A DNA stretch of 63,990 bases, counting the filler, from a bacterium (lineage in GTDB: Bacteria; JBBIVP01): NCBI GenBank assembly GCA_037439705.1. It is 3 parts of 3 records of this genome, joined end to end, with 100 filler letters (N's around TTAATTAATTAA, not from the genome) between each part and the next. Parts side by side here need not be neighbours in the genome. Positions count along the whole stretch, not along the records: positions 1 to 26,246 come from JBBIVP010000007.1; 2 more parts are not named here. One strand, given 5' to 3'. Both the position numbers and the translations under genes were made by a program. The notes under the pieces are model-generated. The model was given only the letters and a program-made list of their open reading frames with translations, did no database searches and was not told the origin of the DNA. Shown here piece by piece: positions 1-63,990 of the stretch (position 1 is its first letter; the number at the start of each line of letters is the position of its first letter).

Positions 1-665
1 ATAGCTGTATGTTACAACTGGGGGTTGGTTAACATAAAAAAAGACCATTTTATTCTGAGGGTTCAAAGACATTCGCTTTTGAGATAGCAGAGCAATTAGG
101 ATGGCGAATTCCCGACCACATAGTTGTTCCAATGGCTGGAGGTTCTCTTATAACAAAAATATGGAAGGCATTTAAAGAGTTTGAGAAATTGGGGTTTGTG
201 GAAAATGTAAGAACAAAGGTTCATGGGGCTCAGGCTTCAGGATGTGCACCAATAGTGGAAGCAGTAAAGGAAGAGCTTGAACTCTTCAGACCGGTTCAAA
301 ATCCGAAAACAATCGCTAAATCACTGGCAATAGGGAATCCCGCAGATGGTTATTATGCTACAAAATCTATAAGGGAAAGCGGAGGATGGGCTGAGGATGC
401 TACAGATGAAGAAATTATTGAAGGTATAAAACTTCTTGCAGAAACAGAAGGCATTTTTACAGAGACAGCAGGGGGGGTTGTTGTGGCAGCCACTCTCAAG
501 CTTATCAAACAGGGTATAATAAAGAGCGACGAAACACTGGTAATTTCAATTACAGGGAATGGGTTGAAAACGCAAGAGGTCCTTGCCTCAAAACTTGTGG
601 AGTTTCCGGTTATAGAACCGAAAATATCAGAATTTGATGAACTTATGGAAAACTCCAAAAAATGA
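1..665 (+). CDS. Threonine synthase-like PLP enzyme, 5'-truncated by window edge; apparent frameshift in the A-run at ~36-42
   Basis: Frame of ORF 132..665 is open back to base 33 (RPFYSEGSKTFAFEIAEQLGWRIPDHIVVPMAGGSL); TIAKSLAIGNPADG, ETAGGV and ITGNGLK are ThrC-family motifs. Confidence 0.85.
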
Positions 666-1627
666 AGCAAGTTCCTTCAGAGGACATTTCCGAGAAGCCC
701 TTTTCAAAAATTGTCAAAAAGTATTGCGGAAACACCATTCTTAAACATATAGGTAATACACCGCTCATTCCTTTAAAAAAAATTTTTAAGAAAAAAAAAC
801 TTTCTATCTATGCAAAGATGGAAGGGCAGAATCCGGGTGGTTCAGTAAAGGATAGACCCGCTCTTTACATGCTCGTTGAGGCTATCCATTCTAAGAAACT
901 TACAAAGGATAAGATAATAATTGAAGCCACATCAGGGAATACCGGGATCGCCATAGCGATGATCGCATCGGTTCTTGGCTATAGAGTTCGGCTTTATCTT
1001 CCATCAAATGCCTCAGAGGAAAGAAAAAGAATCATGAGGGTTTACAATTCCGAGGTAATTCTTACCGATCCCCTTGAAGGGACAGATGGAGCCATAAGGG
1101 CTGTGGATGAGGTGCTTAAAGAGAATCCTGAAAAATTCTTTCGTCCAGACCAGTATAATAATCCTTACAATCCTCTTTCCCATTATGAAACCACGGCTAC
1201 CGAAATAATAAGGCAGACAAAGGGTAAGATTACACATCTTGTGGCAGGTATAGGAACAAGCGGAACACTTATGGGAACAGGGAAAAGATTGAAAGCCTTT
1301 AATCCTTCTATAAAAATTATAGCGGTTGAGCCAAACTGTCCCCTTCACGGTCTTGAAGGCTTGAAACATATGGCCACATCCATAGTTCCAGGAATTTATG
1401 ACCCTTCTTTTCCCGACACAACAATAAAGGTTGATACAGAAGAAGCATTTGAGATGGTTAAAAGGCTTGCGAGAGAAGAAGGGCTGTTTGTAGGTGCTTC
1501 ATCAGGAGCTGCTATGGTTGCCACGCTCAAGGTGGCGGAAGAGATAGATAGAGGGACTATCGTTGTTATCTTTCCTGATGGAGGAGACAAGTACCTTTCA
1601 ACGAGAATGTTTTCTGACATATTTTGA
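662..1627 (+). CDS. cysM: Cysteine synthase B / O-phosphoserine sulfhydrylase (CysM family)
   Basis: IGNTPL, NPGGSVKDR (PLP lysine), EATSGNTG, GIGTSGT, GASSGA, PDGGDKYLS. Confidence 0.9.
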   Translation: MKQVPSEDISEKPFSKIVKKYCGNTILKHIGNTPLIPLKKIFKKKKLSIYAKMEGQNPGGSVKDRPALYMLVEAIHSKKLTKDKIIIEATSGNTGIAIAMIASVLGYRVRLYLPSNASEERKRIMRVYNSEVILTDPLEGTDGAIRAVDEVLKENPEKFFRPDQYNNPYNPLSHYETTATEIIRQTKGKITHLVAGIGTSGTLMGTGKRLKAFNPSIKIIAVEPNCPLHGLEGLKHMATSIVPGIYDPSFPDTTIKVDTEEAFEMVKRLAREEGLFVGASSGAAMVATLKVAEEIDRGTIVVIFPDGGDKYLSTRMFSDIF

Positions 1628-2046
1628 AGATTTTTATAGAAAAAGAGGCTTTTGATAAAATGATAGAGCACTTGAAAAGCACTTATCCGGAAGAGGGGTG
1701 TGGATTTTTAATAGGAAAAGCTGGAAAGGTTTATTTAACATTACCAGTTTTAAACAAAGCAAAAGATGACAGAAGGAGAAACTATGAGATAGCCCCAGAA
1801 GATTTTCTGAAAGCGGAGAAATTTGCTGAGAAAAATACCCTTTCTTTACTTGGATTCTACCATTCCCATCCAGATGTGGGGTTGTATTTTTCAAAAAAGG
1901 ATGAGGAGGATGCCTGGGAGGGATATTATTATCTTGTCGTGGCGCTAAATAAAAATGGGAAATGGGAGTGCGGATGTTGGATTAAAAGAAAAAATATGGT
2001 AGAAAAAATAAAATTTGAAATAGAAGGAGGAAGAAATGACGGTTAA
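1624..2046 (+). CDS. JAB/MPN+ (Mec-like) metallopeptidase
   Basis: EEGCGFLIG...GFYHSHPD-x4-FSKKD is an intact JAMM motif; lies between cysM and the sulfur carrier. Confidence 0.9.
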   Translation: MKIFIEKEAFDKMIEHLKSTYPEEGCGFLIGKAGKVYLTLPVLNKAKDDRRRNYEIAPEDFLKAEKFAEKNTLSLLGFYHSHPDVGLYFSKKDEEDAWEGYYYLVVALNKNGKWECGCWIKRKNMVEKIKFEIEGGRNDG

Positions 2047-2554
2047 AATAAGGATACCTACTCCATTGAGGAGTTTGTGTGAAGGTAAGGAAATTGTGGA
2101 GGTGGAAGGAAAAAATTTGATGGACGCACTGAAAAACCTTAATGCAAAATATCCTGGATTCAAAGAGAGGCTTTTTGATACAAACGAGGAGCTGAGGAGG
2201 TTTGTGAACATCTTTGTAAATGAAGAGGACATTCGTTTTTTGAACGGATTGAATACATCCCTTAAAGATGGAGATGAGGTTTCCATTGTTCCTGCAATAG
2301 CAGGAGGTAAAAAAAAGGTTTTGAGATTGTATCTCACCTATCCACATCATTTAATAAAAGAACCCATAATTTATCAACTTGGAAAGAAGTTTAAAGTCGT
2401 TCCTAACATAAGAAGTGCTACGGTGAAGGGTGAGATAGGGCTTGTTGCACTTGAACTATCAGGTTCTGAGAAGGAACTTGAGAAGGCTTTGAAGTGGCTT
2501 GAGAAACTCAGGATAAAGATAGAACCAATTGAACAGGATATAGTTGAGGGGTAG
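2036..2554 (+). CDS. MoaD/ThiS/CysO ubiquitin-like sulfur carrier (to ...PAIAGG) fused to a C-terminal NIL domain
   Basis: VKIRIPTPLR...RFVNIFVNEEDIRFL...DGDEVSIVPAIAGG, then LYLTYP..LIKEPIIYQLGKKFKVVPNIRSA..GLVALELSG (NIL-like); SD GGAGG upstream. Confidence 0.85.
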   Translation: MTVKIRIPTPLRSLCEGKEIVEVEGKNLMDALKNLNAKYPGFKERLFDTNEELRRFVNIFVNEEDIRFLNGLNTSLKDGDEVSIVPAIAGGKKKVLRLYLTYPHHLIKEPIIYQLGKKFKVVPNIRSATVKGEIGLVALELSGSEKELEKALKWLEKLRIKIEPIEQDIVEG

Positions 2555-2555
2555 T

Positions 2556-3284
2556 GTGGAGCTTTCTTTATCAGAAAGGGAAAGATATTCAAGGCAGATT
2601 TTGATATTTGGTGAGGAGGGCCAGAAGAAACTGAAAAATGCGAGAGTGGTAGTAGCGGGTGTAGGCGGACTCGGTTGCCCAGCCGCTTTATATCTTGCTT
2701 CCCAGGGAGTTGGTAAAATCAGGATTATTGATAAGGATGTGGTTGAGGCTTCAAATCTGAACCGACAAACCCTTCACTGGACAAGAGACATAAAGAAGCC
2801 AAAGGTTGAATCAGCATCCGAAAAGTTGAAGGAAGTAAACAGAGATGTGGAGATAGAGAAGTTTCTTGTTGAAATAAATGAGAAAAATGTAAATGAACTT
2901 CTTGAGGGTTCAGATGCAGTAATAGATGCGATGGATAATTTTCCAACAAGGTTTATACTCAACGAAGCAGCGGTCAAATTAAGGATACCATTTTTTCATG
3001 GGTCAATTTATGGGCTTGAGGGAAGGGCAATGACTGTTATTCCAGGCAAAACTGCTTGTTTGAGATGCTTTTTTTCAGAATCTCCACCAAAAGAGGTTTT
3101 TCCTGTTCTTGGCTCCACTCCCGCATTGATTGCTATGATTCAGGTTACCGAGGTTATAAAATACCTTACAGGAGTGGGAAGGCTTTTAGAGAACAGGTAT
3201 CTCATATATGACGGAGAAAGTATGACCTTCAGGGAAATAAAAATAAGAAGGAATCCAGAATGTCCGGTATGCGGAAAGATATAA
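2556..3284 (+). CDS. ThiF/MoeB-family E1-like adenylyltransferase
   Basis: RYSRQI, GVGGLG, DVVEASNLNRQ, CLRC and CPVC zinc motifs; GTG at 2556 is the likely start (ORF track starts at 2544). Confidence 0.9.
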   Translation: MELSLSERERYSRQILIFGEEGQKKLKNARVVVAGVGGLGCPAALYLASQGVGKIRIIDKDVVEASNLNRQTLHWTRDIKKPKVESASEKLKEVNRDVEIEKFLVEINEKNVNELLEGSDAVIDAMDNFPTRFILNEAAVKLRIPFFHGSIYGLEGRAMTVIPGKTACLRCFFSESPPKEVFPVLGSTPALIAMIQVTEVIKYLTGVGRLLENRYLIYDGESMTFREIKIRRNPECPVCGKI

Positions 3285-4114
3285 AAAAATTTGATCCATC
3301 CATTCTCAGATATTCTAAGGAAGAAAGATATTTGAGATATTTACTTTCCATCCACGGTTTAAAGAAAGCGGTTAATCTTTTCATAAAAGTTTTTTCCTCT
3401 TTTTTTGAGGGTTTTCTTCTCGGTGAGTCTGTGAAGGCTACTGAAGAGAATTATCCTCACATTTATAAAATTGCGAAAAGATCAGCCTCAATTCTTAACC
3501 TTAAAAATCCTCCGCATATTTTTATTGCCCAGGAGCCACTTTTTATAGCCTACACAATCGGAACGAAAGAAAAGCATCAAATTGTTCTTTCCTCAGGCAT
3601 TGTGGAAAACTTTGACGAGAAGGAGATATCTTTTGTGATAGGGCACGAGATAGGTCATATTATTTTTGACCATCTGATTTTTCAGTCCATAATTGCATTT
3701 TATACAATTTTTATTTCAAGATTGCCATTTTTAAAATACGCACTTTTTCCATCCTTTCTTCCACTCCTGGCATGGTCAAGAAGTGCTGAGATATCAGCGG
3801 ACCGAGTTGGACTTTTCGTATGCAGGGATATAAGAGCATCAATAAATGCCATGATAAAACTTTCAGGAGGAAAGGGAATTCTTGAGCATGTAAAGGTTGA
3901 GGAATACATGAAACAATTTGAATTTCTTAAAAAATCTCCCGGAAGATTTTTAGAGATTTTTTCAACCCATCCCTTTCTTTCAAAAAGGGGAAAGGCAATT
4001 TTTGTTTTTTATAATTCTTCTTTTTATAAAAATGTTATTAGATTTAAAAAAATTACCCCCTCTTTTAAAGAGGGGGTAGAAAGGGAGGTAGGGAGGGTTA
4101 TGAGGGTGAGGTAG
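3260..4114 (+). CDS. M48-family zinc metallopeptidase
   Basis: GHEIGH (HExxH), WSRSAEISADR, STHP motifs. Confidence 0.85.
   Translation: MSGMRKDIKKFDPSILRYSKEERYLRYLLSIHGLKKAVNLFIKVFSSFFEGFLLGESVKATEENYPHIYKIAKRSASILNLKNPPHIFIAQEPLFIAYTIGTKEKHQIVLSSGIVENFDEKEISFVIGHEIGHIIFDHLIFQSIIAFYTIFISRLPFLKYALFPSFLPLLAWSRSAEISADRVGLFVCRDIRASINAMIKLSGGKGILEHVKVEEYMKQFEFLKKSPGRFLEIFSTHPFLSKRGKAIFVFYNSSFYKNVIRFKKITPSFKEGVEREVGRVMRVR
4046..4078 (-). terminator. Intrinsic terminator for the minus-strand micro-operon, embedded in the 3' end of the M48 gene
   Basis: Perfect inverted repeat TACCCCCTCTTT-T-AAAGAGGGGGTA (4054-4078), followed on the minus strand by a T7 tract (A-run 4046-4052). Confidence 0.7.
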
Positions 4115-4150
4115 TTACTTCTTTTTCTTTGCGGCTTTCTTCTTCGCCAT
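4115..4150 (-). CDS. 11-aa lysine-rich micropeptide MAKKKAAKKKK (not in ORF track)
   Basis: ATG at 4150, TAA at 4115-4117; SD GGAGG 5 nt upstream. Confidence 0.65.
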   Translation of the reverse strand: MAKKKAAKKKK

Positions 4151-4174
4151 TTTCTCCTCCATTATTTTTCTTTT

Positions 4175-4225
4175 TTATTTTTTCTTTTTTGTTGCTTTTT
4201 TCTTGGTTGCTCCGCACTTGGCCAT
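4175..4225 (-). CDS. 16-aa lysine-rich micropeptide MAKCGATKKKATKKKK (not in ORF track)
   Basis: ATG at 4225, TAA at 4175-4177; SD AGGAGGT 6 nt upstream. Confidence 0.7.
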   Translation of the reverse strand: MAKCGATKKKATKKKK

Positions 4226-4258
4226 TGCTATACCTCCTAAAATATATTTTCATTTTTA

Positions 4259-4286
4259 ATTATATATATTTTCAAACTTTTGTCAA
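4259..4286 (-). promoter_or_regulatory. Consensus sigma70 promoter for the micropeptide operon
   Basis: TTGACA (4286-4281)-N16-TATAAT (4264-4259) on the minus strand. Confidence 0.75.
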
Positions 4287-4389
4287 GTAAAATTTTACAT
4301 TTTTAAATTGTGAAAATTACCCACCAAAAATCGGTTTTCATTTAAAATTTTATTTGAAAATTTTCCTGTTTTTAATAAAAATTTTATTT

Positions 4390-4773
4390 ATGAACTTCTT
4401 GAAGTTTGGAGTATCTGAAAAGAAGGAAAAAGAACTTTTTGAAAAAATGGAAAAACTTGGAGTGAAAGAAGAAGACATAATTGAAAAGTTTATTCTATCA
4501 AGTGGGAAAGGCGGACAGAAGAGGAACAAAACTTCAACCTGCGTTTATCTGAAGCACATTCCTACAGGAATAGAGGTAAAATGTGAAAAGACAAGGTTTC
4601 AGGCTCTCAACAGATTCTTTGCGAGGAGGATTCTGCTTGAAAAAATAGAGCAAAAACTTCTCGGAAAGGAAAGTTCTTCGTTTAAAGAAAGAGAAAGAAA
4701 AATTAAACAGAAAAAGAAGAGAGAAAAGAGGGCAAAGAAAAAATATTCCCAAGAGGTGATTCCTTATGGCTGA
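4390..4773 (+). CDS. Stand-alone release-factor-domain protein (GGQ peptidyl-tRNA hydrolase, ArfB/C12orf65-like ribosome rescue factor)
   Basis: FILSSGKGGQKRNKTSTCVYLKHIPTGIEVKC..R.Q..NR, basic C-terminal tail, no codon-recognition domains; ATG 4390 preferred start. Confidence 0.85.
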   Translation: MNFLKFGVSEKKEKELFEKMEKLGVKEEDIIEKFILSSGKGGQKRNKTSTCVYLKHIPTGIEVKCEKTRFQALNRFFARRILLEKIEQKLLGKESSSFKERERKIKQKKKREKRAKKKYSQEVIPYG

Positions 4774-5884
4774 ATTTTTTGATTCTTTGAAAGTAGAGCT
4801 CAAAGAAAGGATCTACGAGATAATTGTTGGAAAAAAAATTCTTGAGGAAGCAGGTGGTTTTATAAAAAAATGCACAAAGGGAAATTCGGCATTCGTAATC
4901 ACATCAAAAACTGTCAAAAACCTTTATGGAAAAAAACTTTTAGATTTTCTTAAAAAAGATGGATTTGATACCGAAATTTTTTCGGTTGAGGATGGAGAAG
5001 GCGGTAAGGATATAAGTTATTACATTTCCATATTAAAATCCCTTTCAAAATTTGATGAGCCCATTGAAAGGGTTGTATTTATTGTGAATCTTGGAGGGGG
5101 CGTTGTTGGAGATATTGGAGGATTTGTTGCTGGAACCTACCGGAGGGGAATTCCATATGTTCAGATTCCAACCACCCTTCTTGCAATGGTTGACAGCGCA
5201 ATCGGCGGAAAGGGTGGAATTGATTTCTTAAGCGGAATGAAGAAAATAAAAAACAAAATCGGTGTAATCTACCAGCCTTCCCTTGTACTTTGTGACCTTG
5301 ATCTTCTTAAAACCCTTCCGAAAAGGGAGATGCTGAATGGGCTCAGCGAGGTGATAAAACATGGCGCTATAAGGTCTACCGAACTTTTTTCAATTATTGA
5401 AAAAAATTTTGAAAAAATTTTGAATCATGAAATGGATGTTCTTTCAAAGGTGGTTTCCCTTTCTATAAGAATAAAGGCTCAAATAGTATCAGGGGATGAG
5501 AGGGAAGCTCTGGGAGTGAGGACGCTTCTCAATTACGGACATACAATAGGACATGCTGTGGAGTCCGCTTCAAACATGAGATATCTTCACGGAGAAGCAG
5601 TGGCAATTGGAATGGTCTGTGCAAATGATATAGCGACCAAAATGGGCTGGATGGAGGTATCTGATGCAGAAAGGATAGAGGGACTTCTTAAAGAAGTTGG
5701 TTTACCCACTTACATAAGGGGCGTTAGTGCAGATTCAATAATGAGGCTTTTGAGACATGACAAGAAGTTTATGGGAAGACCGAGGATGGTTTTTGTAAGA
5801 AAACTTGGGGAGGCAGAGGTAGTGGATGGGGTACCCCTTGAGTTGATAGAGGATGTGATAAGAAAAAGGATAAAATCTAAATGA
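4766..5884 (+). CDS. aroB: 3-dehydroquinate synthase
   Basis: LGGGVVGDIGGF, QIPTTLLAMVDSAIGGK, LNYGHTIGHA, HGEAVAIG. Confidence 0.95.
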   Translation: MAEFFDSLKVELKERIYEIIVGKKILEEAGGFIKKCTKGNSAFVITSKTVKNLYGKKLLDFLKKDGFDTEIFSVEDGEGGKDISYYISILKSLSKFDEPIERVVFIVNLGGGVVGDIGGFVAGTYRRGIPYVQIPTTLLAMVDSAIGGKGGIDFLSGMKKIKNKIGVIYQPSLVLCDLDLLKTLPKREMLNGLSEVIKHGAIRSTELFSIIEKNFEKILNHEMDVLSKVVSLSIRIKAQIVSGDEREALGVRTLLNYGHTIGHAVESASNMRYLHGEAVAIGMVCANDIATKMGWMEVSDAERIEGLLKEVGLPTYIRGVSADSIMRLLRHDKKFMGRPRMVFVRKLGEAEVVDGVPLELIEDVIRKRIKSK

Positions 5885-6879
5885 ATGCATTTATTACAGG
5901 TGCAACTGGATTTATCGGTTCCCATCTTCTAAAGAGGATCGCAGATGAATACGAGAGAATATATTTGCTCACGAGGAGTTCCTCGGTATATGAGAACATA
6001 AAATGGGTTAAAGAAAGGGATAACATTACAATTGTAAAGGGAGACCTTCTTGAGACTTCTACCTTTGTTGATGTCCTTTCAAAATGTGAACACCTCTATC
6101 ATACAGCAGGGTTCGTGGGAACGAATAGCGCATACAGAGAGATTGTCTTTAAACTCAACTATGAAGCATCCATGAACCTTCTGAAGGCTGTTGAAATTAC
6201 AAAACCTTTAAAGGTAGTATACCTTGCTTCAATCTATGCCCTTGGAAAGGGCGAGAAGGATAAGCCGGCAGATGAATCTATAAAATTCAATCTTGAAAAG
6301 CTGGCGGAGAAAATTCCATACATAAGAGCCAAAAGGATGGCCGAGGGGTTTGCTTTTGAACTCGCTGAAAAAGGATTCCCCATTGTATTCGGATTTCCCT
6401 GTTACTGTCTGGGTCCCGGAGATATCTACCTTTCATCTTCAAGAATTGTCCTTGCCTCAATGAAAGGAATTTTGAGGTTCTATGTGGACGGTGGAATAAA
6501 TGTGGTTGATGTTAGGGATGTAGCGGAAGGGCTTTATCTGTGCATGAAAAACGGAAAAATTGGGGAGAAGTATCTTCTTGGCGGTTACAATCTTACTTTT
6601 AAACAGCTTTTTCTTGAACTTTCTAAATGGACAGGATGTGTGCCCTATTTTAAAATTCCAGGAACCGCTGTTAAACTGGCGGGATGGATTGGAGAGCTGA
6701 TTTTTGGTAAAAGCTCCATAATAGACTATGCTTCTGCAATGATTATGTGCGAGTACTGGTTCTATAACTCGGATAAGGCAAAGAAAGAACTTTTATGGAA
6801 AGTAAGACCGCTTTCAGAGACATTAAAGGATTCCGTGGAATGGTTCAGGACTAACAAAATTTATATAAGGAGGATTTAA
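5881..6879 (+). CDS. NAD-dependent epimerase/dehydratase (dihydroflavonol-reductase/HpnA-like extended SDR)
   Basis: TGATGFIG, YxxxK (YIRAK), GPGD, VVDVRDVAEG. Confidence 0.8.
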   Translation: MNAFITGATGFIGSHLLKRIADEYERIYLLTRSSSVYENIKWVKERDNITIVKGDLLETSTFVDVLSKCEHLYHTAGFVGTNSAYREIVFKLNYEASMNLLKAVEITKPLKVVYLASIYALGKGEKDKPADESIKFNLEKLAEKIPYIRAKRMAEGFAFELAEKGFPIVFGFPCYCLGPGDIYLSSSRIVLASMKGILRFYVDGGINVVDVRDVAEGLYLCMKNGKIGEKYLLGGYNLTFKQLFLELSKWTGCVPYFKIPGTAVKLAGWIGELIFGKSSIIDYASAMIMCEYWFYNSDKAKKELLWKVRPLSETLKDSVEWFRTNKIYIRRI

Positions 6880-6880
6880 A

Positions 6881-7816
6881 ATGGCAAAAAGGGTGATTGT
6901 GACCGGTGGTGCCGGATTTATTGGTTCCCATGTGGTTGATCTGTACATTGAGGAGGGATGGAATGTGCTCGTGATAGACAATTTGTCAACTGGAAGAATT
7001 GAAAATGTAAACAAAAAGGCTGATTTTTTAAAAATGGACATAAGGGACGAAAAACTTCCGGAAGTAATAAAGAAATTCTCTCCCAGTGTAGTGAACCATC
7101 ACGCAGCACAGATAAATCTGAGAAAATCAGTGGATGAACCAATTTATGACGCTGAGGTAAACATAGTGGGAACAGTTAAGGTTCTTGAAGGAATGAGGGG
7201 TGCTGGAGTGAATCACATAATATTTGCTTCAACAGGGGGAGCCATTTACGGAGAGACCGAGATGATACCCACTCCTGAAACTGCTGTTCCTTCACCTTTA
7301 AGCCCTTATGGGATTGCAAAAAGAGCCTGCGAACTTTATATAAATTATTATTCAACGGTATGGGGATTTCGTTCCACCATTCTCAGGTACGGAAATGTTT
7401 ATGGACCAAGACAGGACCCATACGGAGAGGCAGGGGTTGTAGCCATCTTCATCTCAAAAATTTTAAACGGGGAAACCCCTGTAATATTCGGGGATGGAAA
7501 CCAGACAAGGGATTATGTTTTTGTCAAAGATGTGGGATACTTTAACATGATGGTATCGGAGAAGGAACTCTGCGGCATTTACAATGTGGGAACAGGAAAT
7601 GGGACCTCTGTGAATGAACTTTTTTCTTTTATCAGAACACTTATGAATGCAGATGTTGCGCCTGTTTACGACTCTCCCCGTCCGGGAGAACTGAGAAGGA
7701 GCTGTCTTGCAATTGATAAAATAAAAAGCACTGGATGGACTTTTATTCCACTTGAGGAAGGCTTGAAAAAGACCATAGAATGGTTCAGAACTGAACACAG
7801 AAGGAAGAGACAATAA
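6881..7816 (+). CDS. UDP-glucose 4-epimerase-like extended SDR
   Basis: TGGAGFIGSH, DNLSTG, ASTGGAIYG, SPYGIAK, RYGNVYGPRQ. Confidence 0.85.
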   Translation: MAKRVIVTGGAGFIGSHVVDLYIEEGWNVLVIDNLSTGRIENVNKKADFLKMDIRDEKLPEVIKKFSPSVVNHHAAQINLRKSVDEPIYDAEVNIVGTVKVLEGMRGAGVNHIIFASTGGAIYGETEMIPTPETAVPSPLSPYGIAKRACELYINYYSTVWGFRSTILRYGNVYGPRQDPYGEAGVVAIFISKILNGETPVIFGDGNQTRDYVFVKDVGYFNMMVSEKELCGIYNVGTGNGTSVNELFSFIRTLMNADVAPVYDSPRPGELRRSCLAIDKIKSTGWTFIPLEEGLKKTIEWFRTEHRRKRQ

Positions 7817-7841
7817 TTTTTCTTGAATTTTTAAATCAAAA

Positions 7842-7858
7842 GAAATAATGATTATTTC
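7842..7858. promoter_or_regulatory. Palindromic operator directly upstream of the TetR gene
   Basis: Perfect inverted repeat GAAATAAT-G-ATTATTTC abutting the ATG at 7859. Confidence 0.6.
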
Positions 7859-8461
7859 ATGAAAGAAATTGCCGAGAAAAAAATCAACAAATACGAAAAA
7901 ATCCTTGATTCCGCAATGAGGGTGTTTGCTGAGAAGGGATTTCACAGGGCGAGGATTTCGGATGTGGCTAAACTGGCAGGTGTTGCAGATGGAACTGTGT
8001 ATCTCTACTTTAAGAACAAGGATGACCTTTTAATAAAGACCTTTGAGTTTATTATGGATGAGGTGAATTCTGTTATAAGAAAAATATATGAAAATGAGCT
8101 ATCTCACGAGGAGAGGATAAAAGCACTTGTGAATGCCCATTATGAGCTTGCCTGCAAGTATCCTCATGCAGCAGAACTTATAACATTTGAATTGAGGCAG
8201 AGCCAAAAGTTCATGAAGGAATACGAGAACAAGAAGTTCAAGGAGTATTTGAGGTTAATAGCGCTCATAATAAAGGAAGGACAGGATGCTGGTGTTTTTT
8301 CAAAAGAGCTTTCTTCCTATGTGGTAAGCAGGGCTATTTTTGGGATACTGAACGAAACCATGCTTCAATGGGTCGCATCAAAGGGGAAGTATCAGATTGA
8401 AGAGATATCAGATACAGTTCTGAAAATTGTTTTAAACGGAATAAAAGAGTTCAAAAGGTAA
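7859..8461 (+). CDS. TetR-family regulator, FadR/YsiA (fatty-acid metabolism) type
   Basis: ILDSAMRVFAEKGF..ARISDVAKLAGVADGTVYLYFKNKDDL HTH; ELRQS motif; upstream of etfBA. Confidence 0.85.
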   Translation: MKEIAEKKINKYEKILDSAMRVFAEKGFHRARISDVAKLAGVADGTVYLYFKNKDDLLIKTFEFIMDEVNSVIRKIYENELSHEERIKALVNAHYELACKYPHAAELITFELRQSQKFMKEYENKKFKEYLRLIALIIKEGQDAGVFSKELSSYVVSRAIFGILNETMLQWVASKGKYQIEEISDTVLKIVLNGIKEFKR

Positions 8462-8532
8462 TTCTTCAATTTTCTTGAATTCAAATCTGATGTTTATATC
8501 ATAAAGGGTGAAAAATTTTAGGAGGTATTAAA

Positions 8533-9285
8533 ATGAAAGTGCTTGTATCAGTAAAGAGGGTTCCAGATCCTGATGTAAAAGCGAGGTTGAAGAAAGACAA
8601 AAGTGGAGTGGATACAGAAAACCTGAAGTTCGTGATAAATCCCTTTGATGAGATTGCAGTGGAGGAAGGTCTGAGAATCAAAGAGAAACACGGAGGAGAG
8701 GTTGTTGTGGTTTCTATAGGAGGAAAAGAGTCAACGGAACAGTTGAGGACCGCACTGGCTATGGGAGCGGACAGAGCGATTCTGGTTCTTTCAGAGGTTC
8801 CGCTTGATTCCTACAATGTGGCGCTGGTTTTTTCAAAGGTATATGAGATGGAAAAGCCAGACCTAATTCTCATGGGAAAACAGGCAGTTGATGATGATTC
8901 CAATCAGGCTGCGCAGATGCTTGCAGAGCTTCTGAAAATTCCGCAAGCTACCTTCGCTTACAGAATAAATTTCTCCCAGGATTTGAAAAAAGCCGAGGTG
9001 ATAAGGGAGGTGGACGGTGGGCTTGAAACAGTGGAGGTGGAACTTCCTGCAGTTATAACTGCAGATCTCAGATTGAATGAACCGAGGTACGCTTCTCTTC
9101 CGGGAATAATGAAGGCAAAATCAAAACCGCTGAAAGAAATATCTCTTCAGGAGCTGGGAATAGGTGTGAGGCCGAGAATTGAAATCGTAGAACTTGATGA
9201 GCCACCCAAGAGAAAGGGTGGAAGAAAGGTGGAAAGCGTTGATGAACTCGTTGATAAACTTCACAATGAAGCGAAAGTAATATAG
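8533..9285 (+). CDS. etfB: Electron transfer flavoprotein beta subunit
   Basis: VKRVPD, NPFDEIAVEE, ALAMGADRA, GKQAVDDD, LNEPRYASLPGIMKAK; SD AGGAGGT. Confidence 0.95.
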   Translation: MKVLVSVKRVPDPDVKARLKKDKSGVDTENLKFVINPFDEIAVEEGLRIKEKHGGEVVVVSIGGKESTEQLRTALAMGADRAILVLSEVPLDSYNVALVFSKVYEMEKPDLILMGKQAVDDDSNQAAQMLAELLKIPQATFAYRINFSQDLKKAEVIREVDGGLETVEVELPAVITADLRLNEPRYASLPGIMKAKSKPLKEISLQELGIGVRPRIEIVELDEPPKRKGGRKVESVDELVDKLHNEAKVI

Positions 9286-9296
9286 GAGGTGAGAAA

Positions 9297-10265
9297 ATGG
9301 GAGTGATTGCAGTATTAGGAGAACACAAGGGAGGAAAATTGATAAAGGCAGTTTTTTCTGCTGTATCAGCAGGAAAAATTCTTTCTGAAAAGACAGGAAA
9401 GGAACTTGTAGGAGTAGTTTTTGGAAAAGATGTAAAGGGTGTAGCTCAAGAGATGGTTGAATATGGACTCAAAAAGGTTTACTACTTAGACCATCCTCTT
9501 TTAAAGGACTATACAGCGGAAGGATATTCGTCCGCCATTGAGCAGATTGATAAATCTATTGGAATAGACTACTTTATTGCCTCTGCTACCACAACAGGAA
9601 AGGATTTGCTCCCAAGGCTTGCGGCAAAACTTGATGCAGGAATGGCAAGCGATATATGCGAGGTTGTAAGTGAGAATTCATTTAAAAGATACATTTATGC
9701 GGGAAGCATAATAGCGACTGTAAAGGTGAATAGTCCTAAAATTATTCTCAGCATAAGAGCAACTGCTTTTCCGAAGGCTGAGAAGGCTGGAAAGGGAGAG
9801 GTGGTTGATTTTAAGGTTGAAGTTGAAGGATTTAAGAAAAGGTATGTGAAGATGGAAGAAGCGAAGTCCGAAAGACCCGAACTTCCAGAAGCGGAAATAG
9901 TGGTTTCGGGTGGAAGAGGGGTTAAGAGCGCTGAGAACTTCAAGGAATACATTGAGAAACTGGCGGATGCAATCGGTGCGGCAGTGGGAGCATCAAGGGC
10001 TGCGGTAGATTCAGGATTCTGTCCAAATGACTGGCAGGTGGGACAGACAGGGAAAATTGTTGCTCCAAATCTTTACATAGCAATAGGCATCTCAGGAGCC
10101 ATTCAGCATCTTGCAGGGATGAAGGATTCAAAGGTGATAGTTGCAATAAATAAAGACCCGGAGGCACCAATTTTTGAGGTTGCAGATTATGGACTTGTGG
10201 CAGACCTTTTCAAGGTTGTTCCTGAACTGAGGGAGAAGCTGGCAAAGCTGAAGGCAGAAGGATAA
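9297..10265 (+). CDS. etfA: Electron transfer flavoprotein alpha subunit
   Basis: [35 protein letters not shown]. Confidence 0.95.
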
Positions 10266-10284
10266 TGGAATAGGAATTATAAAA

Positions 10285-10327
10285 AATTAGAAAAAGAGAG
10301 CAATTCCCCCACTCTCAATTTCTAATT
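10285..10327. repeat. Imperfect inverted repeat after etfA (possible terminator or dispersed-repeat remnant)
   Basis: AATTAGAAA..GAGAG / CTCTC..TTTCTAATT. Confidence 0.4.
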
Positions 10328-10406
10328 AGACACACCCACTTTCTTCATCCTTACCCTCAAATCAAACATTTTTGAAAATTCTATCCTAATTGATATAATT
10401 TTAAGA

Positions 10407-11402
10407 ATGGAAAAGAAAACACTTATAATTCAAACTGCCTTTTTAGGGGACCTGATTCTGACAGAACCTCTTATAAGGACGTTGAGGGAGAGGTGGGAGA
10501 CCGTTCCGCTTTTGTTGATAAGAGAAGGGCTTGAGGGACTGGTAAAGTTCATGAATGGAGTTGAGGTTATTACCATCAATAAAAAGGGAATTAATTTTAT
10601 AGACACGCTCTCGGTATTAAGAAGGGTTATGAAAGAAAAATTTGATTTTGTCCTTTCACCGCATCGTTCCTTCAGAAGCGCCTTTATAGCAAGGGGAGCA
10701 ATAAATGCGGTAAAAATAGGGTTCTCAAATTCCGGTGGATTCTGGTTTTACGATGCGGTGGTTCCTTATGAGGGAGAACACGAGGTTCAAAGGATTCTTT
10801 CCCTCTTGAAGCCTGTGGAAAAGGAGTATTTCGGAGTTATTCCACCAAAATTCTTTCTCAACGAAGTTGATGTGGAAAGAGGGAAAAGGATTTTAAGGGC
10901 AAAAGGAATTGGTGAAGGATTTATAGCGATTTTTCCCGGTTCAAAATGGGAAACAAAGAGGTGGTTGCCCGAGGGATTTGTTGGACTTATTCATCTTCTT
11001 AAAAAATCAGGATTTTCTCCTGTTATTCTCGGTTCAGGAGAAGAAAGGAGTCTTTGTGAAAAAATTGCAAAAGAAACTGAGGTTACAAGTCTTGCTGGAG
11101 AGACATCCATTGAGGATTTAATATCAATTCTTTTTTACGCACATGCCATACTTTCCAATGATAGCGCTCCTGTCCACATTGCTTCAGCCCTTGAAAAACC
11201 CGTTGTGGCAATTTTCGGTCCAACCCATCCTTCCCTTGGCTTTTATCCATTGAGCAAAAAATCAATTGTGGTTCAGAACGAAGAAATTAAATGTAGACCC
11301 TGCAGTCTTCACGGAGGAAGGAGGTGTCCTCAAAAGCATTTTCTTTGCATGAAAACCATCTCCTTTCATCAGGTATATTCAGCCCTTATGGCGGTTTTAT
11401 GA
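10407..11402 (+). CDS. GT9 LPS heptosyltransferase (WaaF-like)
   Basis: IQTAFLGDLIL, PGSKWETKRW, NDSAPVHIA, AIFGPT. Confidence 0.9.
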   Translation: MEKKTLIIQTAFLGDLILTEPLIRTLRERWETVPLLLIREGLEGLVKFMNGVEVITINKKGINFIDTLSVLRRVMKEKFDFVLSPHRSFRSAFIARGAINAVKIGFSNSGGFWFYDAVVPYEGEHEVQRILSLLKPVEKEYFGVIPPKFFLNEVDVERGKRILRAKGIGEGFIAIFPGSKWETKRWLPEGFVGLIHLLKKSGFSPVILGSGEERSLCEKIAKETEVTSLAGETSIEDLISILFYAHAILSNDSAPVHIASALEKPVVAIFGPTHPSLGFYPLSKKSIVVQNEEIKCRPCSLHGGRRCPQKHFLCMKTISFHQVYSALMAVL

Positions 11403-12268
11403 ACGAAATAAAAAAAAGGGTGAGGAGGTGGCTTGTCCGCCTTGGAATTAAAACCATTATTTCAGCCCTTAGAACCCTTCCAGAAAATTTCTGGATAAAA
11501 GGTGCGGGTTTCTTTTCAAATTTATTAAAAATTTTTTTCAGGAATGAGACAAAAATAATAAAAGAGAATTACAGAAAGGTATATGGAAGAGAAACGCCGG
11601 ATGGGTTTGTTGGAAAATTTTATAAAAATCTGGTTTACGGGTCAATAGAGATTGCAAAAGCGGAGAGAGAATTTCCGAGAGGCTTTGAATTTCTGGTTGA
11701 GGAGAAGAAATTGAATCTTATTGATGAATTGATAAATGATGGAAAAAAGATAATCTGGGTTTCGGCACATATAGGAAACTGGGAGCTACTTCCCTTTTAT
11801 TTTTCTTCAAGGGGTTATAAGATATCTGTCCTTGCGAGAAGACTATACGATGAAAGGCTCAACGAGATGCTTGAAAGGTTTAGAAAGAAGATGGGAGTGA
11901 ATGTGATATACAGGGAGGAGAAGAATACAGCCTTTCAAATTATGAGGGCAATAAAAAGGGACAATATAATAGGTTTTCTCATTGACCAGAACATAAAGAA
12001 TGTAGAGTATGTGGAATCTTCCTTTCTGGGAATTCCTTCAAACACTCCTGTTGGTTTCGCAAGGATATCAAAAAATTTTTCCATGCCCGTGATTGTTGGA
12101 GTGAGCGTAAGGGTTCAACCATTTTCTTTTAAGGTTCTCATTTCCCATCCAATTTTGCCTGATGAAAAATCTGATAAAGAAATTGTTGATGAGGCAAATT
12201 TAATTCTTACAGACTTCATAAATTCCTATCCCGACCAGTGGATGTGGATTCACAGGAGATGGGGATGA
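11399..12268 (+). CDS. Lipid A late acyltransferase (LpxL/HtrB family)
   Basis: SAHIGNWE, LIDQ, PDQWMWIHRRW; ATG 11399 overlaps the upstream stop. Confidence 0.9.
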   Translation: MNEIKKRVRRWLVRLGIKTIISALRTLPENFWIKGAGFFSNLLKIFFRNETKIIKENYRKVYGRETPDGFVGKFYKNLVYGSIEIAKAEREFPRGFEFLVEEKKLNLIDELINDGKKIIWVSAHIGNWELLPFYFSSRGYKISVLARRLYDERLNEMLERFRKKMGVNVIYREEKNTAFQIMRAIKRDNIIGFLIDQNIKNVEYVESSFLGIPSNTPVGFARISKNFSMPVIVGVSVRVQPFSFKVLISHPILPDEKSDKEIVDEANLILTDFINSYPDQWMWIHRRWG

Positions 12269-12762
12269 GAAGGATAATGCTAATACTTATTTTCCTTTCA
12301 TGTGAAAAAACCATTACCCTCTCGTATACAGATTCAGAAAAGGTTATTGAGGTATCAAGTATTAAAATTGAATGGAGTGACGGGAAGAACAGAATTTCAG
12401 CCTTTCCAGAAGAGATAACATATTTTTACAATACCGGAGAACTTTTCTTTTCATCACTTACAGGAGTTATAATAAATCCCTCCGGGCGCAGTTATTCTGT
12501 AAAGGCAGAAAGGGGATTTTATAAAGATAAGATAGAAGAAGGAAGTGTTGAGAAAGCGAGTGTAAAAGCCGATGATGGAAACTTTACTGGAAATTCATTA
12601 TTGATTTTTTTCTCATCACCAACTACAATGGTGGTTAAGGATTGCTACGGAGTCTACGGAAGGCTTTCCTTTTCGGCTGAAGAATGCAGGTTTTTCCCTG
12701 ACGAAGAAGTGCTCGTTCTTTCAGGAAATGTAAGTGGAACCGTTTATCCGGAAGAAAAATGA
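12265..12762 (+). CDS. Divergent LptC-like periplasmic protein/lipoprotein
   Basis: N-terminal MRRIMLILIFLSC, beta-rich, ends LVLSGNVSG; position before lptA-lptB. Confidence 0.55.
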   Translation: MRRIMLILIFLSCEKTITLSYTDSEKVIEVSSIKIEWSDGKNRISAFPEEITYFYNTGELFFSSLTGVIINPSGRSYSVKAERGFYKDKIEEGSVEKASVKADDGNFTGNSLLIFFSSPTTMVVKDCYGVYGRLSFSAEECRFFPDEEVLVLSGNVSGTVYPEEK

Positions 12763-13199
12763 AAGTTCTTATTATTCTACTTCTTCTATCAGGGACAAAA
12801 TTTGAAGGATTAAAGACAAAAAGGGGACCGGTTCACATAAAGGCTGACAGGATGACGGTTTACAAAAAAGACAGAAAAATAGTGTTTGAAGGAAATGTGT
12901 CATTGAAAAGGGAAGACATATTCGTAAAAGCAGATGTCGCTGAGGTTTATCTTGACGAAAAATTTGAGAACATAAAAAGAATTGTTGCAAGAGGGAGGGT
13001 AATGGCAACTCAGGGAGATAGAAACGCAAGGTGCGGAAGGCTTGAGTACCTTCAGGATAAGGAAATTATGAGACTTACAATTAATCCTGTAATCTGGACC
13101 AGAACTGGCGTTGTAAGTGGAGAGGTGATAATTGTCCACATTGAAAGCGAAGTAATTGAAATAGAGAAGGCTGCAACCACAATAGAGTCATCAAAATGA
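12759..13199 (+). CDS. lptA: LPS transport periplasmic protein LptA
   Basis: PVHIKAD, VFEGNV, ARGRV OstA-like motifs; upstream of lptB. Confidence 0.8.
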   Translation: MKVLIILLLLSGTKFEGLKTKRGPVHIKADRMTVYKKDRKIVFEGNVSLKREDIFVKADVAEVYLDEKFENIKRIVARGRVMATQGDRNARCGRLEYLQDKEIMRLTINPVIWTRTGVVSGEVIIVHIESEVIEIEKAATTIESSK

Positions 13200-13918
13200 A
13201 AGGACTTGTCGGAAAGAATCTGGAAAAGAGCTATGGCAAGAAGAAGGTTGTTGGTGGAGTAACGCTTCAGCTTGAAAAAGGAGAGCTGGTTGGACTTGCT
13301 GGGCCGAACGGTGCTGGGAAAACAACCACATTTTATATGATTTCTGGATTTGTATTTCCTGATAGTGGAAATGTTTTTCTTGACAGTGAGGAAATTACAT
13401 CCCTTCCCGTTCATTTAAGGGCGAGAAAGGGAATTGTTTATCTTCCGCAGGAGCCATCCATATTCAGAAGATTAACCGTTGAAGAAAACATCATCTCTGC
13501 TCTTGAACTTTACAATCCAAAAAATGTTGTATATGAAAAGCTTGAGACCATTCTTAACACTTTTCATATTGCGCATTTAAGAAAGAAAAAGGGAGCAACT
13601 CTCTCCGGGGGTGAAAGGAGGAGAACGGAGATTGCAAGGGCTTTTTCTGTAGAGCCACATTTCATGCTTCTTGATGAGCCATTTACAGGAATTGATCCGT
13701 TAATGACTTCAGAACTTGCAGAACTTTTGAAATTTTTGAAGAAAAGGGGAGTTGGAATTCTCATCTCTGACCACAACATAAAAGAGGTATTGAAAATCTG
13801 TGATAGGGTATATATACTTTATGAAGGAAAGGTGATATTTCATGGTTCGCCCGAAGAAGCGGTTAAAAATGAAAAAGTCAGGGAACTTTATCTCGGCGAG
13901 GATTTTGAACTGAGATGA
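13196..13918 (+). CDS. lptB: LPS export ABC ATPase LptB
   Basis: GPNGAGKTTTFYMI, YLPQEPSIFRRLTVEEN, LSGGERRRTEIAR, YLGEDF. Confidence 0.95.
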   Translation: MKGLVGKNLEKSYGKKKVVGGVTLQLEKGELVGLAGPNGAGKTTTFYMISGFVFPDSGNVFLDSEEITSLPVHLRARKGIVYLPQEPSIFRRLTVEENIISALELYNPKNVVYEKLETILNTFHIAHLRKKKGATLSGGERRRTEIARAFSVEPHFMLLDEPFTGIDPLMTSELAELLKFLKKRGVGILISDHNIKEVLKICDRVYILYEGKVIFHGSPEEAVKNEKVRELYLGEDFELR

Positions 13919-15282
13919 AAGTAAAGCAGGAAGTGAACCTCCAGCAGAGGCTTGAACCCAGGCTCACCCCGGAGCTTGTGATTTTTCTGAATCTCCTCCA
14001 GCTTCCAATTACTGAACTGGAAATTTCAGTTCAGGAAGAACTTGAAAGAAATCCATTCCTTGAAGTAAAGGAACCGGAAATTGAAGAAAAAATATCAGAA
14101 CTTGACAGGGTTGTGGAAGAACAGGGTAGAATTTACAGGTTTGAAAGCTCACTCATTGACCCTGAAAGTATGGATGGTTTTCTATTTGAAAATATGCCTG
14201 AAGAGGGAAAAAGCATATATCAACACATAATGGAGCAGATTTCAACTATGAACCTGAAAGAAGAAGAAAAGGTGGTTGCTCATACAATTCTTGGATTTAT
14301 AGATGAGAGGGGGTTTGTCACAGCATCAGCAGAGGAAATGGCAACTCAGCTAAATCTTCCAAAGGAGATGGTTTCAAGGGTTCTTGAGAGGATGAAAAAG
14401 GAAATAGAGCCTACAGGACTCATAGCAGAATCCGTTGAGGAGAGGCTGTTGATTCAGGCAGTTGAATGCGGAGGAGATGATGTTGTTCTGGAGATAATAA
14501 AGAAATATCTTCATTTGATAGAGACAGGGAAAACCGAAAGAATAATGAAAGAGATGGAAATTTCAAAGGAAGAGTTTGAGAGGGCTATAAATTTCATAAA
14601 ATCTTTAGATCCTAAGCCAGAAAGAATTTTTTTTTCTTCCTCTGATGCGGGATATGTTGTGCCTGATGCAAGGGTTTTTTTTGAGAATGGAGAAATTGTA
14701 GTTGATATAAATGATGCAGGCATTCCTGATTTAAGAATAAACACAGAATTATACAATCTCTATAAGAAGGAGTTAAGGAAGGGGAATGAGGAGGCAAAGA
14801 AAGCGATAGAGGTGCTCTATTACAGGGCAAAGAGCTTCTACAGGCTTAAGTTTGAAAGGAGGAAAAACCTTGAAAACATAATAAGGGAAATTGTGAAACA
14901 CAACACAGATTTTTTTACTGGAAAGGAGAATTCTTTAAAACCCCTTACAATGAAAAAAATTGCAGAACTTCTTCACATAAGTGAGGGAACTGTAAGCAGA
15001 ATTGTTGCAAAAAAGTTTATTGATACTCCGAAGGGAATTTTTGAAATTAAGGATTTTTTCACAAAGAAATTAAAGACAGTTGATGGAAGAGATGTATCTT
15101 CTGATTATGTGAAGAAAAGGATAAAAGAACTCATAGCGTCTGAGGATAAAAGGAGGCCTCTTTCCGATCAGAGGATTGCAGATATACTGAGAGAGGAAAA
15201 GATATGGGTGGCAAGGAGGACAATTGCCAAATACAGGGAAGAAATGAGTATCCTTGATTCAAAAAGAAGAAAAAGGAGGTGA
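13915..15282 (+). CDS. rpoN: RNA polymerase sigma-54 factor
   Basis: Q/L-rich region I, EELERNPFLE, SEGTVSR HTH, RpoN box ARRTIAKYRE. Confidence 0.95.
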   Translation: MKVKQEVNLQQRLEPRLTPELVIFLNLLQLPITELEISVQEELERNPFLEVKEPEIEEKISELDRVVEEQGRIYRFESSLIDPESMDGFLFENMPEEGKSIYQHIMEQISTMNLKEEEKVVAHTILGFIDERGFVTASAEEMATQLNLPKEMVSRVLERMKKEIEPTGLIAESVEERLLIQAVECGGDDVVLEIIKKYLHLIETGKTERIMKEMEISKEEFERAINFIKSLDPKPERIFFSSSDAGYVVPDARVFFENGEIVVDINDAGIPDLRINTELYNLYKKELRKGNEEAKKAIEVLYYRAKSFYRLKFERRKNLENIIREIVKHNTDFFTGKENSLKPLTMKKIAELLHISEGTVSRIVAKKFIDTPKGIFEIKDFFTKKLKTVDGRDVSSDYVKKRIKELIASEDKRRPLSDQRIADILREEKIWVARRTIAKYREEMSILDSKRRKRR

Positions 15283-15285
15283 ATC

Positions 15286-15744
15286 ATGTCACTAAAAATA
15301 CCTGTAAAGTTTGTTGACAGAATAAAGGTAAAAAAATCTCCTGAGGAGGTCTATGCATACCTCTCAAAGATAGAGAACATTGCTCCTCTTGTCCCGGGAA
15401 TTGATGAATTCAAAAAGGTAAAGAAAGATGTTTACAGGTGGAAGTTCAAGCCCATGGGGATGAAAGGGGTTTCTGTGGTTCTTGAATATGATACAACATT
15501 TTCTTTTAAGGAGAATGAAGAAATTATGTGGAATACAGTTGAAGGAAGCGGAAATGCAGAGATGACCGGAAAGGTAAGAATAAAGAAATTGAAGGGTGGA
15601 ACAGAATTGGATGTTGAAATAGAAATGACCCCCGACCTTCCGGTTCCTTCCATGTTCAGAAAGTTAGCAGAACCCTTTGTGAAATCAGAGTTTGAAAGGA
15701 TGATGGGAATTTTTGCAAAGAGGGTAAAAGAAGCCCTGGAATAA
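15286..15744 (+). CDS. SRPBCC/CoxG-family protein
   Basis: SPEEVYAYLS..ENIAPLVPG, GTELDVEIE pattern. Confidence 0.7.
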   Translation: MSLKIPVKFVDRIKVKKSPEEVYAYLSKIENIAPLVPGIDEFKKVKKDVYRWKFKPMGMKGVSVVLEYDTTFSFKENEEIMWNTVEGSGNAEMTGKVRIKKLKGGTELDVEIEMTPDLPVPSMFRKLAEPFVKSEFERMMGIFAKRVKEALE

Positions 15745-15748
15745 AGAT

Positions 15749-16252
15749 TTGAAAGCATTTATTGCGGTTTTTCTCCTCTTTCAAATTGAGATTACAAAGG
15801 GAGAGATTAAAACCCTTAAAGGAATAAAATCAACAGATATTTCGGTGAAAGGTATAAGACTGAATGACAGCATAGAAAAGGTTATTAAGGTTTTTGGAGA
15901 ACCCATTGGAAGAAGTGAAGAAAAGATATTTGTATATCCTGATTTTTTAATAAAATTTAAAAATGGAAAGGTAAATGAGATTTCTTTCAAAAGTTCCTTT
16001 GCAAATTCCATCAAAGGGGAGATAGAAAACCTTTTTAAGGATGAGATATTTACAGATAAGGAAATGAGAGAAAAACTCATCGGCGAAGAGGTAAAAATTG
16101 AGGTGGAGATGATAGAGGTTTCCAGGATAATGGTTGAAAAGTGGAAGATAATTTTCAAAAATGGCTTCATCCTTGAGGGTTCAAAAAAAGAAGGTAACTT
16201 CAGGTTTCAGTTTCTAACCCTTTTTGTTCCAGAGAATGAAAGGGCAGATTGA
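15749..16252 (+). CDS. Hypothetical exported protein
   Basis: Hydrophobic N-terminus, GIRLNDSIEKVIKVFGEP segment; in operon. Confidence 0.55.
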   Translation: MKAFIAVFLLFQIEITKGEIKTLKGIKSTDISVKGIRLNDSIEKVIKVFGEPIGRSEEKIFVYPDFLIKFKNGKVNEISFKSSFANSIKGEIENLFKDEIFTDKEMREKLIGEEVKIEVEMIEVSRIMVEKWKIIFKNGFILEGSKKEGNFRFQFLTLFVPENERAD

Positions 16253-16787
16253 GAGCATGAGATTCTGGGGAAGGGTTGTTATGGAAGGGGGACTTGTGAC
16301 CGGTTCAAGCGGAAATATGAGCATAAAAAGGGGAGAAAAAATATGCATAACAAGAACTGGAGCGATGCTCGGATATCTTAAAAAAGACGATATAATTGAA
16401 CTCGGATTAAAACCAAAAATTTCAGAGAAAAAAATTGTCAGCAAAGAACTGAGCCTTCATCTTCTTCTCTATGAGTGGAGGAGATGCAGGGCTGTTCTTC
16501 ATACCCATCCTCCTTATACTTTAGCCATATCGGAAAAGGAGAACTTCATAAAACCAGTTGACCTTGAAGGAAGGGTTCTTGCTCCAGAGATACCGGTGGT
16601 GGACCTTTCCTACCCTTACAGGGATGAAGAATTAAAAGAAAAGTTAAAAGAACTGGTTAAAAGATATCCATTTTTTGTGGTTCGCTGGCACGGTTTGTTT
16701 ACAATGGGAAAAAGCCTTGAAGAAACTGTCAAAATTTCATTCACTATTGAATCTTCTTCCCGGCTCCTGTGTCTTTTGAGGCGATAG
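16236..16787 (+). CDS. Class II aldolase/adducin-family protein
   Basis: GSSGNMS, ITRTG, SKELSLH, AVLHTHP, WHG. Confidence 0.85.
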   Translation: MKGQIESMRFWGRVVMEGGLVTGSSGNMSIKRGEKICITRTGAMLGYLKKDDIIELGLKPKISEKKIVSKELSLHLLLYEWRRCRAVLHTHPPYTLAISEKENFIKPVDLEGRVLAPEIPVVDLSYPYRDEELKEKLKELVKRYPFFVVRWHGLFTMGKSLEETVKISFTIESSSRLLCLLRR

Positions 16788-16793
16788 GGAAAT

Positions 16794-18101
16794 TTACAAA
16801 GAACGCCCGACTTTATCTTCTATCCTTCTTCCCCTTCTTAACATCCCCCACTTCCTCCTTTTATCCCATATAGTTTTTGGAGTAATCCCCAGTAAACTTG
16901 CTATTTCTTTATCAGTATATTCCTTTTCAAATGTTTCTATAAAAGCCTTTATGTATTCATCCACAGAAAGTTTCTTCTGGATTGCCTCTTTGAGGAATCT
17001 TCTCTTTCTTTCCTCGCTTCTTCTTTCAAGAAAAAGTGGAAGGTCATCCTCTGTTATTACTTCCTTGTCTTTTGGAAGAAGAATTAGAACCTGTTCAACC
17101 ACATTTCTCAATTCCTTTATATTTCCTGGCCAGGGATAATTTTTGAGCATACCTATTGCTCCCGGAGAGAAAACCTTCGCTTTTTTTCCGAAGTTTGGAC
17201 ATAATTCCCTCAAAAGACTTGTAAGAAGCATTTCTATGTCCTCAAGCCTTTCCCTCAGGGGAGGCAGGTATATGGAAAAGACGCTCAAGCTAAGATAAAG
17301 CTCTTCAGAGAAGGAGTTTCTTCCCACAGCAGATAGATCAAGGGAACTGCTTGCAATTATTCTGACATTTAGTTTTTTCTCTGCCCCTTCTTTTTCAAAA
17401 GGAAGTGCTCCCTTTTTGAGAAAATTTAAGAGATGCTTTTGGGCATCTTCTGAAAGAGCAGTTATCTCTTCAAAATATAATGTCCCATTTTGTGCTTTTT
17501 CTATTATTCCCTCTTTTGAACCCTCTGGTTTACCAAATATCTCTTCCGTAAGGAAGTGAGAAGGAATTGAAACACAATTTATACTTATGAAAGGACCGTT
17601 ACTTCTTGAGCTCAATTCGTGAATAGCCCTTGCCACAATTTCAACCTCTGTACCGCTTTCTCCTGTTATCAAAACGGGGAGGTCTGTTGGAGCCACATTT
17701 CTAATAAGGCTTCTCATTTGCTCAATGTTTCTTGAGACGCCAACTATTTTATCAATCCATTCAAATTTCTTCTCATTAAGGGACGGAGATATAAAGGATA
17801 TGGATTCCCAAAGCTTTTCAGGGGTTATAGGCTTTCTTATTATATCCTTTATTCCTTTTCTAAGGGCTTGAAGGGCAGTTTCAAAAACTGGTTTATTCAC
17901 AAGAAGGATTGAAGGAATTTTGAAGTTTACCATATCAATGGAGTTAATTGGAGTATATTCATCGTCAATGAGGAGGAGGTCAAAATCAGGCGATACATGA
18001 GGTTCATCCACTATTTCATAATATATTCCCATTTTCATTGAAAGGGTTCTTATTACAAAAAGGGAGTTCTCGTCTGTCTTTTTGAGAAGCGCTATTCTCA
18101 T
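16794..18101 (-). CDS. Sigma54 enhancer-binding-protein homolog (receiver-like + AAA+ + Fis-type HTH), degenerate
   Basis: PVLITGESGTEVE, INC, LPPLRERLEDI, YPWPGNIKELRNVVE; GAFTGA absent. Confidence 0.85.
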   Translation of the reverse strand: MRIALLKKTDENSLFVIRTLSMKMGIYYEIVDEPHVSPDFDLLLIDDEYTPINSIDMVNFKIPSILLVNKPVFETALQALRKGIKDIIRKPITPEKLWESISFISPSLNEKKFEWIDKIVGVSRNIEQMRSLIRNVAPTDLPVLITGESGTEVEIVARAIHELSSRSNGPFISINCVSIPSHFLTEEIFGKPEGSKEGIIEKAQNGTLYFEEITALSEDAQKHLLNFLKKGALPFEKEGAEKKLNVRIIASSSLDLSAVGRNSFSEELYLSLSVFSIYLPPLRERLEDIEMLLTSLLRELCPNFGKKAKVFSPGAIGMLKNYPWPGNIKELRNVVEQVLILLPKDKEVITEDDLPLFLERRSEERKRRFLKEAIQKKLSVDEYIKAFIETFEKEYTDKEIASLLGITPKTIWDKRRKWGMLRRGRRIEDKVGRSL

Positions 18102-19315
18102 TTTCCCGTGATTGATTTCAGGTAATCAACTATTTTCTGAACGCTTTCTTTCTCCTCAGGAGGGTCATTTGTGTATTTAAGGTATTCCTCATATTCCTTT
18201 ATTGCCTCGTTGAACATCCCCCTCTGGTAATAAATAACCGCTAAGTTGTAGTGAGGTCGGTCAAAGGTAGGGTCTGCCTGAATGGCAAGTTGATAGAACT
18301 TCATTTCCTCATCGGAATTATTTGAAAGTTTAACACCTTCATTGTACCATTTTTCTGCAAGTCTTCTGTCATACTGGGTTGGGGGCGTTTCAACCTCTTT
18401 TCCCTTAAGCTGACTGAGAAAGAATTTAACCTTAAGTTTCTTTTCTTCATCCTTTGAGTATTTCAGAAATTCCTCAAAATACATAACTGCAGTTTCCTTT
18501 TGTCCTCTGTTTGCATATATTATGCCGAGGTTGTAATAGGCATCTGCTATTGTTGGGTCAATTTCAATTGTTTTTCTGTAATAGGAAATCTCCATATCCG
18601 AACCATCCGAGAGTTCAACCCCCTTGTTGTAATAATAAAGGGCATTTTCTCCGGGCTTTGTAATCTGTTTTTCAAGCAATCTATATGTTGCCTCATCTTC
18701 TTTTGTTGTTTTTGGAGGAGGTGGTGGAAGGACTGGTGGAGATGGTGGAGGAGAAGATTTTTTTTGAACTACCGGTGGCGGTGGACCTGTGGGTTTTTTG
18801 ATGGTCTTTTGAGACGGTTTTTCTTCCGAAGATGGTGCATATCTTTTTACAGAAATCGCAGTTTTTTTAACAACCTCTTCAATGGCAACGAACAATCCAG
18901 TAGAACTGCCAACAACCTTTACTGCGTCAATAATTTTTTCATCCTTAACAGAGGAGATATATGTATTGATTCTTACCTGATCACCAATCTTCTGAAAATC
19001 TCCGAAGATCATTATTGCAGCACCCGTTTTCTCTCCTACAATCCTCGCAGCCTTTAAAGGCAGTATGGATTCGTCAATCCCCGTATCGGAAATTGCCTTT
19101 TTGATTTCCTGGCTCCCAATGATATAAAATTTTTCATCCCTTGCAATTTCAAGAAGTATCTCTTTCGGAATTTCATCTTCAAGGTATTTAAGGGTCTGGT
19201 CCCTTGACAGATTAACAAATGGCATTGCTCCAACCTTTATCCTTTGTGCATAAACTCCCTCATTCAGAAGAAAGAGGAGTCCCCCCATCCCTATCAATAA
19301 CTTGCAAACCTTCAT
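18098..19315 (-). CDS. Exported protein with CsgG/FlgO-like N-terminal domain, Pro-rich linker and TPR repeats
   Basis: Signal peptide, VGAMPFVNLS, PPPP tracts, AYYNLGIIY / PHYNLAVIY TPRs. Confidence 0.7.
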   Translation of the reverse strand: MKVCKLLIGMGGLLFLLNEGVYAQRIKVGAMPFVNLSRDQTLKYLEDEIPKEILLEIARDEKFYIIGSQEIKKAISDTGIDESILPLKAARIVGEKTGAAIMIFGDFQKIGDQVRINTYISSVKDEKIIDAVKVVGSSTGLFVAIEEVVKKTAISVKRYAPSSEEKPSQKTIKKPTGPPPPVVQKKSSPPPSPPVLPPPPPKTTKEDEATYRLLEKQITKPGENALYYYNKGVELSDGSDMEISYYRKTIEIDPTIADAYYNLGIIYANRGQKETAVMYFEEFLKYSKDEEKKLKVKFFLSQLKGKEVETPPTQYDRRLAEKWYNEGVKLSNNSDEEMKFYQLAIQADPTFDRPHYNLAVIYYQRGMFNEAIKEYEEYLKYTNDPPEEKESVQKIVDYLKSITGK

Positions 19316-19347
19316 ATTATATTATTATATCAATTTTGAAAATAAAA

Positions 19348-20559
19348 TCAAATCCATTCCAGAAGCCATTTCCAGACAGGAAAAATCCGAATTTTATATC
19401 CCGCCTCTTTGATTTCTGCTTCCTGATTGTAAGTAAGAATTATTCCATCTTTTATTTTGAAGTATCTGATTGCTTCTATCAACCCGCTTATTTCTCTCTT
19501 TTTATTTTTTTCATCCAGTTCCAAGACTACCTGAATGGCCTGTTTTTTATGAACCACAAAGTCACACTCAAACTTGTTTTTAAAATAGTATACCCTATCA
19601 CCCCTTCTCAAAAGCTCAATAAAAACAAGGTTTTCTAAACTTCTGCCCATTTCTTCGCTTCCGAAAGCTATATCGTTCAAATAAAACTTCTTAATTCTTT
19701 CTCTTATTTTATGGGTTCTGAGAAAATGAAAAAATAGGGAAGTTTCAAAATACTCTAAATAATTGTATAGGGTTTTTTTGCTTACAGATACATTCTGCGA
19801 TTTAAGGTAATTATAAAACCTATCAACACTTATTTCTTTCGCATAAGAAGAGATCAAGTATTCAAAAAATCTTTTTACCACATATAAATTTTTTAGATTG
19901 AACCTTTCAACAAGGTCACGGAACAGAACAAGATCTTTGTAATCCCTAACAATTTGTTCTTTTAGCTCTGGTTCTTTGAAAATCTGAGGATATCCACCGA
20001 TTTTCAGGTATTGATTGAATTCAAAAAGAAGTGCATTTTTTTCCTCTGTTGAGAGCAATTTCTTTCTAAATGGAATGCCTTTTATTGATAAAATTTCTCT
20101 AAAGGAAAGGGGAAACAGGGTATAAGCGAGCGTTCTTCCCCTTAATTGAGAAGCGAGTTCTTTGCTCAGCAATTTTGATGAACTGCCCGTTATGAATATG
20201 AAATACCTTTTTTCTTCATAAATCTCCCTTAACCCCTTTTCCCAATTTTTTAAGCTCTGAATCTCGTCAAAAAATATGAACTGTAGTTTTCCAAAGGTTT
20301 GAAGGTGTAAATTGACAATTTCTTTTAAATTCCTGCCGTCAAAATCCAAAAATTGGGGAAGGTCAAAGTCTATGTAAAGAACCTCTTTTCTATCACGGAT
20401 TTTGTTTATTATACTCAAAAGAAAATAAGTTTTTCCCACCCTTCTTGCCCCGATTATGGAGGTTATAAACTCTTTGGTGAATTTTATTTTTAATTCCCTT
20501 TCAAAAGCTTCAAATTGCCTTTTTTGAAAATCAACCAAGTATTGCTGGATGTCCTTCAT
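19348..20559 (-). CDS. AAA+ ATPase, COG1373 type (AAA_14 + DUF4143)
   Basis: GARRVGKT, FFDEIQ, ITGSSSKLL, GGYP, LENLVFIEL, ECDFV, AIQV. Confidence 0.9.
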   Translation of the reverse strand: MKDIQQYLVDFQKRQFEAFERELKIKFTKEFITSIIGARRVGKTYFLLSIINKIRDRKEVLYIDFDLPQFLDFDGRNLKEIVNLHLQTFGKLQFIFFDEIQSLKNWEKGLREIYEEKRYFIFITGSSSKLLSKELASQLRGRTLAYTLFPLSFREILSIKGIPFRKKLLSTEEKNALLFEFNQYLKIGGYPQIFKEPELKEQIVRDYKDLVLFRDLVERFNLKNLYVVKRFFEYLISSYAKEISVDRFYNYLKSQNVSVSKKTLYNYLEYFETSLFFHFLRTHKIRERIKKFYLNDIAFGSEEMGRSLENLVFIELLRRGDRVYYFKNKFECDFVVHKKQAIQVVLELDEKNKKREISGLIEAIRYFKIKDGIILTYNQEAEIKEAGYKIRIFPVWKWLLEWI

Positions 20560-20560
20560 T

Positions 20561-20611
20561 TGTATCCCTCAGGAAACTAATTTTTCATTTTTTTGTTTCC
20601 TTTAGGAAACA
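20561..20611. promoter_or_regulatory. Pair of palindromic boxes upstream of the COG1373 ATPase
   Basis: TGTTTCCT-TT-AGGAAACA (20594-20611) and degenerate TGTATCCC-TC-AGGAAACT (20561-20578); minus-strand TATAAT at 20611-20616. Confidence 0.55.
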
Positions 20612-20628
20612 TTATATAAAAGAAAAAC

Positions 20629-21072
20629 TTATTTTTCAAGATTGAGGAAGAGAAAATTTCCAAGCTCTTTTACCTTCTTTTTCCCTATCCCCCTTATTTC
20701 TATGAGTTCCTCAAGGCTTTTGAATCCACCCTTTTTTTCCCTTAAGTCAATTATTTTCTCTGCCAGGTTATATCCTATTCCAGGAATTGCCACCAAATCA
20801 TCAAGCTCAGCTTCGTTCAGGTCAATTTTGTTTCCGAAAAAAAGCCCCTCCTTTCCGCCTATTTTTCTCATTATAATTTTTTCGCCCTCACACCTTATTT
20901 CTGAAAGGTCGTAAATTTTAGTTTCTTTAAAAGAGCATCTTTCGGAAAAGATAAAGAATGGGGGGTTAGAACACCTGTTTAGAAAAAGGCATCCTCTTTT
21001 CTCATCCTTTTCAAAATAGCCTTTAATAAAAAATGGAATCAAGGTTATAAGAATTAAAGAAACTCCCCTCAA
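20629..21072 (-). CDS. ComEA-like helix-hairpin-helix DNA-binding protein
   Basis: [45 protein letters not shown]. Confidence 0.85.
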
Positions 21073-22658
21073 TCTACTTTTTTCAATTCCCTTTCAAGGT
21101 AAAGTTTGTAATCTATGCTGTCAACAAGCGCCTGCCAGCTTGCCTCTATAATGTTATGTGATACCCCCACTGTTCCCCATCTCCTTTTTCCATCTCCTGA
21201 TTCAATAAGGACCCTTACCTTTGCTCCTGTTCCCTCGGATTCCGTTAGAACTCTTACCTTGAAGTCTTTAAGTTTTACTTCTTTAAGTTCGGGATAAAAC
21301 TTTTCAAGGGCTTTTCTTAAGGCTTTATCAAGAGCATTCACTGGACCATTTCCCACCGCTACAGTATGCTCTATTTTTCCGTCAACCTCAACCATAACTG
21401 TAGCCTCTGAAAATGGAGCACCTCCTTCCCTTCTTTTGTCATCTATGACTCTAAATGATTTTAGTTTGAAGAATTTTTTGTGGAGTTTGAGATATTTTTT
21501 TATAAGGATTTCTAAAGAGGCTTCAGCATTTTCATACTGATACCCCTCGTGTTCCTTTTCCTTGAGGAGCCTTATGAGTTTTGGAAGAATTGCAGGATTC
21601 TTTTTAATGTCAATTCCCCATCCTTCAGCCTTTTTGATAACGGTTGTCTTTCCCGAAAGTTCGGAGACGAGTATCTTCCTTTTCTGCCCCAGCTTTTCAG
21701 GAGGGACATGTTCGTAGGTAGCAGGATTTTTCGCTATTCCATCTATGTGCAGACCGCCTTTGTGAGCAAATGCGCTTTCTCCCACATAGGGTGCTTTTTT
21801 ATTCAGTGGAAGGTTTGCAGTTTCATAAACAAAAATGGAGAGGTTTCTCAGATTCTTCAGGGCTTCATCGTCAATACATCTGTAGCCCATTTTTAATTGA
21901 AGATTTGGAATAATTGAACAGAGGTCAGCATTTCCGCATCTTTCTCCAATTCCATTTATTGTTCCCTGAACATGCCTTGCTCCGTACTGAACTGCGATAC
22001 AGGTATTTGCCACTGCTGTTCCTGTATCGTTGTGAGCATGGATTCCTATGGAAGTTTTTAAGCTTTTTTTAACCGTTTCAACTGCATCTGCAATTTCCCA
22101 CGGCATACTTCCGCCATTTGTATCGCAGAGAACAATACAATCAGCACCCGCTTCCTCTGCAACAGTTATTGTTTTTAATGCATATTCTCTGTCAATCTTC
22201 AGTCCGTCAAAGAAGTGTTCAGCATCAAAAAAAACCTTTTCAACCCTTTTTTTGAGATAAGATATGGTATCATAAATCATTTTCAGGTTTTCATCGGGTT
22301 CTGTCCTTAAAGCCTCTTTTACCTGCATCAGGGAACTCTTGCCCACCACTGTAATCACGGATGTATCTGCCCTTAAGAGTGCTCTTATCATTTTGTCCTT
22401 TTCCACTGCCTGATTCGGTCTCCTCGTGCTTCCAAAGGCAACGATTGTGCTTTTTTTAATTTTTAACTTTTTTACTTCCTTGAAGTACTCTGTATCTTTT
22501 TTATTTGCTCCCGGCCAGCCCCCCTCTATGTAATGAATGCCAATAGAATCCAATTTTTCAGTTATTGCAAGTTTATCGTAAAGGTTAAATGATATATCTT
22601 CTGCCTGTGCTCCGTCTCTCAGGGTGGTGTCATATATTACTACCAGTTCTTCGGGCAT
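21069..22658 (-). CDS. cimA: Citramalate synthase
   Basis: [57 protein letters not shown]. Confidence 0.9.
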
Positions 22659-22661
22659 TAT

Positions 22662-23880
22662 TTATTTTTTCTTCTTTCCGAGTCCAAATGCCTCGTGGAG
22701 GACTCTCACAGCAAGTTCAGTATATTTTTCATCTATAACGCAGGAAATTTTTATTTCAGAAGTGCTTATCATCTGAATGTTTATATTGTTCTGGGCAAGT
22801 GTTTCAAACATCTTTGCTGCTATTCCCGGAGAACTTGCCATTCCTACTCCAACTATTGAGACTTTGGGTATTTTTTCGTGTGAGACAAATCCCTCTGATC
22901 GTATTTCTTTTACCAGGTTCAAGGATTTTCAGGACTTTCTTCAAATCCGTCCTCTGAACGGTAAAGGTAAGATCCGTGTATCCACCTGTGCTCACATTCT
23001 GAACAATCATATCCACATTTATACCCGCTTCTGAAACGGGCTTGAAAAGCTTTGCTGCTATTCCTGGTCTGTCAAGAACCTTCAAAACTGTTACCTTTGC
23101 CTGATTCTTATCGTAGGTTACTGCAGTTACCTCACTTCTTTCCATTTTTTCCTCCTTTACAATCCATGTTCCTTCTTTATCTTTAAAAGATGACCTTACA
23201 TGTATTGGAACTCCATAAAGCATACCAATTTCAACTGACCTCAAATGCATCACCTTTGCACCGAGATTTGCCATTTCAAGCATCTCTTCATAAGAGATTT
23301 TATCAATCAATCTTGCAGAGTCACATATTCTTGGATCGGTTGTATAAACGCCTTCAACATCAGTATAGATTTCACACACATCTGCTTTCAGTGCAGCAGC
23401 CACTGCCACCGCACTTGTATCGGAACCACCTCTTCCCAGAGTGGTTATATCTCCCTTTTCTGTTACCCCCTGAAATCCTGCTATAACAGGAATAATTCCC
23501 TTTTTAATGTCTTCTTTAAGTTTTTTCGTCTCTATTTTTTTAATCTTCGCCCTTGAGTGCATATTATCAGTTATTATTGGAACCTGAAAACCGAGATAGG
23601 ATTTTGCCTTTAATCCCTTTTCCTTTAATGCCATCGCGACGAGTCCTATCGCTACCTGCTCACCCGCAGCCACAACCACATCATATTCCCTTTCGTCAGG
23701 GATTTCCTGGACCTGATTTGTGAGGGCAACCAGTCTGTTCGTCTCACCCGCCATTGCTGAGACTATCAATACTACCTTATTTCCTGCATCCGCTGTTTTC
23801 TTGACTATGTTTGCCACATTTTTTATTCTTTCCACATCTCCAACACTTGTTCCGCCAAATTTCTGAACTACAAGAGCCAT
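22662..23880 (-). CDS. lysC: Aspartate kinase, split by an apparent frameshift near 22915
   Basis: [21 protein letters not shown] in ORF 22804..23880; last ACT domain ([19 protein letters not shown]) in ORF 22662..22922. Confidence 0.9.
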
Positions 23881-23881
23881 T

Positions 23882-24301
23882 TCAACCTCTCCTAAAAATT
23901 TTTATTTTTCTTTTTTCTTCTACTATTTCCATAATTACATGCCATTTGCTCATTTCTAAAATTCTTCTTAAATTTTCAGCCCATTCTACAACAACAACTG
24001 AATTATAATCAAGAATTTCAAAAATTTCTACCTCTAAATTTTCGTCTTCCTTTATTCTGTAAAGGTCAACATGACATAGGTTTAACCTTCCGGGGTATAT
24101 GTTTATCAATGTGAAGGACGGACTTGAAACCTCGTTTTCATCTATCTCCAGCCCTTTTGCAATCCCTTTCACAAAAACGGTCTTTCCTGCTCCCAGTTCA
24201 CCAGTTATTGAAACAATCTCTCCGCCTTTGAGAGCCTGTGAAAAAAGGCTTCCAATTTTTATAGTTTCATCAGGAGAATCTGAAAAAAATAACCCCTCCA
24301 T
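23882..24301 (-). CDS. tsaE: tRNA t6A biosynthesis ATPase TsaE
   Basis: [26 protein letters not shown]. Confidence 0.95.
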
Positions 24302-25853
24302 TTAGCCGATAATTTCTGAAATAACGGAAGGAACAAGTTCAGCCAGTTCTTCCGCTCCAAATCCCCATTTACCAATTTTTTCAGATGCCCTATCCCCTGC
24401 CCTTCCATGTATGTAGATACCTGAGGAAGCGGACTTCCAGGGTTCGTAGCCCTGTGCAAGGAATCCGCCTATGAGTCCTGTGAGCACATCTCCCATTCCT
24501 CCTGATGCCATTCCGGGATTTCCTGTTTGATTGAAATAAACTCTTCCTTCAGGTGTAGAGATTATCGTTCCTGCTCCTTTAAGCACCACATACACGCCAA
24601 ATTTTTTTGCAAATTCAACTGCCACTTCAAGTCTGTTTTTTTGAACCTCCTGTGGAGTGGATGAAATAAGTCTTGCTATTTCTCCGGGATGGGGGGTGAG
24701 GATGATGGGTGCCTTTTTTCTTTTCAAAACATCAAGGTTCTTTGAAAGGGAGTTTATTCCGTCTGCATCAATCACCACAGGGATTTTAGAGTTTTCAACT
24801 ATGTATGAAACCAGTTCCACAGTATCATCGCTTACTCCGATTCCAGGTCCTATTGCCACAGCAGTTTTATCAAGAAGGGCTTTTTCAATTGTAGGAATGT
24901 CCATTGAAATAAATCCGTCTTTATCCTTCAGAGGAAATGTGAGGCTTTCAAGAACCCTTGAATCAACAAATCCTGCAATTGATTCAGGTACCGCAATTGT
25001 AACAAGTCCTGCTCCTGACCTTATTCCTCCCAATGCAGTGAGGCATGCAGCGCCTGTTTTTCCGATTGAACCACAGATAGCAAGGAGGTGTCCGAAGGTT
25101 CCTTTATGAGTATTCTTTTCCCTCGGTTTTAAAATTGAGCGGATGAATTCTTCATCAAGAAGATAACCCGATGGTTCTATCTCTTCAATGAATTCTTTTG
25201 GAAATCCTATGTCCACAATCTCAAGAATTCCGACGAACTGCCTTCCCGGATAGGTGAGGAGTCCCATCTTCGGAAGACCAAATGTAACTGTCAAATGGGC
25301 ATGCACGCATATTCCAAGTGGAACGCCTTTATCTCCTGAAAGCCCTGAGGGAATGTCAACGGATACCCTTATTAGGTTTAAAGAATTAATGAGCTCTATC
25401 ACATCCCTGTAAATTCCCTGAACCTCTGAATCAAGCCCTGTCCCGAAAATTGCATCTACGATGAGTTTTATGTTTTTGTTCCCTATCAATTGTTTCTCAA
25501 TAACATCATAATTTCCATCCGCATATATAATTTCAAAGCCGAGTTTCTCCAGAATTTTGAGATTCACATCCGCATCGCCGATGACCTCATTTCTTTTAGG
25601 AATCAAAATGACTTTTACTTTTTTTCCCATGTTGTGGAGGTGGCGGGCAACTACAAAATCCGTCCCCGCCATTGTTTCCCTTTCCGGCAACCACAACAAT
25701 TTCTCCATTGCGGATTTTTTCTTCAAAATGCTCTATTATTTTTTGGGCGGTCATCCTCCCCGCATTTTCCATGAGGATGAGTCCCGACAGACCGAGTTCT
25801 TCAATGGTTTTTTTATCAAGGGCTCTCATCTCTTTAACGCTCAGGACCTTCAT
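24302..25853 (-). CDS. nnr: Bifunctional NAD(P)H-hydrate epimerase/dehydratase (YjeF), frameshift at ~25655-25658
   Basis: LMENAG, GKGNNGGDG in ORF 25596..25853 continue as FVVARHL, DAIFGTG, LTPHPGE, GGMGDVL in ORF 24302..25726; extra T in a T4 run. Confidence 0.9.
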
Positions 25854-25927
25854 CTTTCAAATCCTCCGATTTTTATTCTAACAGAAAAAAAGGGAAGTTC
25901 AAAATTTAATTTTCTTCTACCCGATTT

Positions 25928-26188
25928 TTATGAACAGTAAATTTTATTAGATTTTACTCTTTCTCGGGATTCTGCGAGGGCAAGATGTTCTTCACAGCAG
26001 TCAGTACCTTCTACTGCGGGAACAAGCCTCTCATCCTCCAGGAAGCAATAAATGCAATATCCATCAAGATCAGGAAGTTTCGGTTCCATCCGGGCGCACC
26101 TTTCACACAATGTGCGGGTCTTATCAGCCAGCCACACTCCACATCTTTCACATCGGCGTTCCTCAAAAATAATCTCTATGAAAAGGGA
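25928..26188 (-). CDS. Small double zinc-finger-like protein; start uncertain
   Basis: Frame open from 26188: CERC-x11-CERC and CIYC-x15-CCEEH motifs. Confidence 0.5.
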   Translation of the reverse strand, partial: SLFIEIIFEERRCERCGVWLADKTRTLCERCARMEPKLPDLDGYCIYCFLEDERLVPAVEGTDCCEEHLALAESRERVKSNKIYCS

Positions 26189-26246
26189 TTATTTCCTCAA
26201 AATAATTGAAATAAGGGCAACCATCCCTTACTCTAAAGAGAAAAAA

Positions 26247-26346
26247 NNNNNNNNNNNNNNNNNNNNNNNNNNNNNNNNNNNNNNNNNNNNTTAATTAATT
26301 AANNNNNNNNNNNNNNNNNNNNNNNNNNNNNNNNNNNNNNNNNNNN
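26247..26346. other. Artificial contig linker
   Basis: N44-TTAATTAATTAA-N44 (stops in all six frames). Confidence 0.98.
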
Positions 26347-27003
26347 GAACTGTGGGATGATAAACTATGGGGGCAGATACCACAATACATTGCCTTCATT
26401 TCAGCAATAACAATGACAGTCGGAAATCTCGCAGCACTCAATCAGAAGAGCGTAAAGAGAATGCTTGCCTATTCAAGCATAGCGCATGCGGGATATATGC
26501 TCATCGGCCTTTCAGCAATGACGAGGTTAGGAATTCACGCGATTTTATTTTATGCACTGGTTTACCTTTTCATGAACTTCGGAGCATTTGCTTCCATTTC
26601 ATATCTTACATCAAGAGGCATGAAGGATGAGATAGAAAGCTACAGGGGTATTGGATGGATATCTCCGGTTTTCGGGGTCACAACAACAATTTTCCTTTTC
26701 TCACTCGTTGGAATTCCGCCTCTTGGAGGATTTGTGGGAAAGCTTCTTATCTTTGCTTCTGCAGTAAAGGAAAAGATGTTTGTTCTTGTGATAATAGGTA
26801 TTTTAAACAGTGTGATATCCCTTTATTACTATGCCTTGATAGTAAAAAAGATGTTTCTTGAAACACCTGCATCCTATCAGGAGTTCAAGCTTTCATTCCT
26901 TGAATCTCTTCTCCTTATTATATGTGCTATTTCAGTAGTTTTTCTCGGCCTCTTCTGGGGAAAACCTTTTCTTTTCCTTGAGAAGGCATTGAATATGTTT
27001 TAA
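26347..27003 (+). CDS. nuoN: NADH-quinone oxidoreductase subunit N, 5'-truncated at contig edge
   Basis: MTVGNLAALNQKSVKRMLAYSSIAHAGY, YLFMNFGAF, SLVGIPPLGGFVGK, NSVISLYYY; frame open from 26347. Confidence 0.9.
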   Translation, partial: ELWDDKLWGQIPQYIAFISAITMTVGNLAALNQKSVKRMLAYSSIAHAGYMLIGLSAMTRLGIHAILFYALVYLFMNFGAFASISYLTSRGMKDEIESYRGIGWISPVFGVTTTIFLFSLVGIPPLGGFVGKLLIFASAVKEKMFVLVIIGILNSVISLYYYALIVKKMFLETPASYQEFKLSFLESLLLIICAISVVFLGLFWGKPFLFLEKALNMF

Positions 27004-27018
27004 TTTAGATTTTAACCC

Positions 27019-28968
27019 TTAAAGGTTTATTTCATCCTTTGAGAAATGCATTCTCTGTTCTGCAGCCTGAAGGATCATTTCAAGCATTCTTGAATATGAG
27101 ATTCCGGCAATTTTTGCCATTTTTGCTAAGTGCCCGTCCCAGCACCAGCCAGGATTGGGGTTGACCTCAAGAAGTCTCGGTTCTCCTTTTGAATTCAATC
27201 TCCAGTCAAAACGAGCGTAATCCCTGCATTCAAGTCTTTCAAAGAGTTTCAAGGAACATTCTATTATAATTTTTTCAGTTTCCTCTGGAAGAACCGCCGG
27301 GATGGAATCAACCTTTCCATATGGCGAATCAGGTAGCCATTTTGCTTCATAACCACATATCTTTGGAAGTTCCGGAGGAAGAGAATAATAATCTTCTTCT
27401 ATTATTGGAAGAATTGTATAGGAATCGGGTGGATTACCTATTATTCCCACGCTCAAATCCTTTCCTGTCAAAAATTCTTCAACGAGAATTGGCTTTTCAT
27501 ATCCAAACTTTTCTCTTATTTCAGAGACCGCGTTGAGGAGTTCTTCATGATTCTTTGCTACACTCCTCTGCGTTATTCCAAAACTTGAATCCCCAAAGTT
27601 GGGTTTCACAATTACGGGAAATTCAAAGGGAATTTGAAATGTCGTATCTTCAGGTTTTATCACCACAGCCCTTGGCACAGGGATTCCCATTTCCCTCGCA
27701 ATTCCTCTGATAAGGGATTTGTCATAACAATGAGCAAGGCAATGGGGTTTTGCACCGGTATAAGGTATTTTCAAAACTCCAAGGAGTGCAGGAATGTGAA
27801 GTTCCTTTCTCGGGTTGTTAAGATAGCCCTCGTCGCAGAGATTTAATATGAAATCAACCTTACCCTTTTCTTTGAGTTTAAGGAGTTCCTGGATGAGGGT
27901 ATCGTGATTTGTAAGATAGGTGAATCTGTAGTAACCTTTCTGCTCTATATCCCTTAATGCTTCTTTTAACTGGTCAATTGTGTAAAGGTCGTCGTCGTCA
28001 AAGATTCCTTTCGGCTTCAACGGGTCTGGTTTTGAAGGGTCTCCCAGAAGAACAACAACTTCTTTTGCTACCTTCTTCTTTATTTTTACAGGCGTCCAGT
28101 TTTTTCTTGCAATGGCAGTAACAATTATTCTTCTCTTCATCATGCCGAGGTCCTGATTCCTTTTTGAGTCTGGGAAGAGTGTACCGTGAAATTGAATCTC
28201 GGCAAATCCAACCGTTTGAAGCAGTCCTTTCAATTTTTCTTTTGTGTAAAGTCTCTCAGCATAAAACTGGTCTACAATTACTCCCTTTTCCACATGGGAT
28301 ATGATTTCCCTTGAAATAAGCCTTTCTCCATCAATGGAGAGTGAGCGTTCTCTACACACAAAATGTTTTTTGTCTATCCATTCCCACGATCTTGGCTGAA
28401 AGTGTTCTTTCAAATACTCACCATCAGAAACATCTATGAGAAGTTTTCCCCATGGTTTTAAAACCTTTAAAACTTCTTTCAACACTTTTAGGTCTTCGTT
28501 AAGGCTATCAAAATATCCAAAACTGTTGCCAAGAATAAGCACAGCATCAAATGTGTCGGGTGGATATGGAAGTTTCCTGGCATCTCCCTCGCGAAACCTT
28601 ATGTTTAATCCATCCTTTTTTGCATTTATTTTTGCTTTCTGGATAAGATAGTGGGAACGGTCAAGGCCATCAATGTTCTGTATTTCTCTTCTTGCAAGTT
28701 CTAAAGAATGCCTTCCATGTCCACAGCAGAGGTCCAGGATTCTGTCTTCAGGAGAAATTTTTAGAATTGAAAGTATTGTATCTACTTCCCTCGCAGTGAT
28801 TTCTCTGTCTTCCACCACATCGCCATCTGTTTTGAGATAAAAAGAGTTAAAGAGCCTTCTCCACCAATCTCTTGGAACATGTTCTTCTAAGTGTTGAACA
28901 GGTCCAAGTGTTCTTACTCCATTTGGTAGTTTTTTTCTTTTTAAAGACTCTTCACTCACTACTTTCAT
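27019..28968 (-). CDS. Fusion: class I SAM methyltransferase + D-Ala-D-Ala-ligase-like ATP-grasp domain
   Basis: ILDLCCGHGRH, GDARKLP; then NLCDEG, IPYTG, VKPNFGDSSFGI, CRDYARFDWR, LEVNPNPG. Confidence 0.85.
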   Translation of the reverse strand: MKVVSEESLKRKKLPNGVRTLGPVQHLEEHVPRDWWRRLFNSFYLKTDGDVVEDREITAREVDTILSILKISPEDRILDLCCGHGRHSLELARREIQNIDGLDRSHYLIQKAKINAKKDGLNIRFREGDARKLPYPPDTFDAVLILGNSFGYFDSLNEDLKVLKEVLKVLKPWGKLLIDVSDGEYLKEHFQPRSWEWIDKKHFVCRERSLSIDGERLISREIISHVEKGVIVDQFYAERLYTKEKLKGLLQTVGFAEIQFHGTLFPDSKRNQDLGMMKRRIIVTAIARKNWTPVKIKKKVAKEVVVLLGDPSKPDPLKPKGIFDDDDLYTIDQLKEALRDIEQKGYYRFTYLTNHDTLIQELLKLKEKGKVDFILNLCDEGYLNNPRKELHIPALLGVLKIPYTGAKPHCLAHCYDKSLIRGIAREMGIPVPRAVVIKPEDTTFQIPFEFPVIVKPNFGDSSFGITQRSVAKNHEELLNAVSEIREKFGYEKPILVEEFLTGKDLSVGIIGNPPDSYTILPIIEEDYYSLPPELPKICGYEAKWLPDSPYGKVDSIPAVLPEETEKIIIECSLKLFERLECRDYARFDWRLNSKGEPRLLEVNPNPGWCWDGHLAKMAKIAGISYSRMLEMILQAAEQRMHFSKDEINL

Positions 28969-29346
28969 TTTATTTAACCCCCTTTTCTTTTTTTGATTTA
29001 ATACTACTTAAAGGATCTTCTCCAGCCTTTTTCATCTCTACTTTTTAAATCCTCTTTTCATGAGTGAAAATATATATCCATTTTTTTAAAATGTCAAGTA
29101 TTTTTTACTCAAGACCCACGAAAAGACATCCAGAAGTTAATTGAAACCTATTATATGATGGGCAGTATTTCTTAAACTTGCTGATTGTGAAAGGAACAAA
29201 AGATTTGTAGGAAGAATTGATTTTCAAGGCTTTAAAAATGGATTTCTCCTACAACAAAGAAAGAGCGCACCTTATTTAATTTTACTATGATGGGTTTTTA
29301 TTGACTACATTATAGAAGTTTATAAATATCTTAAAGGAGGAAAAAA

Positions 29347-30492
29347 TTGAGGTTTCTTCTTATTCTTACATACCTATTTCTCTTATCCTCAATTATTTTC
29401 TTTTTCTTCTTCAAAAAAACAGAAAGGGTTGACCCTTCCACAGAAAACCTTCTTGCTGTTCTTCCGTGTGCTTCAAATTTCGAAAAATCAAAAAATTACT
29501 GGAAGGGGATTGATTCAAAAGGGAATATATGTGGATATGCATTTCTCACATCATCAATGTCCCCGAGGGTAAAGGGATATGGAGGTGAAATATCAGCAGT
29601 TGTGGGTATTGATAAATCAGGAACAATAACAGGGATTGAAATTCTAAAGCACAACGAAACTCCTTTCTACTTCAGTGCCTTAGAAGAAGCTGGATTTTTT
29701 CGGGACATAAAGGGGCACAGGATTGAGGATGGTTATAAGGGTTTGACTATAGTTTCGGGAGCCACAATTTCATCAAGGGCTCTTTTGAAGGATATTATAG
29801 GCGGAGCTGTAAGAATTGCAAAAGAGGAATTGAACATTCACCCCCATCTTGAAGAGGAAACTTCAAAAAAAGAACTTGTCCTTTCATTTCTCCTTTTTCT
29901 AATTTTTCTCTCGGGTTTCATCGGCGTTAAAAAAAGAAAAAAGTTTTTTACCATCCTCTCCTCAATAGGTGGAATAATTCTCATAGGTTTCTACATGAAT
30001 TCATCATTTTCCCTTGCGGATATTTCAAAAATTGTTGTCTTAAACTTCCCTTCAACTTCAAACCTTTCCCTTTTCCTCATATACATCTTTGTAATTGTAA
30101 GTTCTTTTATGAAAAAACCACTTTACTGCAGATGTATATGTCCCTACGGAACCATCGTTGAGATTGCAGGAATGATTGGAAAGAAGAAAAAAATAGAATC
30201 GCCGTCTTCAGCCCGTTTTGCGAGTTTCTTGAGGGAATTTATCGGAATTACTCTGCTTTTTCTTTTTCTCATCACAGGCTCTTCCATCTTCCTTTACTTT
30301 GAACCATTCCACTGGCTCTTTTCACTCAAAGGTTCTCTCACAATGTGGCTATTTGCCATATCAGGAATCCTTCTTTCAATTTTTATAAAAAGGTTCTGGT
30401 GCATCTTTCTCTGTCCAACCGGAGGAATACTTGAAAGAATTTCTTGGCTCTTTAATAGAACAAGAAACGCTATCTCGCAATGCAAAAGTTAG
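29347..30492 (+). CDS. Membrane FMN-binding / 4Fe-4S protein (NosR/NirI/RnfG-like)
   Basis: KGYGGEI, HNETP, VSGATISS (FMN-bind), YCRCICPYG and WCIFLCPTG motifs, TM helices. Confidence 0.8.
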   Translation: MRFLLILTYLFLLSSIIFFFFFKKTERVDPSTENLLAVLPCASNFEKSKNYWKGIDSKGNICGYAFLTSSMSPRVKGYGGEISAVVGIDKSGTITGIEILKHNETPFYFSALEEAGFFRDIKGHRIEDGYKGLTIVSGATISSRALLKDIIGGAVRIAKEELNIHPHLEEETSKKELVLSFLLFLIFLSGFIGVKKRKKFFTILSSIGGIILIGFYMNSSFSLADISKIVVLNFPSTSNLSLFLIYIFVIVSSFMKKPLYCRCICPYGTIVEIAGMIGKKKKIESPSSARFASFLREFIGITLLFLFLITGSSIFLYFEPFHWLFSLKGSLTMWLFAISGILLSIFIKRFWCIFLCPTGGILERISWLFNRTRNAISQCKS

Positions 30493-30607
30493 GAACCGGG
30501 CAGAAGGTTAGACCTGGTGAATACGCTTTTGGGTACCTACTTTTTTTAATTCCCAACCACTAACTCTCAATTCCTAATTCTCCGAATAGTTATCATTTTA
30601 CATTTCC

Positions 30608-31996
30608 TCAATAAGCTCCCTTACTTCTTAAAACTACAAAAGGGGTCTTAAAAAGAATAATAAGGTCAAGCCACAAAGACCAGTTCCTCACATAGAACTC
30701 ATCAAGTTTTAATCTGTCCTCAAATTCCAGAGAGTTTCTGCCTGAAACCTGCCACAGTCCAGTTATACCGGGCTTAACCCTTAAAATTACATCTTTATAC
30801 ATTCCCATCCTCTCCATTTCCCTCGGAAGATATGGTCTCGGACCTATCAAACTCATATCTCCTTTCAGAACATTAAAAATCTGGGGAAGTTCGTCAAGAC
30901 TCCATTTTCTCAAAAATTTCCCAATTTTTGTAACCCTCGGGTCAAATCCCTTGAGTTTCATAAATTTTTCCCATTCTTCCTTTGCGGAATTGTTTTTCTC
31001 CAGATAGTCATTGAGTTTCTCATTCGCATCAGGAAACATGGTTCTGAATTTGTATAAATTGAAACTCCTTCCGTTTTTGCCGAGCCTTTCCTGGCTAAAA
31101 ATTACGGGTTTTCCATCAAAAAGTAAAATGAGGAGGGTGATCACGAAAAGAACTGGAGAAATGATGAAAAGTATTATTATGGTCAAAAACAATTCCATTG
31201 CATTTTTTATGTAGATATTCCACGGCTTCGCAAGGTTTAAATTAACGGTTAAAAGAAAGGTATCACCCGCTACAATGGGTTGTCCTGTGATGGCTACTCC
31301 CGAGGTATCAGGAAGTAGCATAATTGAATCTCCAAAATTTCCAAGGGTTTCAACAAGCTTAACAATGTATTCTTTCTTAATTCCTGAAGAGTCTATGATT
31401 ATGTCAAAGTTCTTTTTATCATGAAACTTCTGGAATATTTTTTCGGAAGAAACTGGATTTTCTATTTTTACGAAGGAAGGAGAACGGTAGCCGAGAAAGA
31501 AGTTATTACCAATTTTTTTAATAAGGGATTCAGAAACGGGTTTTAAGCCTATAAACACAACCTCCTTTCCCCATATTCCCATCCTGTAGAGAAGAAATTT
31601 CACAAAAATCCTTCCTGCGAGGAAAAAGGGACCTCCGAGAATGAGAAGGATAAGCACAATTCCTCTTGATATATGGAGAATTTTTAAAAGATAGGAAATG
31701 GCAAGAAGTATTATTGATGAGCGAACATGGGCAAGCATTATTGACCTTGCCTCTTCAGAAATCGTCCTTCTCTTCGTATAAAGTCCTGAGAGAAGGAACT
31801 CAACAAACCATATAAAAAAGAAAAGTAGAAATTCCCCTGAAAAACGAGTTTCTAATAAATGAGGGGAAAAAAATCTTCCCCAATTTTTTATATTCACCGC
31901 AAGTATATAAAGGAGGAAAAAGGAGATAAAATCAGAGAGCATAAAGCAAAAAACAGAAAGGATTTTCTTCCCTGTTATGAAAATTTTCTGAGCCAT
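30608..31996 (-). CDS. Undecaprenyl-phosphate sugar-1-phosphate transferase (WbaP-like)
   Basis: YKFRTM, DPRVTKIGKFLRKWSLDELPQ, KPGITGLWQVSGR, YVRNWSLWLD. Confidence 0.9.
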   Translation of the reverse strand: MAQKIFITGKKILSVFCFMLSDFISFFLLYILAVNIKNWGRFFSPHLLETRFSGEFLLFFFIWFVEFLLSGLYTKRRTISEEARSIMLAHVRSSIILLAISYLLKILHISRGIVLILLILGGPFFLAGRIFVKFLLYRMGIWGKEVVFIGLKPVSESLIKKIGNNFFLGYRSPSFVKIENPVSSEKIFQKFHDKKNFDIIIDSSGIKKEYIVKLVETLGNFGDSIMLLPDTSGVAITGQPIVAGDTFLLTVNLNLAKPWNIYIKNAMELFLTIIILFIISPVLFVITLLILLFDGKPVIFSQERLGKNGRSFNLYKFRTMFPDANEKLNDYLEKNNSAKEEWEKFMKLKGFDPRVTKIGKFLRKWSLDELPQIFNVLKGDMSLIGPRPYLPREMERMGMYKDVILRVKPGITGLWQVSGRNSLEFEDRLKLDEFYVRNWSLWLDLIILFKTPFVVLRSKGAY

Positions 31997-32760
31997 CTTA
32001 TAACTTCGTCAAATACCTTTTCGTTGTCAAGTTCGTTAAATGGTTCATGATAGTATCCACCATATATACAGAGTTTTTTCTCAACCGATATTTTTTCGTA
32101 AAAATTTTTAGTGGCTTCCGGGTCTGTAAGTTCATCGGAGGAACCGTGAAGGAAAAGTACAGGAACTTTTATACCTTCTGGGTGAAGGTTAACATAATTC
32201 ATCGCTTTCATTGTTTGAAAAAACCATCTTACTGTAATTTTTCTGTGAACGAGGGGGTCATTGATGTATGCTTCTACAACACTTTCATCGTGCGATAGTT
32301 TCCTGGGGTCTATCTCATTGGACATAGAAACCCGTGGTGCAATTCTTAACAGAACTTTTCCAAGAAGGAGTTTAAATTTAGGCGGCTTAATTTTCAGCCC
32401 GAGAAGCGGAGCACTCACCACAAGTGATTTGAGTCTTTCGGGCTTCTTTATTCCATAATAAAGAACGATGAGACCGCCGAGACTGTGTCCTATGAGATGA
32501 AATTTTTCTTTGAGCTCTGAGGTGGCTTTTTCTATATCTTCAACATAATCATCAAAGGAACTTATATCTCCCCTTTTTCCCCATGACCTTCCATGTCCTC
32601 TCAGGTCAAACCTTATAAGGCCAAAATTATTCTCCAATAATTTTTTTGAAATTTTTTCGTATCTTCCACAATGTTCGCCCAGTCCATGGACAATTACACA
32701 CCAGTTTTTTCCCTCTGAACCCCCATCTTTTAAAATAAATAGTCCGTTTTTTAATGGCAT
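31975..32760 (-). CDS. Lysophospholipase / monoacylglycerol lipase (alpha/beta hydrolase)
   Basis: HGLGEHCGRY, DLRGHGRS, GHSLGG, HEPFNE. Confidence 0.9.
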   Translation of the reverse strand: MPLKNGLFILKDGGSEGKNWCVIVHGLGEHCGRYEKISKKLLENNFGLIRFDLRGHGRSWGKRGDISSFDDYVEDIEKATSELKEKFHLIGHSLGGLIVLYYGIKKPERLKSLVVSAPLLGLKIKPPKFKLLLGKVLLRIAPRVSMSNEIDPRKLSHDESVVEAYINDPLVHRKITVRWFFQTMKAMNYVNLHPEGIKVPVLFLHGSSDELTDPEATKNFYEKISVEKKLCIYGGYYHEPFNELDNEKVFDEVIRWLRKFS

Positions 32761-33044
32761 TTTGAATTTGTATAAATGTATACCATGTCTCCATTTTTCA
32801 ATCTCTTTTTCAGGTCATTGATAAGGCTCAACTTTTCTCCATTTACTTCCAGCTCAGGTATATCTATCAGGGTGGGAAGGTCTCTGAAAAATCTCTTTCC
32901 GAGCCGGTTGCATCTGTCAAGAGCCTTCAGCAAATCCTTGACGGTTCCATCCTTCTTCATACACACATTAAACCTTTCTTTGATTTTTCTACCAAGGATT
33001 ATCCCTTCAACCTTTACCGTTACTTCTATTGTTTCGCGCCCCAT
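32751..33044 (-). CDS. MoaD/ThiS-like beta-grasp protein lacking C-terminal GG
   Basis: GTVKDLLKAL...VNGE...LKNGDMVYIY; ends NSKCH; SD-like GGAG before ATG 33044. Confidence 0.55.
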   Translation of the reverse strand: MGRETIEVTVKVEGIILGRKIKERFNVCMKKDGTVKDLLKALDRCNRLGKRFFRDLPTLIDIPELEVNGEKLSLINDLKKRLKNGDMVYIYTNSKCH

Positions 33045-33259
33045 TTCTCCTACCTCCAAAAATTTTTTAAAATAATATCACATTAATTAATTCTTTATCA
33101 AGTGGTTTCATCCTGTTAAATTGGAACCACAAAGTTTTAATATAATGTTTATCAACCCGGGAACATTTGAGAATCGAAATTAAACCACATTATGCTTTTT
33201 GAGGACAGAGTTTTTATGAATAATTGACACAATGCGTCTAAAGTGGTAAAAGAAGAAAC

Positions 33260-33913
33260 ATGAAGACAATTGCACTTTCAGAATACAGATCAAAGGAGCT
33301 TTTGAGAAATTTAGGAATTGAAATTCCAGAGGAGTTATTTGTAAAAACAGAAGAGGAATGTTTGAAAGGTGCAGAAAAACTCGGTTATCCTGTGGTTTTA
33401 AAAGGAACAGGAGAGGGAATTGCTCACAAAACAGAAAAAGGACTTGTCAAGGTAAAAATTATGAATGAGAATGAACTTATAAGAGCATATAGAGAAATAG
33501 TTGGTTCTGGAGAAAAAATTGAGGGAATGCTCCTTCAGAGGTTCATACCAGGAAAAAGGGAGTTTATAGCAGGTATTGTAAGGGACCCACAGTTTGGTCC
33601 TGTTATTATGTTCGGGCTCGGTGGAATTTTTACAGAAATTTTAAAAGATGTAAGTTTCAGAATTGCACCCATTGAAAAGGTTGATGCAGAAGAAATGATT
33701 TCAGAACTCCGGAGTGCAAAACTCCTGGATGCTTTCAGAGGAGAAAAACCAGTAAATAAAGAAAAATTGATTTCCCTCCTCATCAGGCTTTCAGAGGCTC
33801 CGTTCAAAGATGAAAGAATCGTTGAGGTTGACTTGAATCCAATAATACCCTGGGAGAATGAAATTTACATCGTTGATGCTCTCGTGGTTTTGAGGGATGA
33901 AGGAAAAAATTAG
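33260..33913 (+). CDS. ADP-forming acyl-CoA synthetase, ATP-grasp (beta) subunit
   Basis: GYPVVLK, AHKTEKGLV, RDPQFGPVIMFGLGGIF, EVDLNP, VDALV. Confidence 0.9.
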   Translation: MKTIALSEYRSKELLRNLGIEIPEELFVKTEEECLKGAEKLGYPVVLKGTGEGIAHKTEKGLVKVKIMNENELIRAYREIVGSGEKIEGMLLQRFIPGKREFIAGIVRDPQFGPVIMFGLGGIFTEILKDVSFRIAPIEKVDAEEMISELRSAKLLDAFRGEKPVNKEKLISLLIRLSEAPFKDERIVEVDLNPIIPWENEIYIVDALVVLRDEGKN

Positions 33914-35360
33914 ATTTCTTCTTTATCCTGAATCAATTGCTGTAATAGGAGCAAGCACGAATCCGGGGAAATGGGGATTTATAATCCTTGACAACATATT
34001 AGCAGGTGGCTACAGAGGAAAAGTTTATCCCGTTAATCCAAATACAGATTCTATTTTCGGAATGAAATGCTACAGAAGAATTCAGGATATTCCCGATGGA
34101 ATTCACCTCGCCGTGATTACTATTCCTAGGGAAAAGGTTTTTGATGCACTTAAAGACTGCGCAGAAAAGGGAGTAAAGTCAATCATGGTGATCTCATCGG
34201 GGTTCAGCGAATCGGGTAAAGAATATGTGGAACTTGAAAACAAAATGGCAGATTTTGGAAGAGAAAAGGGTATACCGATAGCGGGACCAAATGGGCAGGG
34301 AATTTTTAATGCATTTATAAATCTCAGTGCCACCATGTCCTATTTCCACATAAAGCCTGCAAGGGTATCACTTGTTTCCCAGAGCGGAAATATGGGAAAC
34401 ACAATGATTAAGTGGGCGGAAAGATATGGAATGGGTTTTGGAAAGTTTATTTCGAGCGGAAACGAAGCTATGCTCAAAACGGAGGATTACTACGAGTATT
34501 TTGAAGATGACCCTGATACCGATGTTGTTCTTTCCTATGTAGAAGGAATTGATGATGGAAGGAGATTTTTTGAAAAACTCAAAAGCCTTTCTTTAAAGAA
34601 ACCTGTTATAATTCTCAAAGGTGCTAAAACAGCTGAAGGAAAAAGGGCGGCTGAATCTCATACAGGTGCAATAGCAGGTACCTATGAGGTATTTAAATCA
34701 GCAGTTAAACAGGCAGGAGGAATTCTTGCTGAAAATCCAGAAGAAATGGGAGACCTTGCTTTTGGTTTTCTGTATCAATCGCTTCCAAAAGGAAAAAGGG
34801 TTGGAGCAATAAGTGCAGGAGGAGGCTGGGCTGTGCTCCTTTCTGATGCTCTGTCTCAGGAAGGGCTTGAACTTGCAAAATTTTCTCCTTCTTTAATGGA
34901 GGAACTCAACAAAATTCTCCCATATTACTGGAGCAGGAACAATCCCGTTGACCTTGTTGCAGAAAAAAGGGAAGGAATTTATCAAAGAGTAGCAGAACTT
35001 GTAATTTCAGAACCTTCAGTAGATATATTGATGACCCTCGGGATAGGATATGGTTATTCAGGGGTTTTCAAAATGGAGGCTTCAAAACTTATAGATCCCG
35101 AGGTGAGAGAGCATATAAAAAATATTGTGAGAGAGAGGGGAATAGATGAAGCACTCTATCTTCTTGAACTAAAAGAAAGGATCAAAAAACCAATAATAGC
35201 TGCTTCTGACTCAATGTTTGCTGAGGATTTCTACAGAAACGAAACCATAAAAATTTTGATAGAAAATGGAATTTTTGTTTATCCTACCCCGGAAAGGGCT
35301 GCGAGGGTAGCTGCGAAGATGTATTCTTACGCAGAGTACATAAGGAAGAGGAAGGGTTAA
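33897..35360 (+). CDS. ADP-forming acyl-CoA synthetase, CoA-binding (alpha) subunit
   Basis: IAVIGAS, VYPVNP, GPNG, SQSG, AESHTGA (phospho-His), NPVDL. Confidence 0.9.
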   Translation: MKEKIRFLLYPESIAVIGASTNPGKWGFIILDNILAGGYRGKVYPVNPNTDSIFGMKCYRRIQDIPDGIHLAVITIPREKVFDALKDCAEKGVKSIMVISSGFSESGKEYVELENKMADFGREKGIPIAGPNGQGIFNAFINLSATMSYFHIKPARVSLVSQSGNMGNTMIKWAERYGMGFGKFISSGNEAMLKTEDYYEYFEDDPDTDVVLSYVEGIDDGRRFFEKLKSLSLKKPVIILKGAKTAEGKRAAESHTGAIAGTYEVFKSAVKQAGGILAENPEEMGDLAFGFLYQSLPKGKRVGAISAGGGWAVLLSDALSQEGLELAKFSPSLMEELNKILPYYWSRNNPVDLVAEKREGIYQRVAELVISEPSVDILMTLGIGYGYSGVFKMEASKLIDPEVREHIKNIVRERGIDEALYLLELKERIKKPIIAASDSMFAEDFYRNETIKILIENGIFVYPTPERAARVAAKMYSYAEYIRKRKG

Positions 35361-35437
35361 AATCGTTTTTCATAATTTCTTAAGGGAATGATTACAGGGT
35401 TGCCAAAAATCCTTAAAAGAGTAAAATTATTAATAAA

Positions 35438-35525
35438 GGAGAGGTGTCCGAGTGGCTTAAGGAACACGGCTGGAAACCGTGTAGCCCCCAAAAGGGGCTC
35501 GTGGGTTCGAATCCCACCCTCTCCG
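35438..35525 (+). tRNA. tRNA-Ser(GGA)
   Basis: GGAGAGG/CCTCTCC acceptor, anticodon arm CACGG-CTGGAAA-CCGTG, long variable arm, GGTTCGAATCC; CCA not encoded. Confidence 0.95.
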
Positions 35526-35550
35526 AAGAGGAAAAATTTCCATACCTCAA

Positions 35551-36888
35551 ATGGAGAAATACCGAGTAATAGTAGTTGGAGCGGGTCCTTCTGGAATCTT
35601 AGCTGTAAAGAAACTTAAAGAAATGGGAATAAATGATATTGCGTTATTTGAAGCAGGAAAGGACATAAATGAAAGGGGAAAGGATGAGGTTCTCAAGGGA
35701 TGGGGAGGTGCAGGTGCTTTCAGTGACGGAAAGCTCATTCTTTCTCCAGAAGCAGGAGGAAATCTAACTGAGTACATTTCATATAATAAATTGAAGGAAA
35801 TGATTGAGGATGTTGATAAAACGCTGGTAAATTATGGAGCTCCATTGGAAACCTACGGTGGAAATCCTCAAAAAAATGAATGGCTTAAAAGAAAAGCAAC
35901 TATAGCAAGAATGATATACATTCCTATGGTCCTCAAACATCTTGGCACTGAACTGGCAAGGGAAATTCTCTGGAAAATAAGGGAAGACGCCAATAACTGG
36001 TGCGAGTTCTATCCAAATTCACCTGTGGAGAGTTTGCTTGTTGAGAACGGTGAAGTTAAAGGAGTTGTTGTAAACGGAAAAAAAGTTTACGGAAGGTATG
36101 TGATTCTTGCTCCTGGAAGGGTTGGAAGTGAGTGGCTCATGAAAGAATGTTTGAAGCACGGAATTGAATCCATCCCCTCTCCTGTGGACATAGGCGTAAG
36201 GGTGGAAGTGCCAGCGGTTATTATGGAAGAAATAACAGATATTGTTTATGAAGCAAAACTTATTTATTTTACTCCTACATTTAATGACAAAGTTAGAACA
36301 TTCTGTATGAATCCCCACGGAGAGGTTGTTCTTGAGAAAACAGAAGGATTGATAACAGTGAACGGACACAGTTTTAAGAACAGAAAAACAGAGCTCACAA
36401 ACTTTGCCCTTCTCGCCTCAACAACCTTTACCCATCCATTCAAAGACCCGATTTCCTACGGAAAATATATCGCATCTCTTGCAAACATCCTTGGAGGTAC
36501 TGTGATTGTGCAGAGATATGGAGACCTTCTTGCAGGAAGACGTTCAAATCCTGAAAGGATAAAGAAAAATCTGTTTCAGCCATCCCTCGAATCAGCCACA
36601 CCGGGTGATTTGAGTTTCGTTCTTCCATACAGGATCCTCCACGACATAAAAGAAACAATTTCAGCAATGGAAGAGATAATTCCCGGCATCTCTTCACCAA
36701 ATACCCTCCTTTACGGAGTTGAGGTAAAATTCTATTCAAATAGAATAAAACTGAAAGAAACGATGGAAACAGATATAAAAAACCTCTATGTGGTAGGAGA
36801 TGGTGCCGGTGTTTCAAGAGGGCTTGTTCAGGCTGCTATCAGTGGAATGCTTGCAGGAGAGGATATAGCAAGAAAGGAAAAATGCTGA
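35551..36888 (+). CDS. FAD-dependent oxidoreductase (COG2509-like)
   Basis: VGAGPSG, GWGGAGAFSDGKL, DIGVRVE, RTFCMNP, GDGAGVSRG. Confidence 0.85.
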   Translation: MEKYRVIVVGAGPSGILAVKKLKEMGINDIALFEAGKDINERGKDEVLKGWGGAGAFSDGKLILSPEAGGNLTEYISYNKLKEMIEDVDKTLVNYGAPLETYGGNPQKNEWLKRKATIARMIYIPMVLKHLGTELAREILWKIREDANNWCEFYPNSPVESLLVENGEVKGVVVNGKKVYGRYVILAPGRVGSEWLMKECLKHGIESIPSPVDIGVRVEVPAVIMEEITDIVYEAKLIYFTPTFNDKVRTFCMNPHGEVVLEKTEGLITVNGHSFKNRKTELTNFALLASTTFTHPFKDPISYGKYIASLANILGGTVIVQRYGDLLAGRRSNPERIKKNLFQPSLESATPGDLSFVLPYRILHDIKETISAMEEIIPGISSPNTLLYGVEVKFYSNRIKLKETMETDIKNLYVVGDGAGVSRGLVQAAISGMLAGEDIARKEKC

Positions 36889-37208
36889 AGGACTACACAC
36901 ACATAGATATCGGAAAAGAAATAAGGTTCATTTCCGGATTCTATGAGGTGGAAGAGGAAAAAAGAATAAAATTTAAAAATGATGAGATTCTTGTTATAAT
37001 TGGCCATGCAATAGTGGATTCTGCCTGCTGCGGAATTGGAGCGTGCAGATACGCTCTTGTTCCCGGAAAAATAAAAAGATGGAAATACAGGAAGGACGAA
37101 AACGGAAATGTCCGAACAGAAGTTGAAACCATTTCTGATGAGGAAAAGAAGGAGTTTGAAAAATACATTAAGGAAAAAGAAGTCCTCAACCAGGTTGTAT
37201 TCTGGTAG
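36882..37208 (+). CDS. Hypothetical protein with DSACCGIGAC Cys cluster
   Basis: Translationally coupled ORF; CCGxGxC motif. Confidence 0.65.
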   Translation: MLKDYTHIDIGKEIRFISGFYEVEEEKRIKFKNDEILVIIGHAIVDSACCGIGACRYALVPGKIKRWKYRKDENGNVRTEVETISDEEKKEFEKYIKEKEVLNQVVFW

Positions 37209-39108
<1,900 letters not shown>

Positions 39109-39130
39109 TTAAAATGTATAATATGGCAGT

Positions 39131-42100
39131 ATGCGGGCTGGAATAGACATTGGAAGCATTTCTGTCAAGTATGTGATTTTGAACGACTTACATCTCGTTG
39201 AAAGAGGAGAAATTCCTCACAGAGGAGAAATTGCGGAGGCGATTTCAAATCTCGAAAAAAGCCTTCTAAAATTTAAAATCCGAACGCTTGGAATAACCGG
39301 AAGACTTCAGGGCAAAGCATTTGAAAAATTGAAACTCATACATCCCGTAAAAGTTCTGATAGAAGGAAGTAAATTTATTATGCCTGATGTGAAAAATATT
39401 ATTGATGCGGGAGGATGCAGCGCAACACTGATCATTCTTAACGAGAAGGGAGAAATTTCAAGTTTCAAGACAAATTCTCAGTGTGCAGCAGGAACAGGTG
39501 CCTTTCTTGAACACCAGGCAGTGAGGCTTGATATATCTCCAGAAGAAATGGGAAAAAGAGCATTCAACTCTTTTCCACCATCAATAGCAACAAGATGTGC
39601 GGTTTTTGCAAAAACCGATATCATCCATCGCCAGCAAGAAGGATATTCTGTAGAGGAACTCTGGCACGGATTGTGCAAAGGAGTTGCAGAAACCCTGATC
39701 TCCACACTTCTTAAAGGGGTTGAACTTCAGGGAAAAACCCTTCTAACAGGAGGACTTTCAAGGAATCCACTTTTTGTAAGATGGCTCAAGGAATTCATAC
39801 AGAATCTCTTCATTTCAGAACTCTCTCCTTTCATTCCTGCAATTGGCGCTTCCTTTTTTGGAACCGAAGGTAATCTGAATTTCTTGAGCGAAGAATTAAA
39901 AGAAGAAAGGGAAGAAAGGGAAAAAAGAAGAACCGACCTCCTCATAAAAACATCTTCAATAAATGAACACGATGGAAAGGTTTCCTTTACCGATGAAAAC
40001 GGAACGGAAGTAGTGATTTTAAAGGAAGGGTATGAAGGAGGAATCTACCTTGGAATTGACATAGGTTCAACAAGCACTAAGCTCTGTGCAATTTCAGAAG
40101 ATAGTGATGTGGTCTTTCATCTTTACAGAAAGACAAAGGGAGACCCGATTTCTGCAACAAAATTTCTTTTTGAAGCCAAAAGAAAGGTTGATAATTATCT
40201 GAGAAAAACTGAACTGCTTGGAATTGGAACTACAGGTTCTGGAAGGAAATTGATAGGCACTCTCCTTAAGGCTGATCTAATATTGAACGAAATCACAGCC
40301 CATACAGAAGGAGCAAAGTTTCAATGTGATGGAGTTGAAACCATATTTGAAATAGGAGGTCAGGATTCAAAATACATGCATCTCAAAAATGGGGTTCCGG
40401 ACCACATAAACATGAACTATGTCTGTGCAGCAGGAACAGGTTCTTTCATTGAAGAGCTTGCGGAACTTCTCGGATTTAGAATTCAGGATGTTGGAGAGAT
40501 GGTTATCGGTGTAGAACCTCCATATACTTCTGAAAGGTGCACTGTCTTTATGGAACAGGATGCACTTGAGCTTTTGAAAAGAGGATTTAGCAAAAAGGAA
40601 GTAATGGCGGGTGTCATATATTCGGTTGCTCTGAATTATCTTTCAAGGGTTGTTGGAAAAAGACCAATAACCGGAGATTTCATATTTTTTCAGGGAGCAA
40701 CCGCAAGAAACAAGGGACTGGTAGCTGCATTTGAAACAATACTTTCAAAAAAGATATTGACAACTGATTTCTGCCACATAAACGGAGCTCTTGGCGTCGC
40801 TCTTGAATGCATGAGGAGGAGCAGGATTAGAAAAAAAATTGATGTTCATTCTTTTTTGACAGCAAAAATAGAAAAGAGAACGGAAGAATGTTCTATATGC
40901 TCAAATCACTGCAAAATCACACACATAAAATCAGGAAATGAAGAAGCCTCCTGGGGTTACATGTGTGGAAGGGAACCGGGTGAAACCAAGAAAAGAGAAC
41001 TGAAATTTTATAGAGCCTTTGAGGAGAGAAGCAAACTACTTTCAGGTTTTATAAAGCAAAGCGTAAATTTTCGGGAAGAAATCGGCGTTCCCCTTTCCCT
41101 TTCAACCCAAATCCTCATGCCATTTTATGTGAAATTTTTGAACGAACTCGGTTACAGGGTGGTTTTTTCGGGGGACACGACCGATGATGTGATAAAAAAA
41201 GGAGACATTATAAGCACATCAGATTTTTGTCTTCCCGTGAAGGCTGGAATAGGGCATGTCATTAAACTTGTTGAAAGAGGAGTTAAAAAAATTTTTATTC
41301 CCTATACCATAAGGAATTTTCCGAGAAAAAGGTTTTCAAATACTCACTTCTGCCCTTACTGTCAGGGATTTGCAGGCATATTCAATTCAATAAAAAGGGA
41401 AAAAGGTCTGAATGTAGAGGTTCTTTCTCCTGTTCTTGACCTCTCCGTTCCTGAAAGGATAAACCTGAACAAATTCTTTGAGGTCTTTTCGAAAGAAGGG
41501 GTCTCATGCGGAGAAGTGAAAAAGGCTTACAGCAATGCAGTTGAACATTACAGGGAGTATTTGAAGGAATGTGAAGAACTTGGGAAAAGGCTGATTGAGG
41601 AAATGAAAGATGAAAAAACTCCCACGGTTTGCGTGATAGGAAGAAATTATACCATCTATGACAAGAGACTTTCCCTTAGGATTCCGTTTCTCCTTGCCAC
41701 CTACGGAGTAAATGTTATTCCATCTGAACTTATGAAGTTTTCAGAAGATGAAATTCCGGAAGGATTTGAAAACATGTTCTGGTGGAACGGGCAGAACATG
41801 ATAAATGCGACAGTTCAGGCATTAAAAAATGGATTTTATCCAATGGTTATTTCAAACTTCTCATGCGGTCCGGATTCCTTCATAATAGGATACATAGAGA
41901 TGTTATGTGAAAAGAACCCACATCTAATTCTGGAAATAGATGAGCACAGTTCTGAAACAGGATTTCTAACAAGAATAGAAGCTTTCGTTGACCTCATAAG
42001 TAGGAGAAAACCTTCACAGGAGACGAAATTTTATATAAAGAAGGAATCAGAAATAGATGGAAAAAAAATCCTTATCCCGAATATGCACCCAGTAGGAAAT

Positions 42101-43201
42101 CATTTCTTTGCTGCTGTATTCAGAAAGTACGGATACGATGCAGAAACACTTCCGCCGGAGAGAAGAACGGGTTTTGAAATGGGAAGAAAAATCACAAGGG
42201 GAAGCGAATGCCTTCCCATGGCAGTCACATTCGGAAATCTGCTGGAATATATAAATGAAAAGGGATATGACCAGCGCAAACTTGCACTTTTTATGCCAAC
42301 CTCAGATGGTCCGTGCAGGTTCGGTCAGTATGCAACAATGCAGAAGGCACTCCTTGAAAGGATTGGATTCAATGGTATCAGCATAATTACTCCTTCTGCT
42401 GCAAACGCATATCTCGGACTTCCTGACTCTATGAGAAAAGACCTCTGGAAAGCAATTATAGCGGGGGACATAGTTTTCAAGATGAGGTGCAAATTTAAAC
42501 CAAGGGACAAAAGCGGAATGGTTGAATCTATGATTGAAGATTGTATAAAGAAGGGAATTGAGGTATTTGAGAAGGGCGCGGACCTCTACGGGTTTCTTGA
42601 ATATGTGCGAACGAAGTTCAGAGGGATAAATCTGGATATGAACAAAAAAGTTCCTCTTGTGGGAGTGGTGGGAGAGATATTTGTAAGATGTAATCCCTTC
42701 AGCAACGATTACCTTCTTGAATCAATTGAAAAATTCGGAGGTGAGATGTGGCTTGCTACAATCTCTGAGTGGATATTTTTTACCTCTTTCAATCACATCT
42801 GGAAATCAAAAGAAAACCGGAATTACCTTGAGGTTTTGAAAAACAGGTTGAAGAACAGATTTTTAAAAGGAATTGAAGAAAAAGCCTACGAAATAGTTGA
42901 GGAATTTTTGTGGGACAGGAAGGAACCAGAAATTCATGAAATGGTAGAGTCAGCCATAAGATTTCTTCCCAAAGAACATACTACAGAGGCATTCATTACC
43001 ATAGGAAGGGCGATAAAATTTATAGAAAGGGATGGATGCAGTCTCATAATTAATGTATCACCCTTCACATGCATGCCCGGAAACATCGCTTCATCAATAT
43101 TTTTTGAAATAGAAAGAAAATTCGGTGTCCCGGTTCTTTCAATATTCTACGACGGCGAAGAGGGTTTGAATCAAAAAATAGAAGTGTATTTAAAAAAATA
43201 A
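39131..43201 (+). CDS. Multidomain CoA-substrate-specific activase/reductase (2 BadF/BcrA-type activator domains + DUF2229 + HGD-D-like); PlsA/Ger-like
   Basis: GIDIGSISVK/GIDIGSTSTK, two CAAGTG, EIGGQDSK, FCLPVK, FSCGPDS, IDEHS, GPCRFGQY, PFTCMPG. Confidence 0.85.
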   Translation: MRAGIDIGSISVKYVILNDLHLVERGEIPHRGEIAEAISNLEKSLLKFKIRTLGITGRLQGKAFEKLKLIHPVKVLIEGSKFIMPDVKNIIDAGGCSATLIILNEKGEISSFKTNSQCAAGTGAFLEHQAVRLDISPEEMGKRAFNSFPPSIATRCAVFAKTDIIHRQQEGYSVEELWHGLCKGVAETLISTLLKGVELQGKTLLTGGLSRNPLFVRWLKEFIQNLFISELSPFIPAIGASFFGTEGNLNFLSEELKEEREEREKRRTDLLIKTSSINEHDGKVSFTDENGTEVVILKEGYEGGIYLGIDIGSTSTKLCAISEDSDVVFHLYRKTKGDPISATKFLFEAKRKVDNYLRKTELLGIGTTGSGRKLIGTLLKADLILNEITAHTEGAKFQCDGVETIFEIGGQDSKYMHLKNGVPDHINMNYVCAAGTGSFIEELAELLGFRIQDVGEMVIGVEPPYTSERCTVFMEQDALELLKRGFSKKEVMAGVIYSVALNYLSRVVGKRPITGDFIFFQGATARNKGLVAAFETILSKKILTTDFCHINGALGVALECMRRSRIRKKIDVHSFLTAKIEKRTEECSICSNHCKITHIKSGNEEASWGYMCGREPGETKKRELKFYRAFEERSKLLSGFIKQSVNFREEIGVPLSLSTQILMPFYVKFLNELGYRVVFSGDTTDDVIKKGDIISTSDFCLPVKAGIGHVIKLVERGVKKIFIPYTIRNFPRKRFSNTHFCPYCQGFAGIFNSIKREKGLNVEVLSPVLDLSVPERINLNKFFEVFSKEGVSCGEVKKAYSNAVEHYREYLKECEELGKRLIEEMKDEKTPTVCVIGRNYTIYDKRLSLRIPFLLATYGVNVIPSELMKFSEDEIPEGFENMFWWNGQNMINATVQALKNGFYPMVISNFSCGPDSFIIGYIEMLCEKNPHLILEIDEHSSETGFLTRIEAFVDLISRRKPSQETKFYIKKESEIDGKKILIPNMHPVGNHFFAAVFRKYGYDAETLPPERRTGFEMGRKITRGSECLPMAVTFGNLLEYINEKGYDQRKLALFMPTSDGPCRFGQYATMQKALLERIGFNGISIITPSAANAYLGLPDSMRKDLWKAIIAGDIVFKMRCKFKPRDKSGMVESMIEDCIKKGIEVFEKGADLYGFLEYVRTKFRGINLDMNKKVPLVGVVGEIFVRCNPFSNDYLLESIEKFGGEMWLATISEWIFFTSFNHIWKSKENRNYLEVLKNRLKNRFLKGIEEKAYEIVEEFLWDRKEPEIHEMVESAIRFLPKEHTTEAFITIGRAIKFIERDGCSLIINVSPFTCMPGNIASSIFFEIERKFGVPVLSIFYDGEEGLNQKIEVYLKK

Positions 43202-43204
43202 AAG

Positions 43205-43942
43205 TTATTTTTTTATCACAAATTCTGCCCTTCTGTTTTTAGCCCATGCCTCCTCATTGTGCCCGGGGTCAAGAGGAATTTCCTCGCCAAAGCTCACTGT
43301 TTCAATCCTTGAAGGGTCAATTCCAAGTTCCACGAGAAATGCCTTGGCGCTCTCAGCCCTTTTCTGACCGAGGGCGAGGTTATATTCTGATGTCCCCCTT
43401 TCATCGCAGTGTCCTTCGATCACGAGTTTCACAGATGGATGCTCTTTTAACCACTGTGCATGTTTCCTCAAAATCTCCTTTGCGTCATCCCTTAATGAAT
43501 AGTCATCAAAATCAAAGTGAATCCTCTCAAGAAGAATAACTTCTTCCTTCTCCTCCTCTCCTCCAAGGGCTACTTCACCTGTTGCTTTTATCTCTTCCGG
43601 AGGGGTTTCCTGAATCACAGGTGCTGGTGCAGACTCAGGAGATGGCTTTTCCATTTTAGCCCTCTTTTCCTTTTCTGATTTTGCCTTTTCAATTGCCATC
43701 TTTGAAAAGTTCTGTGAAGATAAAGCAGATGCCTTTGCTGCTATATACTCCTTTTTCGCCATCTCATCCATCGCCTTTTCAAGAAACTCTGATGCGCTCT
43801 TGAATTCATCAGGTGCGTATATATCAGCCTCGGCCTTCTTTGCCTCTTCAAGCAGGGCTTTTGCCTCATCAATTTCTCTATAGGGTTTATAAACACATCC
43901 AGCAATTATAAAAACAAACAGAGTCATTATAAGTTTTTTCAT
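43205..43942 (-). CDS. Pal-like OmpA-domain lipoprotein with N-terminal helical (DUF4398-like) domain
   Basis: Lipobox IIAGC; IHFDFD, EGHCDERGTSEYNLALGQKRA, VSFGEE, NRRAEF. Confidence 0.85.
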   Translation of the reverse strand: MKKLIMTLFVFIIAGCVYKPYREIDEAKALLEEAKKAEADIYAPDEFKSASEFLEKAMDEMAKKEYIAAKASALSSQNFSKMAIEKAKSEKEKRAKMEKPSPESAPAPVIQETPPEEIKATGEVALGGEEEKEEVILLERIHFDFDDYSLRDDAKEILRKHAQWLKEHPSVKLVIEGHCDERGTSEYNLALGQKRAESAKAFLVELGIDPSRIETVSFGEEIPLDPGHNEEAWAKNRRAEFVIKK

Positions 43943-44130
43943 TTTTTCACCTCCTCATATGGCTTTCCCATGGGTCCCCAGTCAGCCTTTGATATTTCCC
44001 TTATTATTACATAAACCTCTTCAACCGGAATCTTCAAAACCTCAGCTACAGTTCTTGAAATACCCTTTATAAGTTCTGCCTTCTGTTCGTCCGTTCTTCC
44101 CTTAAACATTGTCACTTCAACGATCGGCAT
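43939..44130 (-). CDS. 4-oxalocrotonate tautomerase family
   Basis: N-terminal Pro (MPIVEV), GRTDEQK, 63 aa. Confidence 0.9.
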   Translation of the reverse strand: MPIVEVTMFKGRTDEQKAELIKGISRTVAEVLKIPVEEVYVIIREISKADWGPMGKPYEEVKK

Positions 44131-44202
44131 TTTAACCTACTTTTTTATAATTTTATAAATTCTGTTCCCATTTGTCAAATTATGATTGAGGTAAGGAAAA
44201 CT

Positions 44203-45264
44203 CTATCCAAGCCTTTTTCTGAAAAGCCCTATTGAAAGAAGAATAATAAGAGTGCCTGTTGTAAAAAGGGCGATTGCATCTGGTATGAGGTATTTGAATT
44301 CAAGACCTTTTAAAAATATACTCCTTGTTGCCCGGAGAAAGTAATAGAGGGGATTAATTTTTGCAATAATCTGAAAAAAAACTGGCATGTTTTCAACAGG
44401 AAATACAAATCCGGAAAGAATTATAACTGGGAGCATTATAATGAATATAGTCATCATAGCCTGCTGTTCAGTTCTTGATATGATGGAGAAGAAGATTCCT
44501 CCTCCAAGGGTATTCAATATGTAAAGGAGGGAGAAAAAGAAAAATGTGAGAAGTGAACCGCGAAATGGAACATCAAGAACAAATACAGCAACAAGAAATA
44601 TGACGAGCGTATCAATGAATCCGATTATAACATAAGGAAGTAGTTTTCCGATAATAAAAGCACTTTCTGAAAGCGGGGTTGTGACTATTGATTCAATTGT
44701 TCCCCTTTCCTTTTCCCTTACAATGGATAGTGCGGTAAGAACCATTGTCATCACCAGGAGTATGGCACCGAAAATGCCTGTTACAAAAAAGTTTTTGCTC
44801 TTGAGTTCTTCGTTATAAAGGGTGTGTATTGATAGCCTTGGAGTAAAAGAAATGGTTGAGGGAGAAAGAAATTCCTCAAAGATAACTCGGGTTATATATG
44901 ATGCAGTTATTATTGCATTGTTTGAGTTTGTTCCATCAATAATTATCTCAGGCGGATTTTTGAAAACCACAATTGCTTCCACCACTCCTTTTCTCATAAG
45001 TTCAATTCCCTCATCATAGGATAAAACCTCGCCCTTGAACTGGAAGTATGGAGAAGAATTCATTATTCCGCCAAATTTGAGGCTCTTTTCCCTGTCTCCT
45101 CCTTTGAGCACCACCACAGGAATTTTCTTGACATCAAGGGTTGCAGCAAGTCCAAGAAGGATTATCTGAAACACGGGTGCAAAGAAAAGTATCGGAAATA
45201 CCCTTCTATTCCTGCGAAGGTGAATAAACTCCTTCAGAAACACATTTATAACGCTCTTTATCAT
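44203..45264 (-). CDS. ABC-2 type exporter permease (YbhR-like)
   Basis: KEFIHLRR, IVREKERGTIE, LSGFVFPVENMP. Confidence 0.9.
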   Translation of the reverse strand: MIKSVINVFLKEFIHLRRNRRVFPILFFAPVFQIILLGLAATLDVKKIPVVVLKGGDREKSLKFGGIMNSSPYFQFKGEVLSYDEGIELMRKGVVEAIVVFKNPPEIIIDGTNSNNAIITASYITRVIFEEFLSPSTISFTPRLSIHTLYNEELKSKNFFVTGIFGAILLVMTMVLTALSIVREKERGTIESIVTTPLSESAFIIGKLLPYVIIGFIDTLVIFLVAVFVLDVPFRGSLLTFFFFSLLYILNTLGGGIFFSIISRTEQQAMMTIFIIMLPVIILSGFVFPVENMPVFFQIIAKINPLYYFLRATRSIFLKGLEFKYLIPDAIALFTTGTLIILLSIGLFRKRLG

Positions 45265-46328
45265 AATTCCCTTCCCAGCCTTATTATGCTTGCGGTAAAA
45301 AAGAATAAAAAGAAAATGATGAGAACAAAAACCTCCTTCCACAAAAATATGAGTGACGTGCCTTTGAGTATTATGAACCTTATAAGTTTTATGTAATACT
45401 TTGTCGGTATCAACCTGCTGTAAAGTTCTTTCGCACCGGGCATGCTTGTGGTAGGGAAAATGAAGTCTGAAAGAATGAGAGACGGAAGAACAGTAATTAT
45501 GAAGGTGATAAGCCAGGCAACCATTGTGCTTGCTGTAAGAGTGGAAACAAAAATTCCTATGGAGATGCCGGTTGTGATAAAAAGAAAGGTTGAGAATGTT
45601 AAAGAGATGAAACTGCCTTCACACCTTACATCAAACAGTAGATAGGCGAACAGAAGTCCTATCAGGAAATCACACAGCCCTATTAGAATGTATGGAAGAA
45701 TCTTGCCAGCTATTATTTCTCCGGGGGTGATAGGTGAAACCCTGAGGGATTCCATTGTCCCTTTTTCCTTCTCCCTTACCACCGCCTGTGCGGTCATTGC
45801 AACCGCAAGAACGAAGAGAAATATACCTATGAGACCTGGAACGAAAAATTTACGAGAACTCAATTCCGGATTGTAAAGGAATTTGAGGCGAGGTCTTCTA
45901 TTTTCCCTTTCAAATTCGTAAAACATCTGAAACAGATATCCCTGCACAATTGTTGCAGAATTACTGTCAGAGCCATCAACGAGAAGGTCAAGGGGAACAG
46001 ATAGATTTCTCGCAATGGAAGCGTATGTATCTTCTTTTATATTTATGAGAATTGTAATTTTTCCTCTCCTTATGAGTTCCTCTCCTTCTTTCAGATTGAG
46101 TACGGGAATTAACTCAAAGTAGGTAGAACCCTCTATTTTCCTTTTTATATTTTCGCCCACTATTCTATCCTCCTCTATCAAACCGATTTTGATGCGTTTT
46201 ATGTCAAGAGTAATAGCATATCCAAGAAAGGATACTGTGAATGCAGGAAACACGAGCGTAAGGATGAACGCCCTTTTATCCCTCAAAATGTGGATGAACT
46301 CCTTCCATGCTACTGCAAGAAATCTCAT
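45261..46328 (-). CDS. ABC-2 type exporter permease (YbhS-like)
   Basis: KEFIHILRD, YNPEL..FFVPG, VREKEKGTME. Confidence 0.9.
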   Translation of the reverse strand: MRFLAVAWKEFIHILRDKRAFILTLVFPAFTVSFLGYAITLDIKRIKIGLIEEDRIVGENIKRKIEGSTYFELIPVLNLKEGEELIRRGKITILINIKEDTYASIARNLSVPLDLLVDGSDSNSATIVQGYLFQMFYEFERENRRPRLKFLYNPELSSRKFFVPGLIGIFLFVLAVAMTAQAVVREKEKGTMESLRVSPITPGEIIAGKILPYILIGLCDFLIGLLFAYLLFDVRCEGSFISLTFSTFLFITTGISIGIFVSTLTASTMVAWLITFIITVLPSLILSDFIFPTTSMPGAKELYSRLIPTKYYIKLIRFIILKGTSLIFLWKEVFVLIIFFLFFFTASIIRLGREL

Positions 46329-47218
46329 TTTATTTCCGAAAGAAATGCAAACACATCCTCTATACTGGGTATTACTTCAAAAATTTCCTTTCCTACAGTC
46401 CTTTCAACAGCGCTTTTTATTCTTTCGTCTTCTACAATTATGTGTATCTCCTCTCCGTATTGATTTACATCTCTCACGCCATCCATTTCCATAAGAATTT
46501 TCTTGAGTGATGGAGAAAGTTTTTTCTTTATAGCATAAACCTTTGCAGAAATTCCCCTTGTTTTAATCTCCTCAGGTGTTCCAAGTGCAACAAGTTTTCC
46601 CTTCCACAGAAATCCTATTCTGTCACACCTCTCCGCTTCTTCCATGTAATGGGTGGTTATAAACAGGGTCTTTCCACTTGCCCTCTCTTCATACAATATG
46701 TCCCAGAAAAGCCTTCTTGAAACAGGGTCAACCCCTTGAGTTGGCTCATCAAGAAAAAGAAGAGGAGGTTCATGAACGAGGGCGTTGGCAAGAGCAAGTC
46801 TCTGCCTCCAACCTCCTGAAAGGTTCTCTGCCTTCGTGTTTCTGTACTCTTTGAGATTCAGTCTTTCTATTATCTTTTCTGCCATAGTCTCTGCATCTTT
46901 CCAGTTATTTATGTAAAGCCTTGAATAGAACATCAGGTTTTCCATAACAGTAAGGTCATCATAAAGCCCGAATTTCTGTGACATATATCCAATTCTTTTT
47001 TTAACTTCCTCAGGGTTTTTAACAACATGAATTCCAGCCACCTCTGCCCTGCCAGCGGTAGGCTTGAGTATTCCGCAAAGCATCCTTATAGTTGTTGACT
47101 TCCCTGCCCCATTTGGTCCCAAAAGACCGAAAATTTCGCCTTCTTTTACTTCAAGTGTAAGAGCATCTACAGCAACTATGCGCCCAAATTCCTTTCTCAG
47201 ATTTTCAGTTTTTATCAT
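46325..47218 (-). CDS. ABC exporter ATP-binding subunit
   Basis: GPNGAGKS, LSGGWRQRL, LDEPT, TTHYMEEAE. Confidence 0.95.
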   Translation of the reverse strand: MIKTENLRKEFGRIVAVDALTLEVKEGEIFGLLGPNGAGKSTTIRMLCGILKPTAGRAEVAGIHVVKNPEEVKKRIGYMSQKFGLYDDLTVMENLMFYSRLYINNWKDAETMAEKIIERLNLKEYRNTKAENLSGGWRQRLALANALVHEPPLLFLDEPTQGVDPVSRRLFWDILYEERASGKTLFITTHYMEEAERCDRIGFLWKGKLVALGTPEEIKTRGISAKVYAIKKKLSPSLKKILMEMDGVRDVNQYGEEIHIIVEDERIKSAVERTVGKEIFEVIPSIEDVFAFLSEIK

Positions 47219-48048
47219 TTCGGGAGACTAACCTTCACAAATTCTCCAGTGTTAAATCCTGACTCATCAGGAATTTTTACCCTGAACTCGTAGTGAAGGA
47301 TATCCCTTTCACTGTCCGAGACAAAATACCTCGGCGTAAATTCAGGTTCCGAAGAAATAAAGTAAATTTTTCCTTTCAAAAAATGCTTTCCCTTTTTGAC
47401 ATCCACTTCTCTGTCAACCTTCACAACATCAAGTGCACTTTCTGATGCATAGCACCTAAGATATTTTTCACCCTTCAATTCCACCTTTACGAGAATTAAA
47501 CTTGGAATTGCAACTTCTCCTTCATCAACAGTAATTTCAACAACCCTCCCATCTTTAGGACTTGTAATTTTCCCATCCTTTATCTTTTTTTCAAGGAGTT
47601 CCTTTCTTGTGATTCCTGCGGAAATTTTTTTATTCAGACTTCTGATTTCCTCCTCCGTAGTTTTTTCCTTAAGTTCAAGTTCCTCAACATTCATCCTTGA
47701 TGCGCCACCCGCCTTCTCAAGTTCTCTTGACCTGTCAAGATTTTTCCTTATGTAGGAAAGGAGAGCCTTTAATTTTTCAATCTGATGAAGAGACGATTCT
47801 ATTTCGTCTCCAATAGACCTCAACTCTATTTCCATATCTTCCGTATCAAGCTCAATTATAACCTCTCCGTTTTTTACATTACTCCCCTCTTCAACAGCAA
47901 TCCTTTTAACCTTTGCAGGATAAGAAGCTGATAACTCTACATATTTTCCCTCAACCCTGCATGTGAAAGAAAGTTCATCTCTTTTATTACATCTGATTAT
48001 ACATACAACTAAAGCGAGAATTAAAAAGAAAAATACCCTTCTTTGCAT
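47215..48048 (-). CDS. HlyD-family membrane fusion protein
   Basis: VEEGSNVKNG lipoyl-like halves, coiled coil, EFTP motif. Confidence 0.85.
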   Translation of the reverse strand: MQRRVFFFLILALVVCIIRCNKRDELSFTCRVEGKYVELSASYPAKVKRIAVEEGSNVKNGEVIIELDTEDMEIELRSIGDEIESSLHQIEKLKALLSYIRKNLDRSRELEKAGGASRMNVEELELKEKTTEEEIRSLNKKISAGITRKELLEKKIKDGKITSPKDGRVVEITVDEGEVAIPSLILVKVELKGEKYLRCYASESALDVVKVDREVDVKKGKHFLKGKIYFISSEPEFTPRYFVSDSERDILHYEFRVKIPDESGFNTGEFVKVSLPK

Positions 48049-48132
48049 AATGTCATTTTATGGCATCTCACAAATGGGTTCAATCAAATTTGTGGCATTC
48101 TTCAATTAAAATTTTTTGCACCGTTCAAAAAA

Positions 48133-48867
48133 TTATTTCTTTATGTGTTTTTTTATCTTTTCAATAAGTTCAAGGGCTTTTATTCTGTCCCAGGTGAACC
48201 AGTCTGCATAATAGGTGGGATTTGTAATTGAAAGAACCATTTCTGCGGTTTTGAGTGCCTCTTCAAATCTTTTCTGTTTGTAAAGGTTTAAGGCGAGGTC
48301 GTAATAGGAAAGGGTATAATTTGGGTCAACCTCAATAGCCTTTCTCAGAATCTCTTCTGACCTTTTTAAATCTCCTCCAAGAAAAGAGGGAAGTTCGCAG
48401 TAAAAAGCTCCGAGCCCATCAAGGATCATAGCATCATCGGGCTTGAGTTCGTTAGCCCTTTTTATGTGTCTTTTCAGGTCGGAAAGGGTTTTGAGGCTGA
48501 ATAAAGTTCCCTTGAGTTGCTGAAGCCTTGCAAGGTTTGCAAAATACCAGAAATGTCCCATCGCATATTTTTCGTCTACATTTATTGCCTTCTCAGCCCA
48601 CTTCATTCCTTCTTCATAAACTTTTTCCCTCTCTTTTTCATTCTTTGGAACAAGGTCCCCGTAGGTGAGAAGCGCTCTTGAAATCATTATCATCGGATAT
48701 GGGTCAGAAGGATTTTTCTCAAGGGCTTTTTTGTAGAGTTCTATGCTTTTCTCAAGTTTTGGAAGGTCCTCGTGATAAGAAAAGAATACATCGTCTGCAT
48801 TTTTGATTATACTGGCGTATTCGCTTTCTAAACCAATGAGAAGGATTACAAATAATACTTCTTTCAC
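48133..48867 (-). CDS. Exported TPR protein
   Basis: Signal-like N-terminus, KALEKNP / KAIEVDPNY repeats, LPSFLGGD. Confidence 0.7.
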   Translation of the reverse strand: MKEVLFVILLIGLESEYASIIKNADDVFFSYHEDLPKLEKSIELYKKALEKNPSDPYPMIMISRALLTYGDLVPKNEKEREKVYEEGMKWAEKAINVDEKYAMGHFWYFANLARLQQLKGTLFSLKTLSDLKRHIKRANELKPDDAMILDGLGAFYCELPSFLGGDLKRSEEILRKAIEVDPNYTLSYYDLALNLYKQKRFEEALKTAEMVLSITNPTYYADWFTWDRIKALELIEKIKKHIKK

Positions 48868-50147
48868 AATCTAAACCCTATAGCGATATCACCCTTTAAT
48901 CCCTCAGCTGAATAACTTCCGTTTGCAGGAGGGGAAATTTGAGAATTTTTTACATTCCTCCCAAATGGGATGTAGAAATTGAGATTTCCGCTCACGAACA
49001 GATTTTTTGAGATTTCAAAAAGAGCACCAGTGAGCAGTTCAAGTTTGTCAAATTAAAGGTTCATAACGGAAAGATGTGTATCCGAAATTACGCTCTGGTC
49101 GTATGCTCCTCCAACAAGAAATGTCCATCTTCTCAAAGGTTTATACCTTGCATCAATTTTTATAGAAATGGCATCTTTAAAGTTAACAGTATAATCCCTG
49201 TTTTCTATCAAACCGATATCCACCTCTCTTCCTGTTTCTCTATCCATTCCGTTTTTTATTCTTATTTTCATTTTTTCGTAATAACTCCAGTCAAACCACT
49301 GAAAGGCGAGATTAAACTCAAGTCTTTTCATAGGTCTTACCTTTGCCCCAAAACTCAAAAACATTGGATAGTCTATCTCTACATCCGCCTCTCCAGTTAT
49401 GTCGTGGGATTTGAATGAGAAATCAAAAAGTTCTTTGGTATACTCTGTTGCATAAAACCTGTACTTCCCGCTGTGAACCACATCCATGGGACTGGTATAT
49501 GAAATTCCTATATCAAGGAACTCAAGAGGTCTTATAAATAGTCCCAGAGAGTAGCCCAGCGCAATTCCGTTCATATCCTTAAATTCATACTTTCCTTCAT
49601 TTGATGGCACTTCATCGGGTCCCATAAGAAGGGTGCTTCCTGTTGCATAAAACCTTCCAAATCCTATATTTAGAGAAGAACCGATGGATAAAAAATCTGT
49701 TATTCTCACAGAGATAGAGGGTGAGAGGTTCATAAGGTAATTTTCTCCATCAACTCCATGAAATTTCTGCGGTCCTTCTTCTGGATAATGGGCGGACGCT
49801 CCAAATGGAATATAAAAGGCAATCCCTCCTGATAAAGATTTTATAAATCCATTTATTTCTCGTGTATAACTGATGCCCACGAAAGGGAGATAGTCGGTTC
49901 CTGTGTATCTCACGGTTTCGTAGGAATCTCCACTCCTTTTGTATCTCGTCCTGAAATAAAAGACTGAAAGGTCAAGGAATCCGTTGATTCCACGAGAAAA
50001 GGAGATAGCTGATGGATTCCAGTAGATGGAAGCAAGGTTTATGTCGGCGGGTGAAGAAAAATTGCCACCAGTATCAGGAATGGTATAGCCATTAGCCATT
50101 ACCTCAGCAGGAATAATAAGGAGCAATAGAAAGACAATTTTCTTCAC
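48864..50147 (-). CDS. FadL/OmpP1-family outer-membrane transporter; in-frame TAA at 49053-49055 probably an error
   Basis: Signal peptide, ASIYWNPSAI, GGAYDQS; frame continues past the TAA (FDKLELLTG...PPANGSYS...) to a TGA at 48864 overlapping the next start. Confidence 0.8.
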
Positions 50148-50659
50148 CTTATCTCCTCCACCACATTTTTCAATGGAATTCTGGAAGGAGTTTCAGGATA
50201 TTCTGCTGGATAACCAACTGGAATGATGGCAACCGGTCTTAAATGGGCTGGAAGGGAAAGGGCATCAGCAACCTTCCTTTCGTCAAATGCTCCCACCCAG
50301 CATGTCCCAAGTCCCTTTGAAACTGCATAAAGCATCATGTTTTGAATTGCTGCAGCAGTGGATTGAAGGCAGTAAAGGTTCCTTCCTCTCTCTCCGTATG
50401 GAGATGTTCTTTTTAAGTCTGCACAAACAACAATGCAGACAGGAGCTTCAGCAATGAATTCCTGTCTCAATGCATAAAGTGCAATCTTCTCTTTCAGGTT
50501 TTCATTTTTTATCAGGTAAAATTTCCATGGCTGAAGGTTTCCTTCGGATGGAGCAAGGATAGCGCATTCAAGCATTTCCTTTATGATTCCATCGTCAATC
50601 TCTTTTTTCAGAAACATCCTTATGCTTCTCCTCTTTTTTATTGCTGAAACCACATCCAT
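50144..50659 (-). CDS. Nitroreductase family protein
   Basis: RRSIRMF, APSEGNLQPW, GLGTCWVGAF, PVGYP. Confidence 0.9.
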   Translation of the reverse strand: MDVVSAIKKRRSIRMFLKKEIDDGIIKEMLECAILAPSEGNLQPWKFYLIKNENLKEKIALYALRQEFIAEAPVCIVVCADLKRTSPYGERGRNLYCLQSTAAAIQNMMLYAVSKGLGTCWVGAFDERKVADALSLPAHLRPVAIIPVGYPAEYPETPSRIPLKNVVEEIR

Positions 50660-50925
50660 TGATTTTATTATTTCACAGCAATTTTATATTTTCAATTATT
50701 AAGGGCTATCTCAAAGAGTCCAACGGTTGACTTTTGCTGGGTTATTTTATATTATTTTGGCAGTTAGTGCTATGAACGAAAAAGAAATAACGACAGTTAA
50801 GGAGATTTCAAAATTACGCCTGGACATAGAGATAAAATATGGACAAGAAAACTTTAATACAAAAACAAATTAAACAAGCTACAATGTTTGGAACTTACGA
50901 GTTTCCATCTTATGAAGAGATAATG

Positions 50926-51025
50926 NNNNNNNNNNNNNNNNNNNNNNNNNNNNNNNNNNNNNNNNNNNNTTAATTAATTAANNNNNNNNNNNNNNNNNNN
51001 NNNNNNNNNNNNNNNNNNNNNNNNN
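50926..51025. other. Artificial contig linker
   Basis: N44-TTAATTAATTAA-N44. Confidence 0.98.
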
Positions 51026-51212
51026 CTCAACCACTTTCAAAACCTCATCAACTTCTAGCTTCCAAATCCCCCTGGGCGCTTTACCTGAACATTGCAAAAT
51101 TCAAAATGCAAAGGGAAAAATGCACTGGTCAGAAATAATAATCAAAACCAAAACTCAACCCTGTTTATCATTTCTATTTGAAGATAAAATTTGGCATAAT
51201 AAAATTATAAAC

Positions 51213-51662
51213 ATGGGAGTGGATGAAAAAACCCTCAGGGAAATAGTGGAGGAGGCAGTTCCTTTTTTCAAGCACATAGGTCTTCGGTTAAAAAATGTGG
51301 ATAAAGATAGTGTAACCCTTTCTCTACCTCCAGCTGAGTTCTTAAAAAATCACATAGGAACATACTACGCTGCCTGTATTTTCACAGTAGCAGAAGCATG
51401 TGGAGGAGCGATATTCGCCCTTAAAGCAGACCCACTCAAATACATAATTATTTTAAAAGGCTTCAGCATAAATTTCTTAAAACCGGTAACAGAAGAAATA
51501 ACCTGCACCCTTAAAGTAACTGATGAAGAGATGAAAAGGGTTTTAAATATGGTTGACGAAAAAGGAAAATATGACTGGACTATTCCGCTTGAGATAAAAA
51601 ATCAGGAAGGAAAAACAGTAGCCTCAGCCACTGGAATTTATCATATCAGAAAAATTGGCTGA
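51213..51662 (+). CDS. Hot-dog fold thioesterase-like protein (PaaI/DUF4442)
   Basis: VPFFKHIG, NHIGT..A..FTVAE..GG, INFLKP. Confidence 0.75.
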   Translation: MGVDEKTLREIVEEAVPFFKHIGLRLKNVDKDSVTLSLPPAEFLKNHIGTYYAACIFTVAEACGGAIFALKADPLKYIIILKGFSINFLKPVTEEITCTLKVTDEEMKRVLNMVDEKGKYDWTIPLEIKNQEGKTVASATGIYHIRKIG

Positions 51663-51847
51663 AAATGCGAGTGGGGGGCAGGTCTTGAATTTTGACTTTT
51701 TGAAAACCTTCAAATCTTTCTATCCTCAAAACTTTTATCACCAAAATAGAACCTTCTCATCCAACCGTCACCCTTTTAACTCCAATCTTCAACCTCTTTC
51801 CATCCTCGTCACGATGTGTATGCGTTTCTACAAAAAGTATCCGGATT

Positions 51848-52702
51848 TTATCCCTTTTCTATATCCCTGTGAAGGACCTTTACAGCATACCCTCTGTTTT
51901 TGAAAATTTCAGCAAGTTTTTCAACTACAAAAACTGACCTGTGTCTTCCTCCTGTGCAACCAATTCCAACGCTGAGATTTCTTCTACCTTCCTTCATGTA
52001 ATGAGAAATCATGACTTCAATAAAACCTTCAATGCTTCCTAAAATCTCTTTTGTTTCGGATTTCTCCGCAAGAAATTTTTTAACATCTTCATCAAGACCA
52101 CTCTTTTCTTTCATTTCGGGAATAAAAAAGGGATTTGGAAGCACCCTCGCATCAAACATCAAGTCTATATCCTGCGGAATTCCATACTTAAATCCAAATG
52201 AAAAAAACCGAAGGGTGAACAGATGAGCCCTTTCTTTCAGAATTTCAGTAATCCTTTCTCTCAATTTCGCAGGCGTCATTTCTGATGTATCTATTATTTC
52301 ATCTGCTATATCTCTGACAGACAAAAGAACTTCCCGTTCCTTTCTGATTGCTTCTTCAAGCGTTGATGCATCTAAGGGATGCTTTCTTCTTGTCTCTTTA
52401 AACCTTCTTATAAGAACAGAATCGGTGGCATCAAGAAAGAAAAGTTTTAGTGGAAAGCCCTTCTCCTTAAGCTCTTTGAAAAGGGGAAGAAAATCCTGAG
52501 GAAATCTCCTTTCTCTTATGTCCAGAACAAAAGCAATTTTTTCAATTGGTTCGGATGAATTAAGTATAAGTTCAATAAACTTTGGAATTAGGGGAACAGG
52601 AATATTATCAACGCAGTAAAATCCATTGTCTTCAAGGATGTGAACAAAGGAAGTCTTTCCTGAACCCGATGTGCCTGTAATTATGTATATCTCTGGCTTC
52701 AC
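51848..52702 (-). CDS. rapZ: RNase adapter RapZ (YvcJ/YhbJ)
   Basis: TGTSGSGKT, CVDNIP, ETRRKHPL, SFGFKYG, GCTGGRHRSV. Confidence 0.95.
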   Translation of the reverse strand: MKPEIYIITGTSGSGKTSFVHILEDNGFYCVDNIPVPLIPKFIELILNSSEPIEKIAFVLDIRERRFPQDFLPLFKELKEKGFPLKLFFLDATDSVLIRRFKETRRKHPLDASTLEEAIRKEREVLLSVRDIADEIIDTSEMTPAKLRERITEILKERAHLFTLRFFSFGFKYGIPQDIDLMFDARVLPNPFFIPEMKEKSGLDEDVKKFLAEKSETKEILGSIEGFIEVMISHYMKEGRRNLSVGIGCTGGRHRSVFVVEKLAEIFKNRGYAVKVLHRDIEKG

Positions 52703-52781
52703 AATTATTTAATAAATTTTTAACCAATCAGAAACTAAATTCAATTGAAAGAACCTCTGCCTTTTGATAGTTTGGTATATA

Positions 52782-53804
52782 ATGAAGATGACCTACAAAA
52801 AAGCAGGAGTGGACATTGAAAAGGCGGACAGATTTGTTAAGGAAATCAAAAAAATTTCAAAAAGAACTTTCAGAAAAGAACTGCTTCTCGGGATAGGTGG
52901 ATTTTCCGCCGCAATGAGTATTCCAAAAAATCTCAAATCCCCGCTCATTGTGTTTTCTACAGATGGAGTGGGAACAAAGCTTCTCCTTGCTGAAATGATG
53001 AACGATTTTTCAGGTGTAGGAATAGACCTGGTAGCGATGAATGTAAACGACATACTCACCGTCGGTGCAGAACCGATTTGCTTCCTTGATTACATCGGTA
53101 CAGCCCAACTTGAGGAGAAGAAAGCAGTTGAAATCATGAAAGGAATAGTGAAGGGTTGTGAAATGGCTGGATGTGCTCTTGCTGGAGGCGAAACTGCAGA
53201 GATGCCGGATATGTATCCGGTTGGAAGGTATGAACTTGTGGGTTTCGCCATAGGTGTTGTGGAAAGGGAGAAAATAATCACAGGAAAAAATGTAAAGGAA
53301 GGAGACATCGTTATAGGACTCTCTTCATCCGGTATTCACTCAAACGGCTATTCCCTCGCAAGAAAGGTCCTGCTCAAAAAATATAATTTAGATGAAAAAT
53401 TGAAATGCCTCAAAAGAAAACTCGGAGAAGAACTGCTCATTCCAACAAAAATATATGTAAAGCCAGTTCTCAAAGCATTAAAAAAGGGAAGAAAAATCAG
53501 GGCAATGGCGCACATTACGGGTGGAGGAATACCCGGAAACCTTTCAAGGGTTATTCCGGAAGGGCTTTTTGCAGAGCTCAAAAAAACATCCTGGGAAGTG
53601 CCTGAAATTTTCAAAATTATACAGGAAGCAGGAAAAATTGAAGATTCTGAAATGTTCAGGACGTTCAACATGGGAATTGGATTTATAATGGTTTCTGACA
53701 GAAAGGAGGCTGAGAACATCGTTATTGATTTTGAAAATGAAGGAGAAAAAGCAGTAATCATAGGAGAAATTAAAAAAGGGAAAGGAGGTGTAAAAATTGT
53801 CTGA
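52782..53804 (+). CDS. purM: Phosphoribosylformylglycinamidine cyclo-ligase
   Basis: TYKKAGVDI, TDGVGTK, GGETAEMP, HSNGYSL, HITGGG, TFNMGIG. Confidence 0.97.
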   Translation: MKMTYKKAGVDIEKADRFVKEIKKISKRTFRKELLLGIGGFSAAMSIPKNLKSPLIVFSTDGVGTKLLLAEMMNDFSGVGIDLVAMNVNDILTVGAEPICFLDYIGTAQLEEKKAVEIMKGIVKGCEMAGCALAGGETAEMPDMYPVGRYELVGFAIGVVEREKIITGKNVKEGDIVIGLSSSGIHSNGYSLARKVLLKKYNLDEKLKCLKRKLGEELLIPTKIYVKPVLKALKKGRKIRAMAHITGGGIPGNLSRVIPEGLFAELKKTSWEVPEIFKIIQEAGKIEDSEMFRTFNMGIGFIMVSDRKEAENIVIDFENEGEKAVIIGEIKKGKGGVKIV

Positions 53805-54465
53805 AAAAAAGTTAAAACTTGGAGTTCTGGTTTCTGGAAGTGGAACAAATCTTCAGGCAATAATAGATGCCTGTGAAACTGGAAAAATTCCGGCTGAGGT
53901 CAGGGTTGTTGTGAGCAACAAACCAGGTGTTTTTGCTCTTAAAAGGGCTAAAAGGCACGGAATACCGAACTATGTGGTGGACCACAGAAATTACGAAAAG
54001 AGAGAGGATTTTGAAAGGGAGGTAATAAAAATCCTCAATGAGCACGAAGTAGAACTTGTATGCCTTGCAGGATTCATGAGGGTTCTAACCCCGTTTTTCC
54101 TGAGGACTTTTCCTCAAAGGGTAATAAATATACATCCAGCCATTCTTCCATCTTTTCCCGGAGTAAATGCTCAAAAACAGGCTCTTGATTATGGAGTAAA
54201 ATTCAGCGGTTGCACAGTCCATTTTGTTGATGAAGGGGTTGATACAGGTCCAATAATAATTCAGGCAGTTGTTCCTGTATATGATGATGATACTGAAGAA
54301 TCTTTAAGAGAAAGAATTTTAAAGGAGGAGCACAGGATATATCAGATGGCTATCAAACTCATTGCAGAAGGAAGGGTAAGAGTTGATGGAAGAAAAATTA
54401 AAACCCTAACTGAAAAACCACCTTCTCAAGCCCTGCACAATCCTCCTCTTGATGAAGGGCTGTAA
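53797..54465 (+). CDS. purN: Phosphoribosylglycinamide formyltransferase
   Basis: SGSGTNLQA, LAGFMRVL, NIHPAILP, GCTVHFVDEGVDTGPII. Confidence 0.97.
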   Translation: MSEKKLKLGVLVSGSGTNLQAIIDACETGKIPAEVRVVVSNKPGVFALKRAKRHGIPNYVVDHRNYEKREDFEREVIKILNEHEVELVCLAGFMRVLTPFFLRTFPQRVINIHPAILPSFPGVNAQKQALDYGVKFSGCTVHFVDEGVDTGPIIIQAVVPVYDDDTEESLRERILKEEHRIYQMAIKLIAEGRVRVDGRKIKTLTEKPPSQALHNPPLDEGL

Positions 54466-54499
54466 AAAAGAGGGAAAACCTGTCAATTAACGAAAAATT

Positions 54500-54856
54500 T
54501 TAGATTTTCTCTAAAAGGGATATTATGTTTTCTTTTTTAAACGGCTTTATTATAAACTTCTGTGCTCCTGCATTTATAGCATCCATTATGAGTTTTTCCT
54601 GTCCAAGAGCGCTCATGAGCACAATTTTTATGTGTGGAAATCTTTTTTTTATATCTATCATAGCCTCAATTCCGTTTTTCCCTGGCATAACAATATCCAT
54701 TATAATCAGTTCAGGAAGAAGTTTCTCAGTCAATTCAATTGCTTCAATCCCATTCTTGGCTTCACCCACTACTGTATGTCCATTATCTTCTATTATTTCT
54801 CGTAAAGCCTTCCTTATATAAGAGGTATCATCAACTATTAGTATTCTCTTACCCAC
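54500..54856 (-). CDS. CheY-like single-domain response regulator
   Basis: ILIVDD, MDIVMP, SALGQ, FIIKPF. Confidence 0.9.
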   Translation of the reverse strand: MGKRILIVDDTSYIRKALREIIEDNGHTVVGEAKNGIEAIELTEKLLPELIIMDIVMPGKNGIEAMIDIKKRFPHIKIVLMSALGQEKLIMDAINAGAQKFIIKPFKKENIISLLEKI

Positions 54857-54952
54857 ATTGAAAATCTTACAAAAAAATTTTTTAAAATCAAATGCTGAAA
54901 TGTCTTGAAAGATGAGCGATTATAAGTTATGATAAATAAAAAGGAGGTTTGA

Positions 54953-55621
54953 TTGAAAATTACCTTAAAAGGGGTGGTTCTGATAACTTTTATATTTCAA
55001 ATTGCACGAGCGGAAGATATCCATCCGGACTTTAAAATCCCAAAGGTAAGAGAAATTTTTGATGAAAATGTATCAAAGATGCTTGAGAGGGGCAATCTGA
55101 TAATTGTCCACAAAAAGCCTTCTCCAGAACTTCCCATCTTTGTATCAGCAGGAACCCTGGTAAACGCTCCTGTTGAAAAGGTATGGAAGGTGATAACAGA
55201 TTATGAAAAATATCCTGAATTTGTTCCACAGGTTGAGGATGTAAAAATTAAAAAACTTGGAGAAAATGAGATTGGAGTAACATACTCTCTTTCTTTTAAA
55301 TTTACCGTAATAAAACTAAAGGCTCGCTATACTCTTCACACGAGACTCTATCCTCCAACAGATGTGTGGTGGACTCTAAAGAAGGACGAAAAAAATGATA
55401 TTGAAGAGGCTATGGGAAGATGGGAGTTAATACCAATTGACAAAAACAAAACTGCTGCTTTTTATACAATTTATTCACACCTTCAATCAATGGGCAGATT
55501 GATGAGATTCTTTCTTAAACAGGAACCCCATCTTGAAGTTACAATTCCTGTATCAACTGGGAGCGTTATGGTGGAAGCAGTGAAAAAAAGGGTTGAGGAG
55601 AACTACACAAAAGAAAAATAG
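54953..55621 (+). CDS. Exported SRPBCC (START/polyketide cyclase-like) protein
   Basis: Signal peptide; VNAPVEKVWKVITDYEKYPEFVP; SD AGGAGG. Confidence 0.75.
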   Translation: MKITLKGVVLITFIFQIARAEDIHPDFKIPKVREIFDENVSKMLERGNLIIVHKKPSPELPIFVSAGTLVNAPVEKVWKVITDYEKYPEFVPQVEDVKIKKLGENEIGVTYSLSFKFTVIKLKARYTLHTRLYPPTDVWWTLKKDEKNDIEEAMGRWELIPIDKNKTAAFYTIYSHLQSMGRLMRFFLKQEPHLEVTIPVSTGSVMVEAVKKRVEENYTKEK

Positions 55622-56352
55622 GTTATTGTTGAAAGAAAAAAACCTATTACAGAAAAATAAACTTTGTGCCTTACAAGTATTGTTGCTGATTTAAGAAGAA
55701 AACCTATCTCAAAAAAGAGAAGTGATAAAAGGACATAAATAAGGTCCAGGGTAATATGTTCTGATGGAGCAAAAATCAAAGAGAAAAGGAATATAAAAAA
55801 AATTGTCTTTATTGCCCTCCACATCCAGCGCATCAGGTTTGAGAAAAATTGCCCTTCACCCTTAATTATCTCTTCTTCAAGAAACTTAATACCGCTCATT
55901 GTAATAAGGAATAAGAGAAGGTTGAAAGGAATTTTTAAGGATGGAAGGATAAATGTGAGAAAAAGACAGAGGGATAAAAATTTTAAAAAAAAATTTCCTC
56001 GCAGGAGCACAATAAGGATTGACAAAAAAACTGGAAAAGGAGCAGAAATTTCTTTTAATGATGATGGAAACGGAAAAATGGGAATATAACCTTCTGAAGA
56101 ATTTAAAAGAAAAAAAATGGCAGGAAGGAGGGCAAAAAAGAGATTGAAAAAACTCAACCCCTCTTCTCTTTTAAAATACCTGTAAATTATGAACGCACTT
56201 ACTGATAAAAGGGGCAAAAAATAAAGGTCTTCTTCAAGAATCTGAAAGGAAAAAATAACGGGTGGAAGAAAAAAGAGTTTTGATTTCGGAAATAAAATTG
56301 CGTAAAGCAGAATCAAGCCTGTCAAAAATGCAAAAATTCCAAAATAATTCAC
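55603..56352 (-). CDS. Hypothetical polytopic membrane protein
   Basis: Highly hydrophobic; start overlaps the upstream SDR stop (ATGA). Confidence 0.55.
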   Translation of the reverse strand: MNYFGIFAFLTGLILLYAILFPKSKLFFLPPVIFSFQILEEDLYFLPLLSVSAFIIYRYFKREEGLSFFNLFFALLPAIFFLLNSSEGYIPIFPFPSSLKEISAPFPVFLSILIVLLRGNFFLKFLSLCLFLTFILPSLKIPFNLLLFLITMSGIKFLEEEIIKGEGQFFSNLMRWMWRAIKTIFFIFLFSLIFAPSEHITLDLIYVLLSLLFFEIGFLLKSATILVRHKVYFSVIGFFLSTITYFSFV

Positions 56353-57104
56353 CTTGCAGTCTCCCCTCCGTCTATTACAAACACAGAACCTGTAACAAAT
56401 GAACTCATATCCGAAGCCAGATAAATCACTATTCCAACTACTTCTTCAGGAGAAGCAAATCTCCTCAGTGGAATTCTCCTTATGAGCCTCTCCCTCATCT
56501 TTTCGTCCTCAAGGGCTTTTTTCGTCATTTCCGATGAAAAATAACCGGGAGCAACTGCATTCACAAGAATTCCGTAGGGTGCCCATTCAAGGGCGAGCGC
56601 TTTTGTAAAACCGATTACACCTGCTTTTGATGCACAATAAGCGGTAAGATTTGCCTCACCCTTTATTCCATTTATGGATGCTATATTTATAATTTTTCCG
56701 GAACGATTCCTCAGCATATACTTCCCAACTTCCTTTGAAAAAATGTATACGCTTTTCAGATTAGTATCTATTGTTCTGTCCCAGTCCTTTTCCTCCATAT
56801 CAAGGAGCGAGCGCACCTCCCCTATTCCCGCATTGTTAACAAGTATATCTATTCTGCCTGTTTCATCCACAAATTTTTGGATTGCCTTACTCACATCTTC
56901 ATAAATAGAAGCATCACCTTTAAGCACCATAACCCTTCCGCCAATTTCTTCAATTTCTCTTTTTAAGGCATTAAGAGCATCTTCACTCCTTGAAAAAAGT
57001 CCAACAAAAGCCCCTTCCCGCGCAAAAGAGAGTGCAATTTCCCTTCCCAGTCCCTTTGAACCACCTGTAATTATTGCAAATTTGCCTTCAAGGAGTTTTT
57101 TCAT
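56349..57104 (-). CDS. Classical short-chain dehydrogenase/reductase (FabG-like)
   Basis: TGGSKGLG, NNAG, YCASK, NAVAPG, IDGG. Confidence 0.9.
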   Translation of the reverse strand: MKKLLEGKFAIITGGSKGLGREIALSFAREGAFVGLFSRSEDALNALKREIEEIGGRVMVLKGDASIYEDVSKAIQKFVDETGRIDILVNNAGIGEVRSLLDMEEKDWDRTIDTNLKSVYIFSKEVGKYMLRNRSGKIINIASINGIKGEANLTAYCASKAGVIGFTKALALEWAPYGILVNAVAPGYFSSEMTKKALEDEKMRERLIRRIPLRRFASPEEVVGIVIYLASDMSSFVTGSVFVIDGGETAR

Positions 57105-57573
57105 ATTTTCTTAATTTTTTTATAATTGATGTAGTTGAAAATCCCTTAAGAACAGGGATCCTGACAACACGCCCTCCAAGACTTTCCACAATCTCCCTTC
57201 CAACAATTGAGTTCTTCTTCCAGTCTGAACCCTTAACAAGAACATCCGGTTCAATGGCTTTTATGAGTTTAAGTGGAGTATCCTCATCAAATATCACTAT
57301 GTAGTCAACAGCATCTACGGAAGAAAGAACGAAAGCCCTGTCCTTTTCTGAAAAAATGGGTCTTCCTTTTCCTTTTATCCTTCTTATTGAAGAATCCGAA
57401 TTCAGACCAACTATCAGAACATCACCGAGTTTCTTTGCCCTTTTCAAAAGGTGAATGTGCCCTTTATGGATGATATCAAAACAACCGTTTGTAAAAACTA
57501 CCTTTTTTCCTTCCTCCCTCAACCTCTTTCTTATATCCAGCATTTTCCTCAATGACAGAACTTTTGAGGGCAT
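57088..57573 (-). CDS. rfaE2: D-glycero-beta-D-manno-heptose 1-phosphate adenylyltransferase
   Basis: VFTNGCFDIIHKGH, GLNSDSS, KGKGRP, LVKGSDW, FSTTSII. Confidence 0.92.
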   Translation of the reverse strand: MPSKVLSLRKMLDIRKRLREEGKKVVFTNGCFDIIHKGHIHLLKRAKKLGDVLIVGLNSDSSIRRIKGKGRPIFSEKDRAFVLSSVDAVDYIVIFDEDTPLKLIKAIEPDVLVKGSDWKKNSIVGREIVESLGGRVVRIPVLKGFSTTSIIKKLRKYEKTP

Positions 57574-57585
57574 AAAATAATGATA

Positions 57586-57659
57586 CGCGCCTGGAGGGAC
57601 TCGAACCCCCAGCCCGCGGCTTAGAAGGCCGCAGCTCTATCCTGTTGAGCTACAGGCGC
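57586..57659 (-). tRNA. tRNA-Arg(TCT)
   Basis: GCGCCTG/CAGGCGC acceptor, anticodon arm GCGGC-CTTCTAA-GCCGC, GGTTCGAGTCC; CCA not encoded. Confidence 0.95.
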
Positions 57660-57843
57660 TTCAAAAAAGATATTACAAAATAATAGGTTTTTTTTCAAAT
57701 CCATGTACAAGTTTATATACTTATGCGACATTTTATGGGTTTGAATGAGATAATTTAAGGGGCTTTTTGAACAAAGGGATCTGTTTTATCACTCCCTCTC
57801 CCCCTTAATCTCGCACATATCTTAACTTTTCAAAAAAATCCAG

Positions 57844-58458
57844 CTACTTAAATTTGAATGAAAAATTGTGAAGAAATTTCAGCCCTTCCACCTGACTCTT
57901 TTCGGGATGAAACTGGGTGCCCGCTATGTTTTCATACTCAACAGTGGAAACAAATTTTATGAAATAATCAGTTTCACCAAGAACAATTTCTTCATTTTCC
58001 GGAGCGACATAATAGGAATGGACAAAATAAAAATAAGAAGGATTTTCTATACCATCAAAAAGAACAGATTCTTTCTTTAAATTCACCGTATTCCAGCCCA
58101 CATGCGGAATCCTTATGTCAGGGAGTTCAGGAAATTTCCTTACCCTTCCTTTAAAGAAACTTAAGCCTTTTATTCCTGCTGATTCCTCACTTTCCTCAAA
58201 AAGGAGTTGAAAGCCAAGACATATACCGAGAAATGGTCTTCCTTTCTTCACAAAATCACTCAATGCATCATCAAATCCGTATTTTTTGAGGTTATTCATG
58301 GCATCCCCGAATGCGCCAACTCCTGGAAGAATAATTTTATCGTAATTTTTCACCTCATCAGGAGATGAGATAATAGAAGCATCAACTGATACCCTCCTCA
58401 ATCCTGTAAGAACGCTTCTCAGGTTTCCCATTCCGTAGTCAATAATTCCTACCTTCAA
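57844..58458 (-). CDS. hisH: Imidazole glycerol phosphate synthase glutaminase subunit
   Basis: [33 protein letters not shown]. Confidence 0.97.
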
Positions 58459-59028
58459 AGCACACCCTTTGTAGAAGAAACACCTTTCCTCAATGGTAAA
58501 ACAGCCCTCCTCAAAGCAACTGCAAGGGCTTTGAAAATACCCTCAACTATGTGGTGTTTGTTCCTTCCGTAGTGAAGATTGACATGGAGCGTAATACCTG
58601 CCTTCATTACAAATCCCTGAAGAAATGTTTCAACAAGTTCCATATCAAAACTTCCAATCCTGCCCTTTTTATCTACATTNNNNNNNNNNNNNNNNNNNNN
58701 NNNNNNNNNNNNNNNNNNNNNNNAGGCTTTCATCCATTGGAACTGTTGCATCTCCAAATCTTGCTATTCCTTCTTCTTTAGCAATGGCTTTTGAAAATGC
58801 TTCACCGAGAGCAATTCCCACATCTTCAACCGTATGATGGAGGTCAACATGTGTATCTCCTCTTGCCTTTATTTCAATATCAATTTTTGAATGGAAGGAT
58901 AAAAGCTCAAGCATGTGCACCAGAAACGGAACAGGAATATCTATCTTTGATTTCCCATTTCCCCTAAGGTTCATTTTTACCTGAACCTCAACCTCTTTTG
59001 TTTTTCTCTCCACGGTTATGCTCTTCAT
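58455..59028 (-). CDS. hisB: Imidazoleglycerol-phosphate dehydratase, spanning an N gap (58680-58723)
   Basis: [18 protein letters not shown] before the gap; [19 protein letters not shown] after. Confidence 0.95.
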
Positions 59029-60299
59029 TTTATCCTCTCCTTTATTGCTGAAGCGTGAGCAAAAAGCCCCTCACACTCAGCAAGAATGAGCGCATATCTT
59101 CCCAGATTTTTAAGGGATTTCTTATCAAAAGAAACAATGTTCATACCCTTTACAAAGTCCATTGCTGAAAGGGTGCTCTGAAATCTCGCCATACCTCCTG
59201 TTGGAAGGGTATGATTAGGTCCTGCAATGTAATCCCCTATGGACTCTGGCGTATAGGCTCCAACAAATACCGTTCCTGCGTTTCTACATCTTTCAAGAAC
59301 CCTCTGTGGATTTTTTAAAGCAAGGGAAAGATGCTCGGGAGCAAACCTGTTGAGAATCTCAATTCCATCGTCAAGGTTACTGACAATATAACAGGTTCCT
59401 TTTTCACGGATTGCTCTCTCTGCTATTTTCTTTCTCGGAGAATTCTTAAGGAGCTCTTCAAGATGTCCCAAAACTTCCTGAGCAAATTCTTTTGATGTGG
59501 TAACCAGCACAGGAACTGCATTTTCATCGTGTTCAGCCTGAGAAAGAAGGTCAATAGCCACAAACTCTGGAGAAACTGAGCCATCCGTAAGGACTAAAAT
59601 CTCAGATGGACCTGCAAACATATCTATGCCAACATATCTTGAAGCCTCCCTTTTCGCTAAAGCAACATATATGTTTCCTGGTCCGGTAATTTTGTCAACC
59701 TGTGGAACTGTTTCTGTTCCAAAGGTGAAACTCGCTATTGCATGGGCACCGCCCATAAGAAAAATTCCATCAACCCCCGAGATTATGCAGGAATAGAGAA
59801 TTGCAGGGTTTAGAGAATCCGGTTTTGAAGGGGTTGCAACAAAAATCTCCTTAACGCCTGCTATCCTCGCTGGAACAGCATTCATCAAAAGGGTGGAAGG
59901 ATAAACCGCCTTTCCACCGGGCACATATATTCCAACCTTTTCAAGTGGAATAATCCTGAGACTGAGGTTAATGCCATTTTCTTTTATTGTGAAGGATTTG
60001 GGAACTGTCCTTTTATGAAATTTCTCAATCCTTTTTTTAGCCACATCAATGGCTTCTTTTAGGGTTTTATCAATTCCGATGAACCTTTTTTTAATCTCGG
60101 TCTTTGAAATATATATCTCCTTGATAGAAGAAGGGTGCCATCCATCGTATTTTCGGATATACTTAAGAAGCGCTGAATCTCCATTTTCTCTAATATCATC
60201 AAAAACTTTTTTTACAAACCTCTCAATAGTTCTGCTTATTACAGTTTCTTCTCTTCTTATCAAAAATTCCTGAGGATTTTTAACTTCAATAAACTTCAT
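59025..60299 (-). CDS. hisD: Histidinol dehydrogenase
   Basis: [37 protein letters not shown]. Confidence 0.97.
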
Positions 60300-60300
60300 T

Positions 60301-61557
60301 TTAAACCCCTTCTTCCTTTTCTCTCTTTACTTCAGCACCAAGCAAAGAAAGTTTTTCATCCACTCTTTCATAACCCCTTTCAAGATGATATATCCTTGAA
60401 ACCACGGTCTCTCCTTTTGCCATGAGCCCTGCTATAACAAGGGAGGCTGATGCTCTGAGGTCTGTAGCCATTAAGTATGCCCCTTTAAGTTCTTTAACAC
60501 CTCTAACAACTGCAACGGATTCCTTCACCTTTATATCTGCACCCATCCTTGCAAGCTCTGCTGCATGAAGGAATCTGTTTTCAAAAATTGTCTCTTTTAT
60601 TAAACTTGTTCCTTCTGCTACTGAAAGCATTGCTATAAATTGAGCCTGCATATCTGTAGGAAAACCCGGATACGGGCTTGTCACTATTTCAATGGGCTTT
60701 ATCCTTCCTCCTTCAACTATTACAGAATCTTTCCCGATTTCAAGCCTTGCTCCGCTCTCTTCAAGTTTCTTTAAAACAGCGGTCAGATGTTCAGGTATCA
60801 CTCCCTTCACCTCAACCCTTCCTCCTGTCGCAGCACCTGCTACCAAATATGTCCCTGCTTCTATCCTGTCGGGAATGATAGAATATTCATCACATTTTAA
60901 CGAACTTGAAGGATGAACCTTCAATCTCCTTCCATCCCTTTCTATTCTTGCTCCTGCAAGGTTCAAAAAGTTTATGAGGTCATCAACTTCAGGTTCCAGC
61001 GCCGAATTCTCTATAATGGTTATCCCATCTGCCAGAACAGAGGCAAGAAGAATGTTTTCTGTTCCTGTTACACTTACAACATCAAAATTTATTTCATTTC
61101 CCATCAATTTTTTAGAAGTCGCTTCTATGTATCCATCCTTTATCTCAACATCTGCCCCCAGTTTTTTCAATCCTTTTATGTGCTGATCAATAGGTCTAAC
61201 CCCGATGGCACATCCTCCCGGAAATGAAACCCTTGCCCTTCCATATTTTCCAACTAAAGCGCCGAGAACGAGAATAGATGCCCTCATCTGTTTCACTAAA
61301 TGATACGGGGCTTCTATCCTCTTCAGGTTCCTCGCATCTATGAAAAGGGAATTTCCGTCAAAATGAACTTCTGCACCCATATATTGAAGGAGTTCGCACA
61401 TAGTCCTTGTGTCTCTCAGGTCAGGAAGATTTCTAATTCTCACCGTACTATCAAGAATTATTGAACCTGCCATTATGGGAAGAAGGGCATTCTTTGAACC
61501 GCTTATTCTAACAGAACCTTCAAGGGGTTTACCTCCTTTTATCCTGTAAACAGTCAT
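60301..61557 (-). CDS. murA: UDP-N-acetylglucosamine 1-carboxyvinyltransferase
   Basis: SGSKNA, MRASIL, PGGCAIGVRP, PGFPTDMQ, DLRA. Confidence 0.97.
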   Translation of the reverse strand: MTVYRIKGGKPLEGSVRISGSKNALLPIMAGSIILDSTVRIRNLPDLRDTRTMCELLQYMGAEVHFDGNSLFIDARNLKRIEAPYHLVKQMRASILVLGALVGKYGRARVSFPGGCAIGVRPIDQHIKGLKKLGADVEIKDGYIEATSKKLMGNEINFDVVSVTGTENILLASVLADGITIIENSALEPEVDDLINFLNLAGARIERDGRRLKVHPSSSLKCDEYSIIPDRIEAGTYLVAGAATGGRVEVKGVIPEHLTAVLKKLEESGARLEIGKDSVIVEGGRIKPIEIVTSPYPGFPTDMQAQFIAMLSVAEGTSLIKETIFENRFLHAAELARMGADIKVKESVAVVRGVKELKGAYLMATDLRASASLVIAGLMAKGETVVSRIYHLERGYERVDEKLSLLGAEVKREKEEGV

Positions 61558-62381
61558 CCTTTCCTCAAAATAAGAACACGCTCCTTTCCAGCGAGGTCTT
61601 TCACGGTCCAGAAGGAAGATACCCTTATTTCACTCCTTATCCTTTCCATCTGTCCTTCTCCAATTTCAATCATAATATAACCTCCATTTTTGAGGTATTC
61701 CAGACTTTCCCTCAAAATCCTTTTTATGAACTCATCTCCATCCTTTCCAGCCACAAGAGAAGAAACCGGCTCAAAATGAAGTTCGGGATTCTCAAGGAAT
61801 TCTGAATAAGAAAGATATGGTGGATTTGAAAGAATCATATCGAATGTTTCATACTTAAACTGAGAAAAACAATCCCCGCAGATTAAAAAAATTCTATTAT
61901 CAAGTCCGTAATTTTTTAGATTTTTTTCTGCAACCATCAGAGCATCATTGGAAATGTCCGAGGCATAAATCTCAGAACCCGGAGAATTCATAGAAAATGC
62001 AATTGCTATTGCGCCTGAACCCGTTCCAAGGTCAAGAACCCTTGATGAAGGATTTGGACTAAGCTTTAAAGCAGATTCAACGAGTATCTCTGTTTCAGGT
62101 CTCGGGATGAAACACCTTTTATCAACATAAAGAGGAATTGAGAAAAATTCTTTGTTTCCTATTATGTAAGCCACTGGCTCGTCCTTTAATCTCCTTAAAA
62201 CCATATCATAAAAAATTTTATACTCCCTATCCCCTATCTCCCTTTCCGGATGTGCGATTATAAACTCCCTTTTCAAACCTGTCGCATAAGAAAGAAGGAT
62301 TTCAACCTCAAACTTGTCAAGACCAATTTCCTCATCAAAGATATCACGAATTTTTTGACAGCTTTTCAATTTCCATTGCAT
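61554..62381 (-). CDS. prmC: Release factor glutamine methyltransferase
   Basis: EPVAYI, IPRPETE, DLGTGSG, SNPPY. Confidence 0.95.
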   Translation of the reverse strand: MQWKLKSCQKIRDIFDEEIGLDKFEVEILLSYATGLKREFIIAHPEREIGDREYKIFYDMVLRRLKDEPVAYIIGNKEFFSIPLYVDKRCFIPRPETEILVESALKLSPNPSSRVLDLGTGSGAIAIAFSMNSPGSEIYASDISNDALMVAEKNLKNYGLDNRIFLICGDCFSQFKYETFDMILSNPPYLSYSEFLENPELHFEPVSSLVAGKDGDEFIKRILRESLEYLKNGGYIMIEIGEGQMERIRSEIRVSSFWTVKDLAGKERVLILRKG

Positions 62382-63429
62382 TAAAATGCTCTCTCAATTT
62401 TTCAATCAACTCATTTAGTTCACCATCAATAAATTCCTTGAGATTATAATCAGTCCAGTCTATCCTGTGGTCGGTTACTCTGTTCTGCGGAAAGTTGTAT
62501 GTTCTTATTTTTTCACTCCTTTCAGCCCTTCCAACCTGCATTCTCCTCATTGAACTTATTTTCTCCATACTTTCAGTTTCCATTCTTTCCTTTAATTTAG
62601 CGTAAAGAATCTTCAATGCCTTTGCCTTGTTCCTGTGCTGGGATTTTTCATCCTGACAGTGAACGCTTATGCCTGTTGGTATGTGCATTATTCGGACAGC
62701 AGATTCAGTTTTATTGACATGCTGTCCACCATGCCCTGATGCACGAAATGTCTCAATCCTCAATTCATCAGGTGAAATTTTTACATCAACCTCATCAGCC
62801 TCCGGAAGAACTGCAACAGTGCATGTGGATGTATGGATTCTACCTGAAGATTCAGTAACAGGAACCCTCTGAACCCTGTGCACTCCACTTTCATATTTCA
62901 AGATGCTGTATGCCCCCTTTCCTTCTATGAGAACTATTACCTCCTTGTATCCCTTGAGTCCTGTTGTATTCGCTGAAAGAATCTCGGTCTTCCATCCTTT
63001 CCTTTCCGCAAACCTAAGATACATCCTCAAAAGGTCTGCTGCGAACAGACTTGCCTCCTCTCCGCCTGTTCCAGCCCTCATCTCAAGGATAACATTCCTA
63101 TCATCCATCGGATCTTTCGGTATCAACAATTCCTTGATTTTTTTCGAAATTTTTTCTATCTTGTCAGAAATCCTTTCCAGTTCCTGTTTTGCATCATCCC
63201 TTATAGATGGGTCTTCTTCGCACAGGGCTTTCAGTTCTTCGTACTCCCTTATAAAATTCCTGTATTGCCTCAAGGAAAGGACAATTTCCTCTATTTCAGC
63301 CCTTTCCTTCATAACCTCCGCATATTTCCTCCCCTCCAGTTTTTCATTCTCAATAATCCTTGTAAGTTCTTCGTATCTATCCTCTATCTTTTGAATGCGC
63401 TCAAGAAGATTTTGAGGAAGTTTTTCCAT
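62344..63429 (-). CDS. prfA: Peptide chain release factor 1
   Basis: [18 protein letters not shown] (PxT), [11 protein letters not shown]. Confidence 0.97.
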
Positions 63430-63616
63430 ATTTCCTTCTGAACTTCTCTATCTTTCCCTCTGTATCAACAAGTTTCTGCTGACCTGTAAAAAATGGATGG
63501 CAGTTTGAACATATCTCAATTGTATAGCTTCCCCTCGTTGACCTCGTCTTTATAACATTTCCACAGGTACAGGTAATAACTCCTTCTTTATACTCTGGAT
63601 GTATTCCTTTCTTCAT
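63401..63616 (-). CDS. rpmE: 50S ribosomal protein L31 (zinc-binding type)
   Basis: [23 protein letters not shown]. Confidence 0.97.
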
Positions 63617-63727
63617 TTTTCTCTCCTTTTGAGTTTTTGAAAATTATAAATAATTTCTCCTTCACAAGCAAGTTTTTCCAAAAAGATACTCCTACACCCT
63701 CAAAAATTCTAAAGTTATTTCGTAGTG

Positions 63728-63756
63728 ATTATAGATTTAGCAACACTTTTTGTCAA
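63728..63756 (-). promoter_or_regulatory. Consensus sigma70 promoter upstream of rpmE
   Basis: TTGACA-N17-TATAAT on the minus strand. Confidence 0.75.
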
Positions 63757-63770
63757 TTTATTTTCCATTG

Positions 63771-63801
63771 AAAAATAAAAGGGGGGCTTTTCGCCCCCCT
63801 T
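63771..63801 (-). terminator. Intrinsic terminator
   Basis: GGGGGCG-AAAA-GCCCCCC hairpin followed by TTTTATTTTT on the minus strand. Confidence 0.85.
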
Positions 63802-63826
63802 CAATGCTCAGGAAAAAGGAACTACC

Positions 63827-63988
63827 TTATGACCTTCTCCTCCAGATGAGAGGAACGAAGAGAAGGACGAAACCAATCCCGAGACCGGATGAACTCACAA
63901 CAGAACATCCAAATCCAGATGCGGATGTTGATACCTTGAAGACCATTGAGGCAGCTGAGATATTCCCAAGGTCGTCCTTCGCCCTCAC
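63827..63988 (-). CDS. 3' end of a surface protein with a GC/TM/RRR (MYXO-CTERM/GC_trans_RRR-like) sorting signal; not in ORF track
   Basis: Hand translation: VRAKDDLGNISAASMVFKVSTSASGFGCSVVSSSGLGIGFVLLFVPLIWRRRS*. Confidence 0.75.
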   Translation of the reverse strand: MRAKDDLGNISAASMVFKVSTSASGFGCSVVSSSGLGIGFVLLFVPLIWRRRS

Positions 63989-63990
63989 CT

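What the first reader, a model, noticed from the sequence alone, without database searches (positions are those of the whole stretch)
4046..4286. Unannotated complete micro-operon encoding two tiny lysine-rich peptides (16 aa and 11 aa)
Seen: on the minus strand, a TTGACA-N16-TATAAT promoter, then AGGAGGT-N6-ATG for MAKCGATKKKATKKKK, then GGAGG-N5-ATG for MAKKKAAKKKK, then a perfect 12-bp inverted repeat with a T7 tract inside the 3' end of the convergent M48 peptidase gene. All elements of a strongly expressed transcription unit are present. The two peptides look paralogous (MAK...A.KKKK), and lysine codons mix AAA and AAG, as expected of coding sequence rather than a simple A-tract. Both are below gene-caller cut-offs. 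Inference: polyamine/histone-H1-like nucleic-acid-binding peptides for thermoprotection, eL41/bTHX-like ribosomal microproteins, or precursors for modification or proteolysis.
Basis: partly seen in the sequence, partly recalled or inferred. Interest (0 to 1): 0.85.

Follow-up and report, generated by a model that had tools for sequence, protein, structure and literature searches.

The report
Conserved two-gene polylysine micropeptide unit
A tiny stand-alone transcription unit encoding two extremely lysine-rich peptides of 16 and 11 residues is real and kept by selection in related uncultured bacteria, and it belongs to a hidden class of unannotated polylysine mini-genes whose function is still untested.

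Summary
A full-consensus promoter is rare here: 2 in 63,990 bases against 0.03 expected.

The unit is kept in the same gene neighbourhood in four related metagenome contigs, three complete and one cut by a contig end. A fifth contig breaks off inside the -35 box.

- **Selection on the peptides.** The 11-aa peptide is identical in 4 of 4 lineages. All 5 variable columns are third codon positions. Neighbouring genes differ at 37-49% of third positions.
- **Other frames and spacer.** The spacer between the two ORFs has indels, and the alternative 51-aa frame is not kept.
- **Family matches.** No Rfam, Pfam or NCBIfam family matches.
- **A wider class.** Stand-alone micro-genes of 12-53 codons, built of small-small-Lys-Lys-Lys pentads, turned up in 38 of 301 sampled Omnitrophota genomes. 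Two other phylum samples were at background.

The gene is very likely real. The function is inferred from composition only. I favour an abundant diffusible polycation resembling a histone-H1 tail or a polyamine. A ribosomal microprotein is the main rival.

Earlier notes of this scan report the same kind of gene on other DNA.

The parts
4281..4286 (-). -35 hexamer TTGACA
   Evidence: Identical in 4 of 4 relatives that reach it (L002-L005).
4259..4264 (-). -10 hexamer TATAAT, 16-nt spacer from the -35
   Evidence: The -35..-10 block differs at 1 of 28 positions between the window and each of L003-L005.
4226..4258 (-). 5' UTR with the first Shine-Dalgarno AGGAGGT (4238-4232), 6 nt before the ATG. 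The transcription start at about 4253-4251 is inferred, not shown.
   Evidence: SD and 6-nt spacing are kept in 4 of 4 (AGGGGGT in L004).
4175..4225 (-). ORF 1: 16 codons plus TAA. One Cys in a 7-residue head, then two small-small-Lys-Lys-Lys pentads and a final Lys.
   Evidence: The peptide is identical in the window, L003 and L005 with only synonymous changes. L004 has a 23-aa version and L002 a variant cut by the contig end. Cys is kept in 5 of 5.
4151..4174 (-). Inter-ORF spacer with the second Shine-Dalgarno GGAGG (4160-4156), 5 nt before the ATG
   Evidence: Spacer length varies (indels of 9-10 nt and more) while GGAGG and the 5-nt spacing are kept in 4 of 4.
4115..4150 (-). ORF 2: 11 codons plus TAA, two pentads plus a final Lys
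   Evidence: The peptide is identical in 4 of 4. The 5 variable columns are all third codon positions (p = 0.004).
4079..4114 (-). C/U-rich 3' UTR with CCUCC-like motifs, antisense to the end of the M48 ORF
   Evidence: Predicted to pair with both SDs in all 4 sequences, but 0 of 31 pairs show compensatory change.
4046..4078 (-). Intrinsic terminator: hairpin 4078-4054 and T7 at 4052-4046
   Evidence: Folds at -18.4 to -18.8 kcal/mol in 4 of 4. In L004 two A-to-G changes keep the stem as G-U pairs on the minus-strand RNA only.
3260..4114 (+). Convergent M48 metallopeptidase gene whose last 23-24 codons overlap the unit's 3' UTR and terminator
   Evidence: Third-position variation is 5 of 24 in the tail against 155 of 235 in the body (p = 2.7e-5).
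4390..4773 (+). Divergent neighbour: small GGQ / RF-1-domain protein (ArfB-like). Listed as context, not shown to belong to the unit.
   Evidence: The start at 4390 is inferred from the 125-126-aa orthologues.

Best explanation
This is a real, self-contained, probably strongly expressed bicistronic gene. A consensus sigma-70-type promoter drives a transcript of about 205 nt (about 4253 to about 4046, minus strand). The transcript carries two independently initiated micro-ORFs and ends at an intrinsic terminator that lies inside the 3' end of the convergent M48 gene.

The products are two polycationic peptides of 16 and 11 residues, carrying 8 and 7 lysines. They are built of small-small-Lys-Lys-Lys pentads. 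They are minimal members of an unannotated class of stand-alone polylysine micro-genes that is common in Omnitrophota.

I infer that they act as abundant, diffusible polycations that bind and neutralise polyanions such as DNA, RNA including rRNA, or polyphosphate. In effect they would be a genetically encoded histone-H1-tail or polyamine analogue, with no fixed binding site.

- Shown: the anatomy, the conservation, the coding-type substitution pattern, and the existence of the class.
- Inferred: transcription, translation, abundance, and the whole of the function.

My odds are about 0.9 that it is a translated gene and about 0.45 that the product works as a general polycation.
For: Anatomy and rarity.

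Conserved synteny ThiS/NIL - ThiF - M48 - [unit] - RF-1-domain - aroB is seen in L003, L004 and L005. L002 has part of it.

Selection on the peptides:
- Neighbouring proteins are 71-86% identical, with 37-49% third-position differences between the window and its relatives.
- ORF 2 is identical in 4 of 4. Its variable columns fall 0, 0, 5 on codon positions 1, 2, 3.
- ORF 1 gives 4, 1, 9. Together that is 14 of 19 at position 3, p = 0.0004.
- SDs and their spacing are kept, while the spacer has indels.

Terminator and overlap:
- The terminator is kept in 4 of 4, with strand-specific G-U pairs in L004.
- Synonymous variation of M48 is suppressed exactly where it overlaps the unit.

Expression: the only other perfect consensus promoter in the window sits in front of an ORF that by eye is ribosomal protein bL31, followed by RF1. 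This suggests very high expression.

The class:
- The back-translated ORF 2 pattern (up to 3 mismatches) hit 14 of 401 Omnitrophota genomes against 0 control hits. Eleven of the 14 are 12-38-aa ORFs with promoter-like boxes, an SD and a downstream hairpin plus T run. The promoter boxes and hairpins were judged by eye.
- A three-Lys / two-any / four-Lys / stop pattern hit 38 of 301 genomes, 41 hits against 6 control hits. Of 30 loci, 28 are 12-53-aa ORFs.
- The number of pentads varies from 2 to about 10. Flanking genes are heterogeneous in 10 loci. This fits a non-specific electrostatic role.

Known analogue: Hc2 of Chlamydia binds DNA and varies in size through its number of lysine-rich pentamers (PMC2848022; abstract seen in the listing).
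Against: - No transcript, ribosome footprint or peptide has been seen.
- Function rests on composition alone.
- Only four or five related sequences exist, all from metagenomes. They are related to one another, so variable columns are not independent events.
- ORF 2 is 100% conserved even at non-Lys positions, which is more than a bulk counter-ion would seem to need.
- The 3' UTR conservation cannot be separated from M48 coding constraint.
- The long-range pairing of the SDs with the 3' UTR has no covariation support. The whole-transcript fold is not exceptional: z = -1.71, with 12 of 200 shuffles folding as well.
- The phylum of the window's organism is unclear. aroB points to Omnitrophota-named MAGs at 49% or less. 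RF1 points to Thermodesulfobacteria and Dictyoglomus at 58-63%. Linking it to the Omnitrophota class therefore rests on likeness of design, not shown homology.
Confidence: 0.45

Rival explanations
1. Specific ribosomal microproteins: each peptide occupies a defined rRNA pocket, as bL37, bS22, bTHX or eL41 do.
For: - Very basic composition, a Met-Ala-Lys start, strong SDs, and a promoter of the same quality as the one before the bL31-like gene.
- ORF 2 is invariant in 4 of 4.
- There is a precedent for an overlooked 24-aa protein buried in an rRNA pocket: bL37 of M. smegmatis (PMC5876184; passages read).
Against: - At 11 and 16 aa they are less than half the size of the smallest known case.
- Peptides of the class vary from 12 to 53 aa by number of pentads, unlike ribosomal proteins.
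- NCBIfam and Pfam give 0 families for the 23-aa L004 version. The two window peptides are too short for those tools.
- The unit is not in a ribosomal protein operon.
Confidence: 0.15
2. A cis-acting sensor: the runs of Lys codons report lysyl-tRNA supply or ribosome stalling, like a leader-peptide attenuator. Read-through past the terminator would make antisense RNA against the convergent M48/ThiF/ThiS operon.
For: - A short ORF rich in one codon family is followed after 36 nt by a terminator.
- The terminator lies inside the convergent gene, so read-through would be antisense to it.
- An ArfB-like ribosome-rescue gene is the divergent neighbour.
Against: - There is no co-oriented downstream gene.
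- Neither the single fold nor the alignment fold predicted an alternative structure competing with the terminator.
- Non-Lys residues are conserved with synonymous changes.
- Two ORFs with separate SDs are not needed for a sensor.
- Class members stand between unrelated genes in mixed orientation.
- The neighbouring operon has no evident link to lysine.
Confidence: 0.08
3. Exported or membrane-active polycationic peptides (antimicrobial or host-directed), or precursors that are modified or cleaved before use.
For: - Short polylysine peptides are membrane-active in general (established knowledge, not tested here).
- A Cys is kept in ORF 1 in 5 of 5 sequences.
- A related Cys-headed subclass exists in Omnitrophota.
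- An M48 protease is adjacent here, and once more in G258.
Against: - No signal peptide or leader, and no transporter or modification enzyme in the locus.
- The M48 neighbour recurs in only 1 further place among the 44 class loci searched (L161-L204).
- Flanks are otherwise unrelated.
Confidence: 0.1
4. Mainly a non-coding small RNA whose C/U-rich 3' part acts as an anti-Shine-Dalgarno regulator. The ORFs would be incidental or secondary.
For: - CCUCC-like motifs in the 3' UTR are predicted to pair with GGAGG sequences, here its own SDs.
- The unit has its own promoter and terminator, as small RNAs do.
Against: - Third-position bias and an invariant peptide argue for translation.
- The C-rich part is also M48 coding sequence, so its conservation is not independent.
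- No Rfam family reaches threshold.
- None of 31 predicted pairs shows a compensatory change.
Confidence: 0.07
5. A chance arrangement in an A-rich intergenic region.
For: The window is 37-40% G+C, and short A-rich ORFs arise easily.
Against: - Perfect promoters occur twice against 0.03 expected.
- All elements are conserved in 3-4 lineages whose synonymous sites are about 40% diverged.
- The region just upstream of the -35 box differs at 24-25 of 66-67 positions, while the -35..-10 block differs at 1 of 28.
Confidence: 0.02

Closest known systems
Bacterial histone-H1-like Lys/Ala-rich proteins, above all Chlamydia Hc2 (hctB)
   Same: - Lysine-rich pentamer repeats whose number varies between lineages.
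- Very high positive charge.
- DNA binding is stated for Hc2 in the abstract of PMC2848022 (listing).
   Different: - Hc2 is 165-237 aa (same abstract). Here the products are 11 and 16 aa, that is 2-3 pentads, each with its own start codon and SD, in a free-standing unit.
- No sequence-family match was obtained.
- DNA binding is not tested here.
Ultra-short basic ribosomal proteins: bL37 (24 aa; PMC5876184, passages read), bS22 (papers seen only in the listing), and bTHX and eL41 (recalled, no call)
   Same: Tiny, very basic, long overlooked by annotation, and expected to be highly expressed.
   Different: - Those have a fixed length and sit in a defined rRNA pocket.
- This class varies in repeat number.
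- The window peptides are less than half the size.
- No HMM match for the 23-aa variant.
Stand-alone polylysine micro-genes noted earlier in this scan on other DNA (e1-979383, e1-1400053, e1-2202457, e1-2094588, e1-871154; AI notes, unchecked)
   Same: Micro-ORFs of 10-50 codons, half or more lysine, with a strong SD and their own terminator. They are unannotated and sometimes occur as pairs.
   Different: - Here the two ORFs share one promoter and one terminator.
- They are at the small end of the range (11 and 16 aa).
- The terminator is embedded in a convergent protein-coding gene.
- Common descent with those cases is not shown.
Amino-acid leader peptides of attenuators (hisL, pheL type; recalled, no call)
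   Same: A peptide of 11-16 codons dominated by one amino acid, followed by a terminator.
   Different: No downstream co-oriented operon, no competing antiterminator predicted, and two ORFs whose non-Lys residues are also conserved.

Membership tests
Stand-alone polylysine pentad micro-genes (unnamed class, defined here from Omnitrophota loci) | ORF of about 10-55 codons, at least 45% Lys, made of small-small-Lys-Lys-Lys pentads and ending in a Lys run plus stop | tested here: met
   Both window ORFs fit.
Stand-alone polylysine pentad micro-genes (unnamed class, defined here from Omnitrophota loci) | Own strong Shine-Dalgarno, promoter-like boxes and a downstream intrinsic terminator | tested here: met
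   Window. Class: 11 of 11 loci, with promoter boxes and hairpins judged by eye. In one search an SD-like motif precedes most of the 28 ORFs.
Stand-alone polylysine pentad micro-genes (unnamed class, defined here from Omnitrophota loci) | Common descent with the Omnitrophota genes | tested here: inconclusive
   The peptides are too short and too simple in composition for a homology test. The window's phylum is unclear.
Histone-H1-like Lys/Ala-rich nucleoid proteins (Hc2 type) | Lysine-rich pentamer repeats | tested here: met
   Pentad layout. The Hc2 feature is taken from the abstract of PMC2848022.
Histone-H1-like Lys/Ala-rich nucleoid proteins (Hc2 type) | Protein of 165-237 aa, or a profile match to a known family | tested here: not met
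   The window peptides are 11 and 16 aa. Pfam gives 0 families for the 23-aa L004 variant.
Histone-H1-like Lys/Ala-rich nucleoid proteins (Hc2 type) | Binds and condenses DNA | not testable with these tools
   Needs synthetic peptide assays.
Tiny basic ribosomal proteins (bL37, bS22, bTHX, eL41) | Match to the family model | tested here: not met
   NCBIfam and Pfam give 0 families at E up to 10 for the 23-aa L004 variant. The window peptides are below the 20-aa minimum of those tools.
Tiny basic ribosomal proteins (bL37, bS22, bTHX, eL41) | Stoichiometric component of purified ribosomes | not testable with these tools
   Needs ribosome preparation, mass spectrometry or cryo-EM.
Leader-peptide transcription attenuators | Co-oriented regulated operon downstream of the terminator | tested here: not met
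   Downstream on the minus strand is only the antisense of M48 and ThiF.
Leader-peptide transcription attenuators | Alternative antiterminator structure competing with the terminator | tested here: inconclusive
   Not predicted. Kinetic, ribosome-dependent folds cannot be modelled here.
Any Rfam RNA family | Score at or above the gathering threshold | tested here: not met
   only 2 tRNAs elsewhere in the window; 15 matches, all far below threshold, the best at 25.5 bits against 100.

The most novel reading that the evidence does not exclude
An 11-codon and a 16-codon gene, among the smallest free-standing conserved protein genes yet seen in bacteria, are expressed at ribosomal-protein-like levels. 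They supply the cell with genetically encoded oligolysines that take over the role of polyamines or histone tails in charge-neutralising DNA, rRNA or polyphosphate. They would be the minimal form of a large gene class that is invisible to gene callers in Omnitrophota and other uncultured phyla.
Probability: 0.35. Interest if true: 0.8.

Novelty: new variant of a known kind. Interest (0 to 1): 0.6.

Why it matters
If the peptides are made, genes of 11-16 codons can be under strict purifying selection and carry the strongest expression signals of a genome, yet be absent from every protein database. A search of 5.8 billion predicted proteins with a 37-aa class relative found no candidate.

Such genes would change how nucleoid or ribosome charge balance is understood in uncultured, small-celled bacteria. 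They would also give a simple, chemically synthesisable object for testing that.

The terminator embedded in a convergent coding gene is also a clean natural case of two overlapping constraints on one stretch of DNA.

Tried and rejected
Searches that gave nothing:
- **RNA evidence.** No RNA holder is listed for window 3300-5300. Three DNA runs of one study were listed.
- **No whole genome is held** for the window.
- **Single-protein scans** with M48 found no relative in genome contigs or metagenome contigs.
- **Earlier findings** by place gave none. By sequence they gave only an unrelated 446-aa Lys-rich protein.
- **The 16-aa peptide** is below the 40-aa minimum of the search for homologous proteins.
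- **A 49-aa stop-to-stop translation around the 37-aa L170 peptide** found no candidate of 26-86 aa. Low-complexity words may limit that search.
- **Literature** searches listed nothing on encoded polylysine micro-peptides. Only listings were seen, and supplements are closed.

Readings considered and rejected:
- **The 51-aa alternative frame, 4098-4253 (-)**. An ORF of at least 50 aa in that place exists only in L003, not in L004 or L005. The spacer indels are not all multiples of three. The observed substitutions would be non-synonymous in that frame.
- **A fixed neighbour association.** tblastn of the window's M48, RF-1-domain, ThiF and aroB proteins against 44 class loci gave only one M48 place (reported as L165 and L194) and one RF-1-domain place (L161). 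Pfam of 20 flanking ORFs from 10 loci was heterogeneous.
- **The pattern as a general property of bacteria.** It hit 4 of 201 genomes (5 hits against 5 control hits) in the phylum of G406. It hit 4 of 124 genomes (4 hits against 5 control hits) in the phylum of G410.
- **AAG enrichment to break A runs** is not significant (p = 0.11).
Full report
**1. The observation**

On the minus strand the window reads, in order:
- TTGACA (4286-4281), 16 nt, TATAAT (4264-4259).
- A 33-nt leader with AGGAGGT (4238-4232).
- After 6 nt, a 16-codon ORF (4225-4175, stop TAA).
- A 24-nt spacer with GGAGG (4160-4156).
- After 5 nt, an 11-codon ORF (4150-4115, stop TAA).
- 36 nt of C/U-rich sequence.
- A hairpin (4078-4054; 11 pairs, 6 of them G-C) and T7 (4052-4046).

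The stop of ORF 2 abuts the stop of the convergent M48 peptidase ORF (3260-4114, +). The 3' UTR and terminator are therefore antisense to the last 23 codons of M48.

A perfect TTGACA-N16-18-TATAAT occurs only twice in 63,990 bases, against 0.03 expected. The other copy (63756-63728, -) stands before an ORF that by eye is ribosomal protein bL31; I did not run it against Pfam. That ORF is followed by RF1.

No Rfam family reaches threshold here.

**2. Relatives**

No genome is held for the window. Single-protein scans with M48 found nothing.

A search with the adjacent 3-dehydroquinate synthase (aroB) found four unnamed proteins at 72-74% identity. The next were at 56% and 51%, and the rest at 49% or less, including MAGs named Omnitrophota.

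An alignment of the first seven (A1) fetched five metagenome loci at 72-76% (L001-L005).
- L003, L004 and L005 have the same gene order as the window: ThiS/NIL, ThiF, M48, a gap of about 265 nt, a 125-126-aa RF-1-domain protein, then aroB.
- L002 ends inside ORF 1.
- L001 departs from the others inside the -35 box, 145 nt before its contig end.

GTDB species representatives hold nothing closer than 46-47% by aroB.

RF1 of the window finds unnamed proteins at 80-83%. After those come Thermodesulfobacteria and Dictyoglomus at 58-63%. The phylum of this organism is therefore not settled.

**3. Conservation pattern**

Between the window and L003-L005, neighbouring proteins are 71-86% identical. 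Third codon positions differ at 37-49%. Against that background:
- The -35..-10 block differs at 1 of 28 positions.
- The 67 nt just upstream of it differ at 24-25 positions.
- ORF 2 gives the same peptide in 4 of 4. All 5 variable columns are third positions (p = 0.004).
- ORF 1 gives the same peptide in the window, L003 and L005.
- In L004, ORF 1 is 23 aa. The Cys is shifted by one place, one Ala is changed to Thr, and there is a 7-residue Lys/Glu extension.
- L002 has a Gly-to-Ser and an Ala-to-Thr change and also reads on past the stop.
- Over both ORFs, 14 of 19 variable columns are third positions (p = 0.0004).

Both SDs and their spacing (6 and 5 nt) are kept in 4 of 4, while the spacer between the ORFs has indels.

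The 51-aa frame that spans the region is not kept. Only L003 has an ORF of at least 50 aa there.

Caveat: the sequences are few and related, so the columns are not independent events.

**4. Terminator and overlap with M48**

The hairpin folds at -18.4 to -18.8 kcal/mol in 4 of 4. In L004 two A-to-G changes keep an 11-pair stem through G-U pairs on the minus-strand RNA. The plus-strand RNA drops to 9 pairs. The U tract exists only on the minus strand.

The C-terminal tail of M48 is conserved as protein. However, its third positions vary at 5 of 24 codons, against 155 of 235 in the body of the gene (p = 2.7e-5). This stretch therefore carries a second constraint, most simply the terminator and 3' UTR of the micro-operon.

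Folding of the whole transcript, alone or as an alignment, pairs both SDs with CCUCC-like motifs of the 3' UTR. There is no compensatory change in 31 pairs, and the single-sequence z-score is only -1.71. I leave this as unexplained.

**5. A wider class**

Earlier notes of this scan describe stand-alone polylysine micro-genes in several uncultured phyla. I took these as a lead and tested it.
- The back-translated ORF 2 pattern (up to 3 mismatches) hit 14 of 401 sampled genomes of the phylum of G001. G001 is the genome of L085, titled Candidatus Omnitrophota. The reversed control pattern gave 0 hits.
- Eleven of the 14 are ORFs of 12-38 aa made of small-small-Lys-Lys-Lys pentads. Each has promoter-like boxes, an SD-like purine run and a downstream G+C-rich hairpin with a T run; I judged the boxes and hairpins by eye. 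The other three are Lys-rich ends of longer ORFs.
- A looser pattern (three Lys, two any, four Lys, stop) hit 38 of 301 genomes, with 41 hits against 6 control hits.
- Of 30 loci from that search, 28 are ORFs of 12-53 aa: 10 pure pentad peptides, 15 with a Cys-containing head and the same Lys tail, and 3 of a third type.
- The same pattern was at background in two other phylum samples: 4 of 201 genomes (5 hits, 5 control hits) and 4 of 124 genomes (4 hits, 5 control hits).
- Flanking genes in 10 loci are unrelated to each other.
- An M48 gene recurs once, in G258.
- A 49-aa translation around one 37-aa member found no candidate among 5.8 billion predicted proteins.
- The 23-aa L004 peptide matches no Pfam or NCBIfam model.

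**6. Mechanism**

- Shown: a conserved unit with all signals for strong transcription, two independent translation starts and termination. The substitution pattern is that of coding sequence.
- Inferred: it makes two peptides with 8 and 7 lysines.

The pentad design, the variable pentad number across the class, and the scattered housekeeping-like positions resemble the Lys-rich pentamer protein Hc2, which binds DNA (PMC2848022, abstract only). I therefore favour abundant, non-site-specific polycations for DNA, RNA or polyphosphate (about 0.45).

A defined ribosomal site, as for the 24-aa bL37 (PMC5876184, passages read), is the main rival (about 0.15). The invariance of ORF 2 speaks for it. 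The size and the variable length of the class speak against it.

A Lys-codon sensor acting through antisense read-through, an exported or modified peptide, and a mainly non-coding RNA are less likely, for the reasons given under the rivals.

**7. Novelty**

Three literature searches (listings only) showed nothing on encoded polylysine micro-peptides. Supplements, which might list such small ORFs, are closed.

The scan itself has met this kind of gene before on other DNA.

I rate it a new variant of a known kind: H1-like Lys-rich pentamer proteins reduced to 2-3 pentads as free-standing micro-genes. It has an unusual two-ORF layout and a terminator embedded in a convergent gene.

Noticed in passing
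window 63728-63756 (-) and 63380-63630 (-): The only other perfect consensus sigma-70 promoter of the window lies about 110 nt upstream of an ORF that by eye is ribosomal protein bL31. RF1 (62344-63429, -) follows it.
   Followed up: partly
window 4044-4114 (+): The last 24 codons of M48 have strongly reduced synonymous variation (5 of 24 against 155 of 235). On the plus strand they form a run of G tracts. This tail lies beyond the Pfam M48 domain, which ends at residue 247 of 284.
   Followed up: partly
window 2036-4114 (+): The operon ThiS-NIL fusion, ThiF-family enzyme and M48 peptidase recalls sulfur-carrier-protein pathways in which a metalloprotease trims the carrier. That comparison is from recall and is not tested.
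   Followed up: no
window 4079-4114 and 4156-4238 (-): CCUCC-like motifs of the 3' UTR are predicted to pair with both Shine-Dalgarno sequences in all four sequences. No compensatory changes support this.
   Followed up: partly
L001 1-145: The contig follows the relatives up to the -35 box of the unit, then continues with unrelated sequence for 145 nt to its end. This could be a rearrangement, an insertion or an assembly break.
   Followed up: no
L003 about 5560-5590, L004 about 5565-5590 (between the unit's promoter and the RF-1-domain gene): A palindromic hairpin (CCTTYCC ... GGRAAGG type) is present in L001-L005 but degenerate in the window at about 4316-4340. It might end M48 transcripts that read through the unit.
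   Followed up: no
L179-L191, L195, L196: 15 Omnitrophota micro-ORFs of 16-22 aa have a head with 1-4 Cys (often two Cys two residues apart) and the same Lys tail. ORF 1 of the window, with one Cys, looks intermediate.
   Followed up: partly
L176-L178: A third micro-ORF type has a Lys/Asp/Arg/Gly head followed by 6-10 consecutive Lys.
   Followed up: no
L161, L162, L174: Longer ORFs carry the same Lys-rich motif as a tail or head: one of 90 aa that by eye is bL31, one of about 345 aa with a Lys-rich N-terminal extension of about 90 aa, and one of 104 aa with an internal duplication and a Lys tail.
   Followed up: no
whole window: Marker genes disagree on the nearest named relatives. aroB points to Omnitrophota-named MAGs at 49% or less. 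RF1 points to Thermodesulfobacteria and Dictyoglomus at 58-63%. The lineage has no close named relative.
   Followed up: partly
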